IMG/VR virus record: IMGVR_UViG_2585427728_000004
Reading direction: 5' to 3' (one strand)
Length of the DNA stretch: 11,946 nt
Origin: a virus
Lineage: Duplodnaviria > Heunggongvirae > Uroviricota > Caudoviricetes
Shown here: positions 1 to 11,946 of the stretch, one piece after another
How the letters are laid out: the number at the start of each line of letters is the position of its first letter
How positions within the stretch are numbered: the stretch's first letter is position 1
Position numbers and translations under genes: made by a program
The notes under the pieces: model-generated
The model's input: the letters and a program-made list of their open reading frames with translations, nothing else
The model's database searches: none
Told to the model about the DNA's origin: nothing

Positions 1-1368
1 TTACTTCACGGAATATTTTGCCACGGTCGCTTTCGCGCCATGCGCTAATAAAGACAAGTACGTTTCCGTCACTCTTGCAGTAAACAAACTATTGTCTGGC
101 AAATCATCACCAAAGATCGCCTTAATCGCCAGCAATGACTGGACGCGCGCTTTCCCTTCGTCACTACTTTGTACAGCCTTCTGAATAACAGGTAACAGTG
201 GGTCACTGATTTCTATCGGATTTCCCTGTTCATCAACACCACCGACATAACGCATCCAACCCGCGACGCCCAGCGCCAGCAGATCGAACTTGCTGTCATG
301 CGCCAGATGCCAGCGAACAGAATCCAACATCCGCTGTGGCAATTTCTGGCTACCATCCATCGCAATCTGCCAGGTTCGATGACGTAACGCCGGGTTGCTA
401 TAGCGTGCAATTAATCGGTTAGCGTAATCTTGCAAATCAACGCCCTGCACTTTCAACGTCGGCGCTTGTTCCTGCAACATCAAGCCATACGCCGCATAAC
501 GATATTGTTCATCTTCCATACAGTCATTAATGTGCTGATATCCTGCAAGATACCCCAGATACGCCAGGAATGAATGACTGCCGTTGAGCATGCGCAACTT
601 CATCTCTTCATAAGGCAGCACATCGCTAACCAGTTCGGCTCCCGCTTTTTCCCATTCCGGACGTCCGGCAACAAAGTTATCTTCTATTACCCACTGGCGG
701 AAAGGTTCACAGGCAACGCCCGCAGGATCGCCCACACCGGTAAGTTGTTCGATTTTCGCCAGCGTATCCTCTGTCACTGCGGGCACAATACGGTCCACCA
801 TTGTTGATGGGAAAGTCACGTTATCTTCGATCCATTGTGCCAGTTTTACATCAACGGCTTGTGCGTAGGAAGTGACAACGTCACGCATAACATGACCGTT
901 TTCTGGCATGTTGTCACATGACATGACGGTAAATGCGGGAAGTCCTGCCGCTTTACGGCGAGCCAGCGCCTCAACAATCACCCCTGTTGCTGTTTTCGGC
1001 TGGTGGGGATTTTGCACGTCGGCAGCGACCATCGGGTGATCGAGCATTAACTGTCCGGTCGCCGGAGAGTGGAAATACCCTTTTTCGGTGATTGTCAGAG
1101 AGACAATCGCAATTTGCGGTTCACACATCGCAGCCAGCACGGTTTCTAAGCCATCTATTTGTACGTGCAAGGCTTTTTTAACGACGCCAACGACGCGAGC
1201 CGTCCACGCGTCGGCCGACATTTCCGCAACGGTATAAAGATTATCTTGCTGTTGTAAATCGGCAATTTGCTGTTCGCCGCCGATTAAGTTGACCTCATAA
1301 TATCCCCAGTCACTGAAATGTTCCGTAGCAAGAATACAGAGTGCGTATGAGCGCCTGCAGAAGAAGTG
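1..1368 (-). pseudogene. ydfI: Mannitol dehydrogenase family oxidoreductase (UxuB/YdfI-like), 5'-truncated remnant; the ORF-track ORF 1..1221 is its internal-ATG portion
   Basis: The 406-aa ORF aligns with the UxuB family from about residue 85 to the C-terminus ([45 protein letters not shown]). My hand translation of the same frame upstream of the ATG at 1221 continues the homology ([16 protein letters not shown]) up to an in-frame stop at 1369-1371 with no start codon, so the N-terminal Rossmann region is missing. Symbol is inferred from the neighbouring Qin-like prophage. Confidence 0.6.
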
Positions 1369-1930
1369 TTAACACTGTATTTAGAATAATCAGATGCTCC
1401 ACTTCCCGGAGCACCACTGGAACCACCTGAAACAAATGTCATCGAATGGGTATGTGCACCGGCTGAAGCAGCCGTACCGCTAACACTATGGGTATGCGCC
1501 CCGGTGTTATTCGTGGATTTAGTGCCGTAATCAAACGACGATGTGGTTTTCGTACCCAAATCCGTACTGGATGCGCTGGCGCTGTGGGTGTGCGATTTAA
1601 TGCCGTCCTGTTCCTGAGACAATATGGCTCGACCACTGGCGGGCTTGCCCTTAATCGTCCAGCCACGCAAATCAGGGATCACGCCTGACGGATAAGCGGC
1701 AGCAAGTTTCGGGTAGGCAGATTTGTCAAAAGTCTGCCCCTGCATCAGGGCATAACCAGACGGAACGGTATCTGATGGCCACGGGATTGGTGCGCCGACT
1801 GGGTAGCTTTCTGGTGGAAGATTTTTCGAGGTATAAACTTCTGCCCAGTCTTCCTCAAAACCATAGCCATCTCTTGAAGAACGGTAGAACAGACCTCCAT
1901 TTCTGTAATGCGCCTTCATCTGCAGGGTCC
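1338..1930 (-). pseudogene. Side tail fiber protein C-terminal fragment (Stf/gp37-like tip with GAHTHS repeats), lacking its N-terminal part; approximate boundaries
   Basis: ORF 1284..2051 contains [12 protein letters not shown]...[34 protein letters not shown] followed by three GAHTHS repeats typical of lambda Stf/T4 gp37-type fiber tips. The first ~44 codons and last ~17 codons of that ORF are out-of-frame readings of terminase and ydfI DNA respectively. Confidence 0.55.
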
Positions 1931-3339
1931 GGCAACTTCCGACTCCGGTAGCTGGCCGGATCAATTCGCTGGCTCTCCCCGTCGCTGTCACCGCGCAATG
2001 ACTGCGTGATGTTGTAACGATCAATAATCCAGCGTTCGCCACGGCTGCCATAGCCCGTTACCTGAACCACAAAACGGCGATGACGTCCCGCCTGCACATC
2101 CACTGTCGCCACAAGGAAATTAACGCCATCCGGCACACTGCGGGAAGGAACTGGCTCTGCCCGCTGCTCAAGCAATTCACTTTTTCGTTGCTCCATGCTG
2201 GCGCGGGGAAGATAAGGTAATCCCCAGTCGGTATTGATAACCGTCTTGAGTGTCTCTTCACTTCCGGTTGTCTCGTATTCCTGTTCTGCAGTAAGCAGCT
2301 TGTAAACGAGTTGCGAGAGTGTCTGATAAGCAGCTGCCGGACCCTCCATCCAGAATGACGCAATACGTGAACGCCGGGGATCACCATAACGACTGCCATC
2401 TGCATTGATGGATTCACCATCCCGTAACCAGACCCCACGTCCGTTCAGCTCGCGTTTTTGTTCAGGCAAAATCCGTCCTGAACAGGAAGGACACTGAATA
2501 TAAGCCGCCTCACTTGCCAGCACAGGATCGGCAATATCACGGAAACCAGCAACCACATCGCCGCAGGGCTGAAAATACTCACCACAGTGTGGACAGGGCC
2601 AGTACCAGCGACGGCGATCGCCACGGTTATAGAGCGACAGGATCCCCGTGGTTGGTGGAGCCTCATGCGGTGAAGTCCGTCGCCATTTCACATCCTTCAC
2701 ATCCCTGCCGGGGGAACTCTCCACCAGCGTCATACCACTGGACATAAATGTGGTGGTACGTTTTGAGGCAAGAGAGAAGGCATCCCCCTCACCATCAATA
2801 TCTTCCGGAAAACGGTCATAATCCGTCAGCGCCACGCATTTATAATCTGATGAAGACATGATATTGACTGACGGCCAGCCGATTTTCAGGTAGTTGCCAG
2901 CAAGGAATGTTCTGTCATAAACGTTGTTGTCATTTTTGTTCGGACTCAGGCGACTGACCACTTCCGGGCTGACGCGAAACGTTCTGGCGAGTCGTTTTTT
3001 GGAGTGTTCGCGGGCTTTTTCCTCCGTCATCTGAATGATCAGCATATCAGCAGGATCGCAAATCACGTTGTAAATCACCCAGCCGTCAATCAGGCCGATA
3101 GTCTTGCCGGTTCGTGCCGGGCCAACAAATATCACTGCGTCGTATTCACGCGAGGCCAGGCAGTTCATAGGCTCAATAACATACGGTGCCACCAGCGGAT
3201 CCCACGGGACTGAGTTCCCTGCCCCCATGGGCACCCGCATATACTGAGCAACGGCATCAGCAACCCGCATTCGTCTCGGTGCGCGAAGGATATAACCTGA
3301 ATCGGTTCGTGCTGCCTTTGCGGTTTCCTGATTCAGCAT
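1855..3339 (-). CDS. Phage terminase large subunit (lambda GpA family), C-terminally truncated and fused into tail-fiber DNA; probably non-functional
   Basis: 494-aa ORF with Walker-A-like GPARTGKT, the CPHCGE motif and a WIIDRYNI segment matching the lambda gpA nuclease-domain region. Lambda gpA is about 640 aa; homology ends near residue 465 and the frame then runs through tail-fiber sequence to a stop. The start ATG overlaps the upstream stop (TAATG). Confidence 0.75.
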
Positions 3340-3833
3340 TACTCCTCCTGCTGTAATTCCTCCTCATCATCCGCACCTGCTTCAGTCACCCGCAGGGCTA
3401 TCTGATCGCGCAGATCATCAATAATGGACTGAACACGGCTCACAGCGTCAGGCTGCAGACCGCAGTCACGTTCAAGAATATCCGGTAATGTCTCCAGCAC
3501 CTGCACGACCGCTTTTGCCCAGATGGCAAACTCCCGTCTGACATCACTGGCCGGAATGAGTTGTGCCGTTTCCTGTTCGAACTTAAGACGCTCACGTTCA
3601 GACTGATACCAGGCTTTGCGCTCATGCGCGTCCATTTCGCCTTCTGCAACCGGCGGTGGTAATGCCAGAAATGCCGACACAATATCAACCACCCGATAAA
3701 GCTTGAGGTTGCTTTCATGCCCCCCTGCAACGGGTAGATTTTGCAGCCTTGCCGCAGCAGTCTGGCGATGTACACCTGACAATGCCGCCAGTTGACTGAT
3801 ATTCAGCGTCAGATTTTTTAACTCTCGATCCAT
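3339..3833 (-). CDS. nohA: Terminase small subunit / DNA-packaging protein (Nu1/NohA-like)
   Basis: 164-aa ORF directly upstream of and overlapping the terminase large subunit gene; N-terminal HTH-like LNISQLAALSGVHRQTAAARL and an acidic C-terminus; a cos-like sequence lies ~190 bp upstream, as in lambda. Confidence 0.75.
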   Translation of the reverse strand: MDRELKNLTLNISQLAALSGVHRQTAAARLQNLPVAGGHESNLKLYRVVDIVSAFLALPPPVAEGEMDAHERKAWYQSERERLKFEQETAQLIPASDVRREFAIWAKAVVQVLETLPDILERDCGLQPDAVSRVQSIIDDLRDQIALRVTEAGADDEEELQQEE

Positions 3834-3989
3834 ACCCGCTCCAGAATGTTTTAAACATGCATCTTGCGAACAACTTTAGGCAAACGGTGTTAGTGATGAA
3901 CAAAAAACAATCAGAATCGACACCATAAAAATAAAACAACTGTAATATCAATCAATTACAGTAGTGGTGATGACGAATAAAATTTCAAA

Positions 3990-4045
3990 AACTAGCCTTT
4001 TTCCGCGACGCTCCCGCCCCGTGGCAGGGACCCCCACTGGGAGGA
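3990..4045. other. cos (cohesive-end) site of lambdoid prophage; cosN-like 12-mer at 4008..4019, read on the minus strand as GGGCGGGAGCGT
   Basis: Minus-strand sequence TCGGGTCCTCCCAGTGGGGGTCCCTGCCACG|GGGCGGGAGCGTCGCGGAAAAAGGCTAGTTTTTGAAATTTT resembles the remembered lambda ends (right end ...ACGGGTCCTTTCCGGTGATCCGACAGGTTACG, left end GGGCGGCGACCTCGCGGGTTTTCGCTATTTATGAAAATTTTCC). Distance to the terminase small subunit start (~190 bp) matches lambda cosN to Nu1. Confidence 0.55.
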
Positions 4046-4385
4046 CCCGACAGCCTGACAACCGTGACGAGCATCTGAAACAGAGCTTTACATAATGGCA
4101 TGGGGATAATTCAGAAGGACATCACAGCATGCCCACACAAATTAGTGTGAGTGTCCTGTTTCTTACTACGCGCAGGACTGACGAGCATGAGGGGAAAATA
4201 CGCGAACCGAAATGCCTTATCTTCAGAAATGCAGCCGGCATCCGAACTGGACGATATTGTAAATTCACCTAAATACGAGGCATTGCTGTAGTTGAATTGC
4301 AGTACTGTATTAGCCTTACAGTGACAGAATACGATATTGACTCTGTCACTTGTGAAATGGTCAGAATGGTTAGCAGTTATGGTGA

Positions 4386-4592
4386 TCAGTCAACCACCAG
4401 GGAATAATCCTTCGTATTCTTATCGTGCTTTACTAACGCGGCCTCAATTGCCCTGAATGCTTCCAGAGATACTTGATGTTCTATACATGCAATTACAACA
4501 TCCGGGTAACCCATCGAAATGGTGCTATTAAGCATAGTTTTTACACGAACCTGCTCCTGGGACGGGGCATCAGTGTATTGATCTTTATGCAT
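4386..4592 (-). CDS. Small prophage protein of unknown function (YbcW/YnfO-like, 68 aa)
   Basis: 68-aa ORF with GGAG Shine-Dalgarno ~8 nt upstream of the ATG; size and position (between the packaging genes and the lysis region) match the small DLP12/Qin ORFs of this type. Confidence 0.5.
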
Positions 4593-4794
4593 TTTGTCGC
4601 TCCATTCGTTTGCTCTTCACTTGCGGCTAAAAATATAACGTCAAATCACTCAGCATGAAAGAGTGAAAGTTTCAGCGCGTTTCCCTTACATAATCTGTCG
4701 TTTGTATTCTCTTCAGGCATACCGGAAAGACTAGGTATTGTCACACAACCAATACCATCGACAATCGAGATTTATATCTATTCGGTAATGTTTA

Positions 4795-4825
4795 AATATA
4801 ACAAAACCCCGTAAAAACGAGGTTT
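4795..4825 (-). terminator. Candidate intrinsic terminator downstream of gnsB
   Basis: Minus-strand RNA AAACCUCG-UUUUUA-CGGGGUUU (8-bp stem including one G-U pair) followed by a U-rich run; found by eye, not energy-scored. Confidence 0.35.
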
Positions 4826-4887
4826 ATGGGTAATTTGTATTGTTGAATAGCATCTGATGAGAAATTGATGCTAATACTATAAACATG

Positions 4888-5061
4888 CTAGATTAAATCA
4901 ATCTTGATATCATAGCTTTCAAGACCAGTCATTTTTTCCCGTGCAGTAAACTGGATACTGGTAACTTCTTTCCCGGTCTTTTTCTTAAGCTCAATGATTT
5001 TTTTTGTTATATATTCAGAAATATCTGCTTCTGTTTTTGTTTTTAACTCTTCAATGTTCAT
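4888..5061 (-). CDS. gnsB: GnsA/GnsB family protein (57 aa)
   Basis: MNIEELKTKTEADISEYITKKIIELKKKTGKEVTSIQFTAREKMTGLESYDIKIDLI closely matches the GnsA/GnsB family. AGAGGA Shine-Dalgarno precedes two adjacent ATGs (5064 and 5061); the ORF-track N-terminal extension to 5154 is probably not translated. Confidence 0.8.
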   Translation of the reverse strand: MNIEELKTKTEADISEYITKKIIELKKKTGKEVTSIQFTAREKMTGLESYDIKIDLI

Positions 5062-5233
5062 CATTTCCTCTTTTAGTCTGTTATGACTGTCCTGGTACAC
5101 AGTAGTGTCAATTATATGGAGCAAACGTATAAAAGATAAGATGAAACATCGCAATAATCAACATACGACGGTCTAAATTTCACACAAACAGATAAAGATG
5201 ATTATCATTTATTATCAATGCATTAGAATCAAA

Positions 5234-5389
5234 TCAATTCAAGAGTCTCATTGCTGCTTCCAGAATTTCTTCTGAAGTTACATGTCGATCCGCTGCTACA
5301 TAAATGACTTTATGATCTCCGGTCAGAGATGGAAACCCTGCAGCCATTACAGTGAGGTGTGTTGTTTCGCCATTTGGATATTCACGCAT
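5234..5389 (-). CDS. ynfN: Qin-prophage-type small protein YnfN-like (51 aa from MREYPNG; upstream in-frame starts at 5410 and 5464 also possible)
   Basis: ORF 5234..5503; the 51-aa version starting at MREYPNGETTHL has GGAG upstream and matches the length I remember for K-12 YnfN. A terminator-like hairpin at 5507..5530 argues against the longest start. Confidence 0.55.
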   Translation of the reverse strand: MREYPNGETTHLTVMAAGFPSLTGDHKVIYVAADRHVTSEEILEAAMRLLN

Positions 5390-5506
5390 GATGGTGTTAA
5401 CTCCGGTCATCACTGGCACTACCATTGCTGGTTCAGAGTTAAAAAAAACTATTATTTTTTTCATAATGTTACCGTAATATGTGAGTATCCATCGACTAGA
5501 CACTAA

Positions 5507-5530
5507 GCAAAAAAGCTCCCGAAGGAGCCT
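5507..5530 (-). terminator. Candidate intrinsic terminator downstream of cspI (GC stem with UUCG tetraloop and U6 tract on the minus strand)
   Basis: Plus strand aaaaaaGCTCCcgaaGGAGCcttcatttt; on the minus strand GGCUCC-UUCG-GGAGCU is followed by UUUUUU. A U-rich run also follows on the plus strand, so it may be bidirectional. Confidence 0.4.
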
Positions 5531-5735
5531 TCATTTTCACTTTCTTAAATCTAACGACAGATGGCTAACATTTAAGTATTGTGAAATATTATCAAATGTA
5601 ATCATCATTGATTTACAAAAGATACATTTTGCCCCGAAAGGATTTCTGTCAGAAACATCAAAAGATGATGTTCTATACTGAGAACCATGGCAACACGGGC
5701 ATCTAAAGTGAATATGGTTTGTAATATTTTCTACC

Positions 5736-5948
5736 TCAAAGTGCCACTACATGAACAGCTGCAGGGCCTTTAGGTCCGTTCTCAATACCAAATTCGACTT
5801 CCTGATTCTCAGTTAACGTTTTGAAATCGTTGCTCTGAATAGCTGAGAAATGCACAAACACATCTTTGCTACCATCTTTCGGCGTGATGAAACCAAAACC
5901 TTTTTCAGGGTTAAACCATTTCACTAAACCAGTCATTTTGTTAGACAT
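5736..5948 (-). CDS. cspI: Cold shock protein CspA family (70 aa), CspI-like
   Basis: [70 protein letters not shown] carries the RNP1/RNP2 motifs (KGFGFI, VFVHF) of cold shock proteins; AAGG Shine-Dalgarno and a long AT-rich leader lie upstream. Confidence 0.9.
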
Positions 5949-6311
5949 CATTATTACCTTTTGAAGAAGTTAGCCCTTGGGCAGAATGGTCCGAAAAAAA
6001 ATATCAGAAAGAAAAACCAACAAGGAAATCTCAAGAGGTACAAATAATAAAATTATAACAATGACTGCTTCAGATAATTTTGTAACAAACCAGAACACCA
6101 TTAACGCATGATTAACCAACCATAGCAAGGATTACTTTTGTAAAGAAAAACACACGAATGAAACAATAGCTTTATTTATTAATAAAACGTGTCATTCTGT
6201 CTAATGACCTTTTATCTTACCCTTAAGATTTCAAGGATTTTGACTCATGGAAGAGTCCTTTTTATTTAAATTTCACATTCAGCGCTAAAAATAATCCGAT
6301 TTAATATTAAT

Positions 6312-7334
<1,023 letters not shown>

Positions 7335-7338
<4 letters not shown>

Positions 7339-7646
7339 AGATATTTATGATGAGGACGCTCGTGCTTATTGGCAGGATTTTCAATCTTAAAGGAGTACTG
7401 ATGCTGCAGATAAGACTCAACTTTTTCTGACAATTTTTCTGCTACTTCCAGGAAGACTTGCCGGACGCTCATTCTGGCTGCTGCCTCATAAAACTCCAGC
7501 ACAGCTCCTTCAACACGGTCCATGGCGACATCCAGGCCAAAAATTTCACCGTCAAAGCGTTCTTTGTCCTGTAAGGCTACAGTTACCGTAACTTTATTCT
7601 CAAAATTACGGACTCCTTTCACAACCAGTTCATAGTCTTGAGTCAT
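7335..7646 (-). CDS. ydfR: YdfR-like protein (DUF1327), unknown function, embedded in the lysis cassette
   Basis: 103-aa ORF with strong GAGGAGAG Shine-Dalgarno, start 4 nt after the holin stop; its stop overlaps the endolysin ATG (ATGA). Confidence 0.75.
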
Positions 7647-7650
7647 TGGA

Positions 7651-7866
7651 TTACTCTCCTCTCGCAGCCTTACGCCTGTCTTCTTTAATCTTGAAATAAA
7701 GATTTGTCAGATACGTCAGCATGCCAAATACCAGACTACCCAATACACCTATTGCCGCCCACTGTGAGGGCGTGACTTTATCGAGCAACTGTAAAAACCA
7801 GTAGCCAGCACTGCCTGCAGAGGTGCTGTAGGCGATGCCCGTTGTTAACTTATCCATGGATTTCAT
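7651..7866 (-). CDS. essQ: Pinholin, phage 21 S21-like class II holin with dual-start motif (71 aa)
   Basis: [71 protein letters not shown] has two transmembrane segments and a charged C-terminus; GGAGGTGA Shine-Dalgarno upstream. The ORF-track extension to 7950 is read-through. Confidence 0.85.
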
Positions 7867-7954
7867 AGCCTCACCTCCGCAGATAACGGATGGTGTACAC
7901 GGTTTGGTTCGAAGAAGGAAAGAAGTTACATTAGCGTAAGGCCCGAACATCTAT

Positions 7955-7987
7955 TCAAAAAGAAAAACGCCAGCAATTATTCTGGCG
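7955..7987 (-). terminator. Candidate intrinsic terminator between the AraC-family gene and the holin
   Basis: Plus strand aaaaaCGCCAGcaattattCTGGCG; on the minus strand CGCCAG-aauaauug-CUGGCG is followed by UUUUUCUUUUU. Confidence 0.45.
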
Positions 7988-8056
7988 TAGCTAAAAATAT
8001 CGTATAATCTTACACTTCAAAAAATAACTTTATAAAATACCATCACATCATATCTT

Positions 8057-8770
8057 CTAAGAAAATCTTGATAAATATTGGTGCGGAGGCACACCAAAAT
8101 ATCCTCTAAAAACACTTACAAAATATGATGCATTGTCATACCCGCATATTCCCGCCACCTTGCCGACAGTATGGTTACTGTAGATCAATAATCTTTGCGC
8201 CATCATCATTCGTTCTTCAAGAATTAATTTACTAAACGATAATCCTTCGTCTTTTAATTTTCTTTTTAACAAACTCTCGCTCATATATAATCTTGAAGAT
8301 ATATCACAAAGTCTCCATGACGCAGAGATATCCGAGTGAATAATAGCCTTAACTTTACAACCTAAGCTATTAAGACTTCCGAACAAAAAACTTTGCACTA
8401 TTTTCTCTGAAGATAAGACAGCAAGACATGCAAGTGATATTTGATTTCTAACTACATCCACGGTTTTGCTATCACAATTCAAGCATGCAACCAAGTTCTT
8501 TAACAATGAAAAATCTTCACATTCTACTATCAAGTATGACGGATAAAACCTTCTTACAGAAAAAGGTGAGAGTGTGTAGTTTTTAAAGAAATCATTAACT
8601 GTTTTCTCCTCAACATCTACGATCATTAGATGATCTGTATTTGACGAAAAAAGATCTTTTAAATTGTATTCAATGAGGACAGCATTTCCTTTTTTAAACA
8701 AAATATCTTCTTTACCAATTCGGACACCAAACGAGTTCAACACCAAAATGATAGAACATATGTATGGCAT
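8057..8770 (-). CDS. AraC/XylS-family transcriptional regulator (AppY/Rns-like size class, 237 aa from the ATG at 8770)
   Basis: C-terminal double HTH typical of AraC family (LLKRKLKDEGLSFSKLILEERMMMAQRLL...VGKVAGICGYDNASYFVSVFRGYFGVPPHQY). AGGTGG Shine-Dalgarno 5 nt before the ATG at 8770; the ORF-track start at 8779 is GTG. The gene and its ~400-bp upstream region are visibly AT-rich. Confidence 0.85.
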   Translation of the reverse strand: MPYICSIILVLNSFGVRIGKEDILFKKGNAVLIEYNLKDLFSSNTDHLMIVDVEEKTVNDFFKNYTLSPFSVRRFYPSYLIVECEDFSLLKNLVACLNCDSKTVDVVRNQISLACLAVLSSEKIVQSFLFGSLNSLGCKVKAIIHSDISASWRLCDISSRLYMSESLLKRKLKDEGLSFSKLILEERMMMAQRLLIYSNHTVGKVAGICGYDNASYFVSVFRGYFGVPPHQYLSRFS

Positions 8771-9176
8771 ATTATCCACCTGATATCATTGGGGTTACAC
8801 CAGGTAAGTATAGGTGGAAAATCAATATTCGCCAGTTCAACAATAAGGAAAATCTCATTGCATCACAACTATAAAACCATGTGTTTAACTCACAAAAAAC
8901 AAATCATTAAACTAATCTGTTATATTATAATAGCTGCGTGCAATAATAATATTATATGCTCTTAATATTCACTTGAAATATCTTCATATAAAAACAGATT
9001 GAATAAAATCTTTTGGGGCTGGTATGTTTACCAACATTAAATTGCATCTCAATGTTTTCTTTAGCGTGAACAGGATTTTTATAAAAACTGACACTATGAG
9101 CATCATAGCGTAGTTTTTACGATTGTAAATATCCTGCATACAGGAACTCATCACTTTCAGATGATATCGCATACAG
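8771..9176 (-). promoter_or_regulatory. AT-rich leader/promoter region of the AraC-family gene; candidate nucleoid-protein (H-NS-type) silencing target
   Basis: About 400 bp of very AT-rich non-coding DNA between two minus-strand genes. The only ORF here (8984..9172) is low-complexity with no ribosome-binding site. No specific promoter hexamers assigned. Confidence 0.3.
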
Positions 9177-10136
9177 TTAATTCACCATCAGTCTTAGAGC
9201 CAGTTCTTCCGGATAGGGATCGAAGTAGTTCTGTGTAAGCAAGTAATCATTAGGATACTCACCCAGATAATGCTTCAGCAGAGTCAACGGCGCAAGAAGA
9301 GGCAATGTGCCAAAGCGATAGTTAAGTATAACCTCGCTCAACTCTTTACGCTGGCGTGTACTTAAGTAATTACTAAAATACCCCTGTATATGCATCAGCA
9401 CATTCGTGTGATTTTTACGTGATGCTGGTTTTCTGAGAATCGCCATCAGATTATCACGATACACCTCAAAGTATGATTCAAGGTCCGCCCACTCGTGTAT
9501 TGCAGCCACAAATGGTCCCATATCTTTATAGCCTGCCTGGCTATGCGCCAACAACTGAAGCTTATAACGACTATGAAAAGCTAATAACTCTCTTCTTGAT
9601 AATTTCTCCTTGTAAAGGTGATTGAGCTCATGCAAAGCAAAAACTCTTTCAATAAAATTCTCACGAAGCACTGGATCATGTAATCGCCCATCCTCTTCAA
9701 CCGGTAGCCAGGAAAACTTTTCCATCAAAGTGCTCGTAAATAGTCCCACTCCATCTTTACGACCTCGATTACCATTTTCATCATAGACACGCACGCGCTC
9801 CATGCCACAGCTGGGAGATTTAGCACAAACCACAAACCCCGATACATCCTTTAATTTGTCCATATAAGAACGACTAAACTCTGTCATTCTCTCTGTCACA
9901 TCCTCATTCTGGTCGTGGCTGAAACACATCCGTATATTTCCTTGCTTCGAGCGCACAAGTCGTAGAGCAGGACGCGGAACTGGCAGCCCTATAGCCATTT
10001 CCGGACATACTGGTCTGAATGTTACCCATTCCACTAATTTGTCCATTAAAAAGTCATCTCTTTTGTGACCACCATCAAAACGAACAGCAGAACCGCCCAA
10101 ACAACCGCTGATCCCAATCACAGGTTTTTTTATCAT
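9177..10136 (-). CDS. DUF523/DUF1722 fusion protein (TudS-like putative [4Fe-4S] thionucleobase desulfidase with YbgA-like domain)
   Basis: N-terminal MIKKPVIGISGCLGGSAVRFDGGHKRD with three spaced cysteines (GISGC, PVCPE, SPSCG) as in DUF523/TudS; the C-terminal half resembles DUF1722 (YbgA). Strong GGGGGAGGAA Shine-Dalgarno 4 nt upstream of the ATG. Confidence 0.8.
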   Translation of the reverse strand: MIKKPVIGISGCLGGSAVRFDGGHKRDDFLMDKLVEWVTFRPVCPEMAIGLPVPRPALRLVRSKQGNIRMCFSHDQNEDVTERMTEFSRSYMDKLKDVSGFVVCAKSPSCGMERVRVYDENGNRGRKDGVGLFTSTLMEKFSWLPVEEDGRLHDPVLRENFIERVFALHELNHLYKEKLSRRELLAFHSRYKLQLLAHSQAGYKDMGPFVAAIHEWADLESYFEVYRDNLMAILRKPASRKNHTNVLMHIQGYFSNYLSTRQRKELSEVILNYRFGTLPLLAPLTLLKHYLGEYPNDYLLTQNYFDPYPEELALRLMVN

Positions 10137-10328
10137 TTCCTCCCCCTTGACTAATTCATTAACACATAAACTTTGTAGTGCACGGACTAAATTGCCTTTC
10201 TGGCTTCATCACTGACAATTTTTCTGTTATTGACTATTCCTAATATAGTAGGAAAGTTCTTTAAGTGATCGGTCGTACTCATCTATCTTTCATACTTACT
10301 CTCAACTATCAAAAGTACAGGATTTATT
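10137..10328. promoter_or_regulatory. Divergent intergenic region between the DUF523/DUF1722 gene and the lipocalin gene; presumed to hold both promoters
   Basis: 192-bp gap between divergently oriented starts; contains TTGACT- and TATAGT-like hexamers but no confident -35/-10 pairing by eye. Confidence 0.3.
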
Positions 10329-10853
10329 ATGAAGTTATGGCCTGTGTTGACTGGCATTGCACTCTCTTTCACTCTTATAGCATGTAAGGCCCCGACACCA
10401 CCTAAAGGTGTGCAGCCGATTACAAATTTTGACGCCAACCGCTACCTCGGAAAATGGTATGAAATAGCTCGCCTCGAGAACTGGTTCGAACGTGGTCTGG
10501 AACAGGTCAGCGCTACTTATGAAAAACGGAACGACGGAGGGATTCGCGTACTTAACCGTGGATACGATCCAACGAAAAACAAATGGAGCGAGAGCGAAGG
10601 TAAAGCATACTTTACTGGAGATACTAAAACTGCAGCGTTGAAAGTTTCGTTTTTTGGCCCCTTCTATGGTGGCTATAATGTAATCAAACTGGATGATGAG
10701 TATAAGTATGCTCTTGTCAGTGGTCCGAACAGAGAATACCTATGGATTCTGGCAAGGACCCAAACTATTCCAGATAATGTAAAAGCAGACTATGTGCGTA
10801 CCGCTCAAAAGTTGGGATTCAATGTCAATGAACTATTATGGGTTAAACAATAA
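10329..10853 (+). CDS. Bacterial lipocalin Blc-like outer-membrane lipoprotein (174 aa)
   Basis: Signal peptide with LIAC lipobox (MKLWPVLTGIALSFTLIAC), then Blc motifs NFDANRYLGKWYEIARLENWFERGLEQVSATY and GKAYFTGDTKTAALKVSFFGPFYGGYNVIKLD...YLWILARTQ. AGGA Shine-Dalgarno upstream. Only plus-strand gene in the window. Confidence 0.85.
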   Translation: MKLWPVLTGIALSFTLIACKAPTPPKGVQPITNFDANRYLGKWYEIARLENWFERGLEQVSATYEKRNDGGIRVLNRGYDPTKNKWSESEGKAYFTGDTKTAALKVSFFGPFYGGYNVIKLDDEYKYALVSGPNREYLWILARTQTIPDNVKADYVRTAQKLGFNVNELLWVKQ

Positions 10854-10881
10854 AATCCCCACCCGAAATGATACTTATTAG

Positions 10882-10908
10882 AAAAAAACCAGCCTTTGGG
10901 GAGGCTGG
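10882..10908 (-). terminator. Intrinsic terminator ~100 nt downstream of the Q gene (tR'-like candidate)
   Basis: Plus strand gaaaaaaaCCAGCCTttggggAGGCTGG; on the minus strand a 7-bp GC-rich stem with 6-nt loop is followed by UUUUUUUU. No T-run follows on the plus strand, so it is unidirectional. Confidence 0.5.
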
Positions 10909-11008
10909 CTAAATCAGGAAACAAGCTGTTATATGATAATAACTACGTTGCGATTCCAACATTTAAAATGTTAGACTAATGAAAATCAGACAGCAACTTT
11001 TCCTTTAA

Positions 11009-11386
11009 TTATTTCGAACAATCAGCATCCATCTCCAATCGGAGATCCAACACCATCAGCATGCCCTCCACTACGCCCTCAGCTTTCTGGAGCATCCTGC
11101 CAACCCAACAATCAGATCGCCCATGCTTACGTGCAAGCGCCATAAAAGTCATGCCGCCGACATAATAGTCCACCAATAAATCATGTAAATCGCTGTTGTT
11201 TTTTTTCAGGCGAGCCATACATTCACAAATGATCATCGCGTCATCGTCACAGCATTGCGGACGAGATCTTACTTTTGAAGGAATTAATCCCTTAAAACCG
11301 GCGGCAATGGACGACCAGGTCACATCTTCATGATTATTAGCCGCCCATGCCCCCCAACGCTCAAGAACCATCTGAATATCACGCAT
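11009..11386 (-). CDS. Late-gene antitermination protein Q (short QuuD/phage-82-type, ~125 aa)
   Basis: [24 protein letters not shown]...[18 protein letters not shown]... matches the short Q antiterminator family with its cysteine cluster; GGAG Shine-Dalgarno 9 nt before the ATG at 11386. The ORF-track start at 11401 is TTG. Confidence 0.75.
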
Positions 11387-11403
11387 CAACTTACTCCACA
11401 AAA

Positions 11404-11946
11404 TTAGGCCAGCACACCAATTGCCAGCGCGCGATCGATAAATCGAAAAATCAGCTCCAGTTGGGAGCCATACTTCTCTTCAAATGCCACGGTATCCGTA
11501 TGCAACTCGTCGTGATGCTTTCTGCACAAAGGCAAAACAAAGAGATCATGTGCTTTGGTTCCCATTCCGCCCTGCCCGTGACCAATCAGATGATGCGGAT
11601 CGTCGGCTGGCATACCATATCGGTGAATAACGGTTTCGCTGTGATGATAATCGCCGTGTGGCCACTGGCAGGATTTAATATGGCGCAACAGCCAGTCAGA
11701 CAATGCACCAGCACCACCAGCAGCACGAATTACCCGTGCGTTACTGAAAAACGGCAGCAATGTTTTGTCTTCCACCAGCGGCTGGCGAACGGCAGGAACG
11801 ACCCCGGACGGCAGATTACGCATGCTTTTCGGTTCCGGCTCCACCAGTACCCGGGTATTGTGGAATACCGGCATGGATTCACGGCCCGGCTTAACGACCA
11901 CCAGCCCGAGTTCCGGTACCAGAACAGGTCGAAGTAATACCCGCAC
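11404..11946 (-). CDS. DUF968-family prophage protein (YdfU-like), C-terminal ~180 aa; gene continues beyond the window end
   Basis: ORF runs off the window edge; contains the HNH/zinc-like motif [28 protein letters not shown] and sits immediately upstream of Q as ydfU does in Qin. Confidence 0.6.

Follow-up and report, generated by a model that had tools for sequence, protein, structure and literature searches.

A tail-fibre remnant joined at a 3-bp microhomology to a 5'-truncated ydfI in a Qin-like prophage of one Escherichia coli lineage

The 11,946-nt stretch of DNA analysed here, referred to as the window, carries an exact junction at which a remnant of a lambdoid side-tail-fibre gene (stf') of a prophage is fused to ydfI, a host gene of the long-chain mannitol dehydrogenase family, which has lost its 5' end (Table 1). 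The junction was very probably created by an illegitimate-recombination deletion at the right end of a Qin-like prophage. The whole window matches at 100% the chromosomes of two E. coli strains, ET881 (NZ_CP100890.1), isolated from frog faeces in China, and SW071610, isolated from wastewater in the Galapagos. An earlier note on this DNA had proposed, from the sequence alone, that a deletion joins the tail-fibre remnant to a truncated ydfI and that the right end of the prophage was lost together with the 5' end of the host gene. Both proposals are borne out when the window is aligned with ydfI of K-12, with complete stf genes, and with prophages at this site that lack the deletion.

In ET881 the interval matching the window runs from ydfI' to a DUF968 gene within a defective prophage that is flanked by ydfZ-ydfI and int'-rspB, which is the site of the K-12 cryptic prophage Qin. 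The element is Qin-like in its location between ydfI/ydfJ and rspB, in the int' on its rspB side, and in its Qin-type lysis and cold-shock genes. It shares the ydfJ-rspB site and orientation with K-12 Qin, and window positions 4883-7895 are 94% identical in nucleotide sequence to the K-12 segment from gnsB to essQ (gnsB-cspI-rzpQ-rrrQ-ydfR-essQ). Furthermore, K-12 stfQ matches window positions 1471-1802 at 95%, and both prophages are defective and have a truncated tail-fibre gene to which a packaging gene is fused. No attR abutting a ydfJ' remnant is found; ydfJ' and the prophage end are missing, and stf' directly adjoins ydfI'.

Table 1. Features around the stf::ydfI junction, in window coordinates.
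Feature	Position	Strand	Evidence
ydfI' pseudogene remnant: last base of codon 42, codons 43-486 and stop	1..1336	-	K-12 alignment; PGAP; Pfam
Longest ORF with a start codon in ydfI', Met81-Lys486, 406 aa, without the first 80 YdfI residues	1..1221	-	ORF list; Pfam
ydfI DNA in tail-fibre frame: new C-terminal tail after V, stop 1286-1284	1284..1333	-	Codon listing; ORF 1284-2051
Deletion junction, 3-bp microhomology ATA (TAT on coding strand), no filler DNA	1334..1336	.	Three-way alignment of window, K-12 ydfI and HS30-1 stf; BLAST endpoints 1336 and 1334
Tail-fibre DNA in ydfI frame: stop 1371-1369, then 11 codons without a start codon	1337..1371	-	Codon listing
stf' remnant, approximately residues 899-1104 of the 1160-aa HS30-1 Stf	1334..1950	-	BLAST; Pfam; tblastn; PGAP
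"First" junction, terL' joined to stf'	1945-1950	-	Junction alignment
Terminase large subunit remnant, first ~466 of 700 codons	1945..3339	-	98.7% to phage mEp460 terL up to its coordinate 1915

The endpoints of the deletion were mapped by alignment to K-12 ydfI, which the earlier note had suggested as a check, and to intact stf genes. By BLAST, ydfI homology spans window positions 1-1336, at 99.25% identity to K-12 ydfI (L003 5454-6789). The stf homology spans 1334-1950; here HS30-1 stf is 98.5% identical and NRZ99027-2 stf' 97.2%. With E = 0 for the matches on either side of the junction, chance is ruled out. The three shared bases are themselves only weakly non-random, as about 5% of random joins have an overlap of at least 3 bp (estimated as (k+1)(1/4)^k(3/4)^2 summed for k>=3). 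With ATA as the only overlap, and with no extra bases, IS or recombinase site, the junction has the form of a microhomology-associated illegitimate deletion. Illegitimate recombination is the preferred mechanism because the parents share only 3 bp and the join contains no filler DNA, no invertase core, and no IS.

Two other routes to such a join leave recognizable marks. An insertion sequence could have caused an adjacent deletion and then been lost, as might be imagined from EC291, where an IS1 lies precisely where a truncated rspB meets a ydfI that is cut at a different point, and from the IS1, IS903, and IS26-like elements found in related remnants. The PGAP annotation of ET881 shows no IS element at the junction, however, and the parents abut with their 3-bp overlap, leaving no extra bases, IS end, or target duplication; since precise, traceless loss of an IS is rare, this route is highly improbable. 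Site-specific recombination, either by a Pin-type invertase acting on a fibre site and a ydfI pseudo-site or through aberrant Int/Xis excision, would be in keeping with the position of pinQ beside tfaQ-stfQ in K-12 Qin and NT1F34. Invertase crossover sites are located inside the tail-fibre genes of Mu, P1, and e14. Against this route, a hix/gix-like core (AAACCNNGGTTT, allowing up to two mismatches) is absent from window positions 1-2200 and from the parental stf genes of HS30-1 and NRZ99027-2, no invertase is encoded in strains with the matching stf 3' allele, ATA is all that the two breakpoints share, and the integrase remnant lies at the opposite prophage end, beside rspB in the ET881 annotation. 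It too is very improbable.

On the tail-fibre side, the ORF at 1284-2051 contains GAHTHS repeats and the Pfam domains Collar (E = 9e-13) and Phage_fiber (E = 5e-6), and it aligns by tblastn with residues 886-1104 of HS30-1 Stf at 94.5% amino acid identity. Missing from the remnant are ~900 residues at the N-terminus of the protein and 56 at its C-terminus, the latter corresponding to the last 170 nt (56 codons) of stf that are absent at the junction, and PGAP labels it "phage tail protein, missing N- and C-terminus". Intact HS30-1 Stf continues for 56 further residues with three more HxH repeats, and tfa directly follows the intact stf gene in HS30-1 and NRZ99027-2; neither these residues nor tfa are present in the window. 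Consequently, the GAHTHS repeat that had been taken for the last of the tail fibre is the last in the window but not in the intact gene, and the fibre is not joined at its 3' end, as had been stated, but is cut 56 codons before it. The description of about 17 out-of-frame codons after this repeat proved accurate: on the minus strand the ORF reads 17 codons and then the stop at 1286-1284. Tail-fibre DNA still supplies the V codon and the first base of the F codon, and the part read out of frame from ydfI amounts to ~16 2/3 codons. As a whole, the 255-aa "tail fibre" ORF is a chimera of three reading frames.

On the host side, 125 nt are missing from the 5' end of ydfI, comprising codons 1-41 and two bases of codon 42 (41 2/3 codons), and the start codon and all upstream DNA lie beyond the breakpoint and are missing as well. 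The remaining 444 codons contain no stop and no frameshift. The gene is identified as the ydfI orthologue by sequence identity and by its ydfZ-rspR-ydfG-dcp neighbours, with which those in ET881 agree, and PGAP annotates window positions 1-1335 as a ydfI pseudogene, "incomplete, missing N-terminus". Pfam recognizes a partial Mannitol_dh domain and Mannitol_dh_C. The 406-aa ORF retains positions 54-199 of the 199-position Mannitol_dh profile and misses positions 1-53, so that the N-terminal Rossmann domain expected of a complete YdfI (PF01232 with PF08125) is incomplete. YdfI residues 24-36, IVHLGFGAFHRAH, form the dinucleotide-binding motif IVHxGxGxFxRAH and fall entirely in the deleted part. 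This motif is conserved in the four matching solved homologues, 4im7 (YdfI itself), 1lj8, 7rk4, and 5itg, which are long-chain mannitol/sorbitol dehydrogenases. The NAD-binding fold, said in the earlier note to be deleted, has therefore lost only its first ~41 residues, including the Gly-rich motif, and profile positions 54-199 remain.

Starting from the stop at 1371-1369, the ydfI frame stays open all the way to position 1, with no in-frame ATG, GTG, or TTG ahead of the ATG at 1221. The frame upstream of 1221 had accordingly been described correctly as open and lacking a start, but the homology to ydfI that was thought to extend through it ends at 1336 (K-12 L003 6789). Immediately ahead of the ATG at 1221 (TTGCGGAAATG), the sequence has nothing more to offer than a GGA at a distance of one base from that ATG. 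The minus strand between 3922 and 1221 contains no promoter-like site, and promoter and terminator scans yielded no more than shuffled sequence. The remnant thus has neither the start codon nor the upstream signals of a translatable gene. From these features we infer that ydfI' and stf' are both dead genes; for ydfI' this follows from the absence of an in-frame start before Met81, of a good ribosome-binding site, and of a promoter-like site, together with the incomplete Rossmann domain. Transcription of ydfI' may still occur by read-through from the late genes of the prophage, as it lies downstream of them on the same strand. Among four ydfI alleles, six substitutions are unique to that of the window (four synonymous and two non-synonymous, H319Q and A434D), which are too few to date the event or to gauge selection.

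It is virtually ruled out that nothing was deleted and that the join reflects either a naturally short YdfI or a chimeric assembly. A natural isoform starting at Met81, the methionine encoded at 1221, is rejected on the grounds that 5357 of 5426 complete genomes (98.7%) keep the full 5' end of ydfI and that the crystallised protein (4im7) includes the N-terminal motif. These genomes and the lack of any in-frame upstream start dispose of both objections that the earlier note had raised against itself, namely a natural start at 1221 and an overlooked start upstream. As for a chimera, tail-fibre repeats do break short-read assemblies, and several contigs stop inside stf'. Nevertheless, two complete genomes sampled on different continents, at least seven further assemblies, and one metagenome contig all share the identical junction, which rules out an assembly artefact.

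Among the 5426 complete genomes, only ET881 and SW071610 carry the junction. In a larger assembly collection, gene callers report the 406-aa ORF in 98 blocks, and the exact junction 30-mer (CCGTAGCAAGAATACAGAGTGCGTATGAGC) is present in all seven of the further assemblies retrieved through this ORF. The host flanks of the retrieved assemblies differ from ET881 by 0-3 SNPs in 11.3 kb. The carriers are one clonal lineage that has inherited a single event vertically.

The nature of the lost segment is suggested by remnants at the same site that have not suffered this deletion. In K-12, NT1F34, and Ecol_224 the order is ydfI, ydfJ', a set of variable genes, tfaQ, stf', and the remnant of a packaging gene. 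The variable genes are ynfT-ydfK-pinQ in K-12 and NT1F34 and one hypothetical gene in Ecol_224, so that in K-12 Qin the full order reads ydfI-ydfJ'-ynfT-ydfK-pinQ-tfaQ-stfQ-nohA. K-12 retains tfaQ, pinQ, ydfK, attR, ydfJ', and an intact ydfI, all of which are missing or cut in the window. The stf 3' allele of K-12 is also different, and so is its packaging gene, the Nu1-type nohA; the corresponding genes of the window encode a DUF1441 small subunit and a terminase of the gpA type, like that of mEp460. NT1F34 and Ecol_224 are closer in architecture, sharing the same DUF1441-terL'::stf' arrangement at the same site. At the terminase junction Ecol_224 has the stf-side breakpoint of the window, and NT1F34 has the terL-side one. 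Unlike the window, they keep the stf 3' end, tfaQ, ydfJ', and the full ydfI, and their terminase alleles are only 75-77% identical to that of the window.

Measured between equivalent points in K-12, NT1F34, and Ecol_224, and with 170 nt of stf added, the gap amounts to 3.98-4.27 kb. Host DNA accounts for ~1.49 kb of it, made up of 125 nt of ydfI, an 88-nt spacer, and the ydfJ' remnant. These comparisons suggest that ~4.0-4.3 kb were lost, including the stf 3' end, tfa, right-end cargo, attR, the ydfJ' remnant, and the ydfI 5' end. No undeleted sister with the same stf 3' allele was found at the Qin site among the complete genomes and retrieved contigs, and the content and size of the deleted segment, as well as the choice between single and multiple events, consequently rest on analogy. 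The same applies to the invertase gene that the earlier note had placed in the lost segment: pinQ is present in NT1F34 and K-12, but there is no invertase gene in Ecol_224 or in the carriers of the matching stf allele.

The favoured course of events would begin with a Qin-like lambdoid prophage integrated in ydfJ, whose right end was hit by non-homologous recombination. One breakpoint fell 170 nt before the stf stop codon and the other at codon 42/43 of ydfI. The intervening DNA was lost; judging from the undeleted prophages, it would have comprised the last 56 codons of stf, tfa, any cargo, attR, ydfJ', the ydfJ-ydfI spacer carrying the start codon and upstream signals of ydfI, and 41 2/3 codons of ydfI. 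Loss of attR would have locked the prophage in the chromosome, as excision by Int/Xis would not be possible with attR in the lost segment, where lambdoid gene order places it.

Two or more successive deletions, for example one at the right end followed by later nibbling into ydfJ'/ydfI or stf, could have produced the same sequence. Stepwise loss does occur in such remnants: Ecol_224 has a terminase::stf junction of the window type from which another 110 nt, bounded by CCGGTA and CCGTTA repeats, are missing, and ydfI has been eroded independently in EC291. In the latter strain ydfI is likewise "missing N-terminus" and lies beside ydfZ-rspR, but the breakpoint is at K-12 L003 ~6726 rather than 6789, IS1 occupies the junction, and the deletion has taken the whole prophage along with the 3' end of rspB. 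The final sequence of the window fits one event or several, yet no intermediate state appears in the 5426 complete genomes or the retrieved assemblies, and a single event is more parsimonious. Successive deletions at the right end are thus considered unlikely.

The relative age of the stf::ydfI and terminase::stf junctions is informed by the metagenome contig ERZ1744489 NODE_215 (OOBI01000215.1; L013), which was found to carry the junction 30-mer in a scan of metagenome contigs. The contig is identical to the window over positions 1-1877 including the stf::ydfI junction, differs by SNPs at 1878, 1911, and 1925, and diverges at 1950. Beyond this point the contig carries stf at its full length (1120 aa), with Lom, J, I, K, L, and M encoded upstream of it. 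The stf::ydfI junction is therefore separable from the terminase::stf junction, since the contig has the former beside a full-length tail module. The converse arrangement, a terminase::stf junction without the stf::ydfI junction, was found neither in complete genomes nor among contigs read with the 494-aa ORF specific to the terminase junction. At the variable flank sites, with K-12 as outgroup, the contig is ancestral at all three and ET881 is derived at two, placing the contig on the root haplotype of the clade. On balance, the right-end deletion probably came first, in a largely intact prophage, and the loss of head and tail genes by the internal terminase-to-stf deletion would have followed. 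The designation of the stf::ydfI junction as the "second" in the earlier note holds in position only, as the evidence favours it as the older. The clustering of the three SNPs at 1878-1925, beside the other junction, suggests a recombination tract, and the contig could instead descend from a window-type remnant that was repaired by an incoming phage.

A broader reading of both junctions, which at present appears quite unlikely, would make the stf::ydfI deletion the founding, grounding lesion. It would have removed attR from an otherwise structurally complete lambdoid prophage, the state visible in the metagenome contig, with head and tail loss following later at a hotspot in the terminase gene. 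The hotspot part of this reading refers to mEp460 coordinate 1913-1915 (...CCGGTA/GCTGG), a breakpoint that recurs, joined to different partners, in at least three prophage remnants.

Prophages are reportedly grounded and domesticated by deletion of their attachment sites and structural genes. The window conforms to this pattern without mechanistic difference, as one lineage-restricted example: it would have lost attR along with structural genes and retains cargo and lysis genes, and its deletion reaches into flanking host DNA. The stf::ydfI junction is thus a genuine lineage-specific instance of how defective prophages are well known to erode along with the host DNA beside them. That both halves are partial pseudogenes is already recorded in RefSeq, and the significance of the junction beyond annotation and strain history is small.

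In terms of annotation, about 100 assemblies list a 406-aa "mannitol dehydrogenase" ORF that is in fact a fragment of a pseudogene. For strain history, the junction 30-mer is a clean marker of one E. coli clone that occurs in frog faeces, wastewater, and gut metagenomes. Taken with the ERZ1744489 contig, the window also provides a short natural series in which the decay of a Qin-like prophage can be followed step by step. The rspA-rspB-ydfJ-ydfI cluster is said to serve L-gulonate catabolism under the control of RspR, with YdfI reportedly acting as a fructuronate/mannonate oxidoreductase. The deletion removes one more gene from this sugar-acid cluster, which had already been split by the insertion of the prophage in ydfJ. 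Under the broader reading of both junctions, the recurrence of the terminase breakpoint would mark a spot in gpA-type terminase genes that is prone to breakage or recombination and influences how lambdoid prophages decay.

Within the clonal lineage of the complete E. coli genomes ET881 and SW071610, the prophage lysozyme gene rrrQ is split into two ORFs in some assemblies, while others carry a single intact 177-aa gene. Since both states occur in one lineage, the rrrQ frameshift is younger than the junction joining the side-tail-fibre remnant (stf') to ydfI. A terminator-like hairpin lies inside stf', and a scan of the region counted no more terminator-like sites around it than in shuffled sequence. 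An intact ydfI 5' end is missing in about 1% of complete genomes. E. coli EC291 has lost its whole Qin-site prophage, along with the ydfI 5' end and the rspB 3' end, through an IS1-bounded deletion that arose independently and has a ydfI breakpoint different from that of the window.

Features of the window and of the EC291 locus
Feature	Location	Strand	Remarks
Terminator-like hairpin	window 1393-1415	(-)	GGTGCTCCGGGAAGTGGAGCATC, then T-rich tail; inside stf', just upstream of the stf::ydfI junction
terminase::stf junction	window 1945-1950		compared with loci L008 (~10153), L006 (~9582), L005 (~9469-9478) and L004 (~9932)
rrrQ	window 6806-7338	(-)	frameshifted in ET881 and SW071610 (PGAP)
Cargo block	window 8057-10853		between Q antiterminator and lysis genes
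AraC-type HTH protein	window 8057-8770		cargo block
YbgA-like DUF523+DUF1722	window 9177-10136		cargo block
Blc-like lipocalin	window 10329-10853	opposite	cargo block
DUF968 gene	window 11404-11946	(-)	180 aa; intact protein (PGAP)
IS1-bounded deletion	L033 (EC291) 3765-6467

The cargo block of the window replaces what in K-12 Qin is the cspB/cspF region, and Ecol_224, an E. coli with a prophage remnant at the Qin site, likewise carries the YbgA-like and lipocalin genes. The DUF968 gene corresponds to K-12 ydfU minus 507 nt, an internal in-frame gap; window 11404-11616 matches 19256-19468, and window 11613-11946 matches 19972-20305, of the K-12 Qin region (L003). Just outside the window this gene adjoins a further incomplete gene and an integrase gene that is truncated, which places a third deletion junction there.

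Over positions 1-1950, the window and the ERZ1744489 contig (L013) differ at three positions (1878, 1911 and 1925), all three in the 48-nt stretch closest to the terminase::stf junction. Such clustering is more suggestive of a recombination tract than of a clean deletion.

Breakpoints are reused at the terminase::stf junction. In coordinates of phage mEp460, the terminase large subunit gene (terL) is cut at 1915 in the window, at 1914 in ETEC4073, whose prophage occupies a different site, and at 1913 in the Qin-site remnant of NT1F34, whose terL allele is only 77% identical; the tail-fibre position joined to terL differs in each of the three. The junction sequence is CCGGTA in the window and ETEC4073 and CGGTTA in NT1F34, with GCTGG/AGCTGG directly after. 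In Ecol_224 the stf-side breakpoint is that of the window, but the terL cut lies 110 nt deeper inside the gene, between the repeats CCGGTA and CCGTTA, and the junction reads CCGGTA|CCTG. Reuse of these breakpoints could reflect either a hotspot or a single old junction that has since been reshuffled.

Follow-up and report, generated by a model that had tools for sequence, protein, structure and literature searches.

The Qin prophage of Escherichia coli K-12 MG1655 carries the genes nohA-stfQ-tfaQ-pinQ beside ydfJ/ydfI, together with gnsB, ynfN, cspI, rzpQ, rrrQ, ydfR and ess. Terminase fragments are also known from other cryptic prophages of K-12. The aaaE gene of e14 is annotated as a truncated gpA-family terminase gene left by a deletion, and aaaD of DLP12 is presumably a terminase-fragment pseudogene. 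The locus described here differs from aaaE and aaaD, which lie in other prophages and have other partners. It occupies the same chromosomal site as K-12 Qin and has the same gene set. Its central feature is very probably a deletion scar, in which a truncated gene for the terminase large subunit (terL) was fused out of frame to an internal piece of a side tail fibre gene (stf) by a homology-independent deletion.

Genomic context of the prophage remnant

The DNA analysed here, referred to as the window, is 11,946 nucleotides long. A megablast search of 5,426 complete E. coli genomes with window positions 1-4200 returned two full-length matches of 100% identity, ET881 and SW071610. In the annotated identical record, the region is bounded by ydfZ/ydfI on one side and by a row of Qin-prophage genes on the other (gnsB, ynfN, cspI, rzpQ, rrrQ, ydfR, essD, a Q antiterminator, a DUF968 gene and a truncated integrase). 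Annotation and comparison with K-12 thus gave a lambdoid prophage at the ydfJ/ydfI site with the series gnsB-ynfN-cspI-rzpQ-rrrQ-ydfR-ess, and the window is a defective, decayed remnant of a Qin-locus lambdoid prophage adjoining ydfI. The genes of the junction area (ydfI, the fibre fragment, terL and a DUF1441 gene) are all on the minus strand. RefSeq annotation (PGAP) lists three adjacent pseudogenes among them: ydfI without its N-terminus, a phage tail protein without both termini, and a terminase without its C-terminus.

The intact Qin-locus prophage of E. coli AMSCJX03 (NZ_CP058355), which lies at the same chromosomal site, served as the reference for breakpoints. Identity to this genome was 98.4% for window positions 1-1336 (ydfI), 97.2% for 1334-1950 (side tail fibre gene) and 99.9% for 1944-4200 (terS/terL region). 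Outside three deletion junctions, the window is collinear with the AMSCJX03 prophage at an identity of at least 99.9%, and the sole other difference is an IS1 in AMSCJX03, whose insertion point corresponds to window 8953-8961.

Several other features of the remnant were observed. The lysozyme gene rrrQ (6806-7338, minus strand) is split into two ORFs (6806..7195 and 7138..7338); it is frameshifted according to PGAP and intact in AMSCJX03. The leader and coding region of cspI are covered by the Rfam cspA thermoregulator (RF01766, 111 bits; 5690-6095, minus strand). Between the Q antiterminator and the lysis genes lies a gene block that does not look phage-derived (8057-10853), containing an HTH-domain regulator, a DUF523/DUF1722 (YbgA) protein and a lipocalin (Blc). 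Just past the right end of the window (L001 20948-22186) are a partial hypothetical gene and a tyrosine integrase lacking its N-terminus, which are further decay of the same prophage.

Junction between terL and the tail fibre gene

The original prediction held that a deletion had fused terL to a tail fibre gene in another frame and that the portal, protease, capsid and tail genes normally lying between them were absent. Both claims were borne out by alignment to the intact lambdoid prophage at the same site: in the window, terL is cut at codon 464 and abuts the fibre gene in another frame. Base-by-base comparison with the parents placed the break at window positions 1949-1950 (junction 1), with the crossover inside a TA dinucleotide. 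The fibre parent reads ...GACTCCGGTA|TAGAAG, the terL parent ...CTTCCGGATA|GCTGGCC, and the window GACTCCGGTA|GCTGGCC. The two bases TA are the only ones common to the parents at the crossover, and they lie within an imperfect CCGG(A)TA match (7 of 8 nt, TCCGGATA vs TCCGG-TA).

Relative to the AMSCJX03 prophage the deletion measures 19,720 bp, a figure that is approximate because the parent had another fibre allele, the AMSCJX03 fibre gene being merely 97.2% identical to the fragment. Within this segment AMSCJX03 has the rest of terL, a small ORF, the portal gene, a protease/capsid fusion, head-completion genes, all tail genes including the tape measure gene, gpJ, lom, and fibre codons 1-854. 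The predicted loss of the head and tail block is therefore confirmed. That a single deletion removed it, as was also predicted, is the most economical reading, and junction 1 probably formed in one step; the sequence is equally compatible with a two-step route, which is weighed below.

Two further deletions and the distribution of the junctions

Junction 2 (1334-1336) joins the tail fibre gene to ydfI through a 3-bp microhomology, ATA, and lacks 4,267 bp of the intact locus. The parents read ...AAGAATA|TCGG in ydfI and ...CCCGATA|CAGAG in stf, and the window reads AAGAATA|CAGAG, connecting fibre codon 1061 to nucleotide 126 of ydfI. Lost at this junction were the last 55 codons of the fibre gene, tfaQ, pinQ, ydfK, ynfT, what was left of ydfJ and the initial 125 nt of ydfI, and with them the boundary between prophage and host. 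The remaining ydfI pseudogene (mannitol dehydrogenase family; 1..1335, minus strand) shows 98.4% identity to AMSCJX03 ydfI between nt 126 and the stop, and its match to the Pfam Mannitol_dh profile begins at profile position 21. Junction 3 (11613-11616) lies inside ydfU (DUF968), where 503 bp are missing relative to AMSCJX03 and the microhomology is TACC. One parent reads GGCATACC|GCAGC and the other, on the deleted side, GCCGGTACC|ATATCGG, and the window reads GGCATACC|ATATCGG.

Comparison with other strains revealed that junctions 1 and 2 are rare. Probes of 141 bp across junction 1 and 131 bp across junction 2 each had a full-length match in 2 of 5,426 complete E. coli genomes, the same two for both, while the separate halves of the probes were matched by thousands of genomes. 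Therefore, the two junctions are recent, lineage-specific events. The same sequence was found on two IMG/VR contigs, and its presence there and in two complete genomes rules out an assembly artefact at junction 1. A metagenome scan for the junction gave no matches.

Origin of the deletions and recurrence of the breakpoints

All three junctions of the window are clean two-parent joins without inserted bases, and their overlaps (TA, ATA and TACC at junctions 1, 2 and 3) are as found in microhomology-associated illegitimate deletion. Mobile-element ends were absent from these junctions; IS ends were seen elsewhere (IS1 in L128 and IS903B in L011). Replication slippage or microhomology end-joining, and not an enzyme-directed cut, is the inferred mechanism. 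An illegitimate deletion would have connected terL just past codon 464 to an internal point of the fibre gene through the 2-bp TA overlap, with the loss of about 19.7 kb that had coded for all the head and tail proteins as well as the nuclease half of the terminase. What results is a dead fusion, whose terL ORF enters the fibre DNA out of frame and ends after 30 codons. Two more deletions of like kind trimmed the remnant, one of 0.5 kb in ydfU and one of 4.3 kb that crosses the prophage/host boundary and reaches into ydfI.

Against random slippage stand the reuse of the same endpoints in terL and in the fibre gene and a near-constant TA, which such slippage does not predict; a sequence-preferring process may lie behind the recurring endpoints. 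Most mappable deletion junctions in the remnants of E. coli lambdoid prophages cross over at TA, although this is not universal. Besides the three junctions of the window (1949-1950, 1334-1336 and 11613-11616), TA-type junctions were found in loci L004, L005, L008, L009, L017, L019-L021, L035, L042, L043, L074, L079, L080, L084, L105, L189, L202, L260 and L261, and the rule is broken in L182, L214, L252 and at the second junction of L004.

An alternative to random slippage, doubtful but conceivable, is an enzyme with a sequence preference as the cause of the deletions. Such an enzyme would act by exchange or cleavage at a 2-bp TA core, with a bias towards sites like CCGGTA, and candidates would be an activity resembling that of a serine recombinase or a transposase, or a nuclease that leaves TA overhangs. 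In its favour, the crossover lies at TA in all three junctions of the window. IMG/VR prophages were also drawn by a 25-mer anchor in the fibre gene, blind to the breakpoint, with IS1 and IS903B insertions recognised separately from deletion junctions. In this sample, the fibre-side endpoint was TA in 11 of 11 distinct deletion junctions (one more base matched in three of them), against a TA share of about 5% of the dinucleotides in the fibre region. The partners, where identifiable, were holin, lysozyme, ydfU, a tolA-like gene, trkG and terL. A similar sample anchored in terL had TA at only 4 of 8 junction sites, which, like the second junction of L004, speaks against such an enzyme; one of the non-TA junctions is 7 nt from the recurrent terL site.

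The reuse of individual nucleotides also argues for a preferred site. Two CCGGTA sites in the fibre gene, both TACCGG on the coding strand, have each been joined to four different partners at the same nucleotide; these partners include terL, terS, ynaK, a holin-region segment and a tail-gene fragment, and two were not assignable. The site used in the window is joined elsewhere to a divergent terL near codon 427, to sequence adjoining a holin gene and to a tail-gene fragment. At the upstream site, the partner is a DUF1441 gene (in the terS position) in PI12 and ynaK in PE164, a fourth partner occurs in IMG/VR, and in the pao-locus prophage of three ETEC genomes (ETEC4073, ETEC4090 and ETEC1706) the site is joined to a terL cut at the identical nucleotide as in the window, 678 bp further upstream in the fibre gene than junction 1. 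The terL site CCGGATA has three partners, the third being the tape-measure gene in an IMG/VR prophage. The distal fibre segment with the upstream hot site was also found at 100% identity over 76 nt in the fibre genes of P2-like (baseplate-bearing) prophages (L013 and L015), and the fibre module with this site appears, from such identity, to be common to unrelated phage types.

In the seven junctions for which both parents are known, the shared sequence is just TA, GTA, ATA or TACC, and in each of them the bases on the two sides of TA differ in parental origin, one parent supplying the left base and the other the right. This fits a 2-bp core. A gyrase-type exchange with a 4-bp stagger was rejected on the same observation (7 of 7), since its crossover would fall beyond TA, by one base on each side.

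However, no candidate enzyme was found. The crossover sites of the Hin/Gin/Cin/Pin recombinases follow a 26-bp consensus, TTNTCNNAAACC-NN-GGTTTNNGANAA. The repeats of e14 fit this consensus, and the genuine Pin (pix) sites of e14 are TTCTCCCAAACC-AA-CGTTT, with an AA/TT core. The junction sequences are unlike these sites, and no consensus site was present, with up to 3 mismatches allowed, in the intact loci L003 and L010; a Pin/Gin/Hin-type site-specific deletion was thus rejected. IS30 makes 2-bp target duplications, and its deletions begin at the IS end (PMC9333248). An origin of this type does not fit the prophage deletion junctions, which contain no IS, and inspection by eye of the ends of the deleted segments identified no transposon-like terminal inverted repeats. 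Hairpin or cruciform hot spots also failed as an explanation, DNA folding of six breakpoint regions giving z-scores of -0.95 to +0.15. A tentative palindromic motif, CCGNTANCGG, derived from 14 sites, is weakly predictive, as about 30% of the TA positions in the fibre gene score equally high and the test is circular. The reciprocal products at the two fibre hot sites were not found in IMG/VR, which is weak evidence given that far less dispensable DNA lies on that side. A search of the literature retrieved no description of TA-biased prophage deletions.

Overall, the deletions in E. coli lambdoid prophages might come, and we put this forward only tentatively, from a process with a 2-bp TA core as its point of joining and a strong preference for a few sites like CCGGTA. 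The same fibre and terL nucleotides would then be hit repeatedly in unrelated prophages at different loci, and the nohA|stfQ junction of K-12 would be one product. If true, this would point to an enzyme, or to a very specific DNA-intrinsic fragility, behind prophage "grounding", and the recurrence of breakpoints and the TA overlap, if upheld in a systematic census, would mean that E. coli prophages are inactivated by a preferred and genetically identifiable molecular route. The recurrence leaves the verdict on the terminase-fibre scar unchanged, and it is the only part of this case worth following up.

It is also conceivable, if unlikely, that junction 1 arose in two steps. In that route, the first join was between terL codon 464 and the upstream site in the fibre gene (TACCGGGGCTTTG, the arrangement of ETEC4073), and a 678-bp deletion followed between two copies of CCGGTA, one at the first junction and one inside the fibre gene. 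Exactly this putative intermediate, with the identical terL endpoint, is carried by the three ETEC genomes; L005 has one CCGGTA at its junction and another 678 bp downstream, where the breakpoint of the window lies, and these two are the only TACCGG in an intact fibre gene. However, the ETEC prophage lies at another locus (pao), its terL differs from that of the window at 38 positions, compared with 2 for the intact Qin-locus prophage, and its fibre gene is only 90% identical. Moreover, no genome was found with the intermediate at the Qin locus. A single deletion with a TA overlap is the reading followed below.

Coding capacity of the fused genes

The terminase remnant comprises codons 1-464 of 700 (1951..3339, minus strand) and is 99.9% identical to AMSCJX03 terL, with 2 mismatches, an assignment that Pfam and PGAP also support. 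DNA identity to the intact terL continues at 99.9% from window position 4200 to 1944-1949 and then ends. The final terminase residue is Tyr464, whose codon is completed by the TA at 1949-1950. The remnant is part of an ORF of 494 aa (1855..3339, minus strand), in which Pfam detected a complete ATPase domain (GpA_ATPase, PF05876; residues 41-304, profile positions 2-247 of 247, E = 8e-72) and only the first 39% of the nuclease domain (GpA_nuclease, PF20454; residues 326-460, profile positions 1-115 of 294). Both domains are complete in the AMSCJX03 homologue of 700 aa. Beyond residue 464, where homology to that protein ends, frame analysis identified a tail of 30 codons (1855..1947, minus strand) that runs out of frame through fibre DNA to a chance stop: the terL frame reads ...DPASY and then RSRKLPDP...WLWF*, where the intact protein goes on with PEDWDVLL. 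Judged by its domain content and length, the 494-aa ORF is a remnant and not a functional gpA-family terminase. Directly upstream, in the usual position of the small terminase subunit, lies a DUF1441 gene (3339..3833, minus strand; PF07278, E = 2.4e-42), annotated as intact in both the window-identical record and AMSCJX03.

The fibre piece (1337..1950, minus strand; 97.2% identity to L003 3686-4302, supported by Pfam and PGAP) is an internal fragment covering residues about 855-1061 of 1116. It retains the distal Stf features Collar (PF07484) and one Phage_fiber repeat (PF03335), and the last 55 codons and tfaQ are deleted. Attachment of the fibre to the tail is the role of the prophage tail fibre N-terminal domain (PF08400), which spans residues 1-134 of the intact 1116-aa protein and is absent from the ORF in the window. 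The fragment has no start codon of its own. It is read within a composite ORF of 255 aa (1284..2051, minus strand), which by frame analysis and Pfam is not a gene: 34 codons of out-of-frame terL are followed by about 204 codons in the true fibre frame and about 17 out-of-frame codons of ydfI.

These results refine the original prediction. The two overlapping ORFs that it took as the footprint of the junction (1855..3339 and 1284..2051) both exist on the minus strand and overlap as described. The terminase break, placed near residue 465, was right to within one codon, and the full length of about 640 residues has to be replaced by 700. The fibre piece is in another frame, as stated, and is internal, not simply the distal or 3' part, since the second deletion took the last 55 codons.

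The converse reading, which takes the 494-aa ORF for a full terminase belonging to a short family and the fibre-like ORF for an intact gene of its own, has practically no chance of being correct, even though both ORFs are long and start with ATG, because the nuclease domain halts at profile position 115 of 294, a 700-aa gene at the same locus is otherwise 99.9% identical up to the break, the final 30 residues of the one ORF are out-of-frame fibre DNA, and the other begins with 34 residues of out-of-frame terL and misses PF08400.

With a dead terminase-fibre fusion and a fibre piece that lacks a start codon, the prophage is predicted to be incapable of packaging DNA and of building particles. 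The locus is a textbook case of prophage decay, and it was already known in so far as the genes had been flagged as pseudogenes by RefSeq. The case is one strain's Qin-type prophage losing particle formation, as many cryptic prophages did, and matters little in itself; its main use is as a clean example with breakpoints at base level.

Comparison with known prophages

AMSCJX03 is the closest relative, being 99.9% identical over window positions 1944-11946, barring one IS1 and the 503-bp ydfU deletion, and it provides the parental sequences for both junction 1 and junction 2. Unlike the window, it has a full terL of 700 aa, all head and tail genes, a fibre gene of 1116 aa, tfaQ, pinQ and an intact ydfI. 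The pao-locus prophage of the three ETEC genomes has the identical terL endpoint (CCGGTA|GCTGGCC), and its fibre side is also TACCGG. It differs in its locus, in a fibre breakpoint 678 bp upstream, and in its intact fibre C-terminus and tfa.

The precedent for this type of scar is Qin of K-12 MG1655, in which nohA is joined to stfQ with a TA overlap. There, too, a packaging gene abuts a truncated side tail fibre gene, the morphogenetic block is lost and the crossover is at TA. Mapped with relatives of both parents, the nohA|stfQ junction is GCGGTTA|TATTCAC at L261 6840-6841 (NC_000913.3, about 1,635,839). Its parents read GCGGCTA|CCCG on the fibre side and TTCGATA|TATTC on the packaging side, with only TA in common. 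The K-12 prophage differs from the window in its Nu1-type nohA, in its fibre allele and in the positions of the break. It also keeps tfaQ, pinQ, ydfK, ydfJ and an intact ydfI, whereas the strain of the window lost them through junction 2.

Follow-up and report, generated by a model that had tools for sequence, protein, structure and literature searches.

An apparently intact lambda-type cos site beside a DUF1441 small terminase gene in a lambdoid prophage remnant of Escherichia coli ET881

Introduction

Can a prophage remnant that is no longer able to package itself still carry a working packaging site, and if so, which phages could cut it and what would be packaged? This question is raised by a short interval within the window, by which we mean the whole stretch of 11,946 nucleotides analysed here, in which a preliminary description had recognised a likeness to both ends of lambda upstream of a small terminase gene and had proposed that a superinfecting helper phage might package the region from it. 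In the lambda pathway, packaging is initiated at cosN together with a cosB that is matched to the small terminase, translocation proceeds from cosN through cosB, and termination requires a downstream cosQ and cosN (PMC4669245). Phages with a lambda-like cos have been defined by the Feiss laboratory through 12-base 5′ cohesive ends resembling lambda GGGCGGCGACCT; the 7-bp cosQ, which is highly conserved, and the CG dinucleotides at the nick sites are conserved among these phages, natural variation of the cohesive end is concentrated in positions 7-12, and changes in the right half have no measurable effect on cleavage (PMC4669245).

Here we locate the subsites of this cos, compare them with deposited phages and with other defective prophages, and weigh what the site could do. 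It is very probably the full, sequence-intact, lambda-type site of a lambdoid prophage remnant, lying beside an intact small terminase gene, which is inert alone and which a cognate phage could cut.

The prophage remnant at the Qin locus

E. coli ET881 (NZ_CP100890.1) carries the window with 100% identity, at the locus that the cryptic prophage Qin occupies in the K-12 chromosome. The remnant in ET881 is about 11.8 kb long, with every phage gene and feature on the minus strand, and in the phage direction it runs from a ydfU-like DUF968 gene through the antiterminator gene Q, three cargo genes and the holin gene essD to ydfR, a frameshifted lysozyme gene, rzpQ, cspI, ynfQ, ynfN, gnsB and a ybcW-like ORF. 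There follows a gap of 552 nt, then the gene for a 164-aa DUF1441 protein and a truncated large terminase gene, and the order ends with a tail-fibre fragment and the 5′-truncated host gene ydfI. The tail-fibre fragment (1436..1955, minus strand; a RefSeq pseudogene with the Pfam domains Collar and Phage_fiber) is joined by a deletion to the terminase stump, while ydfI (1..1335, minus strand), whose N-terminus is absent, forms the boundary of the remnant and would be the first part of the chromosome reached by packaging. A truncated integrase lies outside the window, at the end opposite ydfI, and the annotation of the ET881 remnant holds no repressor, replication, excision, portal, capsid or tail genes.

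Several other features of the element were observed. Between the antiterminator Q and the holin, at 8057-10853, lie three apparent cargo genes, encoding a lipocalin on the opposite strand (10329-10853), a YbgA-like protein of DUF523/DUF1722 type (9177-10136) and a helix-turn-helix protein (8057-8770). The lysozyme gene rrrQ (6806-7338, minus strand) is frameshifted in ET881 and intact in strain H2, and the holin, ydfR and rzpQ of ET881 are all intact. A cspA-type thermoregulator RNA leader (Rfam RF01766, 111 bits) at 5690-6095 on the minus strand overlaps the prophage cold-shock gene cspI (annotated at 5736-5948) and its upstream leader; this is the sole Rfam match in the window, and no RNA family is found at the cos site. 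A scan of 3700-4700 for terminators and promoters gave zero terminators and promoter-like matches at chance level only, and for these reasons a reading of the cos region as a transcription signal was dropped.

A lambda-like cosQ and cosN

On the minus strand the gap upstream of the small terminase gene reads GGGTCCT, then 22 nt ending in CCACG, then GGGCGGGAGCGT and then CGCGGAAAAAGGCTAGTTTTT. The heptamer (4042..4048, minus strand), which would be the packaging-termination subsite, is identical to the one near the right end of lambda and lies 22 bp upstream of the predicted nick; we take it to be the lambda cosQ of Wieczorek and Feiss (2001). The same heptamer occurs in mEp460, 569R4, phi458, PhiR40_1, Tritos, cdtI, CP-1639 and VT1-Sakai, and its distance to the nick is 22-24 bp in all compared phages of the terminase type of the window that carry it exactly; the exact heptamer is absent from Fels-1. 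The spacer between cosQ and cosN differs from that of most relatives by a few bases. It includes, at 4027-4033 on the minus strand, a near-copy of cosQ, GGGTCCC, which over the compared stretch is common only to the window and HannyBb, most relatives having GGGTGGCC there.

The putative cosN is a 22-bp nicking site, CCACG/GGGCGGGAGCGT/CGCGG (4003..4024, minus strand), with 16 of 22 positions the same as in lambda cosN. The predicted nicks fall at 4020/4019 on the minus strand and 4008/4007 on the plus strand, 12 bp apart, the CG dinucleotides beside both are conserved, and rotational symmetry holds at 12/22 positions against 10/22 in lambda. The cohesive end so predicted, the 12-base 5′ extension GGGCGGGAGCGT (4008..4019, minus strand), is also where the GenBank records of Tritos and cdtI begin. 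The preliminary description had spoken of a 12-mer differing from lambda at a few positions, and indeed 8 of 12 bases match, with the left half identical (6/6) and mismatches at positions 7, 8, 9 and 11; lambda also has the same three bases before the nick and the same five beyond the 12-mer. It had also proposed alignment with the real lambda cos as the check on whether the likeness exceeds chance. Taken as ACG, the 12-mer and CGCGG, the site matches lambda at 16 of 20 positions, is unique in the window, and has no equal in 100 shuffled sequences, and the pattern cosQ-N20-25-CGGGGCGG-N6-CG occurs once in the window against 0 times in 200 shuffles. A search of the window for the lambda 20-mer with at most 3 mismatches is empty because 4 mismatches are present.

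From the first base of the 12-mer to the small terminase ATG (3833) is 186 nt, in good agreement with the figure of about 190 bp given beforehand, and in lambda the Nu1 start is base 191. The interval first flagged, 3990-4045, falls on the right site; it clips cosQ and omits cosB, which extends down to about 3889. Several of the marks by which a lambda-like cos is recognised are found together in the window, namely cohesive-end identity, flanking CG with partial two-fold symmetry, cosQ and an AT-rich I2, and the original recognition of a lambda-like cos in a prophage was sound: cosQ, cosN, I2 and a cosB-like stretch are present on the minus strand as a complete lambda-type series.

A search of the literature for the exact 12-mer of the window returned one unrelated paper only. 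Natural cosN variation has reportedly been surveyed by Vahanian and colleagues in 2017. Among cohesive-end variants, GGGCGGCGCGCT has been cited for mEp213 and LLS (PMC12315714). With lambda the window shares cosQ (7/7), the left half of the 12-mer and the nick-flanking bases, whereas it differs in 4/12 cohesive-end bases, in an unrelated cosB, in the small terminase, which is of Nu1 type in lambda, and in having cosQ 1 bp closer to the nick. The likeness is closer still in Gifsy-1 of Salmonella, a member of the lambda-like list of the Feiss laboratory, whose cohesive end GGGCGGCAGCGT mismatches the window only at position 7 and in which 185 nt separate this end from the start of the small terminase gene; however, its small terminase belongs to the Nu1 family and its cosB has lambda/21-style R sequences, so that Gifsy-1 resembles the window in cosN only.

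The terminase genes and cosB

The small terminase gene (3339..3833, minus strand) is intact and encodes a 164-aa protein of the DUF1441 family (Pfam PF07278, E = 2.4e-42), which also matches PHROG 141, "terminase small subunit" (E = 9.6e-74), and is identical at 163 of 164 residues to the small terminases of phi458 and 569R4. It is not of the Nu1 family: PF07278 is the only family matched, and BLASTP against lambda Nu1 gives E = 19, while PF07471 (Phage_Nu1) is matched by lambda Nu1, K-12 NohA and the Gifsy-1 small terminase.

The large terminase gene (1948..3339, minus strand) is truncated, its product being the same as mEp460 TerL at 463 of 464 residues and divergent thereafter. Most of this protein had been thought lost, which is not the case, since residues 1-464 of 700 (66%) are kept and the last third is missing. 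The stump spans the whole ATPase domain (profile 2-247 of 247) and profile positions 1-115 of 294 of the nuclease domain. With the corresponding proteins of Tritos and cdtI it shares about 81% identity, against only about 25% with lambda gpA; it is a GpA-family protein by descent, but a truncated one in which the domains are not all complete. The module belongs to the terminase type of mEp460, cdtI and Fels-1, in which a DUF1441 small terminase and a GpA-family large terminase go together with a lambda-like cosQ and cosN. The earlier view that the element is unable to package itself is upheld, with TerL cut within its nuclease domain and portal, capsid and tail genes absent. Alone, the element is inert: TerL is without about 60% of its nuclease domain and without its C-terminus, and genes for heads, tails, replication and excision are absent.

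The sequence that follows the cohesive end was compared in an alignment of the window and seven phages with the same small terminase type, to which lambda was added. Base pairs 18-43 form an I2-like AT-rich spacer with poly-dA and poly-dT runs, AAAAAGGCTAGTTTTTGAAATTTTAT (3977..4002, minus strand), in position and character like lambda I2 (PMC4856287), and bases 1-33 from the cohesive end are identical in Tritos, cdtI and HannyBb. Next comes an R3-like candidate binding site for the small terminase, TCGTCATCACCACTAC (3961..3976, minus strand), at bp 44-59, where lambda R3 lies at bp 50-65 (PMC9026076); phages with DUF1441-type small terminases have its CATCAYCAY core in common. An I1-like IHF consensus, TATCAATCAATTA (WATCAANNNNTTR), stands on the plus strand at 3946..3958, between the R3-like and R2-like sites. 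The consensus has 2 matches in the window against 0.85 expected by chance, one of them being this match in the place expected for cosB, and its ATTGAT core is conserved in relatives. The putative R2-like site, TGGTGTCGAT (3916..3925, minus strand), is an inverted imperfect copy of the R3 core (6/9 match to the inverted core); in Fels-1 and VT1-Sakai, the element at the R2 position repeats the R3 core of the same phage exactly, in inverted orientation. Finally, sequence and alignment point to a putative R1-like site, GTTCATCACTAAC (3889..3901, minus strand), in which the TCATCAC core is repeated directly at a distance of 74 bp from the R3 core.

The cosB sequence of the window is unrelated to lambda cosB in the alignment. 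Its order of R3-like, IHF, R2-like and R1-like sites nevertheless appears to mirror the R3-I1-R2-R1 order of lambda (PMC9026076), the R sites being assigned by position and short repeats. The whole layout of cosQ, cosN, I2 and cosB, with 159-201 nt to the small terminase gene, is recurrent in eight phages of this terminase type. To our knowledge, the cosB of DUF1441-type terminases has never been mapped experimentally. The IHF consensus is flanked by an 11-nt inverted repeat, 3936-3946 / 3955-3965 (ACAACTGTAAT / ATTACAGTAGT, 91% complementary), which is retained in the closest relatives mEp460 and phi458 and absent from Fels-1 and the Sakai phages; this repeat could be an alternative binding site for the small terminase.

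An element of about 11.8 kb is of satellite size, and the combination of a lambda-like cosN with a different cosB is found in the cos-type phage-inducible islands (PICIs) of E. coli (PMC9026076), which would make the site that of a satellite diverting the terminase of a helper. The genes around it are, however, those of an ordinary lambdoid late region (Q, holin, lysozyme, Rz, small and large terminase), complete phages have a nearly identical cos and small terminase, and sister strains hold progressively larger versions of the same prophage. There is no functional integrase, and alpA, primase-replicase and rpp do not appear in the annotation, the one source consulted for them. A cos-type PICI was rejected on this gene content, and we see practically no chance of its being right.

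Relatives of the site and its intactness

A sensitive search for the cos region of the window was made among 50,697 phage records. The cdtI records (AB285204 / NC_009514) begin exactly at window position 4019, with 33 identical bases. The left end of Tritos (OV696610) is GGGCGGGAGCGTCGCGGAAAAAGGCTAGTTTTT, starting at the 12-mer, and its right end, ...CCTGCCACG, corresponds to window position 4020 (...CCACG). The records of mEp460 and Ayreon are opened arbitrarily, at the small terminase gene. The ends of the deposited Tritos and cdtI records, taken with the lambda match, the Gifsy-1 match, the layout and the IHF site, point to a genuine cos.

Tritos, which is a prophage of E. coli LF82, and cdtI agree with the window in cosQ, the bases beside the nicks, the 12-mer and the 21 bases that follow it, and in having a DUF1441 small terminase with a GpA-type large terminase. 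They diverge from it abruptly after bp 33, having another cosB and a small terminase only about 41% identical, and therefore their packaging specificity is probably different from that of the window. The mosaic breakpoint, 33 bp into the left end (window 3986-4019, minus strand), is sharp: Tritos, cdtI and HannyBb match through GGCTAGTTTTT and are unrelated beyond, from which it would follow that the cosQ-cosN-I2 block has been exchanged independently of the cosB and small terminase alleles.

In contrast, mEp460, phi458 and vB_EcoS-569R4 share the whole cosQ-cosN-I2-cosB layout at 88-95% identity, together with the small terminase (158/160 to 163/164 identical) and the large terminase (463/464), and differ in being complete phages with a full 700-aa large terminase. 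Two oddities were observed in the deposited sequence of mEp460 (JQ182728). It has G, not T, at position 12 of the cohesive end (GGGCGGGAGCGG), and it has ACG where the window and the other relatives have the small terminase ATG, and therefore its annotation uses an upstream start (172 aa).

It might be argued that a site in such a remnant is only a cos lookalike, so changed that no terminase can cut it. The remnant is decaying, with rrrQ frameshifted and both TerL and the integrase truncated, and a few substitutions relative to mEp460, phi458 and 569R4 are seen in the cosQ-cosN spacer, I2 and the IHF region. These substitutions fall outside the recognised cores, however, and for each recognised subsite at least one deposited phage genome has an identical copy: cosQ, cosN and I2 are those of HannyBb, Tritos and cdtI (the cosQ-cosN-I2 block being 100% identical to HannyBb over 155 bp), the R3 core is that of mEp460 and R1 that of phi458. 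The spacing of the subsites is unchanged, identity with phi458 and 569R4 is 95-99% over cosB and the small terminase, and the latter differs from phage copies at a single residue of 164. A dead relic is for these reasons quite unlikely, and the site has apparently not decayed.

What the site could do

The preliminary description had envisaged that a cos-compatible helper could package and transduce this region. There is a precedent for packaging in trans: in O157 Sakai, the terminase-defective prophage Sp4 is packaged by the terminase of Sp14 through an identical cos (PMC2669165). If any cos-compatible lambdoid helper, lambda, 21 and similar phages included, could do the same here, the prophage region would be packaged and transduced, and this documented trans-packaging of a defective prophage is what speaks for it. 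On the other hand, cosB and the small terminase are not of the Nu1 family, and lambda and 21, which have identical cosQ and cosN, already exclude each other more than 1000-fold through cosB (PMC4669245). With a DUF1441 small terminase, an unrelated cosB and this mutual exclusion of lambda and 21, the competent helpers would therefore be of mEp460, phi458 and 569R4 type, not lambda or 21. By analogy, initiation here should be confined to phages with this small terminase allele, and Tritos, cdtI and HannyBb, all with a small terminase about 41% identical to that of the window, would be expected to terminate at this cos and not to initiate from it.

The substrate also differs from that of Sakai, where Sp4 excises, amplifies and is near phage size, whereas the ET881 remnant is without an intact integrase, replication genes or a cognate partner. 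With no intact integrase or replication genes, it cannot form concatemers. From +10 to +60 kb downstream in ET881 no cosN-like or cosQ-cosN pattern is found, the sequence out to about +10 kb has no second CGGGGCGG, and the second cosQ-cosN in the same orientation, some 0.75-1.05 phage genome lengths downstream, that a cos-to-cos substrate calls for is absent. Upstream of the remnant there is no prophage in about 63 kb, and this cos-terminase module is found once in ET881, which has no resident cognate terminase. Without a second cos within 60 kb, excision and replication genes or a resident cognate terminase, cos-to-cos transduction is not expected. Packaging would, in addition, proceed away from the accessory genes of the prophage. 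We consider packaging and transduction of the region by any lambdoid helper unlikely, and the general idea of trans-packaging is sound and has its precedent, while the helper would not be any lambdoid phage, a termination site is lacking and the cargo would be another.

What we favour is a site that is inert alone and open to cutting by a cognate phage. The small subunit of a terminase of mEp460, phi458 or 569R4 type would attach to cosB, and the enzyme would nick 12 bp apart at 4020/4019 and 4008/4007 and draw in DNA through cosB and the small terminase gene toward lower window coordinates and the ydfI-mar-lsr flank. The cargo would then consist of the small terminase gene, the truncated large terminase gene and after them ydfI, dcp, mar, lsr and hipBA, with the Q, lysis and csp genes of the prophage left out. 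For want of a cos downstream, normal termination would be impossible, and the likely outcomes are a chromosomal double-strand break, abortive one-cos particles and stimulated recombination of the remnant with the incoming phage. For lambda, packaging from a single cos into "doc" particles is described in the classical literature. Enhanced recombination has been proposed between the DLP12 cos and lambda (PMC3945230). Efficient transduction from this site is not expected.

Cryptic prophages, frequency and significance

The nearest parallels are found in K-12, where Qin has a cos upstream of nohA and DLP12 a cos upstream of nohD, each a defective prophage that keeps cos and an intact small terminase gene; the DLP12 cos has been discussed as a hot spot of recombination between lambda and the prophage (PMC3945230). 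Qin occupies the same chromosomal locus as the ET881 remnant, and the large terminase is deleted in Qin and a stump in DLP12. The two K-12 prophages differ from ET881 in that their cosQ and cosN are identical to those of lambda and their small terminases are of Nu1 type, whereas ET881 has the DUF1441-type module.

The Qin locus was also compared between strains. In H2 the large terminase gene is full-length and is followed by a W-like gene and a truncated portal gene, the last of these running into a tail-fibre assembly fragment; in ET881, codon 464 of the large terminase is joined to the tail-fibre fragment (window 1948-1955), with ydfI beyond; and in K-12 Qin, nohA is joined directly to stfQ. 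Cos and the small terminase gene are kept in all three. H2 carries the same prophage less eroded, and ET881 can therefore be seen as one step in a nested deletion series.

Because cos and the small terminase survive in independently eroded prophages, K-12 Qin, DLP12, H2 and ET881, one may ask whether an intact pair is maintained by selection and not by accident, either as a terminase decoy in defence or as a launch point for export. A decoy would capture the large terminase of incoming mEp460 or Tritos-type phages and so defend the cell, and a launch point would allow a one-directional export, like lateral transduction, of the adjacent mar-lsr-hipBA segment. We think selection of either kind very improbable.

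The 81-bp cosQ-cosN-I2 segment is present in 2066 of 5426 complete E. coli genomes, in up to 7 copies per genome, and the stretch from cos through the small terminase to the truncated large terminase is covered at ≥80% in 1311 complete E. coli genomes. With such a cos in more than one third of E. coli genomes, the original observation is right but describes nothing unusual: the feature is a relic of an ordinary and already known kind, for which Qin and DLP12 of K-12 are the textbook parallels, and the only mildly under-described aspect is the cosB of DUF1441-type terminases. The survival of cos in cryptic prophages and its role in recombination or trans-packaging are already documented, and the value of the present analysis lies mainly in annotation: it places precisely the cos of a very common E. 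coli prophage terminase type, a site unannotated in RefSeq, where the small terminase of this type is labelled merely "DUF1441". It also predicts which phages could cut the ET881 chromosome here, and it indicates that terminases with only about 25% identity to the lambda enzyme make use of a lambda-like cosQ and cosN.

Follow-up and report, generated by a model that had tools for sequence, protein, structure and literature searches.

The DUF1327 gene ydfR between the pinholin and endolysin genes of Escherichia coli prophages: an optional late-operon gene and possible relic of a mobile two-gene insert

The gene ydfR lies between the holin and endolysin genes of many lambdoid prophages of Escherichia coli, and our best reading of it, held with about even confidence, is that it is a real but optional accessory gene of the late operon, left orphaned from a mobile insert of two genes, and that it belongs neither to the core of the lysis machinery nor to its dedicated components. 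Its position would then be a historical accident of insertion and deletion, an account that avoids misannotation of the gene as a "lysis regulator" and that shifts the focus to an effect on RNA metabolism, to an effect in cis on endolysin translation, and to the role of the pair formed by DUF1327 genes and a convergent neighbor. The gene itself, its family and its position are already known from databases and are ordinary for E. coli. As far as the literature was checked, in which DUF1327 is named by one paper, two points may be new: that DUF1327 repeatedly occurs together with a convergent gene, and that the overlap between ydfR and the endolysin gene originated by deletion.

The stretch of DNA analyzed here (the window; 11,946 nucleotides, IMG/VR record IMGVR_UViG_2585427728_000004) is a Qin-like cryptic prophage of E. 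coli, short and in an advanced state of decay, situated between ydfI' and the chromosomal rspB side. All of its late genes are on the minus strand, in the order Q, cargo genes, holin, ydfR, rrrQ, rzpQ and cspI, followed by terminase and tail-fibre remnants (Table 1). The chromosomes of strains ET881 and SW071610 match a 1.7-kb query over the lysis genes (positions 6300-8000) with 100% identity, and in their records the genes are annotated as essD (holin), ydfR (DUF1327 domain-containing protein), rrrQ (lysozyme, "frameshifted") and rzpQ. A first-pass annotation, made from the letters of the window alone, had recognized a 103-aa DUF1327 gene, ydfR, between a pinholin and an endolysin gene, and this assignment is confirmed by the matches of the two minus-strand genes to PF07041 and PF04971. 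That reader missed that the endolysin gene of the window is a pseudogene and that the locus is identical to a chromosome already naming ydfR. The ORF lister stretches the holin ORF to position 7950, and homologs begin at 7866. A consensus scan found no promoter-like site for ydfR in the window, and a search of Rfam returned no RNA family in or near ydfR, the sole match being the cspA-type thermoregulator leader that precedes cspI.

Table 1. Features of the lysis region and its surroundings in the window, with the evidence for each
Feature	Position	Strand	Evidence or remark
Q antiterminator gene	11009-11401	minus	
Three cargo genes between Q and holin: lipocalin, DUF523/DUF1722 protein, AraC-type regulator		plus (lipocalin)	
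Terminator-like hairpin and T-run between the AraC-type cargo gene and holin	7957-7988	minus	consensus scan, pattern match only
Holin gene, phage-21-type class II (pinholin), 71 aa	7651-7866	minus	PF04971, E 6.1e-34; annotated essD
AGGAG Shine-Dalgarno in holin 3' end	7654-7658	minus	read from sequence
ydfR, 103 aa, "Qin type" of the DUF1327/YdfR family, deletion-truncated	7335-7646	minus	PF07041; annotated ydfR, WP_032291405.1
ydfR conserved core, codons 1-72	7431-7646	minus	alignments and AlphaFold2
ydfR C-terminal tail, codons 73-103, subtype-specific, predicted disordered	7338-7430	minus	pLDDT, subtype comparison
Deletion junction	7344-7349	minus	BLASTN colinearity breaks
ATGA stop/start overlap of ydfR and rrrQ	7335-7338	minus	read from sequence
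rrrQ, SAR-type T4-like lysozyme, pseudogene in the window	6806-7338	minus	two ORFs with PF00959 halves
rzpQ, i-spanin-like (DUF2514), overlaps rrrQ stop	6312-6809	minus	PF10721, E 3.6e-38; annotation
o-spanin-like +1-frame ORF embedded in rzpQ, lipobox LTSC	about 6362-6631	minus	ORF list

The window protein matches the Pfam profile of DUF1327 over positions 1-93 of 93 with 171.7 bits (cut-off 25; E 3.7e-51). A search for homologs yielded 228. Conservation is limited to residues 1-72, in which Y5, Y53 and E54 are invariant in DUF1327 alignments and A57 is nearly so, and the core motif YELxVKG ... EGxxLxYYE ... A is common to the window protein and the distant members of the family. Beyond the core there are several unrelated C-terminal tails, so that the total length is 72, 103, 104, 114, 116, 169, 174, 176, 206 and 287 aa. 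AlphaFold2 predicts that the core folds as three antiparallel strands followed by one long helix, with block pLDDT values of 71-89 for residues 1-60, 67 for residues 61-70 and less than 50 from residue 74 onward. The core is acidic (pI 4.6), and the protein is predicted to be soluble with no transmembrane segment (maximum Kyte-Doolittle 19-residue average 0.8). Structure prediction and a remote homology search had been proposed as a check on a role in lysis, and what they return is this soluble beta-beta-beta-alpha core and no relative among lysis proteins: the PDB searched with the family profile gave nothing below E 0.07, Foldseek against viral models gave nothing at E <=0.001, and YdfR matched DUF1327 only in Pfam and function-unknown families only in PHROGs. 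YdfR likewise matched none of the PADLOC defense models, and the C-terminal extensions have no match in Pfam; a weak match of one long C-terminal tail to HamA (PADLOC, E 0.007) was dismissed. The DUF1327 family is tiny: at the 50% identity level, a set of 1.84 billion proteins contains 74 representatives of it, and across 185,579 species-representative genomes the family is confined to Escherichia and Shigella, plus two apparently mis-binned metagenome bins. Matches to ydfR occur in 3450 of 5426 complete genomes, and K-12 and many Stx phages carry the gene, which is among the most widespread uncharacterized prophage genes of E. coli.

The neighboring holin is, judged by its sequence, of the phage-21 type, since it belongs to the class II family PF04971 and begins with MKSMDK, which provides dual starts at M1 and M4 (MKSM motif); pinhole formation is predicted. 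The phage 434 record annotates the same dual-start motif as S71 antiholin and S68 holin, and the window holin is 94% identical to that gene and also matches PHROG "holin" families. At the junction of holin and ydfR, GCGAGAGGAGAG-TAA-TCCA-ATG (also written ...GAGAGGAGAG TAA TCCA ATG), ydfR starts 4 nt after the holin stop and behind a strong Shine-Dalgarno, as had been described, with the AGGAG in the last holin codons at a good spacing of 7 nt from the ydfR ATG. The described ATGA overlap can also be read directly from the sequence at the 3' end of the gene, AAATATCT-ATGA-ACACA, where the ydfR TGA (7335-7337) overlaps the endolysin ATG (7336-7338). The rrrQ start is preceded by CATCATAAATATCT and has no purine-rich element. 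More generally, cassettes that carry ydfR have a conserved A/T-rich endolysin leader, GATAAATATC(C/T)ATGA, that lacks a Shine-Dalgarno and that is non-coding in BP-4795 and mEp460.

The N-terminus encoded by rrrQ is Gly/Ala-rich and weakly hydrophobic, as in SAR endolysins (YGLSAAVLALIGAGASAPQ), and the E35/D44/T50 triad of T4-type lysozymes is present; therefore, the label "SAR endolysin" is reasonable. Despite these features the gene is not intact in the window. Alignment with the intact allele, which is found in near-identical genomes, shows that one base was lost from an A5 run at 7156-7159, and the resulting frameshift yields two ORFs of 66 aa and 129 aa. Given the frameshifted endolysin and the degraded prophage, the lysis cassette of the window is dead, and since most of the structural genes are missing as well, the question of a lysis role for ydfR is moot for the window itself.

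The arrangement on the holin side of ydfR is constant, and that on the endolysin side is variable. In all 93 analyzed loci with a close homolog, 3-4 nt separate the start of ydfR from the stop of the S21-type holin gene before it, and the same holin and endolysin families flank it in every E. coli locus analyzed. The distance to the RrrQ-type endolysin gene is -4 nt (ATGA) in 82 of the 93 loci, all of the 103-aa Qin type, in a sample heavily biased toward this type because the viral loci were the best 80 matches. The gap is 50-55 nt in BP-4795, mEp460 and a few others, and 319-448 nt in Evi, PhiR12_2 and the loci L011, L014 and L094. The earlier proposal that the layout implies co-expression at fixed stoichiometry therefore divides in two: co-expression with the holin is very likely in view of the Shine-Dalgarno embedded in the holin gene at 93 of 93 loci, and coupling to the endolysin is plausible in the ATGA subtype only. 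In addition, ydfR is frequently absent. The holin family is found in 438 records of the phage collection and YdfR in 100, such that approximately 77% of the holin-bearing records have no ydfR. In the Stx2a phage Min27, one of the phages without ydfR, an endolysin gene R of the same type begins 4 nt after the holin stop (GGGGAGAGTAAGCTGATG then R), and the Shine-Dalgarno embedded in the holin gene serves the endolysin just as it serves ydfR in the window. In phage 434, S is followed directly by R, and the endolysin gene overlaps the holin stop. These counts and the two phages indicate that ydfR occupies the usual translational slot of the endolysin and that it is dispensable for this lysis system.

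Comparison with longer forms of the gene points to how the ATGA overlap arose. The window is colinear by BLASTN with L094 and L010, two long forms of 174 aa and 206 aa, respectively, up to position 7349, at approximately codon 99 of ydfR. There the alignments break, at window positions 7349/7344 versus 3298/3879 of L094 and 567/928 of L010, and resume just upstream of the endolysin ATG, so that the window skips 580 nt of L094 and 360 nt of L010 (0.36-0.58 kb). According to ORF maps, the missing stretch in L094 comprises the C-terminal extension and a convergent partner ORF, and in L010, which has no convergent ORF, it comprises the C-terminal extension alone. The last four codons of the window ydfR (HKYL, followed by the stop) are the endolysin leader read in frame. 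Given the colinearity break and the origin of these codons, the ATGA "coupling" is a by-product of deletion, and the overlap is the outcome of a lineage-specific event.

Selection acts on ydfR very differently from the genes that flank it. Between subtypes, codons 1-72 show a Nei-Gojobori dN/dS of about 0.2-0.45, a sign of purifying selection that is consistent with a translated protein. An untranslated ORF, which had been named as an observation that would speak against a function in lysis, is thus not what these values suggest, and a chance ORF or a non-coding element is ruled out by the dN/dS together with the Pfam score. Nevertheless, dN of the ydfR core is 3-8 times that of the holin (dN/dS about 0.1) or the lysozyme (about 0.05). 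Among 83 Qin-type loci, which differ by only approximately 2% and were picked by ydfR similarity, pN/pS is 0.75 for ydfR (core 0.85, tail 0.52) versus 0.12 for the holin and 0.04 for rrrQ. Within the Qin type, ydfR therefore appears to evolve almost neutrally next to two strongly constrained lysis genes, a contrast that speaks against ydfR contributing as much as they do to the lysis machinery.

Distant members of the family are found well away from the pinholin. These proteins are 72-94 aa long and score above the Pfam cut-off where they were scanned or in precomputed matches; it is important to point out that the sample consists of only about 13 loci, several of them on short contigs. Their genes lie between the tape-measure gene and gpM (L095), between gpM and gpL (L105, L106), between gpL and gpK (L108, L109), between gpI and gpJ (L107, L110, L111), and ahead of a gpJ-like gene (L096). 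Others are located between Q and a lambda-S-type holin gene accompanied by a GH19 endolysin (L114), upstream of a 3TM holin gene with a lysozyme (L112, L113), or after an Rz fragment in a Cronobacter prophage with PF16931 and PF05449 holins and a GH108 endolysin (L097, L098). DUF1327 members thus adjoin four holin families or none, and their occurrence in tail modules and beside other holins indicates that the family is not tied to pinholins or to lysis.

What the distant loci have in common is a neighbor. A small ORF on the opposite strand, mostly acidic and soluble, directly follows DUF1327 in 13 of 13 distant loci, and a convergent ORF is also present in all five intact E. coli cassettes with the 319-448 nt gap. 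One family of these partners, family A, consists of proteins of 98-101 aa and forms 12 clusters in Escherichia, Cronobacter, Serratia and Pseudescherichia. Its members, at 61-85% identity, are found with DUF1327 in seven different slots. Between the stops of DUF1327 and partner A there is a GC hairpin of 24-28 nt, AAAGCGGC-nnnn-GCCGCTTT, in all five pairs that were read (Evi, Cronobacter, L095, L106, and relatives of Evi and Cronobacter), and by its sequence it looks like a two-way terminator; nothing comparable is left in the window. The other partners of DUF1327 (types B, C and others) are unrelated to A. Partner A in turn also adjoins an unrelated family of 93-95 aa, to which DUF1327 shows no similarity by hhalign, and is found once alone at a contig end. 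No match to the convergent partners was detected in Pfam or PADLOC, and partner A is predicted to be a plain helical bundle. A pattern scan with a 76-aa subgroup gave no match on viral contigs.

RNase E is bound by protein regulators such as RraA and RraB, T4 Srd and phiKZ Dip, of which Srd and Dip are phage-encoded, as is YdfR. One experimental paper on YdfR concerns the same nuclease. In a two-hybrid screen, Göpel et al. 2026 isolated YdfR(1-72) on three occasions and found that residues 1-72 suffice for the interaction with RNase E; full-length K-12 YdfR gave a two-hybrid signal with one Rne construct only, RNase E 1-597, and Strep-YdfR co-purified Rne1-598 from lysates, with abundant DNase-resistant nucleic acid in the eluate (PMC13232886). 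Like RapZ, YdfR is thus reported to bind the N-terminal catalytic half of RNase E and to co-purify RNA (PMC13232886). The evidence for this interaction comes from overproduced YdfR, and given that the co-purification was from lysates with no nuclease control, the association could be bridged by RNA. An acidic core such as that of YdfR is unusual for an RNA binder. In the same study, overproduction of K-12 YdfR with the lysis genes uninduced did not impair growth and had very little effect on the transcriptome, and ydfR was essentially silent under standard conditions (PMC13232886). An envelope-permeability screen names the Keio ydfR mutant among the hits listed in its supplement, with no validation or follow-up (PMC3879167), and the role of ydfR in "envelope integrity" cited in the RNase E study can be traced to these lists only. 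Because the ydfR stop overlaps the start of the SAR endolysin gene, any phenotype of this mutant may have a polar origin, with rrrQ driven from the kan cassette. "Revisiting the y-ome" still lists ydfR as uncharacterized (PMC11551758).

The comparisons show what the gene is and how it is placed, that it is optional, that a deletion occurred, that the paired arrangement recurs, and how selection differs among the genes; from them we infer the following course of events, including the direction of evolution, the translational coupling and the biochemical role. The ancestral unit would have been a DUF1327 gene of about 72 codons on the late strand, arranged tail-to-tail with a small acidic gene on the opposite strand, and this two-gene insert would have landed in many slots of lambdoid genomes. 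One copy in E. coli, ancestral to those of many E. coli phages, would have landed exactly at the junction of holin and endolysin, where ydfR took over the Shine-Dalgarno and 4-nt spacing of the endolysin and so came to be translated immediately after the pinholin. In the Qin lineage, the deletion of 0.36-0.58 kb would then have removed the partner gene and the C-terminal extension and fused the ydfR frame to the endolysin leader, creating the ATGA overlap and leaving as a remnant an orphaned, weakly constrained and soluble cytoplasmic protein. The endolysin start of this type lacks a Shine-Dalgarno and is probably also supplied with ribosomes by the translation of ydfR. The likeliest activity of the protein, on the evidence of one paper, would be the binding of RNA and/or of the catalytic half of RNase E late in infection (PMC13232886). 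Two observations weigh against an orphaned insert: linkage to the holin is invariant in every E. coli locus and could reflect function and not only common descent, and the heterogeneous partners of DUF1327, together with the association of partner A with another family, may point to shared insertion hotspots rather than to a functional unit.

The layout had led the first-pass annotation to propose a lysis regulator or accessory factor, and in its most explicit form this would make YdfR a cytoplasmic timing factor of the pinholin/SAR-endolysin pathway, produced in a fixed ratio with the holin and, for example, binding the charged cytoplasmic C-terminal tail of S21, similar to the action of T4 RIII on holin T, or modulating release of the SAR endolysin. 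The start spacing of 3-4 nt at 93 of 93 E. coli-type loci by means of the Shine-Dalgarno in the holin 3' end, the ATGA overlap in the commonest subtype and the constant holin and endolysin families are what this explanation would predict, there are precedents in T4 RIII (PMC8385771) and in Mu releasin, which acts on a SAR endolysin (PMC9239132), and the Keio mutant was a hit in the envelope-permeability screen. The same layout loses much of this weight once it is seen that the gene is optional, that Min27 has the same endolysin directly behind the holin with roughly three quarters of phages with this holin also doing without ydfR, that the overlap is a by-product of deletion, and that distant members reside in tail modules or beside lambda-S-type, 3TM and other holins. 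The near-neutral pN/pS in the Qin type against strong constraint in both flanking genes, the lack of a growth or lysis phenotype upon overproduction (PMC13232886), the unvalidated and possibly polar nature of the screen result and the lack of a lysis-family match in Pfam or PHROGs point in the same direction. DUF1327 thus has no constant tie to one lysis system, and YdfR has neither a predicted membrane or periplasmic location nor similarity to a known regulator, features that would be anticipated for a dedicated lysis regulator. Every comparative test run disfavors a timing role, at least as far as sequences can speak to it, and we regard it as unlikely. The near-neutral evolution would instead be expected if, in the Qin type, the protein were irrelevant and the ORF were a cis-acting spacer whose translation brings ribosomes from the strong Shine-Dalgarno in the holin gene to the endolysin start and sets a low endolysin level. 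The endolysin start after CATCATAAATATCT, with no purine-rich element and overlapping the ydfR stop, and the use by the Min27 endolysin of the very Shine-Dalgarno that ydfR uses in the window are consistent with this. Other subtypes, however, retain ydfR with untranslated gaps of 50-450 nt before the same leader, indicating that coupling is not general, and the core is under purifying selection between subtypes and conserved in contexts unrelated to lysis, all of which makes a pure spacer improbable.

Two further explanations start from the pair and not from the cassette. DUF1327 and its convergent partner could form an accessory system expressed in the lysogen, with the partner acting, for instance, as a defense or exclusion factor and DUF1327 as its late neutralizer or RNA-level controller, and the Qin copy being a non-functional leftover. 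The convergent ORF in all 13 distant loci and all five intact wide-gap cassettes, partner A with DUF1327 in seven slots and a hairpin between the stops in the five pairs read, the relaxed selection once the partner is lost and the reported RNA and RNase E binding (PMC13232886) all fit such a system. Against it are the several unrelated families from which the partners come, the occurrence of partner A with a family other than DUF1327, its generic helical-bundle fold, the lack of a match to a known defense family and the fact that partner-less forms are by far the commonest, and we consider this explanation doubtful. A more ambitious version of the insert model would make DUF1327 the late-strand half of an undescribed mobile cassette of enterobacterial lambdoid phages that hops among at least seven slots (Q/S, S/R, after Rz, tape-measure/M, M/L, L/K and I/J). 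The DUF1327 protein would work through RNA or RNase E, perhaps controlling the partner transcript or late host RNA decay in the role of an adaptor or decoy, with E. coli ydfR as the orphaned relic of the cassette; in this complete form it is something of a long shot.

In several respects ydfR resembles the morons of lambdoid phages (bor, lom, stx). It is optional and inserted between genes that are adjacent in relatives, as Min27, phage 434 and the 100 versus 438 records illustrate, and DUF1327 genes, like morons, occupy multiple slots between conserved late genes; the terminator-like hairpin beside partner A in other loci may be a further parallel. Unlike morons, ydfR shows no sign of a separate promoter and shares the orientation and translation of the late operon, such that only the convergent partner resembles an independent transcription unit. 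The cassettes of phages 21, 434 and Min27 share with the window the dual-start holin family, a SAR-type endolysin, spanins (Rz/Rz1 in those phages) and a Shine-Dalgarno in the holin 3' end, but have no gene between S and R, with R of Min27 filling the slot that ydfR occupies here. T4 RIII (PMC8385771), Mu gp25 releasin (PMC9239132) and P1 LydB (PMC9025707) are, like YdfR, small proteins encoded in or near lysis genes; no similarity of sequence or fold to YdfR was detected for any of them, and factors of the releasin and LydB type are tied to their own lysis systems, whereas DUF1327 is found also away from lysis genes.

The closest comparison is with the Qin prophage of K-12, where YdfR (UniProt P76160; PF07041) is the product of the same gene in its 103-aa form, with the same holin-ydfR-rrrQ-rzpQ order and the same ATGA overlap. 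The window copy differs from it by a few substitutions, such as G37 and V49, and the window prophage differs from Qin in the cargo upstream of the holin (AraC-type, DUF523/DUF1722 and lipocalin genes) and in its frameshifted rrrQ. The K-12 derivative XL1-Blue carries ydfR at 99% DNA identity to the window.

At seven different lambdoid genome slots, the DUF1327 gene lies tail-to-tail with a convergent small open reading frame, here called partner A, that encodes a conserved family of helical, acidic proteins of 98-101 aa (see table). No match to partner A was found in Pfam or PADLOC, and none is named by PHROG. Examination of five pairs, including those at L005, L097, L095 and L106, revealed a GC hairpin between the stop codons of the two genes. 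Partner A is also found without DUF1327; in Serratia, Pseudescherichia and one metagenome contig, a second small family of 93-95 aa adjoins it in DUF1327's place. Members of this family carry the C-terminal motif RAEQ[FY]A.NYC..[IL]G[IL]GA, and sequence similarity between them and DUF1327 is not detectable.

Some YdfR homologs are long forms with C-terminal extensions that are coiled-coil-like, and the 3' ends of their genes overlap the convergent partner open reading frame by approximately 50 nt. A family match for the extensions was not found.

Coordinates of features in the window and at the compared loci
Feature	Locus	Position	Strand	Remark
Partner A	L005	2744-3040		
Partner A	L097	4001-4297		Cronobacter prophage
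Partner A	L095	693-992		tape-measure/gpM
Partner A	L106	696-1001		gpM/gpL
Partner A	L110/L111	3249-3548		gpI/gpJ
Partner A	L112	753-1055		
Partner A	L113/L114	3240-3542		
93-95-aa family	L099	4315-4602		
93-95-aa family	L100	3254-3538		
93-95-aa family	L101	1377-1658		
Long YdfR	L006	2501-3010		
Long YdfR	L011	3001-3552		
Long YdfR	L094	3001-3525		
Long YdfR	P0130			287 aa
cspI	window	5736-5951	minus	
AraC-type regulator	window	8057-8779	minus	
DUF523+DUF1722/YbgA-like protein	window	9177-10136	minus	
Lipocalin/Blc-like protein	window	10329-10853	plus	
ydfI	window	within 1-3833		truncated
Tail-fibre fragment	window	1284-2051		
Large terminase	window	1855-3339		C-terminally truncated
DUF1441 protein	window	3339-3833		

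Within the window, the endolysin gene rrrQ (minus strand) is a pseudogene, in which an A5 run at 7156-7159 is short by one base (GGAAAAACC to GGAAAACC). Because the E. coli chromosomes ET881 and SW071610 and the IMG/VR contig L015 share the identical base loss, the lesion is inherited and sequencing error is ruled out. In a mechanical open reading frame list the holin reaches 99 aa, with an ATG farther upstream, at 7950, taken as its start; both the homologs and the annotation place the start at 7866 (MKSMDK), and therefore the extension (7867-7950) was rejected as an artefact. An E. coli-type cassette of S21 holin, ydfR and rrrQ is also present at 83-96% identity on contigs in two Firmicutes MAGs, assigned to Veillonella parvula (L008) and Bacillota (L010); these contigs almost certainly come from Escherichia phages and were mis-binned.

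Cold-shock genes are embedded just downstream of the lysis cassette. An Rfam match to the cspA thermoregulator (111 bits; 5690-6095, minus strand) corresponds to the cspI leader, and the literature describes the K-12 ydfR cluster as induced by cold. On the other side of the cassette, at 8057-10853, three cargo genes that are not phage-like separate the holin from the Q antiterminator, in the slot that is occupied by stx in Stx phages. The prophage is badly decayed across 1-3833, and in the matching genome a truncated integrase is found outside the window as well.

Follow-up and report, generated by a model that had tools for sequence, protein, structure and literature searches.

The DNA analyzed here (the window, 11,946 nucleotides of the virus record IMGVR_UViG_2585427728_000004) is a Qin-type defective E. 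coli prophage adjoining ydfI, with all late-region genes on the minus strand. Many RefSeq genomes with near-identical DNA carry the same annotation. Following the direction of late transcription, these features were located:

High-coordinate end, minus strand: ydfU, cut off by the window end
11009..11386, minus strand: antiterminator Q, 125 aa, intact (PF06530, 8e-51)
10880..10910, minus strand: Q-proximal terminator, AGCCAGCCTCCCCAAAGGCTGG followed by T7 (terminator at 10910-10887)
10329..10853, plus (opposite) strand: lipocalin (Blc-like) gene, cargo between Q and the PR' homolog
9177..10136, minus strand: YbgA-family gene (2-thiouracil desulfurase and DUF1722 domains), cargo between Q and the PR' homolog
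9102..9129, minus strand: homolog of PR', the late promoter in the Q933W/QuuD family, with -35 TTTACA (9129-9124), 16-nt spacer ATCGTAAAAACTACGC and -10 TATGAT (9107-9102)
9088..9098, minus strand: start-site region CATAGTGTCAG, with AGTG at +1 and the -10-like hexamer CATAGT (A2/T6)
8057..8770, minus strand: AraC-family regulator, 237 aa, between the PR' homolog and the pre-holin terminator
8003..8008, plus strand: TATAAT hexamer
7957..7988, minus strand: pre-holin element of intrinsic-terminator type (arms, loop and U-tract)
7651..7866, minus strand: class II (phage 21 S-type) holin with dual start MKSM (PF04971, 2.3e-34, and translation)
3' of the holin, minus strand: ydfR, lysozyme, Rz, and cspI with a cspA-type thermoregulator
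Beyond cspI: Nu1-like gene, truncated terminase fused to a tail-fibre fragment, and host ydfI

With its head and tail genes deleted, the window represents a cryptic remnant. A terminase large-subunit ORF (494 aa) overlaps an ORF for a tail-collar or tail-fibre fragment (1284-3339, minus), followed by ydfI at 1-1221. No tRNAs were found in the window, and the only Rfam match at the gathering threshold over its whole length was the cspA thermoregulator upstream of cspI, which lies inside the prophage late region (5690-6095, minus; 111 bits, E 2.8e-28). When matches with E<=1 were admitted for 7800-11100, a single sub-threshold match fell on the Q-proximal terminator, and the pre-holin hairpin was unmatched in both searches. 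The lysozyme gene rrrQ (6805-7338, minus) carries a 1-nt deletion at ~7155 relative to strain Combat13F7, which produces two ORFs (6806-7195 and 7138-7338). The Q gene of Combat13F7 contains an extra T at window position 11198, and Q of the window is intact.

The holin is the first gene shielded by the pre-holin terminator. The original prediction recognized this holin gene correctly and called it essQ; identical RefSeq genomes annotate it as essD, a matter of naming only. Its canonical dual start (MKSM), with the ribosome-binding site GGAGGTGAGG, is at 7866. An in-frame ATG just past the terminator (7950-7948, minus) would lengthen the ORF to 99 aa, and the IdasGreatGrand holin is annotated from an upstream ATG of this type. 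The Lambda_2G7a type is devoid of the 23-nt segment that holds this ATG, which is probably spurious.

On the minus strand, the pre-holin hairpin consists of a 5' arm ACGCCAG (7988-7982), an 8-nt loop AATAATTG (7981-7974), a 3' arm CTGGCGT (7973-7967) and a tail TTTTCTTTTT (7966-7957). The corresponding RNA reads ACGCCAG-AAUAAUUG-CUGGCGU followed by UUUUCUUUUU, where nine of the ten U-tract positions are U. The stem comprises seven Watson-Crick pairs (five G-C) with a dG of -11.3 kcal/mol, compared to -12.0 for the DLP12 hairpin, -12.6 for Stx hp1 and -14.5 for Stx tR' (all kcal/mol). The hairpin lies 68 nt past the TAG that ends the AraC-family gene (8059-8057), points in the same direction as that gene and is followed 90 nt downstream by the holin ATG (7866-7864). 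Because the plus-strand version is followed by AGCTAAAAAT, the element is one-directional. Overall, the hairpin presents a G+C-rich stem with a short loop, a U-tract on the transcribed strand only and a position downstream of a co-directional gene, as expected for an intrinsic terminator.

A strict scan, which accepted only mismatch-free stems of 7 bp or longer containing 5 or more G-C pairs, loops of 3-8 nt and a following 10 nt with 8 or more T, returned exactly two matches in the window, the pre-holin hairpin and a second at 10908, both on the gene-sense minus strand, against a mean of 0.003 expected from 300 dinucleotide-preserving shuffles. A looser terminator scan discriminated less (17 in the window versus 11.2 +/- 3.3 expected). 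Folding of 7940-8060 revealed no significant extra structure (z -1.44), and hence no sign of an antiterminator or riboswitch. A further terminator-like match at 8097-8078 was rejected, because it falls inside the coding part of the AraC gene and relatives do not keep its stem intact. The original prediction of a CGCCAG-loop-CUGGCG hairpin with a U-tract, on the minus strand between the AraC-family gene and the holin, was thus reproduced exactly. Its proposal that a terminator separates upstream transcription from the lysis cassette was borne out by anatomy, statistics and the conservation described below, which together support a genuine element of intrinsic-terminator type at this position, as far as sequence analysis can tell.

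The AraC-to-holin junction (at least 80% of it) was found in about 1014 of 5426 complete E. coli genomes, whose copies fall into identity classes of >=99%, ~80% and ~73%. It is also present in viable phages, namely the Lambda_2G7a / 1H12 / Lambda_ev group and IdasGreatGrand; the search for carriers of the Lambda_2G7a-type module returned clinical and environmental isolates only. When the window was compared to the Lambda_2G7a type, identity was 93.9% for the Q gene, 56% from the ybgA stop to PR', 54.5% from PR' +9 to the AraC ATG, 79.8% for the AraC gene, 63.8% from the AraC stop to the hairpin and 71% from the U-tract to the holin ATG, and the hairpin plus U-tract was identical at 30 of 32 positions. 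Hairpin variants were surveyed in 80 IMG/VR loci retrieved by AraC protein. The stem is unaltered in 66 of these, which vary at one loop base only (T or C), and two single loci carry C-to-U stem changes that each retain a G.U pair. A 1-nt deletion in the 3' arm, which weakens dG to -7.3 kcal/mol, was observed in the other 12 loci and may represent one lineage. In eight of these 12, Q, PR', AraC and holin are all intact, so full hairpin strength is not indispensable.

As judged from these comparisons, the pre-holin element is under constraint. No compensatory double changes in the stem were found among the relatives compared, so selection at the RNA level is inseparable from simple sequence conservation, and the near-invariance of the stem precluded covariation analysis. 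Among GTDB species representatives, the AraC gene was matched by one E. coli-like contig that wrongly bears the label of a Nanosynbacter MAG and by one unrelated sequence. The cargo/terminator module therefore appears confined to E. coli-like DNA, which leaves no distant orthologs for comparison. IS elements have struck the Q-to-holin module repeatedly: an IS3 is inserted in the holin ribosome-binding site (locus L041), an IS1-associated deletion extends from PR' +20 to just beyond the terminator (L148), an IS1 lies inside the AraC gene (L004), and another IS1 takes the place of Q (L005).

Comparison of the window Q-to-holin interval with DLP12/D2 yielded chance-level short matches; the PR' motif emerged through the Stx-phage comparison, in which the region of Stx2 phage I downstream of Q was aligned to the window. 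The Stx sequence TTTACGATCGTAAAAA matches the window at 15 of 16 positions at 9129-9114, between ybgA and the AraC gene and away from Q. The pattern TTTACRATCGTAAAAA has this PR' homolog as its single match in the window (0.03 expected). With a 10/12 sigma-70 match (TTTACA-16-TATGAT), the homolog is one of three 10/12 sites and received the top score in the promoter scan of the window. A promoter-like site within Q (11189-11162, 10/12) was rejected because it lies in conserved coding sequence and its spacer is unlike that of the family PR'. The homolog aligns gap-free with the promoters of Stx phages and of DLP12/D2/ev243, and its 28 nt are identical at 26 positions across subfamilies, in surroundings of 54-56% identity.

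The predicted start site is ~9095. The start-site hexamers of the three layouts (TATAGT, CAGAGT and AAGAGT) occupy the same register, with a conserved AGTG at +1, and the A2/T6 hexamer CATAGT is a candidate sigma-dependent pause element for Q loading. When applied to Sakai Sp5, the motif (there TTTACG-N16-TATCAT) puts the start 258 nt ahead of the U-run of tR', and dRNA-seq and Term-seq gave this same length for StxS, the PR' transcript (Sy et al., PMC7547250). Late promoters of this type are constitutively active in Stx-phage lysogens. The PR' motif of DLP12, D2 and ev243 precedes the holin gene essD by ~200 nt and is separated from Q by nmpC; in D2 and ev243, which are viable, no other match to the motif was found. 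A published DLP12 "regulatory region" amplicon (start at L010 4754, span -121 to +650) would include this homolog and fixes no start site. If the promoter at 9129-9102 is the Q-loading late promoter, the annotation of QuuD-type prophages would also be affected, as PR' could not be taken to adjoin Q.

The -35 region of PR' also falls within a 14-bp palindrome, which is perfect in Stx phages (TTTACGATCGTAAA, L096 5423-5436) and in DLP12 (TTTACGTACGTAAA, L010 5196-5209) and one base off perfect in the window (TTTACAATCGTAAA, 9129-9116). Such a palindrome could be bound by a protein and might represent the Q-binding element of this family.

Q itself belongs to the Q21 structural family (PDB 6P18, E 5e-9) and shares 79-83% amino-acid identity with 933W-type Stx-phage Q and ~86% with DLP12-type (ev243) Q. 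Together with the preceding ~130 nt, the Q-proximal terminator (10910-10887) is the homolog of tR' and the 3' portion of the Stx late leader: the alignment is collinear from the Q stop codon onward, 12 nt match exactly (GCCAGCCTCCCC), and TAACAGC occurs in both ~25 nt upstream. The Q-proximal terminator is thus the sequence homolog of Stx tR' and the StxS 3' end (GCCAGCCTCCCCCAGTGGCTGGC plus T-run), to which the pre-holin hairpin is unrelated in sequence. No PR' motif was found upstream of the Q-proximal terminator, where homology to the Stx leader starts at the Q stop, downstream of the Stx PR' position. The ~75 nt that end in this terminator (10955-10880, minus) align with StxS_S, a 74-nt Hfq-binding sRNA of Stx phages, including TAACAGC and the GCCAGCCTCCCC stem; this StxS_S-like stretch lies directly 3' of the Q stop codon, without PR' upstream. 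A motif ATATAACAG(A) occurs both in the AraC leader (8925-8916) and at 10934-10926 (minus), ~75 nt past the Q stop. It is also found ~75 nt past the Q stop in DLP12 (L010 ~2409-2417), with a Stx equivalent, GTAACAGC, inside StxS, and may be a shared leader remnant.

A scan of IMG/VR with the PR' motif recovered at least 120 loci, and the matches listed comprised 105 loci of other types and 15 of window type. Among the matches listed, hp1 (a hairpin followed by a T-run, usually about 25 nt after the start in other PR' phages) was present no more than 75 nt from the start in 93 of the 105 and in none of the 15. Of the 12 remaining loci of other types among these matches, the inspected ones keep a degraded hp1. 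Window-type sequences are unrelated to the others beyond about +30. When the stretch between PR' and the holin was scanned under relaxed criteria in three diverged relatives, the pre-holin hairpin was the only conserved compact G+C-rich hairpin with a long U-tract. Given that hp1 is absent and PR' lies at 9129-9102, polymerase leaving PR' would probably meet the pre-holin hairpin as its first strong conserved terminator.

Only one further conserved hairpin with U's behind it was found in the PR'-to-holin interval, a weak structure rich in A/U and G.U pairs at 8781-8749 (minus). In this structure, the AraC ribosome-binding site (GGUGGA) and start-codon region are paired with downstream codons and followed by UUUUGGUG (UUUU). 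It is kept in the Lambda_2G7a-type and IdasGreatGrand relatives (dG about -10 to -11.5) and could limit AraC translation or attenuate transcription. The ~325-nt untranslated leader could also permit Rho-dependent termination before the AraC gene.

A terminator at most 170 nt upstream of an S21-type holin was observed in 13 of 14 loci with cargo between PR' and the holin, among the matches listed. The hairpins behind other cargo are unrelated in sequence, for example GGCCAC-GTCAG-GTGGCC, which follows a DNA methyltransferase, and, from a different class, GCCCGC-TTTT-GCGGGT. As a kind of element, the pre-holin terminator is therefore ordinary, recurring behind unrelated cargo with unrelated hairpins; the window family is set apart by its missing hp1 and by where its regulator gene lies. 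In a PR' class with degraded hp1 (AAACCCGCCGCTGAGCGG plus T7; IMG/VR loci L135 and L171), a 75-aa ORF and a 350-aa DNA methyltransferase precede the first strong terminator, which lies 43 nt upstream of the holin. In this class, too, genes may be transcribed from PR' when Q is absent.

The regulator shows YdeO/GadX similarity across its full length, with Pfam HTH_18 and HTH_AraC domains. Its NCBIfam YdeO match (2.9e-32) is below the curated cut-off, and its identity is taken no further than YdeO/GadX-like. The gene may have a promoter of its own, for which a candidate lies at 8895-8868 (9/12). A DNA search of O157 returned only a distant AraC gene at ~313 kb, possibly patE, which has other surroundings and matches with 73% identity along 220 nt. 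In E. coli HS, by comparison, the AraC gene is 99.4% identical to that of the window. No paper was found that mentions the protein accessions of the cargo genes.

Following these observations, we propose that the pre-holin hairpin is a Rho-independent terminator that probably serves as the working tR' of this prophage family and as the final, sole strong obstacle that polymerase from the late promoter meets ahead of the lysis genes. RNA polymerase would start at the PR' homolog (9129-9102, start ~9095) and transcribe a ~325-nt leader and then the gene for the AraC/YdeO-like regulator. In the absence of Q, transcription would stop in the U-tract at ~7960, producing a predicted mRNA of ~1.14 kb and leaving the holin, 90 nt downstream, silent. 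When present, Q would load on polymerase paused just past PR'. Since Q-family proteins sterically block hairpin formation in the RNA exit channel (10.1101/651190), the Q-modified polymerase, with no terminator hairpin formed there, would read through into holin, ydfR, lysozyme and Rz. We infer promoter activity, Q loading at the PR' homolog, termination and read-through from sequence, as we do the expression of the regulator from PR' as opposed to a private promoter alone.

As would be expected of a tR', the hairpin precedes the holin with an intact 125-aa Q in the same prophage, and a late promoter with Q-loading and pause elements, recognized by homology only, lies 1.1 kb upstream (motif 9129-9088). 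The viable Lambda_2G7a-type phages and IdasGreatGrand carry the same Q-blc-ybgA-PR'-AraC-terminator-holin block, which means that their late genes must be reached through the pre-holin terminator. In one of its two alternatives, the original prediction had called the hairpin the true tR', which probably applies to its function but not to its ancestry, as the homolog of Stx tR' is the Q-proximal terminator. The same alternative placed the cargo genes outside the late operon. With a single PR' homolog upstream of the AraC gene the cargo splits, such that blc and ybgA lie outside, between Q and PR', and the AraC gene lies inside the PR'-terminator unit. For the same reason, a tR' and an insulator of cargo transcription, originally offered as alternatives, are not exclusive; the hairpin most likely works as tR' and as the 3' end of the AraC mRNA.

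The main rival to this reading, which we regard as unlikely, holds that the late start adjoins Q with its first stop at 10910-10887, and that the pre-holin hairpin is a moron terminator only, ending the cargo mRNA and insulating the lysis genes. The site at 9129-9102 would then be the AraC gene's own promoter or a relic without Q loading, and Q-modified polymerase arriving from upstream would read through the hairpin. This arrangement would agree with the textbook layout, in which PR' directly follows Q, and with the homology of the Q-proximal terminator and its leader to the experimentally mapped Stx tR'. A weak promoter-like sequence (TTGCTG-17-TAACAT) is also available between the Q stop and the Q-proximal terminator, and related phages that retain a promoter-proximal terminator frequently have a pre-holin terminator behind their cargo as well. 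Conversely, the Q-proximal terminator is preceded by Stx-leader homology that begins too late to include PR', the viable DLP12-type phages, with a closely related Q, have their only PR' homolog beside the holin instead of Q, and the stretch from promoter to AGTG (9129-9092) has been conserved within otherwise diverged DNA.

Three further explanations fare considerably worse. It is highly unlikely that the inverted repeat is no terminator and has been kept as a DNA-level site (an operator, or a recombination or module boundary) or by recent common descent. An invariant stem without compensatory pairs would fit such a site, as would its location at a module junction, where homology to phages with different cargo is limited to ~20-30 nt ahead of the holin ATG. 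However, the U-tract is conserved along with the stem, on the sense strand only; both single-locus stem substitutions keep RNA pairing through G.U, which would be mismatches in DNA; and the unrelated hairpins with U-tracts at the same position behind other cargo indicate convergent function.

An antisense RNA into the AraC 3' end, driven by a perfect plus-strand TATAAT, had also been suggested. The hexamer exists, 10 nt from the position originally given (8003-8008; 7993-7998 reads AAAAAT), in A+T-rich DNA, and a TAnAAT-like hexamer is kept in most relatives. However, the -35 at 17-bp spacing is TTCTGG (2/6), a TG extension is missing, the promoter scan does not report the site, the hexamer varies among relatives (TATAAT, TACAAT, TAAAAT and TACATT), and the window contains nine copies of TATAAT, which together make such a promoter very improbable.

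Finally, the proposal of a pR' with Q-binding and pause elements in 7988-8056, with the hairpin as its immediate tR' and all cargo outside the late operon, can be virtually dismissed: the 68-nt spacer is just long enough and a 9/12 promoter-like site (TTATCA-16-TATGAT) exists at 8074-8047 (minus), but the subfamilies agree at only 64% of spacer positions despite ~94% identity in Q, the family PR' motif is unmatched there, its single homolog being at 9129-9102, an 8-nt indel in relatives alters the hexamer spacing of the 8074-8047 site, and the -35 of that site lies within the AraC coding sequence.

Returning to the hairpin as the working tR', we tentatively suggest that this prophage family may have lost its PR'-proximal terminator and put an AraC/YdeO-like gene in the PR'-to-terminator unit, such that the late promoter would express a host-directed factor in lysogens and a single terminator would both end its mRNA and gate lysis. 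If true, an always-on late promoter would make a YdeO/GadX-type regulator during lysogeny, with one hairpin between that transcription and the holin, and the StxS idea (that a prematurely terminated late transcript is functional in the lysogen) would be extended from a small RNA to a regulator protein. Given the number of complete E. coli genomes that carry the junction, consequences for host regulation or spontaneous lysis, if any, would be felt in many strains.

The proposed arrangement resembles the Q-dependent late switch of lambdoid phages (lambda 6S RNA and its equivalents in phages 21 and 82), in which a constitutive late promoter, PR', with a sigma-dependent pause is followed by tR' (10.1101/651190). 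The shared elements are a Q gene, a late promoter with a -10-like element at the start and an intrinsic terminator before the lysis genes, read through by Q-modified polymerase (10.1101/651190; by homology on the window side). In contrast, the window contains about 1.8 kb of cargo (blc and ybgA) between Q and PR', and its promoter-to-terminator unit spans ~1.14 kb with a regulator gene, whereas known units are short non-coding RNAs of roughly 50-260 nt. As a YdeO/GadX-like AraC-family regulator on a lambdoid prophage, the window protein can also be likened, in kind, to PsrA, PsrB, PatE and AppY, the prophage-borne AraC-like regulators of E. coli (PMC10877973, PMC10057817); the only O157 match is distant and in another context.

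The PR'-StxS-tR' unit of Stx phages (Sakai Sp5/Sp15; PMC7547250) has a homologous Q and a promoter of the same register (TTTACG-N16-TATCAT, compared to TTTACA-N16-TATGAT in the window) with AGTG at +1. There, the product of early termination from the late promoter is used by the lysogen (PMC7547250), as is predicted for the window. However, Stx PR' overlaps the Q end and is followed by hp1 at +24 and tR' at +258, with the cargo (stx) after tR', whereas the window lacks hp1, has its tR' homolog beside Q with no PR' there, and is predicted to yield a regulator mRNA instead of an sRNA on termination. The DLP12 / D2 / ev243 type (quuD, nmpC, essD) is closer to the window in Q, in having cargo between Q and PR', and in placing PR' and a terminator just upstream of an S21-type holin. 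Its terminator (AAACCCGC-CGTCGA-GCGGGTTT) differs in lying ~25 nt after PR' with no gene between, and is unrelated in sequence to the window hairpin.

Morons are reportedly promoter-gene-terminator insertions in lambdoid phages, as said to have been described by Juhala et al. and Hendrix et al. in 2000. Similarly, the window has an extra gene between conserved phage modules that ends in a factor-independent terminator, and its homology with phages of other cargo breaks ~20-30 nt upstream of the holin ATG. The difference lies in the upstream promoter, which is a homolog of the phage's late promoter and not clearly private; a 9/12 candidate lies at 8895-8868. The three layouts compare as follows:

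Stx phages: Q, PR', hp1, leader, tR', cargo, S
DLP12 type: Q, nmpC (opposite strand), PR', hp1, S
Window type: Q, leader fragment and tR' homolog, blc (opposite strand), ybgA, PR', AraC, terminator, S

Follow-up and report, generated by a model that had tools for sequence, protein, structure and literature searches.

Removal of 4-thiouridine (s4U) from tRNA by RudS enzymes was shown in 2024, and one of the enzymes characterized was RudS_vir, a tRNA s4U desulfidase encoded by Escherichia phage 1H12 (gp66, H3V29_gp66) (Jamontas et al., NAR 2024, PMC11417400). All RudS variants tested, including RudS_vir, cut tRNA s4U when overexpressed in E. coli, although RudS_vir, whose protein levels were good, was less active in desulfidation than the rest of the RudS enzymes (PMC11417400). 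RudS_KT, with [4Fe-4S] ligands C17/C49/C114 and catalytic residues E51, S111/S113, and R60, reduced the UVA growth delay from ~105 to ~60 min, and rudS and its MerR neighbor in E. cloacae were linked to UVA adaptation (PMC11417400). That study states that E. coli lacks RudS, and it handled the gene in isolation, with the neighboring genes not discussed (PMC11417400). The lipocalin gene blc is known as a moron in >50% of lambda phages from the infant gut (Mathieu et al. 2020, PMC6969025). Prophages also encode the AraC-type regulators PatE, PsrB, and AppY, which activate acid resistance (PMC10877973; PMC10057817), and psrA/psrB have been described as associated with effector loci (PMC10877973).

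Here we describe a locus in a window of 11,946 nucleotides (IMG/VR record IMGVR_UViG_2585427728_000004) that represents a decayed Qin-type E. coli prophage: the endolysin gene is frameshifted and the virion genes are gone. Three intact passenger genes (araC, rudS, and blc) are located between the gene for the Q antiterminator and that for an S21-type holin, all of them on the strands given in a preliminary description of this DNA. The features of the region are as follows:

7651..7866, minus strand: P21-type holin, 71 aa, the true coding sequence (Phage_holin_2_1, PF04971, 6e-34; essD in RefSeq)
7967..7988, minus strand: intrinsic terminator between araC and holin, seven-pair stem (five G-C) then a T-rich run, -11.3 kcal/mol
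8057..8770, minus strand: araC, AraC/XylS-family regulator of the YdeO/PatE/GadX-Rns/ToxT class, 237 aa (Pfam, NCBIfam, AlphaFold)
8771..9176, minus strand: AT-rich spacer, GC 0.310, with a weak hairpin (9111-9091) just 3' of rudS and promoter-like hexamers (8895-8868) upstream of araC
9177..10136, minus strand: rudS, TudS(DUF523)-DUF1722 fusion, 319 aa (Pfam, identity to RudS_vir)
10137..10328, no strand: putative divergent blc/rudS control region, GC 0.344
10329..10853, plus strand: blc-like outer-membrane lipocalin lipoprotein, 174 aa, convergent with the late transcript
10880..10910, minus strand: tR'-type intrinsic terminator of the late-operon leader (hairpin 10910-10887), nine-pair stem and T7 run, -14.9 kcal/mol
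10968..10996, minus strand: putative late promoter PR' (TTGCTG, 17-nt spacer, TAACAT), directly downstream of Q, read by eye
11009..11386, minus strand: Q antiterminator, 125 aa from the ATG at 11386, open frame reaching 11401 (Phage_antitermQ, PF06530, 8e-51)

The Q protein is also a distant match to the Q21 structures 6P18/6JNX (E 5e-9). The Q-to-holin interval is occupied in K-12 Qin, which is homologous to the window on both sides, by cspB/cspF in company with a different Q, and other genes fill it in related Qin prophages. This presence/absence pattern, together with a deviant GC content (0.385 vs 0.47 in the flanks) and a conserved terminator of its own (7988-7967), identifies the trio as morons, in agreement with the cargo interpretation offered previously. 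Both stx in Stx phages and cspB/cspF in K-12 Qin, like the trio, occupy the slot just downstream of PR'-tR', where Q-dependent read-through adds to any autonomous expression (for stx, as is generally known). The trio differs from these in its cargo and in having a gene, blc, that runs opposite to the late transcript.

The RudS protein comprises an N-terminal TudS domain (2-thiour_desulf/DUF523, PF04463; residues 7-149, 5.8e-40) fused to a C-terminal DUF1722 domain (PF08349; residues 192-309, 9.4e-40), as had been proposed from the sequence, and is a full-length match to phrog_3275. It is 92% identical over all 319 residues to RudS_vir, and the catalytic residues (Cys12, Cys44, Cys110, Glu46, Ser107, Ser109, and Arg55) are identical to those of RudS_vir and align with TudS (6Z92). 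Because RudS_vir is active and the catalytic residues are conserved, the identity of the window enzyme as a tRNA 4-thiouridine desulfidase is well supported, and this copy is predicted to be active. The cassette of 1H12 has the same content as that of the window (Q, blc, rudS, an araC-like gene, and holin), and its Blc (gp65) is 96% identical to the window Blc; however, the window rudS belongs to a different allele group (dS about 0.30), and 1H12 is a viable lambda-like phage whereas the window is a decayed prophage. The combination of genes had been thought undescribed, a view that does not hold given the trio in 1H12, the characterization of its RudS_vir (PMC11417400), and the known status of blc as a moron (PMC6969025). 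The parts were already known; as a moron cassette the block is ordinary, and it implies nothing new in protein family, mechanism, or system architecture.

The lipocalin assignment was likewise upheld: the Blc protein matches Lipocalin_2 (PF08212, 7.5e-43), scores 312.6 bits against the NCBIfam Blc subfamily model (NF007786, cut-off 267), and is matched by PDB Blc structures at E 1e-65 or better. The signal peptide, as read from the translation, is MKLWPVLTGIALSFTLIAC|K, with the lipobox L16-I17-A18-C19 followed by Lys20. A lipobox Cys with no Asp at +2, as found here, directs sorting to the outer membrane. The Lipocalin_2 fold, lipobox, and Blc subfamily score are shared with the housekeeping K-12 Blc (b4149), encoded beside ampC, and with the blc of infant-gut phages.

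Translation of araC probably begins at the ATG at 8770 (237 aa, as in RefSeq) rather than at the GTG at 8779. Pfam identified the double HTH expected of the AraC family that had been named for this gene (HTH_18, PF12833, 3.1e-16; HTH_AraC, PF00165, 6.1e-11), the GadX DNA-binding domain (3MKL) matches the regulator with an rmsd of 1.4 Å and 40% identity, and the protein matches phrog_1450 (8e-97). The best NCBIfam model is YdeO (NF007407), which aligns over the full length but with 112.3 bits against a cut-off of 348; with 29% identity to K-12 YdeO, an identification as YdeO was rejected, and the protein is YdeO-like only. It is 48% identical over 237 aa to ECs_0287, the sole AraC-type gene of Sakai (O157) Sp1/OI-8, and the first HTH of the two proteins is near-identical; judging from its location, and not from sequence given in PMC10877973, the O157 gene would be PatE (Z0321). 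The best full-length matches to an AlphaFold model of the regulator (pLDDT 81) are CsvR, Rns, and ToxT (E 1e-9 to 1e-11), which suggests an Rns/ToxT-like fold, with a TM of only about 0.45. In common with PatE, PsrA, PsrB, and AppY, the window regulator is prophage-borne, AT-rich, and about 240-250 aa long with a C-terminal double HTH, but it is not an orthologue of PatE (48%) or YdeO (29%), and its likeness to PsrA/PsrB is one of class, by description only. The presumptive PatE gene is at the end of prophage Sp1, whereas the window araC is in the Q-to-holin slot. By analogy with these regulators, its targets may be host acid-resistance genes.

Two minus-strand intrinsic terminators were said to bracket the block, and both are confirmed by their hairpins, fold energies, and stems that are invariant across diverged alleles. 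The tR' stem (10910-10887) is identical in four aligned alleles, and at 7967-7988 the stem and T-run are kept in four alleles while the flanking DNA diverges. A terminator scan found seven terminator-like sites in the region vs 2.3 +/- 1.3 in shuffles, and the sole Rfam match, which is below threshold, overlaps the tR' hairpin. The upstream terminator was considered as an insert boundary and rejected: it is the tR' of the late-operon leader, the site that Q-modified polymerase must read through. The downstream terminator marks the end of the cargo block and shields the lysis genes in the absence of Q. Relative to the late transcript, rudS and araC are in the sense and blc in the antisense orientation, as originally proposed. 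The candidate PR' matches 7 of 12 consensus positions and is absent from the list of a promoter scan, the yield of which was not above chance (13 sites vs 11.7 expected from shuffles); its sequence is kept in all four aligned alleles (TAATGT in the L005 allele). Promoter-like sites are also present at 9129-9102 and 8895-8868, subject to the same chance level for the scan overall. The putative blc/rudS control region is conserved among phage alleles but showed no alignable similarity to the two Citrobacter chromosomal spacers used for comparison. In the araC-rudS spacer, homology to the L005/L006 allele breaks at 8865-8962, and a 62-aa ORF (8984-9172) has no Pfam, PHROG, or PADLOC match.

The block had been judged by eye to be AT-rich and, on that ground, to have been acquired separately. 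On computing GC, the shift proved real but uneven: the trio block as a whole has a GC content of 0.385 vs 0.474 for Q, 0.468 for holin, 0.538 for ydfU, 0.510 for ydfI, and 0.447 for the window, but the shift is strong only in araC (0.335) and the spacers (araC-rudS spacer, 0.310), and modest in rudS (0.433) and blc (0.438). A second AT-rich block of similar depth is present elsewhere in the prophage (4751-6311, GC 0.340).

The chromosomes of Enterobacter, Leclercia, Lelliottia, and Citrobacter sedlakii carry blc and rudS as a conserved pair in divergent orientation. Of 41 loci from other genera, 20 have blc on the strand opposite to rudS and no more than about 1.5 kb upstream of it, and one further locus has it at a distance of 5.5 kb; Q, holin, and a window-type araC are absent from all of these blc-rudS loci, the flanks of which are non-phage. 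In Enterobacter cloacae and relatives the gene order is blc, merR, transthyretin-like, rudS, and the encoded proteins are 77-80% (Blc) and 70-73% (RudS) identical to those of the window, so that the window Blc is nearer to the rudS-paired Blc of other genera than to K-12 Blc (59%). Compared with the chromosomal locus, the phage version is without the MerR (MerR/MlrA-like) regulator and the transthyretin-like gene, has a lower GC content (0.43-0.47 vs 0.56-0.59), and has gained an AraC-type gene downstream, which the chromosomal locus does not have. From these comparisons, with blc and rudS divergently paired on the chromosomes of Enterobacter and its relatives, we infer that the two genes were captured by phage from an enterobacterial chromosomal stress locus, and that araC was added separately. 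This replaces the single acquisition proposed in the preliminary description, given that araC is essentially confined to E. coli, is far more AT-rich, and is absent from those chromosomal loci.

A three-gene insert had also been envisaged as the exchanged unit, whereas the actual unit is larger, with Q and holin traveling along. The comparison of the Q-to-S interval across lambdoid prophages that had been suggested earlier defined its edges: on other backbones the swapped unit of 3.8 kb (7650-11428) extends from the stop codon of holin to a point shortly past the start of Q, with the holin as its downstream edge (homology to other backbones begins at 7650), and with respect to K-12 Qin the swap also takes in Q (7896-11403). 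Backbones of the Qin, P27-terminase, and lambda O/P types all have the order Q-blc-rudS-araC-holin, as do 36 IMG/VR contigs wherever the retrieved sequence extends far enough; on each of the backbones examined, the trio comes with a Q of 97-100% identity. In every E. coli context examined the trio is between Q and holin, on at least three unrelated prophage backbones and at different chromosomal positions, and it is also found in isolated phages, the viable carriers being 1H12 and IdasGreatGrand. The three genes are always together, and their alleles co-vary in three groups. All three are under purifying selection (dN/dS 0.08-0.27 overall; about 0.22 for araC, 0.11-0.22 for rudS, and 0.08-0.23 for blc). 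Some araC alleles are frameshifted or truncated, and several cassettes with a frameshifted araC keep rudS and blc intact; araC is therefore dispensable in part of the population.

The locus is, in our judgment, probably a moron cassette of two independent parts in the late-operon leader of a Q-to-holin mosaic module that is lambdoid and widespread, and that survives here in a dead Qin-type prophage. A role in stress or photodamage, one of the candidates proposed at the outset, is the best-supported function. With a [4Fe-4S] cluster on Cys12, Cys44, and Cys110, RudS would convert tRNA 4-thiouridine back to uridine; less s4U would mean less of the main UVA chromophore in tRNA, and hence less UVA-triggered tRNA cross-linking, a smaller ppGpp burst, and a shorter growth delay. 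Blc would handle lysophospholipids and fatty acids in the envelope as an outer-membrane lipoprotein, and the AT-rich, E. coli-specific YdeO/PatE-class regulator may act as do its prophage-borne relatives, which switch on the host GAD/hdeAB acid-resistance regulon. In the lysogen, expression of the three genes would depend on putative promoters of their own, with PR' transcripts stopping at tR' (10887). Upon induction, neither tR' nor the second terminator (7967) would stop Q-modified polymerase, whose transcript would contain rudS and araC in sense orientation and blc in antisense before the lysis genes are reached.

It is unlikely, but deserves weighing, that RudS and perhaps the whole cassette serve mainly the lytic cycle: sunlight that triggers prophage induction via SOS also cross-links s4U-tRNA and raises ppGpp, slowing translation, and erasure of s4U would sustain translation and let the burst finish. 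The lowering of the UVA growth delay by RudS (PMC11417400) is consistent with this, as is the sense orientation of rudS and araC within the Q-dependent late transcript. In a second, independent phage lineage (a Citrobacter sp. MGH106 prophage, L020, and IMG/VR contigs L086-L091) rudS is present alone, flanked by DUF977 and a dinI-like gene in the early/nin-type region and upstream of rusA, DUF968, and Q, where it would be expressed early after induction; furthermore, the strong AT shift of the phage copies relative to their chromosomal homologues suggests long residence in phages. The late-operon sense orientation and the early-region rudS of the second lineage fit such a role at least as well as host conversion. 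However, the cassette is intact and under purifying selection in a prophage unable to lyse or package, which suggests a benefit in the lysogen; late-operon expression would follow the UVA damage, and to our knowledge RudS does not undo existing cross-links. A literature search found no paper tying s4U to phage growth. It is improbable that the trio is an integrated system in which the AraC-type protein replaced MerR as the controller of blc and rudS, perhaps as a fatty-acid sensor, like Rns and ToxT, in a lipocalin pathway. The MerR/MlrA-like regulator between chromosomal blc and rudS is indeed missing from the phage version, the full-length structural matches of the regulator are the fatty-acid-binding Rns, CsvR, and ToxT, and the three genes are always together with co-varying alleles, but linkage alone predicts such co-variation. 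Furthermore, the homologous regulator of O157 Sp1 is in a prophage without blc or rudS nearby, the composition of araC is very different and its distribution E. coli-only, it is frameshifted in several cassettes with intact rudS and blc, and published members of its class (PatE, PsrB, and AppY) act on host acid-resistance promoters (PMC10877973; PMC10057817).

A doubtful further proposal joins these two ideas in a phage-deployed tRNA-modification switch: s4U erasure would uncouple the lysogen from UVA-to-ppGpp arrest so that sunlight-induced prophages complete lytic growth, and the AraC-type protein, in place of MerR and with the lipocalin, would tie the switch to an envelope/fatty-acid signal. 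If this were true, the independent capture of rudS beside dinI in the second lineage would represent convergent selection for the same trick. The Q-to-lysis slot and neighboring regions of lambdoid prophages often hold exclusion genes, and some phage exclusion proteins are outer-membrane lipoproteins, like Blc. Anti-phage defense or superinfection exclusion by the prophage is nevertheless very improbable, and the earlier suggestion of phage exclusion finds no support: a PADLOC search gave zero matches for all four ORFs at E <= 0.01, the demonstrated activity of the enzyme is tRNA de-modification (PMC11417400), and blc-rudS is an ordinary chromosomal pair with non-phage neighbors in other genera. 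The scenario named beforehand as a refutation, in which the locus is native to the E. coli chromosome and phage genes were inserted alongside, is scarcely credible; blc and rudS are chromosomal neighbors in other Enterobacteriaceae, but the scenario is contradicted by the position of the trio between Q and holin in all E. coli contexts examined, on several unrelated prophage backbones, by its presence in isolated phages, and by the presence of cspB/cspF at the same site in K-12 Qin.

For the moron cassette that we favor, the origin of the cargo can be traced: a chromosomal stress pair appears to have been captured, to have lost MerR and shifted toward AT, and to have been combined with an acid-resistance-type regulator specific to E. 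coli. The viable carriers 1H12 and IdasGreatGrand, together with the rudS-only lineage, could reveal which of the two, lysogen or phage, benefits from an eraser of tRNA modification. The statement that E. coli lacks RudS (PMC11417400) is true of laboratory strains, whereas the cassette was matched in 1154 of 5426 complete E. coli genomes (~21%), with at least 80% of the cassette covered in 881. Because of this prevalence, UVA and stringent-response physiology derived from K-12 or BL21 may not represent E. coli as a species.

The window is an E. coli cryptic prophage of the Qin type, decayed and adjoining ydfI, and the annotation of a RefSeq genome with 99.9% identity across 9.7 kb agrees with the gene layout found here.

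Gene layout of the window
1-1221, ydfI, the neighbour of the prophage
minus strand, ydfU fragment, beside Q
11009-11386, minus strand, Q
10329-10853, plus strand, lipocalin gene (blc), the sole plus-strand gene in this block
9177-10136, minus strand, DUF523+DUF1722 gene (rudS)
8057-8770, minus strand, AraC-type gene (araC)
7651-7866, minus strand, P21-type holin
after the holin, minus strand, ydfR, endolysin, rzpQ, an AT-rich cspI/gnsB block and terminase remnants

The three cargo genes between Q and the holin, set out in a preliminary description as a cargo module, are a real feature with correct gene calls (Pfam; NCBIfam Blc), and the family assignments of all three are borne out by Pfam (E values of 1e-16 to 1e-43); each of the cargo proteins also has its own PHROG family. 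Around them, the prophage is decayed. Compared with strain H2 (99.9% identity), the endolysin gene rrrQ (6806-7338, minus strand) has lost 1 bp near 7159 and falls into two ORFs (7138-7338 and 6806-7195); thus, the lysis cassette of the window is broken. A truncated terminase is fused with remnants of tail-fibre sequence, and the virion genes are all gone. Of the reference Qin-type prophage, ydfJ, ynfT, ydfK, pinQ and the portal fragment are absent across 1222-3339, and directly beside ydfI the shortened large terminase (1855-3339) runs up against a tail-fibre remnant (1453-1837; 91% identity to K-12 stfQ). In the Qin-type prophage of strain H2, an AIPR-family (abortive-infection-like) gene (L001, 18203-19978) occupies the position of relBE in K-12 Qin, marking a further site of variable cargo in this family of prophages.

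The block had been judged AT-rich by eye, and the computed GC content supports a real shift, albeit an uneven one: it is strong for araC (0.335) and the araC-rudS spacer (0.310), and less so for rudS (0.433) and blc (0.438), against 0.474 for Q, 0.468 for the holin and 0.538 for ydfU. Because the prophage contains a second AT-rich block (4751-6311; GC 0.340), low GC is not peculiar to the three-gene block. This second block, also of cargo genes and ~93% identical to K-12 Qin, lies downstream of the lysis genes and holds homologs of gnsB, ynfN, ynfQ and cspI. The rudS-araC spacer also contains a 62-aa ORF (8984-9172, minus strand) without a match in Pfam, PHROG or PADLOC; given this and its AT-rich location, it is probably non-coding. 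Phage IdasGreatGrand has a shorter ORF in the corresponding place, annotated as hypothetical.

Two minus-strand terminators (10910-10887 and 7988-7967) are present as previously described, based on the scan, fold energy (-14.9 kcal/mol upstream and -11.3 kcal/mol downstream) and conservation, with both stems invariant across alleles that have diverged flanks. The scan returned 7 terminator-like sites in the region vs 2.3 +/- 1.3 in shuffled sequence. The upstream terminator had been taken to bracket the insert; its position (~120 nt past the Q stop codon) and conservation make tR' of the late-operon leader the best interpretation, rather than an edge of the insert. It is preceded by a conserved promoter-like sequence, TTGCTG-17-TAACAT; as the count of sites in the promoter scan was not above chance, no promoter is claimed. 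A search of 7400-11600 against Rfam (E <= 1) found no RNA family, the single match being sub-threshold and falling on the tR' hairpin.

Comparison with K-12 Qin shows that homology stops at 7895 and restarts at 11404, so that Q itself lies within the swapped segment; K-12 Qin instead carries a 250-aa ydfT and cspB/cspF there. Against other backbones, the common block is 7650-11428, from holin to Q, which newly shows how far the mobile block truly extends. The order Q-blc-rudS-araC-holin recurs in a Qin-type prophage, in a prophage whose terminase belongs to the P27 family and whose protease belongs to the HK97 family, on a lambda O/P-nin type backbone, and in the isolated phages IdasGreatGrand and 1H12. 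The same order was found in 36 IMG/VR contigs wherever the fetched stretch was long enough, and the IMG/VR cassettes sort into three allele groups in which the genes co-vary.

The preliminary description did not recognise the trio as a described accessory system; it is a moron cassette of which each part is already known, and its key enzyme has been characterised from Escherichia phage 1H12, a sister phage that carries this very cassette. The rudS product (319 aa) matches 1H12 gp66, the "RudS_vir" assayed by Jamontas et al. (PMC11417400), along its entire length at 92% identity. RudS enzymes, in which TudS is fused to DUF1722, strip 4-thiouridine (s4U) from tRNA; when overexpressed in E. coli, all tested variants reduced tRNA s4U, RudS_vir being among the weaker, and with RudS_KT the UVA growth delay was about 60 min instead of about 105 min (PMC11417400). 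The window protein retains the cluster ligands Cys12, Cys44 and Cys110, as well as the catalytic Glu46, Ser107, Ser109 and Arg55. As in the window, the whole trio is present in 1H12: gp65 is a Blc 96% identical to the window lipocalin, and gp67, annotated as "hypothetical", is an AraC-type protein 77% identical to the window regulator. The window lipocalin passes the Blc subfamily cut-off of NCBIfam, has a lipobox (LIAC, Cys19) and shares 59% identity with K-12 Blc; blc was listed by Mathieu et al. as a moron in >50% of their infant-gut lambda phages (PMC6969025).

The present analysis adds the identity of the third gene as a PatE/YdeO-class regulator. Its homologs are few, and all are from E. 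coli where the source gives an organism. The top NCBIfam model is YdeO, matched at full length with 112 bits vs a cut-off of 348, and identity to K-12 YdeO is 29%. Identity rises to 48% with the sole AraC-type gene of O157 prophage Sp1/OI-8, which is presumed from its location to be PatE. In the AlphaFold model (pLDDT 81), the closest full-length structures are CsvR, Rns and ToxT. The prophage-borne AraC regulators PatE, PsrB and AppY switch on GAD/hdeAB acid-resistance genes (PMC10877973, PMC10057817), and by analogy our best guess is that the window regulator would have a similar role. Elsewhere, araC is frameshifted or shortened in some alleles, which indicates that the regulator is the most dispensable part of the cassette. 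Frameshifted copies (about 6303-7018) occur in four cassettes of the second allele group (L067, L071, L072 and L073), and the protein database holds many truncated forms of 133 and 195 aa (proteins P0012-P0014), with 623 members in one cluster; rudS and blc remain intact in cassettes with a broken araC.

A RudS scan over one genome per species identified 41 loci (66-75% protein identity) in Citrobacter, Enterobacter, Klebsiella, Leclercia, Lelliottia and others. At 21 of these, rudS is preceded on the other strand by a Blc gene (68-80% identical), within about 1.5 kb in 20 loci and 5.5 kb away in one. The usual chromosomal layout is blc, merR (MlrA-like), a transthyretin-like gene and rudS, and the genes on either side are not of phage type (a fimbrial usher, for example); in C. 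sedlakii, blc and rudS are directly divergent, between genes for a BCCT-family transporter and a pseudouridine synthase. In Enterobacter and relatives (L018, 4661-5898, and similar loci), the gene between the MerR-type regulator and rudS is of the transthyretin/HIUase family. The E. cloacae merR-rudS neighbourhood has been tied to UVA adaptation (PMC11417400). Q, a holin and this araC are absent from these loci; thus, the phage captured blc and rudS together. The MerR regulator was lost from the captured pair, and araC is of other origin; this chromosomal derivation of the pair, with loss of MerR, is new here. The phage copies have a GC content of 0.43, compared with 0.56-0.59 in the chromosomal homologs. 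The blc-rudS control region aligned with two Citrobacter chromosomal spacers at the coding edges only, and the ancestral operator is therefore not traceable. The closest RudS outside E. coli is from C. braakii (75%), and strain ATCC 51113 has two copies on separate contigs (L008 and L009), each 75% identical to the window protein; the L008 copy stands alone on the chromosome, with genes for an AI-2E transporter and a GGDEF-EAL protein on either side, and was therefore rejected as donor context.

A second, unrelated placement of rudS alone was found in a Citrobacter prophage (L020, 6001-6957) and six IMG/VR contigs (L086-L091, 5001-5957). This gene (72% protein identity to the window; GC 0.47) has DUF977 and a dinI-like gene as its neighbours in an early/nin-type region, with rusA, DUF968 and Q downstream. 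It is an independent phage capture, in a second phage lineage added by the present analysis.

The three cargo genes are intact in the window, and dN/dS between allele groups is 0.08-0.27; such constraint on intact cargo within a dead prophage argues for a benefit that the cassette would confer in the lysogen. A phage-serving role, in which s4U erasure would help the phage after UV induction, may also apply, and is favoured by the two independent captures of rudS by phages and by the sense orientation of rudS within the late operon of the window; a literature search on s4U, growth delay and prophages found nothing on phages. Phage exclusion, an earlier candidate role, was dropped, as PADLOC returned no matches. 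No evidence supports joint action of the three genes as one system, and no literature was found that joins ybgA, lipocalin and prophage. The cassette is widespread, a point newly added here: 1154 of 5426 complete E. coli genomes match the query, 881 of them with at least 80% of the query covered. E. coli has been stated to be without RudS/TudS homologs (PMC11417400); the high prevalence of the cassette in E. coli contradicts the statement that the species is without RudS.

Follow-up and report, generated by a model that had tools for sequence, protein, structure and literature searches.

What does a transcriptional regulator bring to a lysogen, or to the phage itself, when its gene occupies the most AT-rich kilobase of a prophage? 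This question is raised by positions 8057..9176 of the window, i.e., the whole stretch of 11,946 nucleotides analyzed here. The initial annotation had read in this interval an AT-rich AraC-family gene of about 240 codons, preceded by a long leader, whose product could control the adjacent genes or act in trans on the chromosome. A literature search, by context and by RefSeq accession, retrieved no paper on this protein. On balance, we moderately favor the view that the regulator, of the AraC/XylS family, is a functional "moron" product that contributes to lysogenic conversion by acting in trans on host acid-fitness genes.

The gene itself is delimited by the following features:

8057..8770, minus strand: coding sequence of the araC-family regulator, 237 aa (open reading frame, Pfam, 100% nucleotide match in strain H2)
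8776..8781, minus strand: Shine-Dalgarno sequence AGGTGG, 5 nt ahead of the ATG at 8770 (sequence)

[quoted passage not shown] The ORF finder had called the interval 8057..8779 (minus strand) with a GTG at 8779 as start codon. The ATG at 8770 is the likely true start, since it is preceded by the Shine-Dalgarno sequence, within which the GTG falls, and since the same start is used in RefSeq for the 100%-identical strain H2. Moreover, AGGTGGAT..TATG was found in 76/76 related loci. Careful re-translation, proposed initially as a check for frameshifts or premature stops, revealed none inside the reading frame. At the extreme 3' end of the gene, a 1-nt deletion in a T run shortens the product by 6 aa compared with the sister alleles, the loss being located beyond the DNA-binding domain. 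Residues 1-134 form a Rns/ToxT-like regulatory domain and residues 135-233 a double helix-turn-helix DNA-binding domain, the C-terminal module of about 100 residues typical of the family. Two Pfam models match above their curated cut-offs: HTH_18 (E 3e-16, residues 161-237, 59.9 bits for a cut-off of 33.6) and HTH_AraC (E 6e-11, 42.6 bits for a cut-off of 26.6). With 237 residues, two helix-turn-helix models and a prophage context, the proposal of an intact AraC-family regulator on a mobile element thus proved right.

Regarding this context, the host element is a Qin-type lambdoid prophage of E. coli, and the regulator lies in the cargo slot that separates antiterminator Q from holin, co-directional with the late operon:

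11009..11386, minus strand: late-gene antiterminator Q (Pfam Phage_antitermQ, E 8e-51; RefSeq strain H2)
10887..10910, minus strand: terminator downstream of Q (terminator scan; -14.9 kcal/mol, z -3.9)
10329..10853, plus strand: gene of a Blc-like outer-membrane lipocalin (Pfam Lipocalin_2; NCBIfam Blc)
10137..10328, no strand: divergent rudS/blc control region (96% mean column identity across alleles)
9177..10136, minus strand: RudS-type gene, a fusion of a TudS/DUF523 desulfidase with DUF1722 (Pfam PF04463 and PF08349)
7651..7866, minus strand: class II holin, EssD-like (Pfam Phage_holin_2_1; RefSeq strain H2), the first lysis gene downstream of the cargo

The order Q, Blc (on the opposite strand), RudS, AraC, holin was found in 71/80 IMG/VR loci. 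In other elements, the same slot harbors cspB, cspF and ynfU (K-12 Qin), nmpC (DLP12) or stx2 (a Stx2k phage). The gene is thus inserted between conserved phage genes at a site that varies among related phages and, with 33% GC against 47% for Q and the lysis genes, it has the foreign base composition of a moron. The terminator downstream of Q is located where tR' of the late promoter region would be expected, and would also terminate blc on the opposite strand.

Both neighbors named in the initial annotation, a DUF523/DUF1722 gene and a lipocalin gene, were recovered by Pfam. The RudS-type gene is annotated as "YbgA family"; DUF523 is a 2-thiouracil desulfurase domain, and the protein is a homologue of the phage tRNA 4-thiouridine desulfidase RudS_vir. 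Overexpression of the phage 1H12 homologue, gp66, lowered the s4U content of tRNA (PMC11417400), and the window rudS shares 91.5% nucleotide identity with the gene of this homologue, via the L004 allele. The lipocalin, whose gene is antisense to phage late transcription, reaches 312.6 bits with the NCBIfam Blc subfamily model, for which the cut-off is 267. A role in anti-phage defense was considered and rejected, PADLOC giving no match for any of the three cargo proteins; in PHROGs, all three fall under unknown function.

The closest characterized relative of the regulator is PatE, an AraC-like protein that activates acid resistance and is encoded by a prophage of E. coli O157:H7 EDL933 (Z0321, O-island 8). 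The two proteins are 48% identical over their full length without gaps (66% in the DNA-binding domain), and both are AT-rich prophage cargo. Homology extends to the start regions of the genes, with -35 hexamers TTGGCA in PatE and CTGGCG in the window, a common -10 TATACTT and a common ribosome site GGTGGAT..ATATG. However, the PatE gene adjoins tail-fibre/pin genes (pinE) and an IS fragment, outside the Q-holin slot. With 48% identity and a different genomic position, orthology to PatE was rejected and, by these comparisons, the window regulator is a paralogue or belongs to a sister clade of PatE.

More distant are PsrA and PsrB (Z1789 and Z2104, O157:H7 prophages), AraC-like regulators which, as the window gene, are cargo located downstream of Q in lambdoid prophages. 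PsrA is 38% identical to the window protein overall and 55% in the DNA-binding domain; its gene is followed by tRNA genes (Sakai Sp4) and that of a Stx2k-phage homologue by tRNAs and stx2, whereas the window gene is followed by the holin gene. According to a review, PsrA and PsrB raise GadE expression, leading to repression of type III secretion, and are linked with effector loci and Pch regulators; PatE and PsrB both act at the hdeA promoter, to which PsrB binds, as it does to that of gadE (PMC10877973). AppY, from the DLP12 prophage of K-12, is a prophage AraC-like regulator of similar size that shares an N-terminal M..VCSV with the window protein. However, it is only 30% identical, its gene follows the DLP12 tail-fibre genes and it also controls the hya and app operons. 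AppY is reported to bind the gadE and gadY promoters and to raise gadE expression and acid survival (PMC10057817).

Chromosomal GadW, GadX and YdeO belong to the same branch of the family, with 29-33% identity. Indeed, BLASTP alignments span residues 1 to ~235 for PatE, PsrA, GadW (33%), AppY and YdeO (29%), the NCBIfam YdeO model aligns with residues 1-231, and the solved DNA-binding domain of GadX is the best PDB sequence match. Scores are nevertheless far under the equivalog cut-offs (YdeO, 112.3 bits for 348; GadX, 90 bits for 500), and the protein is therefore not an orthologue of GadW, GadX or YdeO. Full-length homology to proteins of about 240-275 aa, together with the N-terminal motif M..[VI]CS[VI]I, places it in a GadW/YdeO/AppY/PatE/Psr subgroup. 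The family placement first suggested (AppY, Rns, PerA or GadX type) is accordingly partly retained: identity points to this branch, of which only some members had been named, and the fold is Rns-like.

The AlphaFold2 model of the regulator (pLDDT 87.5) displays the two-domain architecture of Rns and ToxT. Foldseek gave Rns, CsvR and ToxT as top full-length matches (246-260 columns, E 4e-11 to 3e-7), and the model superposes on the DNA-binding domains of GadX (TM 0.85-0.88, rmsd 1.2-1.5 Å), MarA and AraC. Although the window protein shares with these fatty-acid-responsive virulence regulators (Rns, CsvR, ToxT) a beta-rich N-terminal domain and a double helix-turn-helix, identity to them is only 19-21%. 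In Rns, R75 holds the fatty-acid carboxylate, and the basic residues concerned are H20 and R75 in Rns and K31 and K230 in ToxT. In a low-confidence HMM alignment to CsvR, D52 of the window protein is opposite Rns R75, while H20 is unaligned. The first recognition helix is almost the same in both proteins, reading SESLLKRKLKDEG in the window protein and SESLLKRKLKEEG in PatE. As the second one is 62% identical to that of PatE, DNA specificity could differ, and the N-terminal domain being only 34% identical, so may the input signal. All 10 close homologues in the alignment keep K169. Counting residues from the offset of the BLASTP match suggests it as the counterpart of K170, a lysine of AppY in contact with DNA, and the K170E substitution abolishes DNA binding by AppY (PMC10057817).

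The locus also stands out by its base composition. GC content is 33.5% in the coding sequence, 31.0% in the upstream 406 bp (8771..9176) and 32.6% over 8057..9176, to be compared with a mean of 44.7% for the window, 47% for Q and the lysis genes and 52% for the left third of the window; the E. coli genome is at about 50-51%. The lowest-GC 1120-bp stretch of the 11.9-kb window begins at 7971 and is thus essentially the same interval, in agreement with the AT-richness first noted for the gene and the ~400 bp ahead of it. At this value over 1120 bp, the locus is AT-rich relative to the host genome, as expected of acquired loci silenced by H-NS, and silencing is plausible judging from composition. 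The 10-bp high-affinity H-NS motif TCGATAAATT is not enriched (15 matches for 17.4 expected), with one match, carrying 2 mismatches, within the interval.

Around the gene, four elements deserve attention:

8804..8835, minus strand: proximal promoter-like element, -35 CTGGCG, 17-nt spacer, -10 TATACT (allele conservation)
8901..8939, minus strand: 39-nt near-copy of the post-Q sequence at 10911..10948 (local alignment)
9102..9129 (region 9080..9129), minus strand: distal conserved block TTTACA-16-TATGAT (promoter scan, 10/12)
7967..7988, minus strand: intrinsic terminator immediately following araC, ahead of the holin gene (terminator scan)

In the proximal element, the -35 lies at 8830..8835 and the -10 at 8807..8812, and transcription is predicted to start near 8800, leaving a 5' UTR of ~30 nt. 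The extended -10, CCTATACTTAC, agrees at 9/11 positions with the sigma-S consensus TCTATACTTAA (PMC3367168), while the -35 of the window allele is weak (3/6). Hexamers and spacing are kept in six alleles down to PatE (TTGGCA-18-TATACT) with a spacer of variable sequence, and the element is present in 75/76 loci. These conserved, consensus-like hexamers suggest that the gene has its own promoter-like element. On the downstream side, the terminator at 7967..7988 (-11.3 kcal/mol, z -2.9, followed by a U run) is kept in the 86%, 77% and 50% alleles.

The distal block is invariant in 5 alleles with divergent flanks and was found in 72/76 loci. In the window allele it is overlapped by an 18-bp hairpin with a U run (9080..9120). 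The block could serve as a distal promoter of araC, as a terminator of the upstream gene, or as both; as a real promoter it could give a leader of ~325 nt. A plain terminator is not favored, the hairpin being strong in the window allele only (-17.5 kcal/mol, z -7, versus -9.4 and -5.5 kcal/mol in other alleles) and the sequence of its 5' arm being invariant in all alleles. The best-conserved core promoter-like element being situated only ~30 nt before the ATG, the long leader proposed at first is not favored, and the 400-bp upstream stretch is more likely to be regulatory, or relic, intergenic DNA than a transcribed leader.

Several other candidates were considered in this region. UCCACCU (8812..8818) can pair with AGGUGGA, and does so in the minimum-energy folds of two alleles. 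An RNA thermometer, or a hairpin masking the Shine-Dalgarno sequence, was nevertheless rejected: z is only -0.8 to -1.4, and the upstream arm, which is unconserved in PatE and in the alleles at 60% and 50%, lies across the spacer and -10 of the conserved promoter-like element. The small ORF at 8984..9172 (62 aa) is probably non-coding, as its start, frame and length vary between alleles (62, 57 and 32 aa) and no convincing ribosome site precedes it. Scanning with Rfam gave nothing near araC, the sole match being a cspA thermoregulator at 5690..6095.

Is the gene then simply a silent passenger, a xenogeneically silenced remnant in a degraded prophage? The window prophage is decaying, with a frameshifted lysozyme gene, a 504-bp internal deletion in ydfU and a truncated large terminase gene. 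The AT-rich DNA, the weak -35, the loss of the last 6 codons and IS insertions inside the regulator gene in some genomes are consistent with this reading. However, the open reading frame is full length in 78/80 IMG/VR loci and dN/dS is 0.15-0.26 overall (0.12 in the DNA-binding domain). With a dN/dS of ~0.2, the gene is maintained: it is under purifying selection. In addition, alleles are retained in the viable phages 1H12, Lambda_ev and IdasGreatGrand, and the promoter-like element and the terminator are conserved. A silent remnant is thus improbable, and a functional regulator remains our preferred reading.

Control of the neighboring genes was the first of the two actions initially envisaged. 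AraC-family regulators often control neighboring genes, and the three cargo genes could form one stress module in which the regulator governs rudS and blc through their divergent control region. Linkage argues for such a module, since among alleles of at least 76% identity the full order is kept in the 71/80 loci cited above and the 3-kb cassette is covered to at least 80% in 889 genomes. Moreover, the rudS-blc control region is more conserved, at 96%, than the adjacent coding sequences. However, neither rudS nor blc accompanies the relatives at 60%, 50%, 48% and 38% identity, so that linkage appears to reflect the recent common ancestry of a single module. The araC gene is mosaic and diverges faster than its neighbors (89.7% identity between the window and the L003 allele, versus 98.3% for rudS), which argues against a regulator co-evolving with a fixed operator. 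It is also located downstream of rudS in the same direction, not divergently. When the araC upstream and rudS-blc regions and the control regions of hdeA-hdeD and gadE in K-12 were compared by local alignment, the best scores all fell within the range of shuffled sequences, so that the araC upstream and rudS-blc regions share no sequence beyond chance. With distant relatives lacking these genes and no shared element, local control is not favored and, as a whole, it appears rather unlikely; action in trans on the chromosome appears the better-supported of the two, by analogy with AppY, PatE, PsrA and PsrB.

The regulator might also serve the phage after induction or infection, by reprogramming the host during lytic growth or by acting on late or lysis timing. 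It is indeed co-directional with Q-dependent late transcription, from Q to holin, in every allele examined, and a copy of post-Q sequence is located upstream of araC. This 39-nt copy (alignment score 41, versus a maximum of 31 in 500 shuffles) contains TATAAT and ATATAACAG, the latter being also present after DLP12 quuD. However, the copy is missing from the L004 allele and from that of the viable phage 1H12, and it is probably left over from a former junction between Q and araC. In relatives at 60% and 50% identity, the gene immediately follows a Q of another type. A promoter-like element and a terminator of its own are the classic layout of prophage-expressed cargo, the relatives studied are active in uninduced lysogens, and PatE-type members lie outside the late operon, beside tail genes. 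A primarily lytic role therefore seems doubtful. Very unlikely, in our opinion, is a broader stress-conversion module, in which the AraC protein, with its divergent N-terminal domain as sensor of a signal, would co-ordinate RudS and lipocalin together with host acid-resistance genes. The post-Q copy, which may provide a further site of loading or pausing, would tie expression of the regulator to induction. If true, the phage would rewire the tRNA modification state of its host as well as its envelope and acid defenses.

For lysogenic conversion in trans, the reading we favor, the following course can be proposed. In the lysogen, the regulator would be transcribed independently from the proximal promoter with its sigma-S-type -10, probably at a low level, mainly in stationary phase and against H-NS, which probably represses this AT-rich DNA. 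The protein would bind AT-rich promoters via its two helix-turn-helix motifs and activate host genes in trans. By analogy with PatE, PsrA/PsrB and AppY, its most likely targets would be gadE and hdeAB in the acid-fitness island, whose activation would increase acid resistance. After induction, Q-modified RNA polymerase would pass the terminators at 10887..10910 and 7967..7988, and the regulator would be co-transcribed with the lysis genes, as is stx in Stx phages.

Elements of this kind are already well described, and it is plausible that the regulator is a fairly ordinary addition to the known prophage AraC regulators; the gain would be one more member with its regulon and not a new principle. 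Its interest lies in its distribution, the studied relatives being known mostly from O157:H7 and K-12. The exact protein was seen on at least 1000 contigs, and the cassette in 1153/5426 complete E. coli genomes. The regulator or a close allele is thus carried by about one in five of these genomes, many of them non-O157 and from humans, animals or the environment. Should it drive the GadE/HdeAB circuit too, a lambdoid phage that is common would modify acid tolerance, and possibly colonization, in a widespread and transferable way. The paper describing RudS states that E. coli is devoid of TudS or RudS homologues (PMC11417400); the RudS cassette is common in this species, and the regulator travels with this tRNA 4-thiouridine desulfidase. 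In GTDB, with one genome per species, the sole match above 52% identity was an E. coli-like contig in a contaminated MAG, a few Salmonella matches (44-52%) covered only ~100 residues of the DNA-binding domain, and full-length matches in other genera were at most 34% identical. The cassette was observed in non-O157 strains of varied host and environmental origin, one of them being an ETEC-type O6:H16.

With high confidence, the AraC-family gene on the minus strand of this stretch (araC, hereafter the regulator) is a functional cargo transcription factor. It lies in a degraded Qin-type lambdoid prophage of E. coli whose late genes are on the minus strand, in the order ydfU-like gene, Q, lipocalin gene (opposite strand), DUF523+DUF1722 gene, AraC-family gene, holin, ydfR, lysozyme and rzpQ along late transcription.

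Features around the regulator
11009..11386, minus strand: antiterminator Q (Pfam Phage_antitermQ, E 8e-51)
10329..10853, plus strand, opposite to the late genes: lipocalin gene (blc)
9177..10136, minus strand: DUF523+DUF1722 gene (rudS)
9102..9129, minus strand: distal block TTTACA-16-TATGAT, 10/12 in a promoter scan
8807..8835, minus strand: proximal promoter-like element (CTGGCG, 17 nt, TATACT)
8057..8770, minus strand: AraC-family gene
7967..7988, minus strand: terminator (hairpin and U run), directly past the araC stop codon
7651..7866, minus strand: holin

From 1944 to 11946, the window shares 99.9-100% nucleotide identity with strain H2 (NZ_CP028733.1), where the matching region is annotated with pinQ, gnsB, ynfN, cspI, rzpQ, rrrQ, ydfR, essD, ydfU, rem and hokD. 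The exception is a 504-bp deletion in the window, located in frame in the ydfU-like gene (about 11613..11616). In the rrrQ lysozyme (6806..7338), a homopolymer 1-nt deletion at about 7156 relative to H2 leaves two overlapping ORFs and is either a genuine frameshift or a sequencing error. Similarity to H2 stops at 1944, within a truncated large terminase gene fused onto a tail-fibre-like ORF. The window copy of the prophage is more degraded than the H2 copy.

An ORF finder called the regulator at 8057..8779 with a GTG start, a codon that falls within the Shine-Dalgarno sequence AGGTGG (8776..8781); in RefSeq, the identical H2 gene starts at the ATG at 8770, encoding 237 aa. The ORF, for which frameshifts or premature stops had been considered, has no internal stop. 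Its product is 6 aa shorter than those of sister alleles because one T is lost from a T run at the extreme 3' end, and this sole truncation falls past the DNA-binding domain. The initial annotation described both the gene and its upstream region as AT-rich, and base composition confirms it: GC content is 33.5% in the coding sequence, 31.0% in the 406-bp upstream region (8771..9176) and 32.6% over the entire 8057..9176, vs 44.7% for the window mean, 47% for Q and the lysis genes and 52% for the left third of the window, and the lowest-GC 1120-bp window of all 11.9 kb begins at 7971. A second low-GC island (4650..6310, 34.6% GC) surrounds an Rfam cspA thermoregulator match upstream of cspI (5690..6095, minus strand; 111 bits vs a gathering score of 78).

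Assignment to the AraC family was right, both Pfam HTH_18 and HTH_AraC exceeding their cut-offs, but the nearest known relative is PatE and not the AppY, Rns, PerA or GadX proteins named at first.

Protein identity of the regulator to family members (overall; DNA-binding domain; N-terminal domain)
PatE (O157:H7, O-island 8): 48%, full length, no gaps; 66%; 34%
PsrA (Sakai ECs_1087, extended ORF): 38%; 55%; 24%
GadW: 33%; 46%; 25%
AppY: 30%; 39%; 22%
YdeO: 29%; 42%; 19%
GadX: alignment in the DNA-binding domain only; 40-41%; 15%

The top NCBIfam model is YdeO (residues 1-231 aligned); since its score of 112 bits is below the cut-off of 348, the regulator is ruled out as a YdeO orthologue. These proteins have in common the N-terminal signature M..[VI]CS[VI]I, and recognition helix 1 (SESLLKRKLKDEG in the window regulator) is near-identical family-wide. 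Counting residues from the BLASTP offset places K169 at the position of AppY K170, whose change to E abolished DNA binding (PMC10057817). An AlphaFold2 model from 10 homologues (mean pLDDT 87.5) has Rns, CsvR and ToxT as closest full-length structural matches, and its DNA-binding domain fits that of GadX with a TM of 0.85-0.88. In a weak HMM alignment, D52 stands opposite R75 of Rns/CsvR, a residue reportedly involved in decanoate binding according to structural work on Rns; this speaks neither for nor against fatty-acid sensing by the regulator. As a side observation, the 195-aa CDS annotated for PsrA in Sakai (ECs_1087; L012, 23677..24390) seems N-terminally truncated, the ORF running upstream to an M-V-V-V-C-S-V-I start that matches the family signature. 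No study was found in the literature on the exact window protein.

Because its DNA-binding domain is 66% identical to that of PatE, the regulator is most likely a trans-acting activator. The acid-fitness island is the common target of the prophage-borne relatives studied so far: PatE and PsrB work at the hdeA promoter (PMC10877973), and gadE expression is raised by PsrA, PsrB and AppY (PMC10877973; PMC10057817). The regulator may likewise activate H-NS-repressed acid-fitness promoters of the host (hdeA, gadE), being expressed from the prophage chiefly in stationary phase; upon prophage induction, Q-modified polymerase would pass both terminators (10887..10910 and 7967..7988), and araC would be co-transcribed with the lysis genes. 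We give the specific acid-resistance targets about even chances, and consider the whole picture, a stationary-phase trans-activator with Q read-through on induction whose last steps we infer, somewhat probable. A role in the service of the phage after induction seems improbable.

The locus is organised like a classic phage cargo unit, with a distinct composition, its own terminator, a conserved promoter-like element and a slot receiving alternative cargo: in related phages, this slot is occupied by cspB/cspF (K-12 Qin), nmpC (DLP12) or, in an Stx2k phage with a PsrA-like gene as well, stx2. The terminator is kept even in an allele with 50% protein identity. The proximal promoter-like element occurs at 75 of the 76 loci. 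Six alleles, as far out as PatE (TTGGCA-18-TATACT), keep both hexamers and the distance between them, with a spacer of variable sequence. Its extended -10, CCTATACTTAC, agrees at 9 of 11 positions with the sigma-S consensus TCTATACTTAA (consensus from PMC3367168), a likeness that would fit the higher expression of patE and rpoS in stationary phase stated in a review (PMC10877973). This predicted promoter would yield a 5' UTR of ~30 nt, and the long leader initially proposed is putative; the AT-rich 400 bp upstream of araC are probably regulatory or relic DNA.

Further upstream, the distal block is invariant in five alleles with diverging flanks. In the window allele, it overlaps a perfect 18-bp hairpin with a U run (9080..9120, minus strand; -17.5 kcal/mol, z about -7), just past rudS. 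This hairpin is much weaker in other alleles, although the sequence of its 5' arm, TTTACAATCGTAAAAACT, is invariant across all alleles. The block could act as a distal promoter (leader ~325 nt), terminate rudS, or serve as a binding site/operator. The upstream region also contains, at 8901..8939, a 39-nt near-copy of the post-Q sequence 10911..10948 (minus strand), with an alignment score of 41, where 500 shuffles gave at most 31. This near-copy includes ATATAACAG, found as well after DLP12 quuD, and the allele of phage 1H12 lacks it; relatives that are 60% and 50% identical directly follow Q, with neither blc nor rudS. The near-copy is probably the relic of an older Q-araC module junction. 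Checks for an SD-masking hairpin, a small ORF upstream of araC, Rfam families, H-NS motif enrichment, defence-system models and operators in common with the hdeA or gadE regions gave weak or negative results.

Allele comparisons give the regulator a dN/dS of 0.15-0.26 overall, with 0.12 in its DNA-binding half and 0.3-0.5 in its N-terminal half; the neighbouring genes give 0.08-0.23 (near-identical allele pairs excluded). Compared with the ybhC-site allele (L003, 7010..7741), nucleotide identity is 94% in the N-terminal half and 84% in the C-terminal half, which points to a recombination breakpoint within the gene; for the adjacent rudS it reaches 98%. Given this low dN/dS and this mosaicism next to a conserved rudS, the regulator is kept by selection, yet swapped and diversified faster than its neighbours; that it would be a silent passenger is hard to credit. 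The same comparison bears on the proposal that it controls the adjacent rudS and blc, which we hold to be unlikely: araC evolves far faster than these genes, distant relatives do not have them as neighbours, and no sequence element in common was found. Of the two roles initially proposed, trans action on the chromosome is thus the more likely.

The neighbours themselves are predicted from sequence to encode a RudS-type tRNA 4-thiouridine desulfidase (DUF523+DUF1722) and a Blc-like lipocalin paralogue, which exceeds the NCBIfam Blc cut-off and runs antisense to phage late transcription. Via the allele compared with phage 1H12 (L004), rudS has 91.5% nucleotide identity to 1H12 gp66 (RudS_vir), which, once synthesised and expressed, lowered tRNA 4-thiouridine (PMC11417400). 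The divergent control region of rudS and blc (10137..10328) is 96% identical across alleles vs 92-95% for the coding sequences, which suggests regulatory constraint.

In contrast with the statement that E. coli has neither TudS nor RudS homologues (PMC11417400), the rudS-containing 3-kb cassette matches 1153 of 5426 complete E. coli genomes (889 with coverage of at least 80%). The regulator forms distinct allele groups, with at least 99% nucleotide identity in 330 genomes and 80-90% in 670, the majority near 89.5% and a smaller cluster near 82.5%. The 99% allele has the same location as in the window in the listed carriers; in examined carriers of the other two groups, different lambdoid prophages harbour it (one at the ybhC site, one an intact-looking iss/bor phage), in each case between Q and holin. 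Viable phages carry it too, namely Escherichia phage 1H12 and the Lambda_ev/Lambda_2 series (76.7% protein identity) and IdasGreatGrand (86.4%). Among 80 IMG/VR viral contigs (alleles of at least 85% identity), 78 have a full-length AraC ORF and 71 the full order Q, Blc (minus), RudS, AraC, holin; the others are without one or more upstream genes, for which a short upstream sequence accounts in several. With the exact window protein on at least 1000 contigs, all under generic names, the regulator adds a widespread member to the prophage-encoded AraC-like regulators already known. Its clade looks confined to Escherichia mobile elements in a scan of one genome per species, since identity above 52% outside Escherichia occurs solely in an E. 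coli-like contig of a contaminated MAG and full-length matches in other genera reach at most 34%. A 3.2-kb contig (JARKOR010000151.1) of a 'Candidatus Nanosynbacter' MAG carries an 85%-identical regulator allele; almost certainly, E. coli DNA has contaminated this bin.

Follow-up and report, generated by a model that had tools for sequence, protein, structure and literature searches.

Why would a phage carry an enzyme that erases a modified base from the tRNA of its host? The question is raised by one gene (positions 9177-10136, minus strand) in an 11,946-nucleotide stretch of phage DNA, referred to below as the window. Our analysis indicates that the gene very probably encodes a RudS-type tRNA 4-thiouridine (s4U) desulfidase, carried as cargo of a lambdoid late operon and presumably expressed in dependence on the Q antiterminator. 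The enzyme family had been described before, and with it a phage allele that shares 92% identity with ours; in this respect the identification is a correct rediscovery.

Identity and chemistry of the protein

The ORF list contains a single reading frame that coincides exactly with 9177-10136 on the minus strand. It begins with ATG, 5 nt downstream of the ribosome-binding sequence GGAGG, and codes for 319 aa; the opposite strand of this interval holds no ORF beyond two short ones of at most 54 aa each. The product is annotated in RefSeq (WP_000592549.1) as 'YbgA family' or 'DUF523 and DUF1722 domain-containing protein'. Both of its domains are recognized over the full length of a Pfam model with scores far over the curated cut-offs: PF04463 (2-thiouracil desulfurase/DUF523) covers residues 7-149 (E 5.8e-40, model positions 1-141 of 141) and PF08349 (DUF1722) residues 192-309 (E 9.4e-40, 1-117 of 117). 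Jamontas et al. (Nucleic Acids Res 2024, PMC11417400) gave the name RudS to fusions of TudS with DUF1722 and showed that these [4Fe-4S] desulfidases turn the light-sensitive 4-thiouridine of tRNA into uridine. One of the proteins described there, RudS_vir, is gp66 of Escherichia phage 1H12 (PMC11417400), and the window protein matches it (YP_009909557) at 293 of 319 positions, that is, with 92% identity, 26 substitutions and no gaps. The features of the gene are as follows.

9177-10136, minus strand: rudS coding sequence, RefSeq WP_000592549.1 (ORF list; 92% ungapped identity to RudS_vir)
9690-10118, minus strand: TudS/DUF523 catalytic domain, residues 7-149 (Pfam, alignment to TudS 6Z92, Foldseek)
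9210-9563, minus strand: DUF1722 (YbgA-like) helical domain, residues 192-309 (Pfam, YbgA identity, AF2 model)
10101-10103, minus strand: Cys12, codon checked
10005-10007, minus strand: Cys44, codon checked
9999-10001, minus strand: Glu46, codon checked
9972-9974, minus strand: Arg55, codon checked
9816-9818, minus strand: Ser107, codon checked
9810-9812, minus strand: Ser109, codon checked
9807-9809, minus strand: Cys110, codon checked

The preliminary description of this DNA had noticed the three spaced cysteines of DUF523, and alignment to the TudS crystal structure 6Z92 confirms them as Cys12, Cys44 and Cys110, which fall on TudS Cys10, Cys43 and Cys104. The C-P-E motif (Cys44-Glu46) lies on TudS Cys43-Glu45, and S-P-S-C-G (Ser107-Gly111) on TudS Ser101-Cys104. 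RudS_vir and the Salmonella protein RudS_ST are both listed with cysteines 12, 44 and 110 as well (Table 1 in PMC11417400). Among 140 diverse full-length family representatives, 35-56% identical to the window protein, these three cysteines are conserved in 97-99%, and the positions conserved in at least 95% (Cys12, Arg19, Cys44-Pro45-Glu46, Gly50, Pro54-Arg55 and Ser107-Pro108-Ser109-Cys110-Gly111) are all present in our protein. It has two further cysteines, Cys71 and Cys104, the latter shared by only 8% of the representatives. Counting by spacing from the cysteines, RudS_KT Glu51, Arg60, Ser111 and Ser113 correspond to Glu46, Arg55, Ser107 and Ser109 of the window protein, and RudS_KT Arg24-Tyr25-Asn26 to Arg19-Phe20-Asp21. 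Mutants of RudS_KT in its Cys, Glu, Ser and Arg residues are inactive, and the activity of Y25F equals that of the wild type (PMC11417400). In the DUF1722 domain, the residues that contact tRNA in RudS_KT, Ser243 and Arg244 (PMC11417400), probably match Ser239 and Arg240, an assignment made by spacing and not by an alignment with RudS_KT. The Ser239-Arg240 pair is invariant among 28 enterobacterial homologs; family-wide, position 239 is Thr or Ser in 82% of the 140 representatives (Ser in 28%) and is followed by Arg in 57%.

The resemblance of the C-terminal half to YbgA, another early observation, holds: besides the PF08349 match, this half aligns with E. coli K-12 YbgA over 152 residues at 49% identity (E 2e-52). 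The accompanying remark that ybgA lies upstream of the photolyase gene phr in K-12 is likewise correct, ybgA overlapping the phr start. The window protein is not YbgA itself, since it misses the cut-off of the NCBIfam YbgA equivalog NF007549 (score 189 against 237, with residues 161-315 only being covered) and has a second domain; K-12 YbgA (b0707) consists of DUF1722 only, has no catalytic domain and has no effect on s4U. Because of this sub-threshold score, the RefSeq name 'YbgA family protein' undersells the product, and it hides the predicted catalytic function. A stand-alone TudS, with a single domain of ∼150-170 aa, is also ruled out by the length of 319 aa and the presence of DUF1722.

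The AF2 model of the protein is of moderate confidence (pLDDT 71.9, pTM 0.73), with an N-domain of alpha/beta type and a C-domain made up of helices alone; confidence drops below 50 in the loop 13-27, whose counterpart has been described as mobile (PMC11417400). Comparison of a predicted structure with TudS had been suggested as a check, and the outcome is favorable: Foldseek finds five significant matches in the PDB, all of them TudS chains matching the N-domain (prob 1.0, target TM 0.61-0.64, 26-27% identity), and no solved structure for the DUF1722 half. TudS is also the sole match in a PDB sequence search (E 8e-4). This DUF523 protein of an uncultured bacterium (PDB 6Z92/6Z93/6Z96) thus shares fold and active site with our N-terminal domain at 26-27% identity; however, it has only one domain, of ∼166 aa, its substrates are free 2- and 4-thiouracil and 4-thio-UMP, and it leaves tRNA s4U unchanged, and the DUF1722 domain is what the window protein has in addition.

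Published experiments give the expected activity. All six RudS orthologs expressed in E. coli, RudS_vir among them, lowered tRNA s4U, by 4.7- to 26-fold, whereas stand-alone TudS and YbgA left it unchanged; RudS_KT converts tRNA s4U to U in vitro, and its overexpression reduces the UVA growth delay (PMC11417400). Since the window protein is 92% identical to RudS_vir and keeps all key residues, we ascribe TudS/RudS chemistry to it, and judging from its sequence it is almost certainly an active RudS. Selection appears to have maintained it: between the window and 1H12 alleles dN/dS is 0.135, which indicates purifying selection (comparisons with chromosomal homologs are unusable, their synonymous sites being saturated). 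An action on tRNA 4-thiouridine and on the near-UV response, the core of the preliminary description, is therefore on record for the RudS family including the 92%-identical phage allele (PMC11417400), and that hypothesis had essentially been published already, RudS_vir being nearly identical to the window protein.

By analogy with TudS and RudS relatives, for which this chemistry is established, Cys12, Cys44 and Cys110 would hold a cubane [4Fe-4S] cluster, leaving its fourth iron available as a binding site for the sulfur of a flipped-out s4U8, and Glu46, placed by Arg55, Ser107 and Ser109, would activate a water for attack on C4, so that sulfide is released and uridine is left. The helical DUF1722 domain would grip the tRNA by its anticodon arm, the role given to it in the published RudS model (PMC11417400). 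The designation 'thionucleobase desulfidase' made at the outset therefore stands as to class (a TudS-type [4Fe-4S] enzyme with all cluster ligands and catalytic residues kept) and fails as to the main substrate, which is tRNA s4U (PMC11417400). With RudS proteins, rescue of a uracil auxotroph sets in late on 4-thiouracil and does not occur on 2-thiouracil, and none of them equals TudS on free bases (PMC11417400); it is from this behavior that tRNA s4U follows as the main substrate, and the 2-thiouracil assay suggested earlier is expected to fail. One might still argue that the principal role is a TudS-like salvage of free 4-thiouracil or 4-thio-UMP instead of tRNA de-modification. The catalytic domain is indeed TudS-like, and among the RudS proteins tested RudS_vir shows the shortest lag on 4-thiouracil together with a tRNA desulfidation lower than its protein level predicts (PMC11417400), so its substrate preference may be looser. 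Nevertheless, we hold salvage as the main role to be very improbable, considering that every RudS fell short of TudS when tested with the auxotroph, that the 6/6 orthologs lowering tRNA s4U include RudS_vir while stand-alone TudS did not lower it, and that the DUF1722 domain is kept under purifying selection.

A cassette between Q and the holin gene

The window is 100% identical to the chromosomes of E. coli ET881 and SW071610, where the locus is a defective Qin-type lambdoid prophage adjoining ydfI; the gene is prophage-borne, just as had been supposed. The gene for the large terminase is cut short and abuts or is fused to a fragment of a tail-fibre gene, rrrQ (lysozyme) carries a frameshift, and the ydfJ-to-portal segment present in strain H2 is missing. 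Along the minus strand the order is DUF968 (ydfU-like), Q, the blc-like gene (itself on the plus strand), rudS, the AraC-family gene, holin, ydfR, lysozyme and Rz. The cassette stands out by its GC content of 31-44% against ∼50% in the flanking phage DNA. Its genes and signals are the following.

11009-11386, minus strand: gene for a late antiterminator of the Q family, immediately upstream of the cassette (PF06530, E 8e-51)
10968-10996, minus strand: putative late promoter pR' (TTGCTG, 17 nt spacer, TAACAT); tentative, weak consensus match
10881-10910, minus strand: hairpin with T-run, putative tR', ∼100 nt past the Q stop codon
10329-10853, plus strand (running against the late transcript): gene for a blc-like lipocalin, a lipoprotein of the outer membrane (PF08212, E 7.5e-43)
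9111-9091, minus strand: terminator-like hairpin after rudS (hairpin scan)
8057-8770, minus strand: AraC-family (YdeO/GadX-like) regulator gene, last of the cassette (Pfam HTH_18, HTH_AraC)
7967-7988, minus strand: terminator-like hairpin between the AraC-like and holin genes (hairpin scan, sequence checked)
7651-7866, minus strand: holin gene (essD-type), downstream end of the cassette (PF04971)

The hairpin and the promoter-like site after Q look like a lambdoid pR'/tR' pair. The putative pR' is conserved in five alleles and lies below the threshold of our promoter scan, promoter and terminator scanning of this kind being crude; the segment from Q to blc has a mean column identity of 96% across five alleles. 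In the 192-bp spacer between blc and rudS (10137-10328) no sigma-70-like promoter reaches the scan threshold, and manual inspection yields weak candidates only. Neither is there a LexA (SOS) box near rudS, the sole CTGT-N8-ACAG match in the window being at 5087-5102, far from the gene.

Of the neighbors of rudS inside the cassette, the lipocalin belongs with Blc, scoring 312 bits with the NCBIfam model of the Blc subfamily (cut-off 267), and is 59% identical to the core K-12 Blc. The AraC-like gene has a GC content of 33%, and its best NCBIfam match, YdeO, is below that model's cut-off; tried as EHEC PsrA, PsrB or PatE, the protein turned out YdeO/GadX-like and under every NCBIfam cut-off. It evolves faster than rudS, with dN/dS of 0.22 against 0.135 for the pair window and 1H12. 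The 1H12 copy of rudS lies in the same Q/blc/rudS/AraC-like/holin cassette and, like the window copy, encodes 319 aa with Cys12/44/110, but its AraC-like neighbor is only 76% identical (tblastn) to ours, and 1H12 is a viable phage whereas the window prophage is defective. The window contains no tRNA genes, and a search with Rfam across it gave one match, the cspA thermoregulator.

Carriers in E. coli and in other prophages

In every E. coli example that we opened, the blc-like/rudS/AraC-like cassette is found between Q and the holin gene. It occupies this position in four prophage backbones, the window and three others that lie at other chromosomal sites or have other replication modules, as well as in the free temperate phages 1H12 and IdasGreatGrand, and the arrangement is repeated in ∼40 IMG/VR contigs. 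Among 5426 complete E. coli genomes 1136 have a match to rudS, and at least 80% of the gene is present in 1064 of them (∼20%). E. coli has been said to lack RudS (PMC11417400), as it is again in a 2026 MMBR review. The statement holds for K-12 and B strains, the latter having just a 147-bp remnant of rudS, and does not hold for the species; in some genomes IS elements are inserted within the cassette. With roughly one in five complete genomes carrying a full-length prophage rudS, near-UV comparisons of 'E. coli' with other enterobacteria become strain-dependent.

More divergent copies reside in prophages of other enterobacteria; as the IMG/VR scan used an alignment of closer relatives, phage RudS under ∼55% identity may be missed. 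Contigs of Proteus/Providencia/Morganella type carry a 57-59%-identical RudS whose gene comes first behind Q, a promoter-like site and a terminator hairpin; the genes for holin, lysozyme and Rz lie further downstream. These contigs are low in GC, their flanks match phages of Proteus, Providencia and Morganella, and in one such locus (L058) a hairpin after Q is analogous to the putative tR'. In Citrobacter/Salmonella-type prophages a 72%-identical RudS is encoded in the early-right region, where the genes run PerC, DUF977, rudS, dinI, RusA, DUF968, Q. This RudS shares 99.7% identity with Citrobacter proteins and 98% with a Salmonella Derby protein, and its gene is preceded by a promoter-like palindrome and followed by a clean terminator. 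A LexA box at one of the loci (L051) was considered as a signal for rudS and rejected, because it belongs to dinI. In three of the three phage architectures the gene is on the strand of the lytic transcript.

Non-phage homologs, 70-76% identical, adjoin MerR/MlrA-like regulators. RudS_KT (P. putida PP_0741) and RudS_ST (Salmonella STM1389/ORF319) share the two-domain architecture, the cluster cysteines and the catalytic Glu/Ser/Ser/Arg with the window protein, but their genes are chromosomal and stand beside light regulators of MerR/LitR type and operons for photolyase or light stress, in contrast to the window gene, which is in a phage late operon and has no MerR gene beside it. In Pectobacterium and Citrobacter the chromosomal rudS ends a cluster of SnoaL, SDR, amine oxidase, DUF1365, cyclopropane-fatty-acid-synthase-like, DUF2878 and DUF3833 genes. 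The phage Blc-like lipocalin has no sequence similarity to the DUF3833 lipoprotein or to the 175-aa unannotated protein that precede chromosomal RudS.

Expression and role in the phage

The lysis and structural genes of lambdoid phages are read from pR' by a polymerase that Q has modified, and in lambda and Stx phages the slot between Q and S ties the expression of cargo such as stx to Q antitermination after induction. The rudS gene shares the strand of the late transcript and lies downstream of Q and of the putative pR'/tR' and upstream of the holin gene, that is, in the same slot and on the same strand as stx and other Q-S cargo of lambdoid phages; the cargo itself, a tRNA-modification eraser with a lipocalin and a regulator, is unlike stx. 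From its strand and position it follows that rudS is co-transcribed with the late genes in functional phages. As with stx, it would be transcribed mainly once Q lets RNA polymerase pass tR' after induction, and RudS would then lower the s4U of host tRNA during lytic growth. By this analogy, Q-dependent expression is plausible, and RudS may benefit the phage. The preliminary description had offered a link to prophage induction as a hypothesis, and the late-operon position together with the recurrence in three phage lineages makes it plausible as well. In the strain represented by the window, induction-linked expression of rudS may not occur, because the prophage is defective.

It appears that the features of the locus can be read in other ways too. 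A possible account, though on the doubtful side, is lysogenic conversion, in which rudS is expressed in the lysogen from a promoter of its own, possibly an activator-dependent one, and low s4U spares the host its UVA delay. The lessened delay under RudS_KT overexpression (PMC11417400) fits with it, and so does much in the build of the cassette, which has moron features in its GC content of 31-44% within flanks of ∼50%, in the hairpins after rudS and the AraC-like gene, and in having a terminator-like hairpin at its end, as is typical of an independently expressed moron. The co-inherited AraC-like regulator, the palindrome and clean terminator around the Citrobacter/Salmonella-type copy and the persistence of an intact rudS in defective prophages such as that of the window point the same way. 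On the other hand, the scan found no sigma-70-like promoter in the 192 bp upstream of rudS, and conversion does not remove the co-transcription with the late genes that strand and position guarantee in functional phages. The decay of the prophage might also suggest that in this strain rudS is mere baggage, unexpressed, unselected and without physiological effect: the terminase is truncated or fused, the lysozyme frameshifted and the ydfJ-to-portal segment deleted relative to strain H2, and elsewhere B-type laboratory strains retain just the 147-bp remnant and some genomes have IS insertions in the cassette. We consider this very improbable, for the ORF is unbroken and has lost none of its catalytic residues, dN/dS is 0.135, at least 80% of the gene is present in 1064 of the 1136 genomes that carry it, and Q and the region from Q to rudS are intact and conserved.

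What the Q-dependent late expression would bring to the phage can be put in a more specific form, which is speculative and in our opinion rather unlikely to hold in full. In lambdoid phages of at least three enterobacterial lineages the s4U eraser would have been placed repeatedly in lytic operons, after Q in E. coli and Morganellaceae and beside dinI in the early-right operon in Citrobacter/Salmonella, and RudS made upon induction would shield phage translation from UVA. With sunlight (UVB plus UVA) as the trigger of induction, the enzyme would strip s4U8 from host tRNA and thus prevent UVA-driven s4U8-C13 crosslinks; with fewer crosslinks, there would be no build-up of uncharged tRNA and no ppGpp response to throttle phage protein synthesis. 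Should this be true, prophage content would set natural E. coli strains apart in their near-UV physiology and in how much s4U their tRNA contains.

Our literature searches on RudS, DUF1722 or s4U in connection with prophages found no paper that deals with a role in phages. The enzyme itself adds little, RudS and the allele of this phage lineage having been characterized in 2024. What goes beyond the RudS paper is the conserved late-operon cassette, its ∼20% prevalence in complete E. coli genomes and the divergent RudS copies in the lytic operons of other prophages. It is the location in an induction-dependent cargo slot, together with these divergent copies, that makes the question of why a phage would erase s4U testable, for example with phage 1H12.

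rudS in complete E. coli genomes

According to both the RudS paper (PMC11417400) and a 2026 MMBR review, E. coli is without RudS, whereas our search of complete genomes returned a rudS match in 1136 of 5426 E. coli genomes. At least 80% of the gene length is covered in 1064 of these 1136 matching genomes, and the matches are chromosomal in nearly all cases. One match lies in Nico21(DE3), a BL21(DE3)-derived strain, where the gene is reduced to a 147-bp remnant of its 5' end (match H70, NZ_CP053600.1, 1589699-1589845) that carries the annotation '2-thiouracil desulfurase family protein'. RudS assays have thus been run in an expression host that itself has a dead fragment of rudS.

Cassette neighbours of rudS

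Three features accompany rudS in the cassette:

10329-10853, plus strand, gene for a blc-like lipocalin lipoprotein, antisense to late transcription
10237-10254, minus strand, perfect dyad TTCCTA-N6-TAGGAA in the blc-rudS spacer, about 100 bp before rudS begins
8057-8770, minus strand, gene for an AraC-family regulator, with best matches to YdeO, GadX and HilD, all below cut-offs

The lipocalin, at 59% identity, is a paralogue of core Blc. Its pairing with RudS recurs, since the phage locus L071 also has a Blc-like ORF (5976-6485, 54% identity) directly 3' of a divergent RudS. Five alleles were compared: three preserve the dyad, and one substitution breaks it in the remaining two. The regulator gene has a GC content of 33%, and its product shares only 76% identity with the counterpart in the Escherichia phage 1H12, versus 92% for RudS of the same pair. 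It resembles the prophage-encoded acid-resistance regulators AppY, PatE, PsrA and PsrB, a likeness that does not establish identity with any of them.

RudS in other phage and chromosomal settings

Divergent phage RudS proteins were found in two kinds of locus. In the first (L050-L055, for example L051:3985-8796), RudS is 72% identical to the window protein and 99.7% identical to Citrobacter proteins, and its gene lies in an early-right operon with the order PerC, DUF977, rudS, dinI, RusA, DUF968 and Q. A 7-bp inverted repeat (AATGATA/TATCATT) stands upstream of rudS and a clean terminator downstream, while the neighbouring dinI is preceded by a canonical LexA box. In the second kind (L057-L074, for example L058:4356-9283) identity to the window RudS is only 57-59%, and Q is followed by a promoter-like site, a terminator hairpin and then rudS as the first gene. 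These are low-GC lambdoid prophages whose flanking DNA matches phages of Proteus, Providencia and Morganella, and in some of them tRNA genes and a csp-like gene separate rudS from the holin gene.

Among bacterial genomes, a locus of Salmonella Derby (L011:6285-9814) has rudS flanked by ttcA and a phage DUF1367 gene, and this position suggests another prophage remnant. The ttcA product is the tRNA 2-thiocytidine synthetase, and in K-12 the Rac prophage adjoins this gene. In Citrobacter braakii and Pectobacterium (L004-L006 and L014), RudS, at 6001-6960 or 8001-8960 of the locus, is the closing gene of a tight cluster that encodes SnoaL-like, SDR, amine oxidase, DUF1365, cyclopropane-fatty-acid-synthase-like and DUF2878 proteins, an unannotated 175-aa protein and a DUF3833 lipoprotein; in Pectobacterium a MerR/MlrA-like regulator stands in front of it.

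Prophage decay and a cold-shock leader

Outside the cassette, the window contains:

1-3339, deletion junction, from comparison with strain H2
5690-6095, minus strand, match to the Rfam cspA thermoregulator (111 bits, E 2.8e-28)
6806-7338, minus strand, frameshifted prophage lysozyme gene rrrQ, 533 bp long and broken up into two ORFs (129 and 66 aa)

At the junction ydfI bears the annotation of a truncated pseudogene, and immediately after it come a tail-fibre fragment and a gene for the large terminase that lacks its C-terminus. Strain H2 has ydfJ, ynfT, ydfK, pinQ and a portal gene, none of which occurs here. The rrrQ copy of H2 is intact, in contrast to that of the window. The thermoregulator match spans the 5' leader of cspI, a cold-shock gene of the prophage, together with the beginning of that gene.

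Follow-up and report, generated by a model that had tools for sequence, protein, structure and literature searches.

A prophage Blc-type lipocalin gene between Q and holin, probably captured together with a neighbouring RudS gene

The window, by which we mean the whole 11,946-nt stretch of DNA analysed here, carries a Blc-like lipocalin gene (blc) between the antiterminator and holin genes of an E. coli prophage. Followed along the late strand, the order of the cassette is Q, a terminator, blc on the plus strand, then a RudS-like gene, an AraC-like gene and the holin gene, all three on the minus strand:

11009–11401, minus strand: antiterminator Q (from the RefSeq start, 125 aa at 11009–11386; Pfam Phage_antitermQ, 8e-51)
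10877–10910, minus strand: intrinsic terminator of the late strand, a hairpin at 10910–10887 with a 9-bp stem followed by T7, in the tR′ position, past Q and its late promoter and short of the 3′ end of blc
10329–10853, plus strand: blc-like gene, a 174-aa precursor of a Blc-family lipocalin lipoprotein (ORF, NCBIfam, Pfam, PDB, RefSeq)
9177–10136, minus strand: RudS-like gene (DUF523/TudS plus DUF1722, Pfam), the divergent partner of blc
8057–8779, minus strand: regulator gene of the AraC family (AppY/YdeO-like; Pfam HTH_18), third among the cargo genes here
7967–7988, minus strand: terminator-like hairpin (terminator scan) between the AraC-like gene and holin, at the end of the cargo block
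7651–7950, minus strand: holin (Pfam Phage_holin_2_1, 6.1e-34; RefSeq essD at 7651–7866), the late lysis gene that comes next after the cassette

E. coli ET881 has an identical segment in its chromosome, and RefSeq places all other coding sequences over the extent of the window on the minus strand there, which leaves blc as the only annotated plus-strand gene. Placed between a minus-strand Q with its late-strand terminator and a minus-strand holin, blc is antisense to late transcription as modified by Q; the initial annotation was right about both the lone orientation and its consequence. The cargo also differs from its phage neighbours in GC content, with 0.438 for blc, 0.433 for the RudS-like gene and 0.335 for the AraC-like gene versus 0.471 for Q and 0.473 for holin.

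The blc ORF starts with ATG and occupies exactly 10329–10853. Its protein, annotated in RefSeq as WP_000780584.1, ‘lipocalin family protein’, scores 312.6 bits against NCBIfam NF007786, ‘outer membrane lipoprotein Blc’, above the curated cut-off of 267 bits, with residues 1–174 aligned to positions 1–174 of a profile of 176. It also matches Pfam Lipocalin_2 (PF08212, E = 7.5e-43) and the solved structures of E. coli Blc (3mbt_A, E = 8.3e-67; 1qwd_A, 1.7e-65; 2aco_A, 2e-65). These structure matches are ungapped over residues 16/20–174 at 59–65% identity and give the protein a lipocalin fold by homology. 

The N terminus of the protein, MKLWPVLTGIALSFTLIAC, carries a lipoprotein signal:

10329–10385, plus strand: type II (lipoprotein) signal peptide, read and computed from the sequence
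10374–10385, plus strand: lipobox Leu16-Ile-Ala-Cys19, within the signal peptide

A lysine at position 2 is followed by a hydrophobic core (mean Kyte–Doolittle value of 1.86 over residues 3–18), and Cys19 of the lipobox is the sole cysteine of the protein. The lipobox stands at the same place in 117 of 118 aligned sequences, a set made up of homologues, the window protein and the K-12 protein, and both signal peptide and lipobox are unchanged across all five blc alleles. The clear signal peptide and LIAC lipobox described from the letters alone are thus borne out, as is the Blc-type lipoprotein, here by a score above the NF007786 cut-off and PDB matches at E ~ 1e-66. Cys19 is followed by Lys-Ala, with no Asp at +2; under the Lol sorting rule of E. 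coli, Lys at this position predicts targeting to the outer membrane. That the gene codes for a Blc-family lipocalin, and that it is a moron occupying the Q-to-holin slot of lambda-like phages, we regard as nearly certain; a lipid anchor in the outer membrane is the predicted state of the protein.

The surrounding prophage is an 11.9-kb Qin-type remnant in which repressor/immunity, replication and integrase genes are absent, the lysozyme gene is frameshifted, and the terminase and DUF968 genes are truncated. As the prophage is dead, blc would here behave as an ordinary chromosomal accessory gene, and the contrast of lysogen with induction in which the initial annotation framed its expression is ill-suited to this window. 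Rfam at gathering thresholds gives a single match in the window, a cspA thermoregulator at 5690–6095, and no non-coding RNA near blc.

Several further features bear on transcription around blc:

10137–10328, no strand assigned: divergent intergenic region of 192 bp between the RudS-like gene and blc, expected to hold the promoters of both
10237–10254, no strand assigned: 18-bp near-palindrome TTCCTAATATAGTAGGAA (inverted repeat I2)
10283–10296, plus strand: putative −10 region for blc transcription, CTATCTT / CATACT then TA, from homology alignments
10319–10322, plus strand: Shine–Dalgarno sequence AGGA, 6 nt upstream of the blc ATG and kept in all alleles
10911–11008, minus strand: stretch downstream of Q where pR′ and the Q-utilisation site would be expected, assigned by position only

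The intergenic region has a mean column identity of 96% among five alleles and is 192 bp long in 76 of 77 IMG/VR loci. Its blc-proximal half, including the −10 region, aligns with the MerR–blc intergenic regions of chromosomal relatives, in which the candidate −10 corresponds to CTACACTTA; the equivalent position upstream of K-12 blc reads CTACACT. A strict consensus scan found no sigma-70 site upstream of blc on the plus strand, and since no convincing −35 could be placed by eye for either divergent promoter, we report only the homology-based −10, so that the promoter call is a putative one drawn from homology. Dependence on sigma-S (RpoS), with expression in stationary phase, may be supposed by analogy with the chromosomal blc, reportedly described by Bishop et al. 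in 1995. The 18-bp near-palindrome may be a binding site for a regulator or else the −10 of the divergent promoter, and its core, AATATA(G/C)TA(G/C)GAA, varies little or not at all across six chromosomal MerR–blc intergenic regions. An operator for a dimeric regulator at this position is a doubtful reading: the element is palindromic only in its phage version, and the chromosomal intergenic regions hold no conserved inverted repeat.

At the other end of the gene, the late-strand terminator hairpin is identical in all five blc-bearing sequences aligned, and the minus strand of 10870–10975 folds with −28.7 kcal/mol (z = −4.79). The region downstream of Q shares blocks, such as ATATAACAG, with the quuD–nmpC spacer of DLP12, and the window Q is 86% identical to QuuD of DLP12. 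Downstream of blc on the plus strand, the terminator scan showed no hairpin followed by a T-run.

The window gene is a paralogue, not an orthologue, of the E. coli blc that lies in the ampC/gdx–sugE neighbourhood. The two proteins share the family, the length, a lipoprotein signal with a non-Asp residue at +2 and the blocks GxWYEIAR, SEGKAYFTG, ALKVSFFGPFYGGYNVI and YLWIL, and a similar −10 region of the CTACACT type is found in relatives of the window gene. However, window Blc is only 59% identical to K-12 Blc (b4149; 1QWD, 2ACO, 3MBT), and it is prophage-borne and paired with RudS rather than adjacent to ampC/gdx. Blc proteins encoded next to gdx are 76–82% identical to K-12 Blc and 56–61% identical to the window protein, which instead groups, at 73–80% identity, with an unnamed paralogue found in Enterobacter, Leclercia, Buttiauxella, Huaxiibacter, Raoultella and Cedecea. 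These closest non-phage relatives have a nearly identical N terminus (MKLWPV.TG...L.L.ACK.PTPPKGV) and a homologous upstream region, and in Enterobacter, Leclercia, Buttiauxella and their relatives the gene stands head-to-head with an operon of an MlrA-like MerR gene, a transthyretin-like gene and RudS.

Of 16 chromosomal loci encoding a Blc with 69% identity or more to that of the window, 11 have a RudS gene upstream on the opposite strand and 11 have the MlrA-like MerR gene; neither gene occurs in any of nine loci where the orthologue of E. coli blc lies beside gdx. The RudS-like protein of the window is 70–72% identical to the RudS encoded beside the closest chromosomal relatives of Blc. 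Furthermore, RudS and Blc keep in the phage the relative orientation that they have in these chromosomes, and their GC and GC3 are nearly equal (GC3 of 0.411 for blc and 0.406 for the RudS-like gene), which argues for capture as a pair. We therefore consider it likely that a stress locus in other enterobacteria was the source from which blc was captured together with RudS, a desulfidase acting on 4-thiouridine in tRNA, and this co-capture is the one, modest, new point of our analysis. The direct donor is not among the sampled genomes, as the GC of the sampled chromosomal relatives, 0.51–0.60, does not match the 0.44 of phage blc and RudS. The phage cassette differs from the chromosomal locus as well in having the AraC-like gene and in being without the MerR and transthyretin-like genes.

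The AraC-like gene appears to be a separate acquisition. The best NCBIfam match of its protein is YdeO, under the cut-off, and its identity to AppY is 30%. Against phage records, tblastn gave 37.8% identity to an Stx2k phage gene and, over the C-terminal 40%, 41.7% identity to a fragment from an O157:H7 strain. An identity of the gene as PatE, PsrA or PsrB is tentative.

The initial annotation had thought that a lipocalin would be unusual among outer-membrane lipoproteins of prophages, a view that its distribution contradicts. The gene is present in 1,146 of 5,426 complete E. coli genomes (21%), on 130 IMG/VR contigs and in 12 deposited phage genomes; 1,038 genomes hold at least 80% of the locus, and the E. 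coli laboratory strain NEBExpress has it at 99.9% identity. It is annotated in RefSeq and has its own PHROG, phrog_2809, a family without assigned function and the only one that window Blc matches. According to Mathieu et al. (2020), over 50% of the lambda phages of the infant gut carry blc as a moron (PMC6969025), and theirs is the only relevant paper that we found on lipocalins in prophages, lambdoid morons or exclusion; the literature yielded no functional study of a phage-borne blc, and a search by RefSeq protein accessions came back empty. A phage-borne blc is thus already known, and the gene itself, annotated, very common and published as frequent lambda cargo, carries little weight as a discovery.

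Phages IdasGreatGrand and 1H12 share this cassette order, as do two further prophage backbones and 69 of 80 IMG/VR loci, so that the cassette sits on at least three phage or prophage backbones; the AraC-like gene is present in 70 of these 80 loci, 69 of which have Q too. Phages isolated as such carry the same gene, cassette and orientation, as in phage 1H12, with gp65 (‘Lipocalin Blc’), and in the infant-gut lambda phages; the window differs from these in that its blc lies in a Qin-type remnant rather than a complete phage and is a distinct allele (R52W, G65E, P145Q), with seven amino-acid differences from gp65 in 174. The slot itself holds other cargo elsewhere, with cspB/cspF in K-12 Qin and, after the related Q of DLP12, nmpC in antisense. 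NmpC of DLP12, Bor of lambda and the Bor-like gp71 of 1H12 are all outer-membrane morons encoded near lysis genes and against the late operon. Window Blc is unrelated to the porin NmpC and the Bor/Iss lipoproteins and has no Pfam match to their families, but by analogy with lambda bor and with nmpC it has the layout of a moron that would be expressed independently of the lytic programme.

We suggest a history in which an ancestral blc stood head-to-head with the MerR(MlrA-like)/transthyretin-like/RudS operon of other enterobacteria and a phage took the two outer genes, RudS and blc, leaving the regulator behind. The AraC-like regulator, of much lower GC, would have joined the pair afterwards, and the resulting three-gene cassette would now move with a Q gene of the QuuD type among several lambdoid backbones. 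On this account blc retains a chromosomal-type promoter region of its own and faces against the late operon, so that the protein would be made from the resident prophage and not in lytic development. After processing by signal peptidase II and Lol sorting, Blc would be anchored on the periplasmic face of the outer membrane. E. coli Blc is a lipid binder, and the phage-borne paralogue may likewise bind lysophospholipids, fatty acids or damaged lipids, helping to maintain the envelope in stationary phase or under oxidative, including photo-oxidative, stress. Such a lipid-handling stress function is plausible, if somewhat short of probable. Taken whole, from the identity of the gene through co-capture and its own promoter region to the stress role, this explanation is the best we have and is rather probable.

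That Blc could instead exclude competing phages, by blocking an outer-membrane receptor or the entry of DNA, was the idea of the initial annotation and is suggested by precedent: Cor and Llp block FhuA, and window Blc, a predicted lipoprotein of the outer membrane, is encoded by a prophage at a place where lysogenic-conversion genes are found. Membrane proteins, moreover, predominate among lambda morons (PMC6969025). We nevertheless find this reading quite improbable. PADLOC gave no match for the Blc, RudS-like or AraC-like proteins, PHROGs returned only families without function, and Blc passes a curated model over its full length. The initial annotation had likened the gene to Bor, Lom and Cor, with roles in serum resistance, adhesion or receptor blocking, and this analogy found no sequence support: the Pfam scan gave only lipocalin families, and the Pfam, PHROGs and PADLOC scans revealed no membership of Bor/Iss, Lom/Ail or Cor/Llp. 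The ancestry of the gene, which points to a chromosomal stress locus and to non-prophage contexts in many species, disfavours both the analogy and exclusion; the lipid binding for which E. coli Blc is known speaks against exclusion as well.

Selection on the gene helps in weighing two other readings. If blc were a passenger of little or no function, hitch-hiking with RudS, the AraC-like regulator or both and drifting towards loss in a remnant, one would point to the decay of the prophage around it, to the IS1 insertions seen in blc of some genomes, and to the window allele, which has three lineage-specific amino-acid changes versus two synonymous ones. One of these, R52W, replaces an arginine found in 114 of 116 close homologues (98%) in the loop after the first strand; it could matter for binding of lysophospholipids or fatty acids, and the window copy may be impaired. 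By contrast, all 80 of the 80 IMG/VR loci keep an undamaged 174-aa ORF, and most of the locus is kept in over a thousand genomes; dN/dS between alleles is 0.07–0.29, a range that excludes the nearly identical 1H12/CFIA pair and that indicates purifying selection; the signal peptide and lipobox do not vary; and the exact W52 protein, on at least 1,000 contigs, has persisted widely, all of which makes a mere passenger unlikely. More improbable still, to the point of being barely credible, is a regulatory role in which convergent transcription of blc into pR′–Q dampens leaky late or Q expression by interference or antisense RNA. Read-through is conceivable, as blc faces Q and pR′ with no T-run terminator on its strand, and nmpC is oriented alike in the DLP12 slot; but purifying selection on the coding sequence and conserved lipoprotein signals speak for a function of the protein, the orientation to RudS is present in the chromosomal source locus and was thus inherited rather than evolved in the phage, and unmodified late transcripts are already stopped by tR′.

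Returning to the stress reading, the paralogue status of blc and its RudS partner from a MerR-regulated locus lead to the hypothesis of a stress-protection module rather than to phage exclusion. The RudS-like protein of the window is 92% identical to gp66 (RudS_vir) of phage 1H12, a protein that reduced the 4-thiouridine of tRNA when overexpressed in E. coli, and RudS genes sit in light-responsive, MerR-controlled operons (PMC11417400). For Blc, a link to light or oxidative stress would come from gene neighbourhood and one transcriptome of a distant genus: in Cedecea, the MerR–blc pair adjoins a cluster of SnoaL, SDR, amine-oxidase, DUF1365 and CFA-synthase genes, and in a Stenotrophomonas chrR mutant a lipocalin was induced 165-fold together with the cfa cluster (PMC11832516). 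A two-gene module of RudS and the Blc paralogue protecting against near-UV or photo-oxidative damage is, on this evidence, a possibility that we hold doubtful. Were it true, the module would pair removal of 4-thiouridine from tRNA with care of damaged envelope lipids; its two genes would have left a MerR-controlled locus, but not the regulator, and lambda-like phages would have carried them into about one-fifth of E. coli, and the prophage would alter how its host copes with light and oxidative stress outside the gut. Finally, according to the RudS paper, homologues of RudS are missing from E. coli; this is true of the core genome alone, and prophage copies are widespread.

The gene under study and its neighbours between Q and the holin are listed here in the direction of late transcription.

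11009-11401, minus strand: Q (Pfam Phage_antitermQ; 86% identical to QuuD of DLP12)
10910..10887, minus strand: late-strand terminator hairpin from the terminator scan, a 9-bp GC-rich stem followed by a run of seven T
10329..10853, plus strand: blc-like gene, ATG start, 174 aa (ORF list)
10482-10484, plus strand: blc codon 52 (R52W)
9177-10136, minus strand: DUF523+DUF1722 (RudS-like) gene
8057-8779, minus strand: AraC-family gene
7988..7967, minus strand: terminator-like hairpin before the holin

The blc product scores 312.6 bits over its whole length against NCBIfam NF007786, "outer membrane lipoprotein Blc" (curated cut-off, 267 bits), matches Pfam Lipocalin_2 (E=7.5e-43) and aligns without gaps to the solved E. 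coli Blc structures 3mbt, 1qwd and 2aco (E~1e-65 to 1e-67), confirming the Blc-type protein read by the initial annotation. The signal peptide and LIAC lipobox that it described are also present: in the N-terminus, MKLWPVLTGIALSFTLIAC-KA, residue 2 is basic and the core is hydrophobic (mean hydropathy 1.86), and Cys19 of the L-I-A-C lipobox, the sole cysteine in the protein, is followed by Lys at +2. The lipobox occupies the same place in 117 of 118 aligned sequences (homologues plus the window and K-12 proteins). Because of this Lys, the E. coli +2 rule for lipoprotein sorting predicts a mature lipoprotein destined for the outer membrane. Over the window extent, in the identical segment of E. 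coli ET881, blc (RefSeq WP_000780584.1, "lipocalin family protein") is the only CDS not on the minus strand, as the initial annotation had it.

The stops of Q and blc are 155 bases apart. The late-strand terminator hairpin is identical across all five aligned blc-bearing sequences, and the segment containing it forms a much more stable fold than its shuffled controls do (-28.7 kcal/mol, z=-4.79); judging from where it lies, Q-modified polymerase has to read through this terminator. No late promoter downstream of Q could be placed confidently within the window. Past the terminator, the late direction runs through blc (antisense), a 192-bp divergent intergenic region, the RudS-like and AraC-family genes, the second hairpin and the holin, so that late transcription must cross blc on the wrong strand, as had been proposed. 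In intact phages, Q-modified late transcription would thus run antisense through blc and should silence it in lytic growth. Both bor and DLP12 nmpC, the latter in the same slot, are likewise crossed antisense by late transcription, and outer-membrane cargo in this orientation recurs in the Q-to-holin slot. One case is the porin gene nmpC at the K-12 DLP12 locus (L007, 1957-5614), where Q is 86% identical and nmpC, too, reads against the late operon.

The broad distribution of the cassette overturns the suggestion that a lipocalin would be unusual in the role of a prophage outer-membrane lipoprotein. Of 5426 complete E. coli genomes, 1146 have a 784-bp segment with blc (1038 of them with 80% or more of it covered, and some with up to four copies). 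Coverage of the Q-to-holin block reaches at least 80% in 924 genomes, and at least 1000 contigs in the public protein collection encode exactly the window protein. Twelve deposited phage genomes, including IdasGreatGrand and 1H12 (genus Jouyvirus), carry blc, always in the order Q(-), blc(+), RudS-like(-), AraC-like(-), holin(-). In IMG/VR, 130 contigs have a close relative; among the best 80 of these, the 174-aa open reading frame is intact in all 80, the complete four-gene order is present in 69, with shorter arrangements in the others, and the RudS-blc spacer measures 192 bp at 76 of 77 loci. The cassette sits on at least three backbones, one Qin-like with DUF968 and two lambda/DLP12-like with rusA-ylcG. 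In the survey of Mathieu et al. (PMC6969025), over half of the infant-gut lambda phages had blc as a moron. The finding of blc is therefore real but ordinary, already known from annotation and that survey; the additions made here are its paralogue assignment and its joint origin with RudS. The PHROGs family of the protein, phrog_2809, has no assigned function. A blc 97% identical and a Q gene 98% identical also lie at 984-1972 of a 2.1-kb contig (JARKOR010000135.1) from a 'Candidatus Nanosynbacter' MAG; this contig, binned as Saccharibacteria, is almost certainly E. coli prophage DNA assigned to the wrong bin.

The window protein is only 59% identical to K-12 Blc. With one genome taken per species, Blc loci fall into two clearly separate groups. 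Nine loci adjacent to gdx (sugE), often with ampC, encode proteins 56-61% identical to the window Blc and 76-82% identical to K-12 Blc, and are the orthologues of E. coli blc; none of the nine has RudS or MerR nearby. The 16 loci closest to the window Blc encode proteins 69-80% identical to it and 65-69% identical to K-12 Blc. A RudS-type gene, 70-72% identical to that of the window, lies upstream on the opposite strand in 11 of these 16, and an MlrA-like MerR regulator is directly divergent from blc in 11 of 16; where either gene is present, Blc is 73-80% identical to that of the window. In Enterobacter mori, RudS(-) is followed by transthyretin-like(-), a MerR gene(-) with MlrA_helical and MlrA_C domains, and blc(+); this regulator and E. 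coli MlrA share 40% identity. Of this locus, the phage cassette retains only the outer pair, in unchanged relative orientation; the two genes between them are missing.

The blc and RudS-like genes are also alike in composition (GC, 0.438 and 0.433; GC3, 0.411 and 0.406) and unlike both the AraC-like gene (GC 0.335) and Q and the holin (0.47). On its blc side, the phage intergenic region can be aligned with chromosomal MerR-blc spacers, sharing the box AATATA(G/C)TA(G/C)GAA, and about 30 bases before the blc start codon CATACTTA in the phage aligns to CTACACTTA in the chromosomes; upstream of K-12 blc, CTACACT lies equally far from the start. Given the shared orientation, matching GC and GC3 and alignable upstream regions, RudS and blc were probably captured jointly from a chromosomal locus of the MerR/RudS type. 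The MerR regulator was probably lost, and the AraC-like gene appears to be a separate addition. As the sampled chromosomal relatives have a GC of 0.51-0.60, either the direct donor is unsampled or the two genes drifted towards phage composition. An 18-bp near-palindrome, TTCCTAATATAGTAGGAA, lies upstream of blc at 10237-10254; its core is kept in chromosomal MerR-blc intergenic regions, in non-palindromic versions.

Its DUF523 (TudS)+DUF1722 fusion places the product of 9177-10136 in the RudS family of tRNA 4-thiouridine desulfidases. The identity to phage 1H12 gp66 is 92%, and Cys12, Cys44 and Cys110 are all present; RefSeq names the gene 'YbgA family protein'. Overexpressed in E. coli, RudS genes lower tRNA 4-thiouridine and shorten the UVA growth delay, and gp66, the viral RudS tested, is active on tRNA, more weakly than other RudS proteins (PMC11417400). 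The same study places RudS genes, those of Enterobacter cloacae among them, in operons that respond to light and are governed by MerR-type regulators, and states that E. coli is without RudS homologues, which is true for the core genome only. In Stenotrophomonas, a lipocalin gene lies within a cfa cluster controlled by ChrR/sigma-E, and its expression rises 165-fold when chrR is mutated (PMC11832516). On a Cedecea lapagei contig (L010, 1-5531), a cluster of SnoaL, SDR, amine-oxidase, DUF1365 and cyclopropane-fatty-acid-synthase genes adjoins the MerR-blc pair, the same set that is under ChrR/sigma-E control with the lipocalin in Stenotrophomonas. These neighbourhoods associate the window-type paralogue with (photo-)oxidative stress, short of proof. 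Among phages, the AraC-family regulator at 8057-8779 (minus strand) is a constant member of the cassette; the GC of its gene is very low (0.335). It shares 30% identity with AppY, a regulator of DLP12, and its best curated match, YdeO, falls below the cut-off.

Beyond what the sequences show (family, lipoprotein signals, position, orientation, distribution, paralogy and co-capture), we infer a mechanism in which blc would be transcribed from its own promoter of chromosomal type, possibly RpoS-dependent like that of E. coli's own blc, and its product processed by signal peptidase II and sorted by Lol to the inner face of the outer membrane. There it would bind lysophospholipids, fatty acids or damaged lipids, to the benefit of the host under stationary-phase or photo-oxidative stress. 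Such a lipid-handling stress function is a tentative reading; the paralogue assignment and RudS co-origin turn "function unknown" into a testable stress-module hypothesis. The initial annotation was right about a moron antisense to late transcription, but its Bor/Cor-like role fares no better than its claim of rarity: exclusion of other phages by the lipoprotein is quite improbable, finding no sequence support in Pfam, PHROGs or PADLOC and running against the chromosomal ancestry of blc. A purely regulatory role through convergent transcription is more improbable still, because the orientation goes back to the source locus and the protein has been conserved.

That blc is a functionless passenger is unlikely, given intact open reading frames and purifying selection: dN/dS between alleles is 0.07-0.29 (the nearly identical 1H12/CFIA pair left out), and the protein is therefore maintained. 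The passenger reading is possible for the W52 allele. The window allele carries R52W, G65E and P145Q, absent from the four other alleles, alongside only two lineage-specific synonymous changes. Of 116 close homologues, 114 (98%) have Arg52, as does K-12 Blc; among the best 80 of the 130 IMG/VR loci, position 52 is Trp in 34 and Arg in 46. This residue sits in the loop that follows the first beta-strand; in lipocalins, this loop covers the pocket entrance. The copy in this Qin remnant may thus be altered or weakened.

The window is an entire decayed Qin-type prophage between ydfI and rspB. Its left part holds a 5′-truncated ydfI, a fusion of a tail-fibre fragment with a truncated large terminase, and then DUF1441, gnsB, ynfN and cspI; the lysis part holds an Rz/Rz1 pair, a frameshifted lysozyme, ydfR and the holin; and the right part holds the three cargo genes, Q and a truncated DUF968 gene. 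Just outside sits an integrase fragment. As neither the ORF list, Pfam nor the ET881 annotation places a repressor, replication module or complete integrase in the window, blc cannot switch between lysogenic and lytic programmes in this genome. The earlier framing of expression in the lysogen versus after induction does not apply here, where blc is a resident accessory gene.

Deletion scars mark both ends of the remnant (1-3339 and 11404-11946): ydfI lacks its 5′ end, near 1855-2051 the tail-fibre fragment overlaps the large terminase, which has lost its C-terminal end, and the DUF968 (ydfU) product is 180 aa long, versus about 349 aa in other strains. A frameshift splits the prophage lysozyme gene rrrQ (6806-7338, minus strand), intact elsewhere, for example in E. 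coli H2, into two open reading frames. Embedded in rzpQ is an RzoQ-type o-spanin lipoprotein gene (6362-6658, minus strand; 95% identical to K-12 RzoQ, lipobox LTSC) that is unannotated in the RefSeq record of the identical strain, so blc is not the sole lipoprotein gene of the window. The Rfam cspA thermoregulator matches 5690-6095 (minus strand) at 111 bits against a gathering score of 78, spanning the cspI leader and coding region.

Follow-up and report, generated by a model that had tools for sequence, protein, structure and literature searches.

A terminator of the Stx-phage tR' type follows the Q gene of a prophage, and the probable late promoter lies beyond two cargo genes

The window, i.e. 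the whole stretch of 11,946 nucleotides taken from the virus record IMGVR_UViG_2585427728_000004, contains on its minus strand a DUF968 gene (11946..11404) followed by the gene of a Q antiterminator of 125 aa (11009..11386; ATG at 11386, stop codon 11011..11009). A gap of 155 nt lies between Q and a convergent, plus-strand lipocalin gene of the blc type (10329..10853; PF08212, E 7.5e-43), which is annotated as Lipocalin Blc in related phages. Further downstream in the direction of Q, a ybgA-like gene with 2-thiouracil desulfurase and DUF1722 domains (9177..10136) and a gene for an AraC-family regulator (8057..8779) are located, both on the minus strand. The lysis cassette, also on this strand, begins with a gene for a holin of the phage 21 S type (7651..7950; PF04971, E 6e-34), which is followed by genes for DUF1327, lysozyme and Rz. 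Still on the minus strand, the segment 5690..6095 gave a match to the Rfam cspA thermoregulator (RF01766, 111 bits, E 2.8e-28). It stands upstream of an ORF of 71 aa (5736..5951), which is a cold-shock gene in the prophage late region, as in Qin.

The module composed of Q, blc, ybgA and the AraC-like gene is also carried by isolated phages, namely IdasGreatGrand and members of the Lambda_2E9/1H12 group. The Q-proximal 241 nt were found in 1115 of 5426 complete E. coli genomes, among them BL21, HS and E. coli B. BL21 and REL606 have retained Q, the terminator described below and blc but have no promoter block at position 9129 (see below); in BL21, this block was lost because the ybgA-like gene is truncated by IS3. 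In E. coli HS, the module is intact. Insertion sequences (IS256-type, IS3 and IS1) reside at several points of the module in relatives, namely at about window position 10954 (locus L041), just past the Q stop codon (L113), within ybgA (L114, BL21) and after the promoter block (L124). We had considered L041 and L113 as recombinants marking module boundaries at the gap; this was rejected, as the apparent breaks are IS insertions. A contig of 2.1 kb that carries the label of a Candidatus Nanosynbacter MAG (L096, JARKOR010000135.1) encodes a Q protein 98% identical to that of the window and most likely entered that bin as contamination from E. coli.

The Q protein matched PF06530 with an E-value of 6.9e-51 and the solved Q21 structure 6p18 with an E-value of 5e-9. 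PF06530 comprises the Q21 family; Q proteins fall into three families that are unrelated to each other (PMC9388147). Within this family the protein belongs to the QuuD/933W subfamily, as it is approximately 80-86% identical to the Q proteins of Stx phages and DLP12. The Q protein of the 933W-type Stx phages (144 aa) shares about 80% identity with it across residues 1-120, while the respective values for the Q proteins of DLP12 and the viable phage ev243 are 84-86%. A stretch at about residues 84-95 (window 11138..11103) is diverged. There, the window-type and the Lambda_2E9 Q proteins read RSDCW(V/I)GRMLQK, and all relatives compared, which stem from seven genera, read CSDG(H/Y/T)IGK(K/R)LQK. 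By-eye alignment with sigma region 4.2 suggests that this stretch is the recognition helix. Since the putative helix is diverged, the DNA specificity of the window-type Q may possibly be altered in comparison to its relatives.

An earlier note on this DNA had described a strong unidirectional terminator on the minus strand roughly 100 nt past the Q stop codon, and this was confirmed. The intrinsic terminator (10882..10910, minus strand) consists of a hairpin at 10910..10889, which begins 99 nt past the Q stop codon, and a T7 run at 10888..10882; its sequence is AGCCAGCCU-CCCCAA-AGGCUGGUU. The structural details given in the note had to be corrected, as the stem is not a 7-bp GC stem followed by U8 but comprises nine pairs (five G-C, three A-U and one G-U) with the core CCAGCC/GGCUGG and a loop of 6 nt. 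The run is U7 in the window and U8 in the Lambda_2E9 lineage; the first two T of the window run are able to pair. With a minimum free energy of -14.9 kcal/mol (z -4.2), the structure was not equalled in stability by any of 200 shuffled sequences, and it ranks first among the terminator-like sites of the window scan. When both strands were searched for hairpins followed by at least six T, it was the sole window site with a dG of -12 or lower; 40 shuffled versions contained 0.03 such sites on average, and none of these reached -14. On the plus strand the hairpin also folds (-13.3) but is followed by CTAAATC instead of a T-run, which makes the terminator unidirectional. The terminator itself is ordinary. 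As part of a whole explanation that includes a late promoter at position 9129, we predict with moderate confidence that the element is a genuine Rho-independent terminator forming the 3' end of the Q transcription unit.

The segment 10882..10931 (minus strand) is homologous to the 3' end of the pR' leader of 933W-type phages, which comprises the 3' part of StxS and tR'. Local alignment of window positions 10931..10882 with positions 2161..2214 of locus L004, a 933W-type locus, yielded a score of 43, while shuffled sequences scored 17.7 +/- 2.7 with a maximum of 34. The terminator located 3' of Q reads GCCAGCCTCCCCCAGTGGCTGGCTTTTTT in the 933W-type Stx phages and GCCAGCCTCCCCAAAGGCTGGTTTTTTT in the window. 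In these phages, Term-seq placed the 3' end of the pR' transcript at tR', and StxS, an Hfq-binding sRNA, represents the 3' 74 nt of this transcript (PMC7547250). Because the Stx-phage terminator is a mapped tR' and the window aligns with it, the window terminator is a homolog of a genuine tR'; judged from this alignment, it descends from the tR'/StxS-type terminator of 933W-like lambdoid phages. The homology to StxS is confined to the 3' 50 nt, i.e. the terminator and the preceding TAACAGC, and alignment with the window did not recover the GUAUU processing context of 933W.

This kinship raises an alternative that we consider unlikely, namely that gap and terminator form a stand-alone gene for a StxS-related sRNA. 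A weak constitutive promoter, either the hexamers TTGCTG and TAACAT (10968..10996, see below) or TATCAT at 10938, would produce an RNA of 47-82 nt, which would act in trans and independently of Q. In favor of such a gene are the homology of the 3' 50 nt to an Hfq-binding sRNA that itself derives from the pR' leader (PMC7547250) and the folding of the implied 82-nt RNA (10961..10880) as a 5' hairpin plus the terminator (dG -24, z -3.75). Moreover, no other stretch of the region is as well conserved as core and terminator (97.3% identity to Lambda_2E9), and the element persists in BL21, whose downstream prophage is truncated. However, there is no promoter with statistical support, and over 75 nt, an identity of 97% does not significantly exceed that of the flanking genes (94-95%). 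The StxS/DsrA-type seed UGUAACGAA, which activates rpoS, is not conserved, as the window reads CGCAACGUA. In interaction predictions of the gap RNA with rpoS, the activation site was not selected, and the duplex energy was no better than that of shuffles (P 0.24). Nor did a search of the region against Rfam give any match at the gathering thresholds; under relaxed settings, the sole match with an E-value below 0.01 reached 28.6 bits against a cutoff of 50 and covered essentially the terminator only. If the sRNA existed, non-Stx prophages in about one fifth of the sequenced E. coli, including BL21 and HS, would carry a relative of StxS, and a former pR' leader, no longer coupled to late transcription, would have been retained for a role that is directed at the host and is not the activation of rpoS.

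Immediately upstream of the terminator hairpin resides the first copy of a direct repeat of 39 nt (10911..10949, minus strand; ACGTAGTTATTATCATATAACAGCTTGTTTCCTGATTT), which contains the -10-like sequence TATCAT at 10938..10933. The second copy (8901..8940, minus strand) is followed by T6 but only by a weak A/U hairpin. The alignment of both copies scored 41 compared to 14.8 +/- 2.3 for shuffles and gave the consensus ACG(T/C)AG(T/C)TATTAT(C/A)ATATAACAG..GTTT..TGATTT. The copies bracket the terminator, blc, the ybgA-like gene and the promoter block at 9129, and the second one is absent from the Lambda_2E9 lineage. The repeat may mark the recombination that built the module.

For the identification of the late promoter, we made use of the pR' of the 933W-type phages, whose start was mapped by dRNA-seq 258 nt before the 3' end at tR', with an RNase E site (GU/AUU) at +173 (PMC7547250). 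Applied to L004, both measures put the pR' start at 1956-1958, which is 21-23 nt past the Q stop codon. This position lies inside a conserved block, in which TTTACG is followed after 16 nt by TATCAT (1945..1950) and after another 7 nt by the start. In the early leader of L004 (about 1980..2006, +25..+50), we observed a hairpin with a T7 run (ACCCGCCGATGCGCGGGTTTTTTT), which is homologous to the terminator after the DLP12 block; the 3' end that has been published, however, is located at +258.

Relatives of Q with 66-86% identity were collected, one genome per species. Their family block is composed of TTTACG-(TA/AT)-CGTAAAA, a 16-nt spacer between the -35 and -10 regions (about 7 nt of it after the 15-mer), TAnnnT, then G-(A/T)-TAAGAGTGG, and finally a hairpin with T-run. 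It is present in E. coli, Shigella, Trabulsiella, Citrobacter, Pantoea, Providencia and Xenorhabdus. The 15-mer TTTACG-WW-CGTAAAA was exact in all 21 block-bearing loci, mostly within about 150 nt of the Q stop codon; it was not found in C. braakii and in five DLP12-like loci, where the retrieved flanking sequence stops within the inserted porin gene or shortly behind it. The element overlapping the -35 region is a perfect palindrome with the center TA or AT (TTTACGTACGTAAA or TTTACGATCGTAAA), the symmetry of which is kept in the loci L004, L092-L111 and L112. Compared to the direct-repeat QBE of Q21, the palindrome hints at a different binding mode in the QuuD/933W branch. The block provides a searchable pR' signature for this Q subfamily (TTTACG-WW-CGTAAAA, 16-nt spacer, TAnnnT), by which late promoters can be placed in prophages.

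An nhmmer profile and a matrix of 40 columns were built from 19 family blocks, none of which came from the window or its close relatives. On the window, nhmmer returned a sole match at 9129..9092 (E 8.6e-4). The matrix gave +23.9 bits for 9129..9090 (minus strand) and +0.3 for the runner-up in the window; in the Q-proximal gap, no site exceeded -14.7. A pattern search of the window likewise revealed the near-palindrome TTTACAATCGTAAAA at 9129..9115, which deviates from the family 15-mer by one mismatch (G to A). This homolog of the pR' block, with a -35 region TTTACA (9129..9124), a 16-nt spacer, a -10 region TATGAT (9107..9102) and a predicted start at about A9095, has kept the family spacing and the invariant positions of TAnnnT and the subsequent TGnT...TG and lies downstream of Q and upstream of the lysis genes. 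In the tool scan it was among the three best sigma-70-like sites (10/12), and the generic sigma-70 matrix placed it sixth. A comparison of the window with Lambda_2E9 showed 47% identity for the spacer preceding the block and 49% for the leader that follows, but agreement at 26 of the 28 positions from -35 to -10. The block thus stands out as an island of conservation, since the surrounding spacer shares about 48% identity among relatives. Based on these sequence comparisons, we conclude that the Q-dependent late promoter/qut most likely resides at 9129..9090 and not in the gap, and regard this as fairly probable.

Some properties of the 9129 block deviate from those of the family. It reads TTTACA, while all 21 other block-bearing loci read TTTACG. 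This variant could reflect co-variation with the diverged Q or could be a sign that the window-type Q binds elsewhere. The diverged Q helix coincides with this G-to-A change of the lineage. In all E. coli-type viral contigs, the window-type block and Q are accompanied by the same Q-blc-ybgA module, so that the gene context cannot separate the two candidate Q sites. The initially transcribed region of the 9129 block is diverged, without a hairpin/T-run within 50 nt, and the hairpin/T-run that the family has within about 50-260 nt of the start was not seen in the 9129 leader. Comparison of the leader 9095..8900 with the 933W leader gave no significant extended homology but only short collinear words. 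Between 9095 and 8097 no good terminator was detected, just a weak A/U hairpin with T6 at about 8930..8894 (dG -6). The first good one downstream of the block is an intrinsic terminator at 7967..7988 (minus strand; dG -11.3) just upstream of the holin gene, so that the AraC-like gene would lie between the probable pR' and its terminator. This terminator is unchanged in relatives, also where the holin is a different one. A promoter-like site on the minus strand (8895..8868; TTGTGA, 16-nt spacer, TATAGT), the fifth-best sigma-70-like one in the window, precedes the AraC-like gene by about 90 nt and is probably the promoter of this gene itself.

The earlier note had located a pR'/qut in the interval 10920..11008 on account of the hexamers TTGCTG (10996..10991) and TAACAT (10973..10968) on the minus strand, which are separated by 17 nt and imply a start at about 10961. 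If this were correct, the hairpin would be the corresponding tR', a constitutive leader of 82 nt would be made, and the Q-modified polymerase would read blc (antisense), the ybgA-like gene, the AraC-like gene and the lysis genes. The hexamers do exist, and a sigma-70 matrix derived from textbook hexamer frequencies gave them the highest score of all sigma-70-like pairs in the gap (8.7 bits). They only rank 38th in the window, though, fall below the 9-of-12 threshold of the tool scan and are of chance quality, since about 0.2 sites this good are expected per single-strand interval of 129 nt. They are also poorly conserved: the hexamer stretch (11008..10955) is the least conserved part of the gap, with 87% identity to Lambda_2E9 as compared to 93.9% for Q, 97.3% for core plus terminator and 95.2% for blc. 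In Lambda_2E9, whose Q helix is unchanged, TAACAT is replaced by TAATGT (two substitutions), and three of the 17 spacer positions differ. An A/T-rich dyad on the minus strand (10971..10957; AACATTT-T-AAATGTT) overlaps the proposed -10 region TAACAT; it is probably not a conserved operator because it is broken in the Lambda_2E9 lineage (AATGTTTCAAATGTT).

Several points nevertheless speak for a late promoter in the gap. The terminator is homologous to a true tR', and phages of the Q21 family normally make very short transcripts from pR', such as the one of about 48 nt in a Q21-type stx2c phage. The diverged Q helix always travels with the gap, which makes a lineage-specific QBE conceivable. Finally, the -10-like sequences TATTAT and TATCAT at +21..+29 of the implied transcript could serve as a sigma-dependent pause element, a position that is further downstream than the pause elements of lambda, 21 or 82. 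On the other hand, the gap does not resemble the subfamily block (best site -14.7 bits, P 0.13 against gap shuffles; no nhmmer match), while a unique and strongly conserved block of the family type exists at 9129, and DLP12 and ev243 (see below) illustrate that adjacency of Q and pR' is not obligatory. Thus, the placement of pR'/qut in the gap is unsupported, and we rate a functional late promoter there as improbable.

It is likewise improbable that the gap represents a decayed miniature pR'-tR' cassette, non-functional for Q loading. Its leader would have been deleted between ATAAGAG (+1) and GTAACAG (+205 in 933W), and the remainder, in which GTTGGA and TATCAT are 16 nt apart and ATAACAG follows, would have been joined at a distance of 17 nt from the hairpin. 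An ungapped register does put AATCG.AA and TAT.AT at the spacing of the 9129 block, TATCAT plus ATAA.AG matches the -10/start region of 933W and the terminator-side homology starts exactly at TAACAGC, but the resemblance, noticed after the sequences had been seen, was not significant (-18.1 bits, rank 44 of 23812; best gap site P 0.13), and nhmmer returned nothing there. A degenerate pR' copy in the TATCAT register, suggestive by eye, was rejected on the basis of the matrix result.

With the terminator after Q and a late promoter at 9129, we infer the following course of events. Unmodified RNA polymerase leaving Q would encounter the 9-bp hairpin and be released at the U7 tract around 10882. 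By this means, read-through from the early-right operon as well as any weak start in the gap would be stopped and kept from running antisense into the convergent blc gene. Such an insulating role would apply to unmodified polymerase only; an N-type antiterminated polymerase, if the phage has such a system, which is not in the window, would ignore the terminator. In this prophage lineage the terminator would no longer be paired with a late promoter. The latter, together with the site of Q loading, would lie at 9129..9090 (TTTACA-ATCGTAAAA, 16-nt spacer, TATGAT, start near 9095), and transcripts from 9095 would cross the AraC-like gene and stop at 7988..7967 before the holin gene, unless Q had been loaded.

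As the block at 9129 lies past blc and the ybgA-like gene, these two genes are most likely outside the late unit, and only the AraC-like gene would be downstream of the probable pR'. The assumption that the cargo module belongs to the late transcription unit may therefore be correct for the AraC-like gene, but most likely does not apply to the other two. In the QuuD/933W branch of the Q21-family phages, inserted cargo genes can apparently separate the late promoter from Q. For this reason, a co-induction of cargo with the late operon, as it takes place with stx, cannot be read from a position after Q.

The closest counterpart of the terminator is the tR'/StxS of the 933W-type Stx phages (Sakai Sp5 and Sp15; Sy, Lan and Tree 2020, PMC7547250), with which it shares the hairpin core GCCAGCCTCCCC...GGCTGG, the T-run and the preceding TAACAGC. 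In both cases the terminator follows soon downstream of a Q gene of the same subfamily. In the Stx phages, however, it closes a transcript of 258 nt that starts from a pR' block beside Q, whereas in the window this block is absent upstream and located 1.9 kb downstream.

Regarding the position of the late promoter, the window resembles DLP12 and ev243, in which a reverse cargo gene likewise lies between Q and the pR' block upstream of the lysis cassette. In DLP12 of K-12, quuD is followed by nmpC (reverse, with IS5), and the family block together with its hairpin/T-run precedes essD by about 200 nt; control of the lysis operon by the Q-type antiterminator has been reported for DLP12 (PMC7918800, citing Rueggeberg et al. 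2013). In the viable phage ev243, Q (68..451) is followed by a reverse porin gene (640..1674), and the block (2093) stands ahead of the holin gene (2312). These precedents, each with a reverse porin gene in between, invalidate for the QuuD/933W branch the premise that pR' sits directly after Q. There are also differences, since DLP12 is devoid of a clean terminator in the direction of Q right after quuD, while the window has one. Furthermore, the pR' block of DLP12 has retained the family leader and an immediate hairpin/T-run, whereas in the window the AraC-like gene precedes the next good terminator. In the comparison with the quuD region, which the earlier note had recommended, the gap and the Q-proximal region of DLP12 only shared the 9-mer ATATAACAG, which is not significant.

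Phage 21 possesses a Q protein of the same family (PF06530) and a late region in which the promoter pR'21, the Q site (QBE), SDPE and a nearby terminator are arranged together; the terminated transcript of a Q21-type phage is about 48 nt long. The QBE of Q21 has been described as two tandem direct subsites of 8 bp (Yin et al. 2019, bioRxiv 10.1101/651190). In the sequence of a Q21-type phage, we read it as the direct 8-bp repeats GAGCAAAT and GAGCAACA in the promoter spacer, an assignment of our own. The QuuD/933W subfamily has a palindrome overlapping the -35 region in place of these direct repeats. Neither motif is found in the gap.

Late control in lambda is based on a constitutive promoter, a short terminated leader and Q-dependent read-through. 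The lambda system pR'/6S RNA/tR' (PMC9388147) and the arrangement proposed here follow the same concept. The Q protein of lambda, though, belongs to the unrelated family PF03589, and its pR' is found directly after Q, whereas the best pR' candidate of the window is two cargo genes away.
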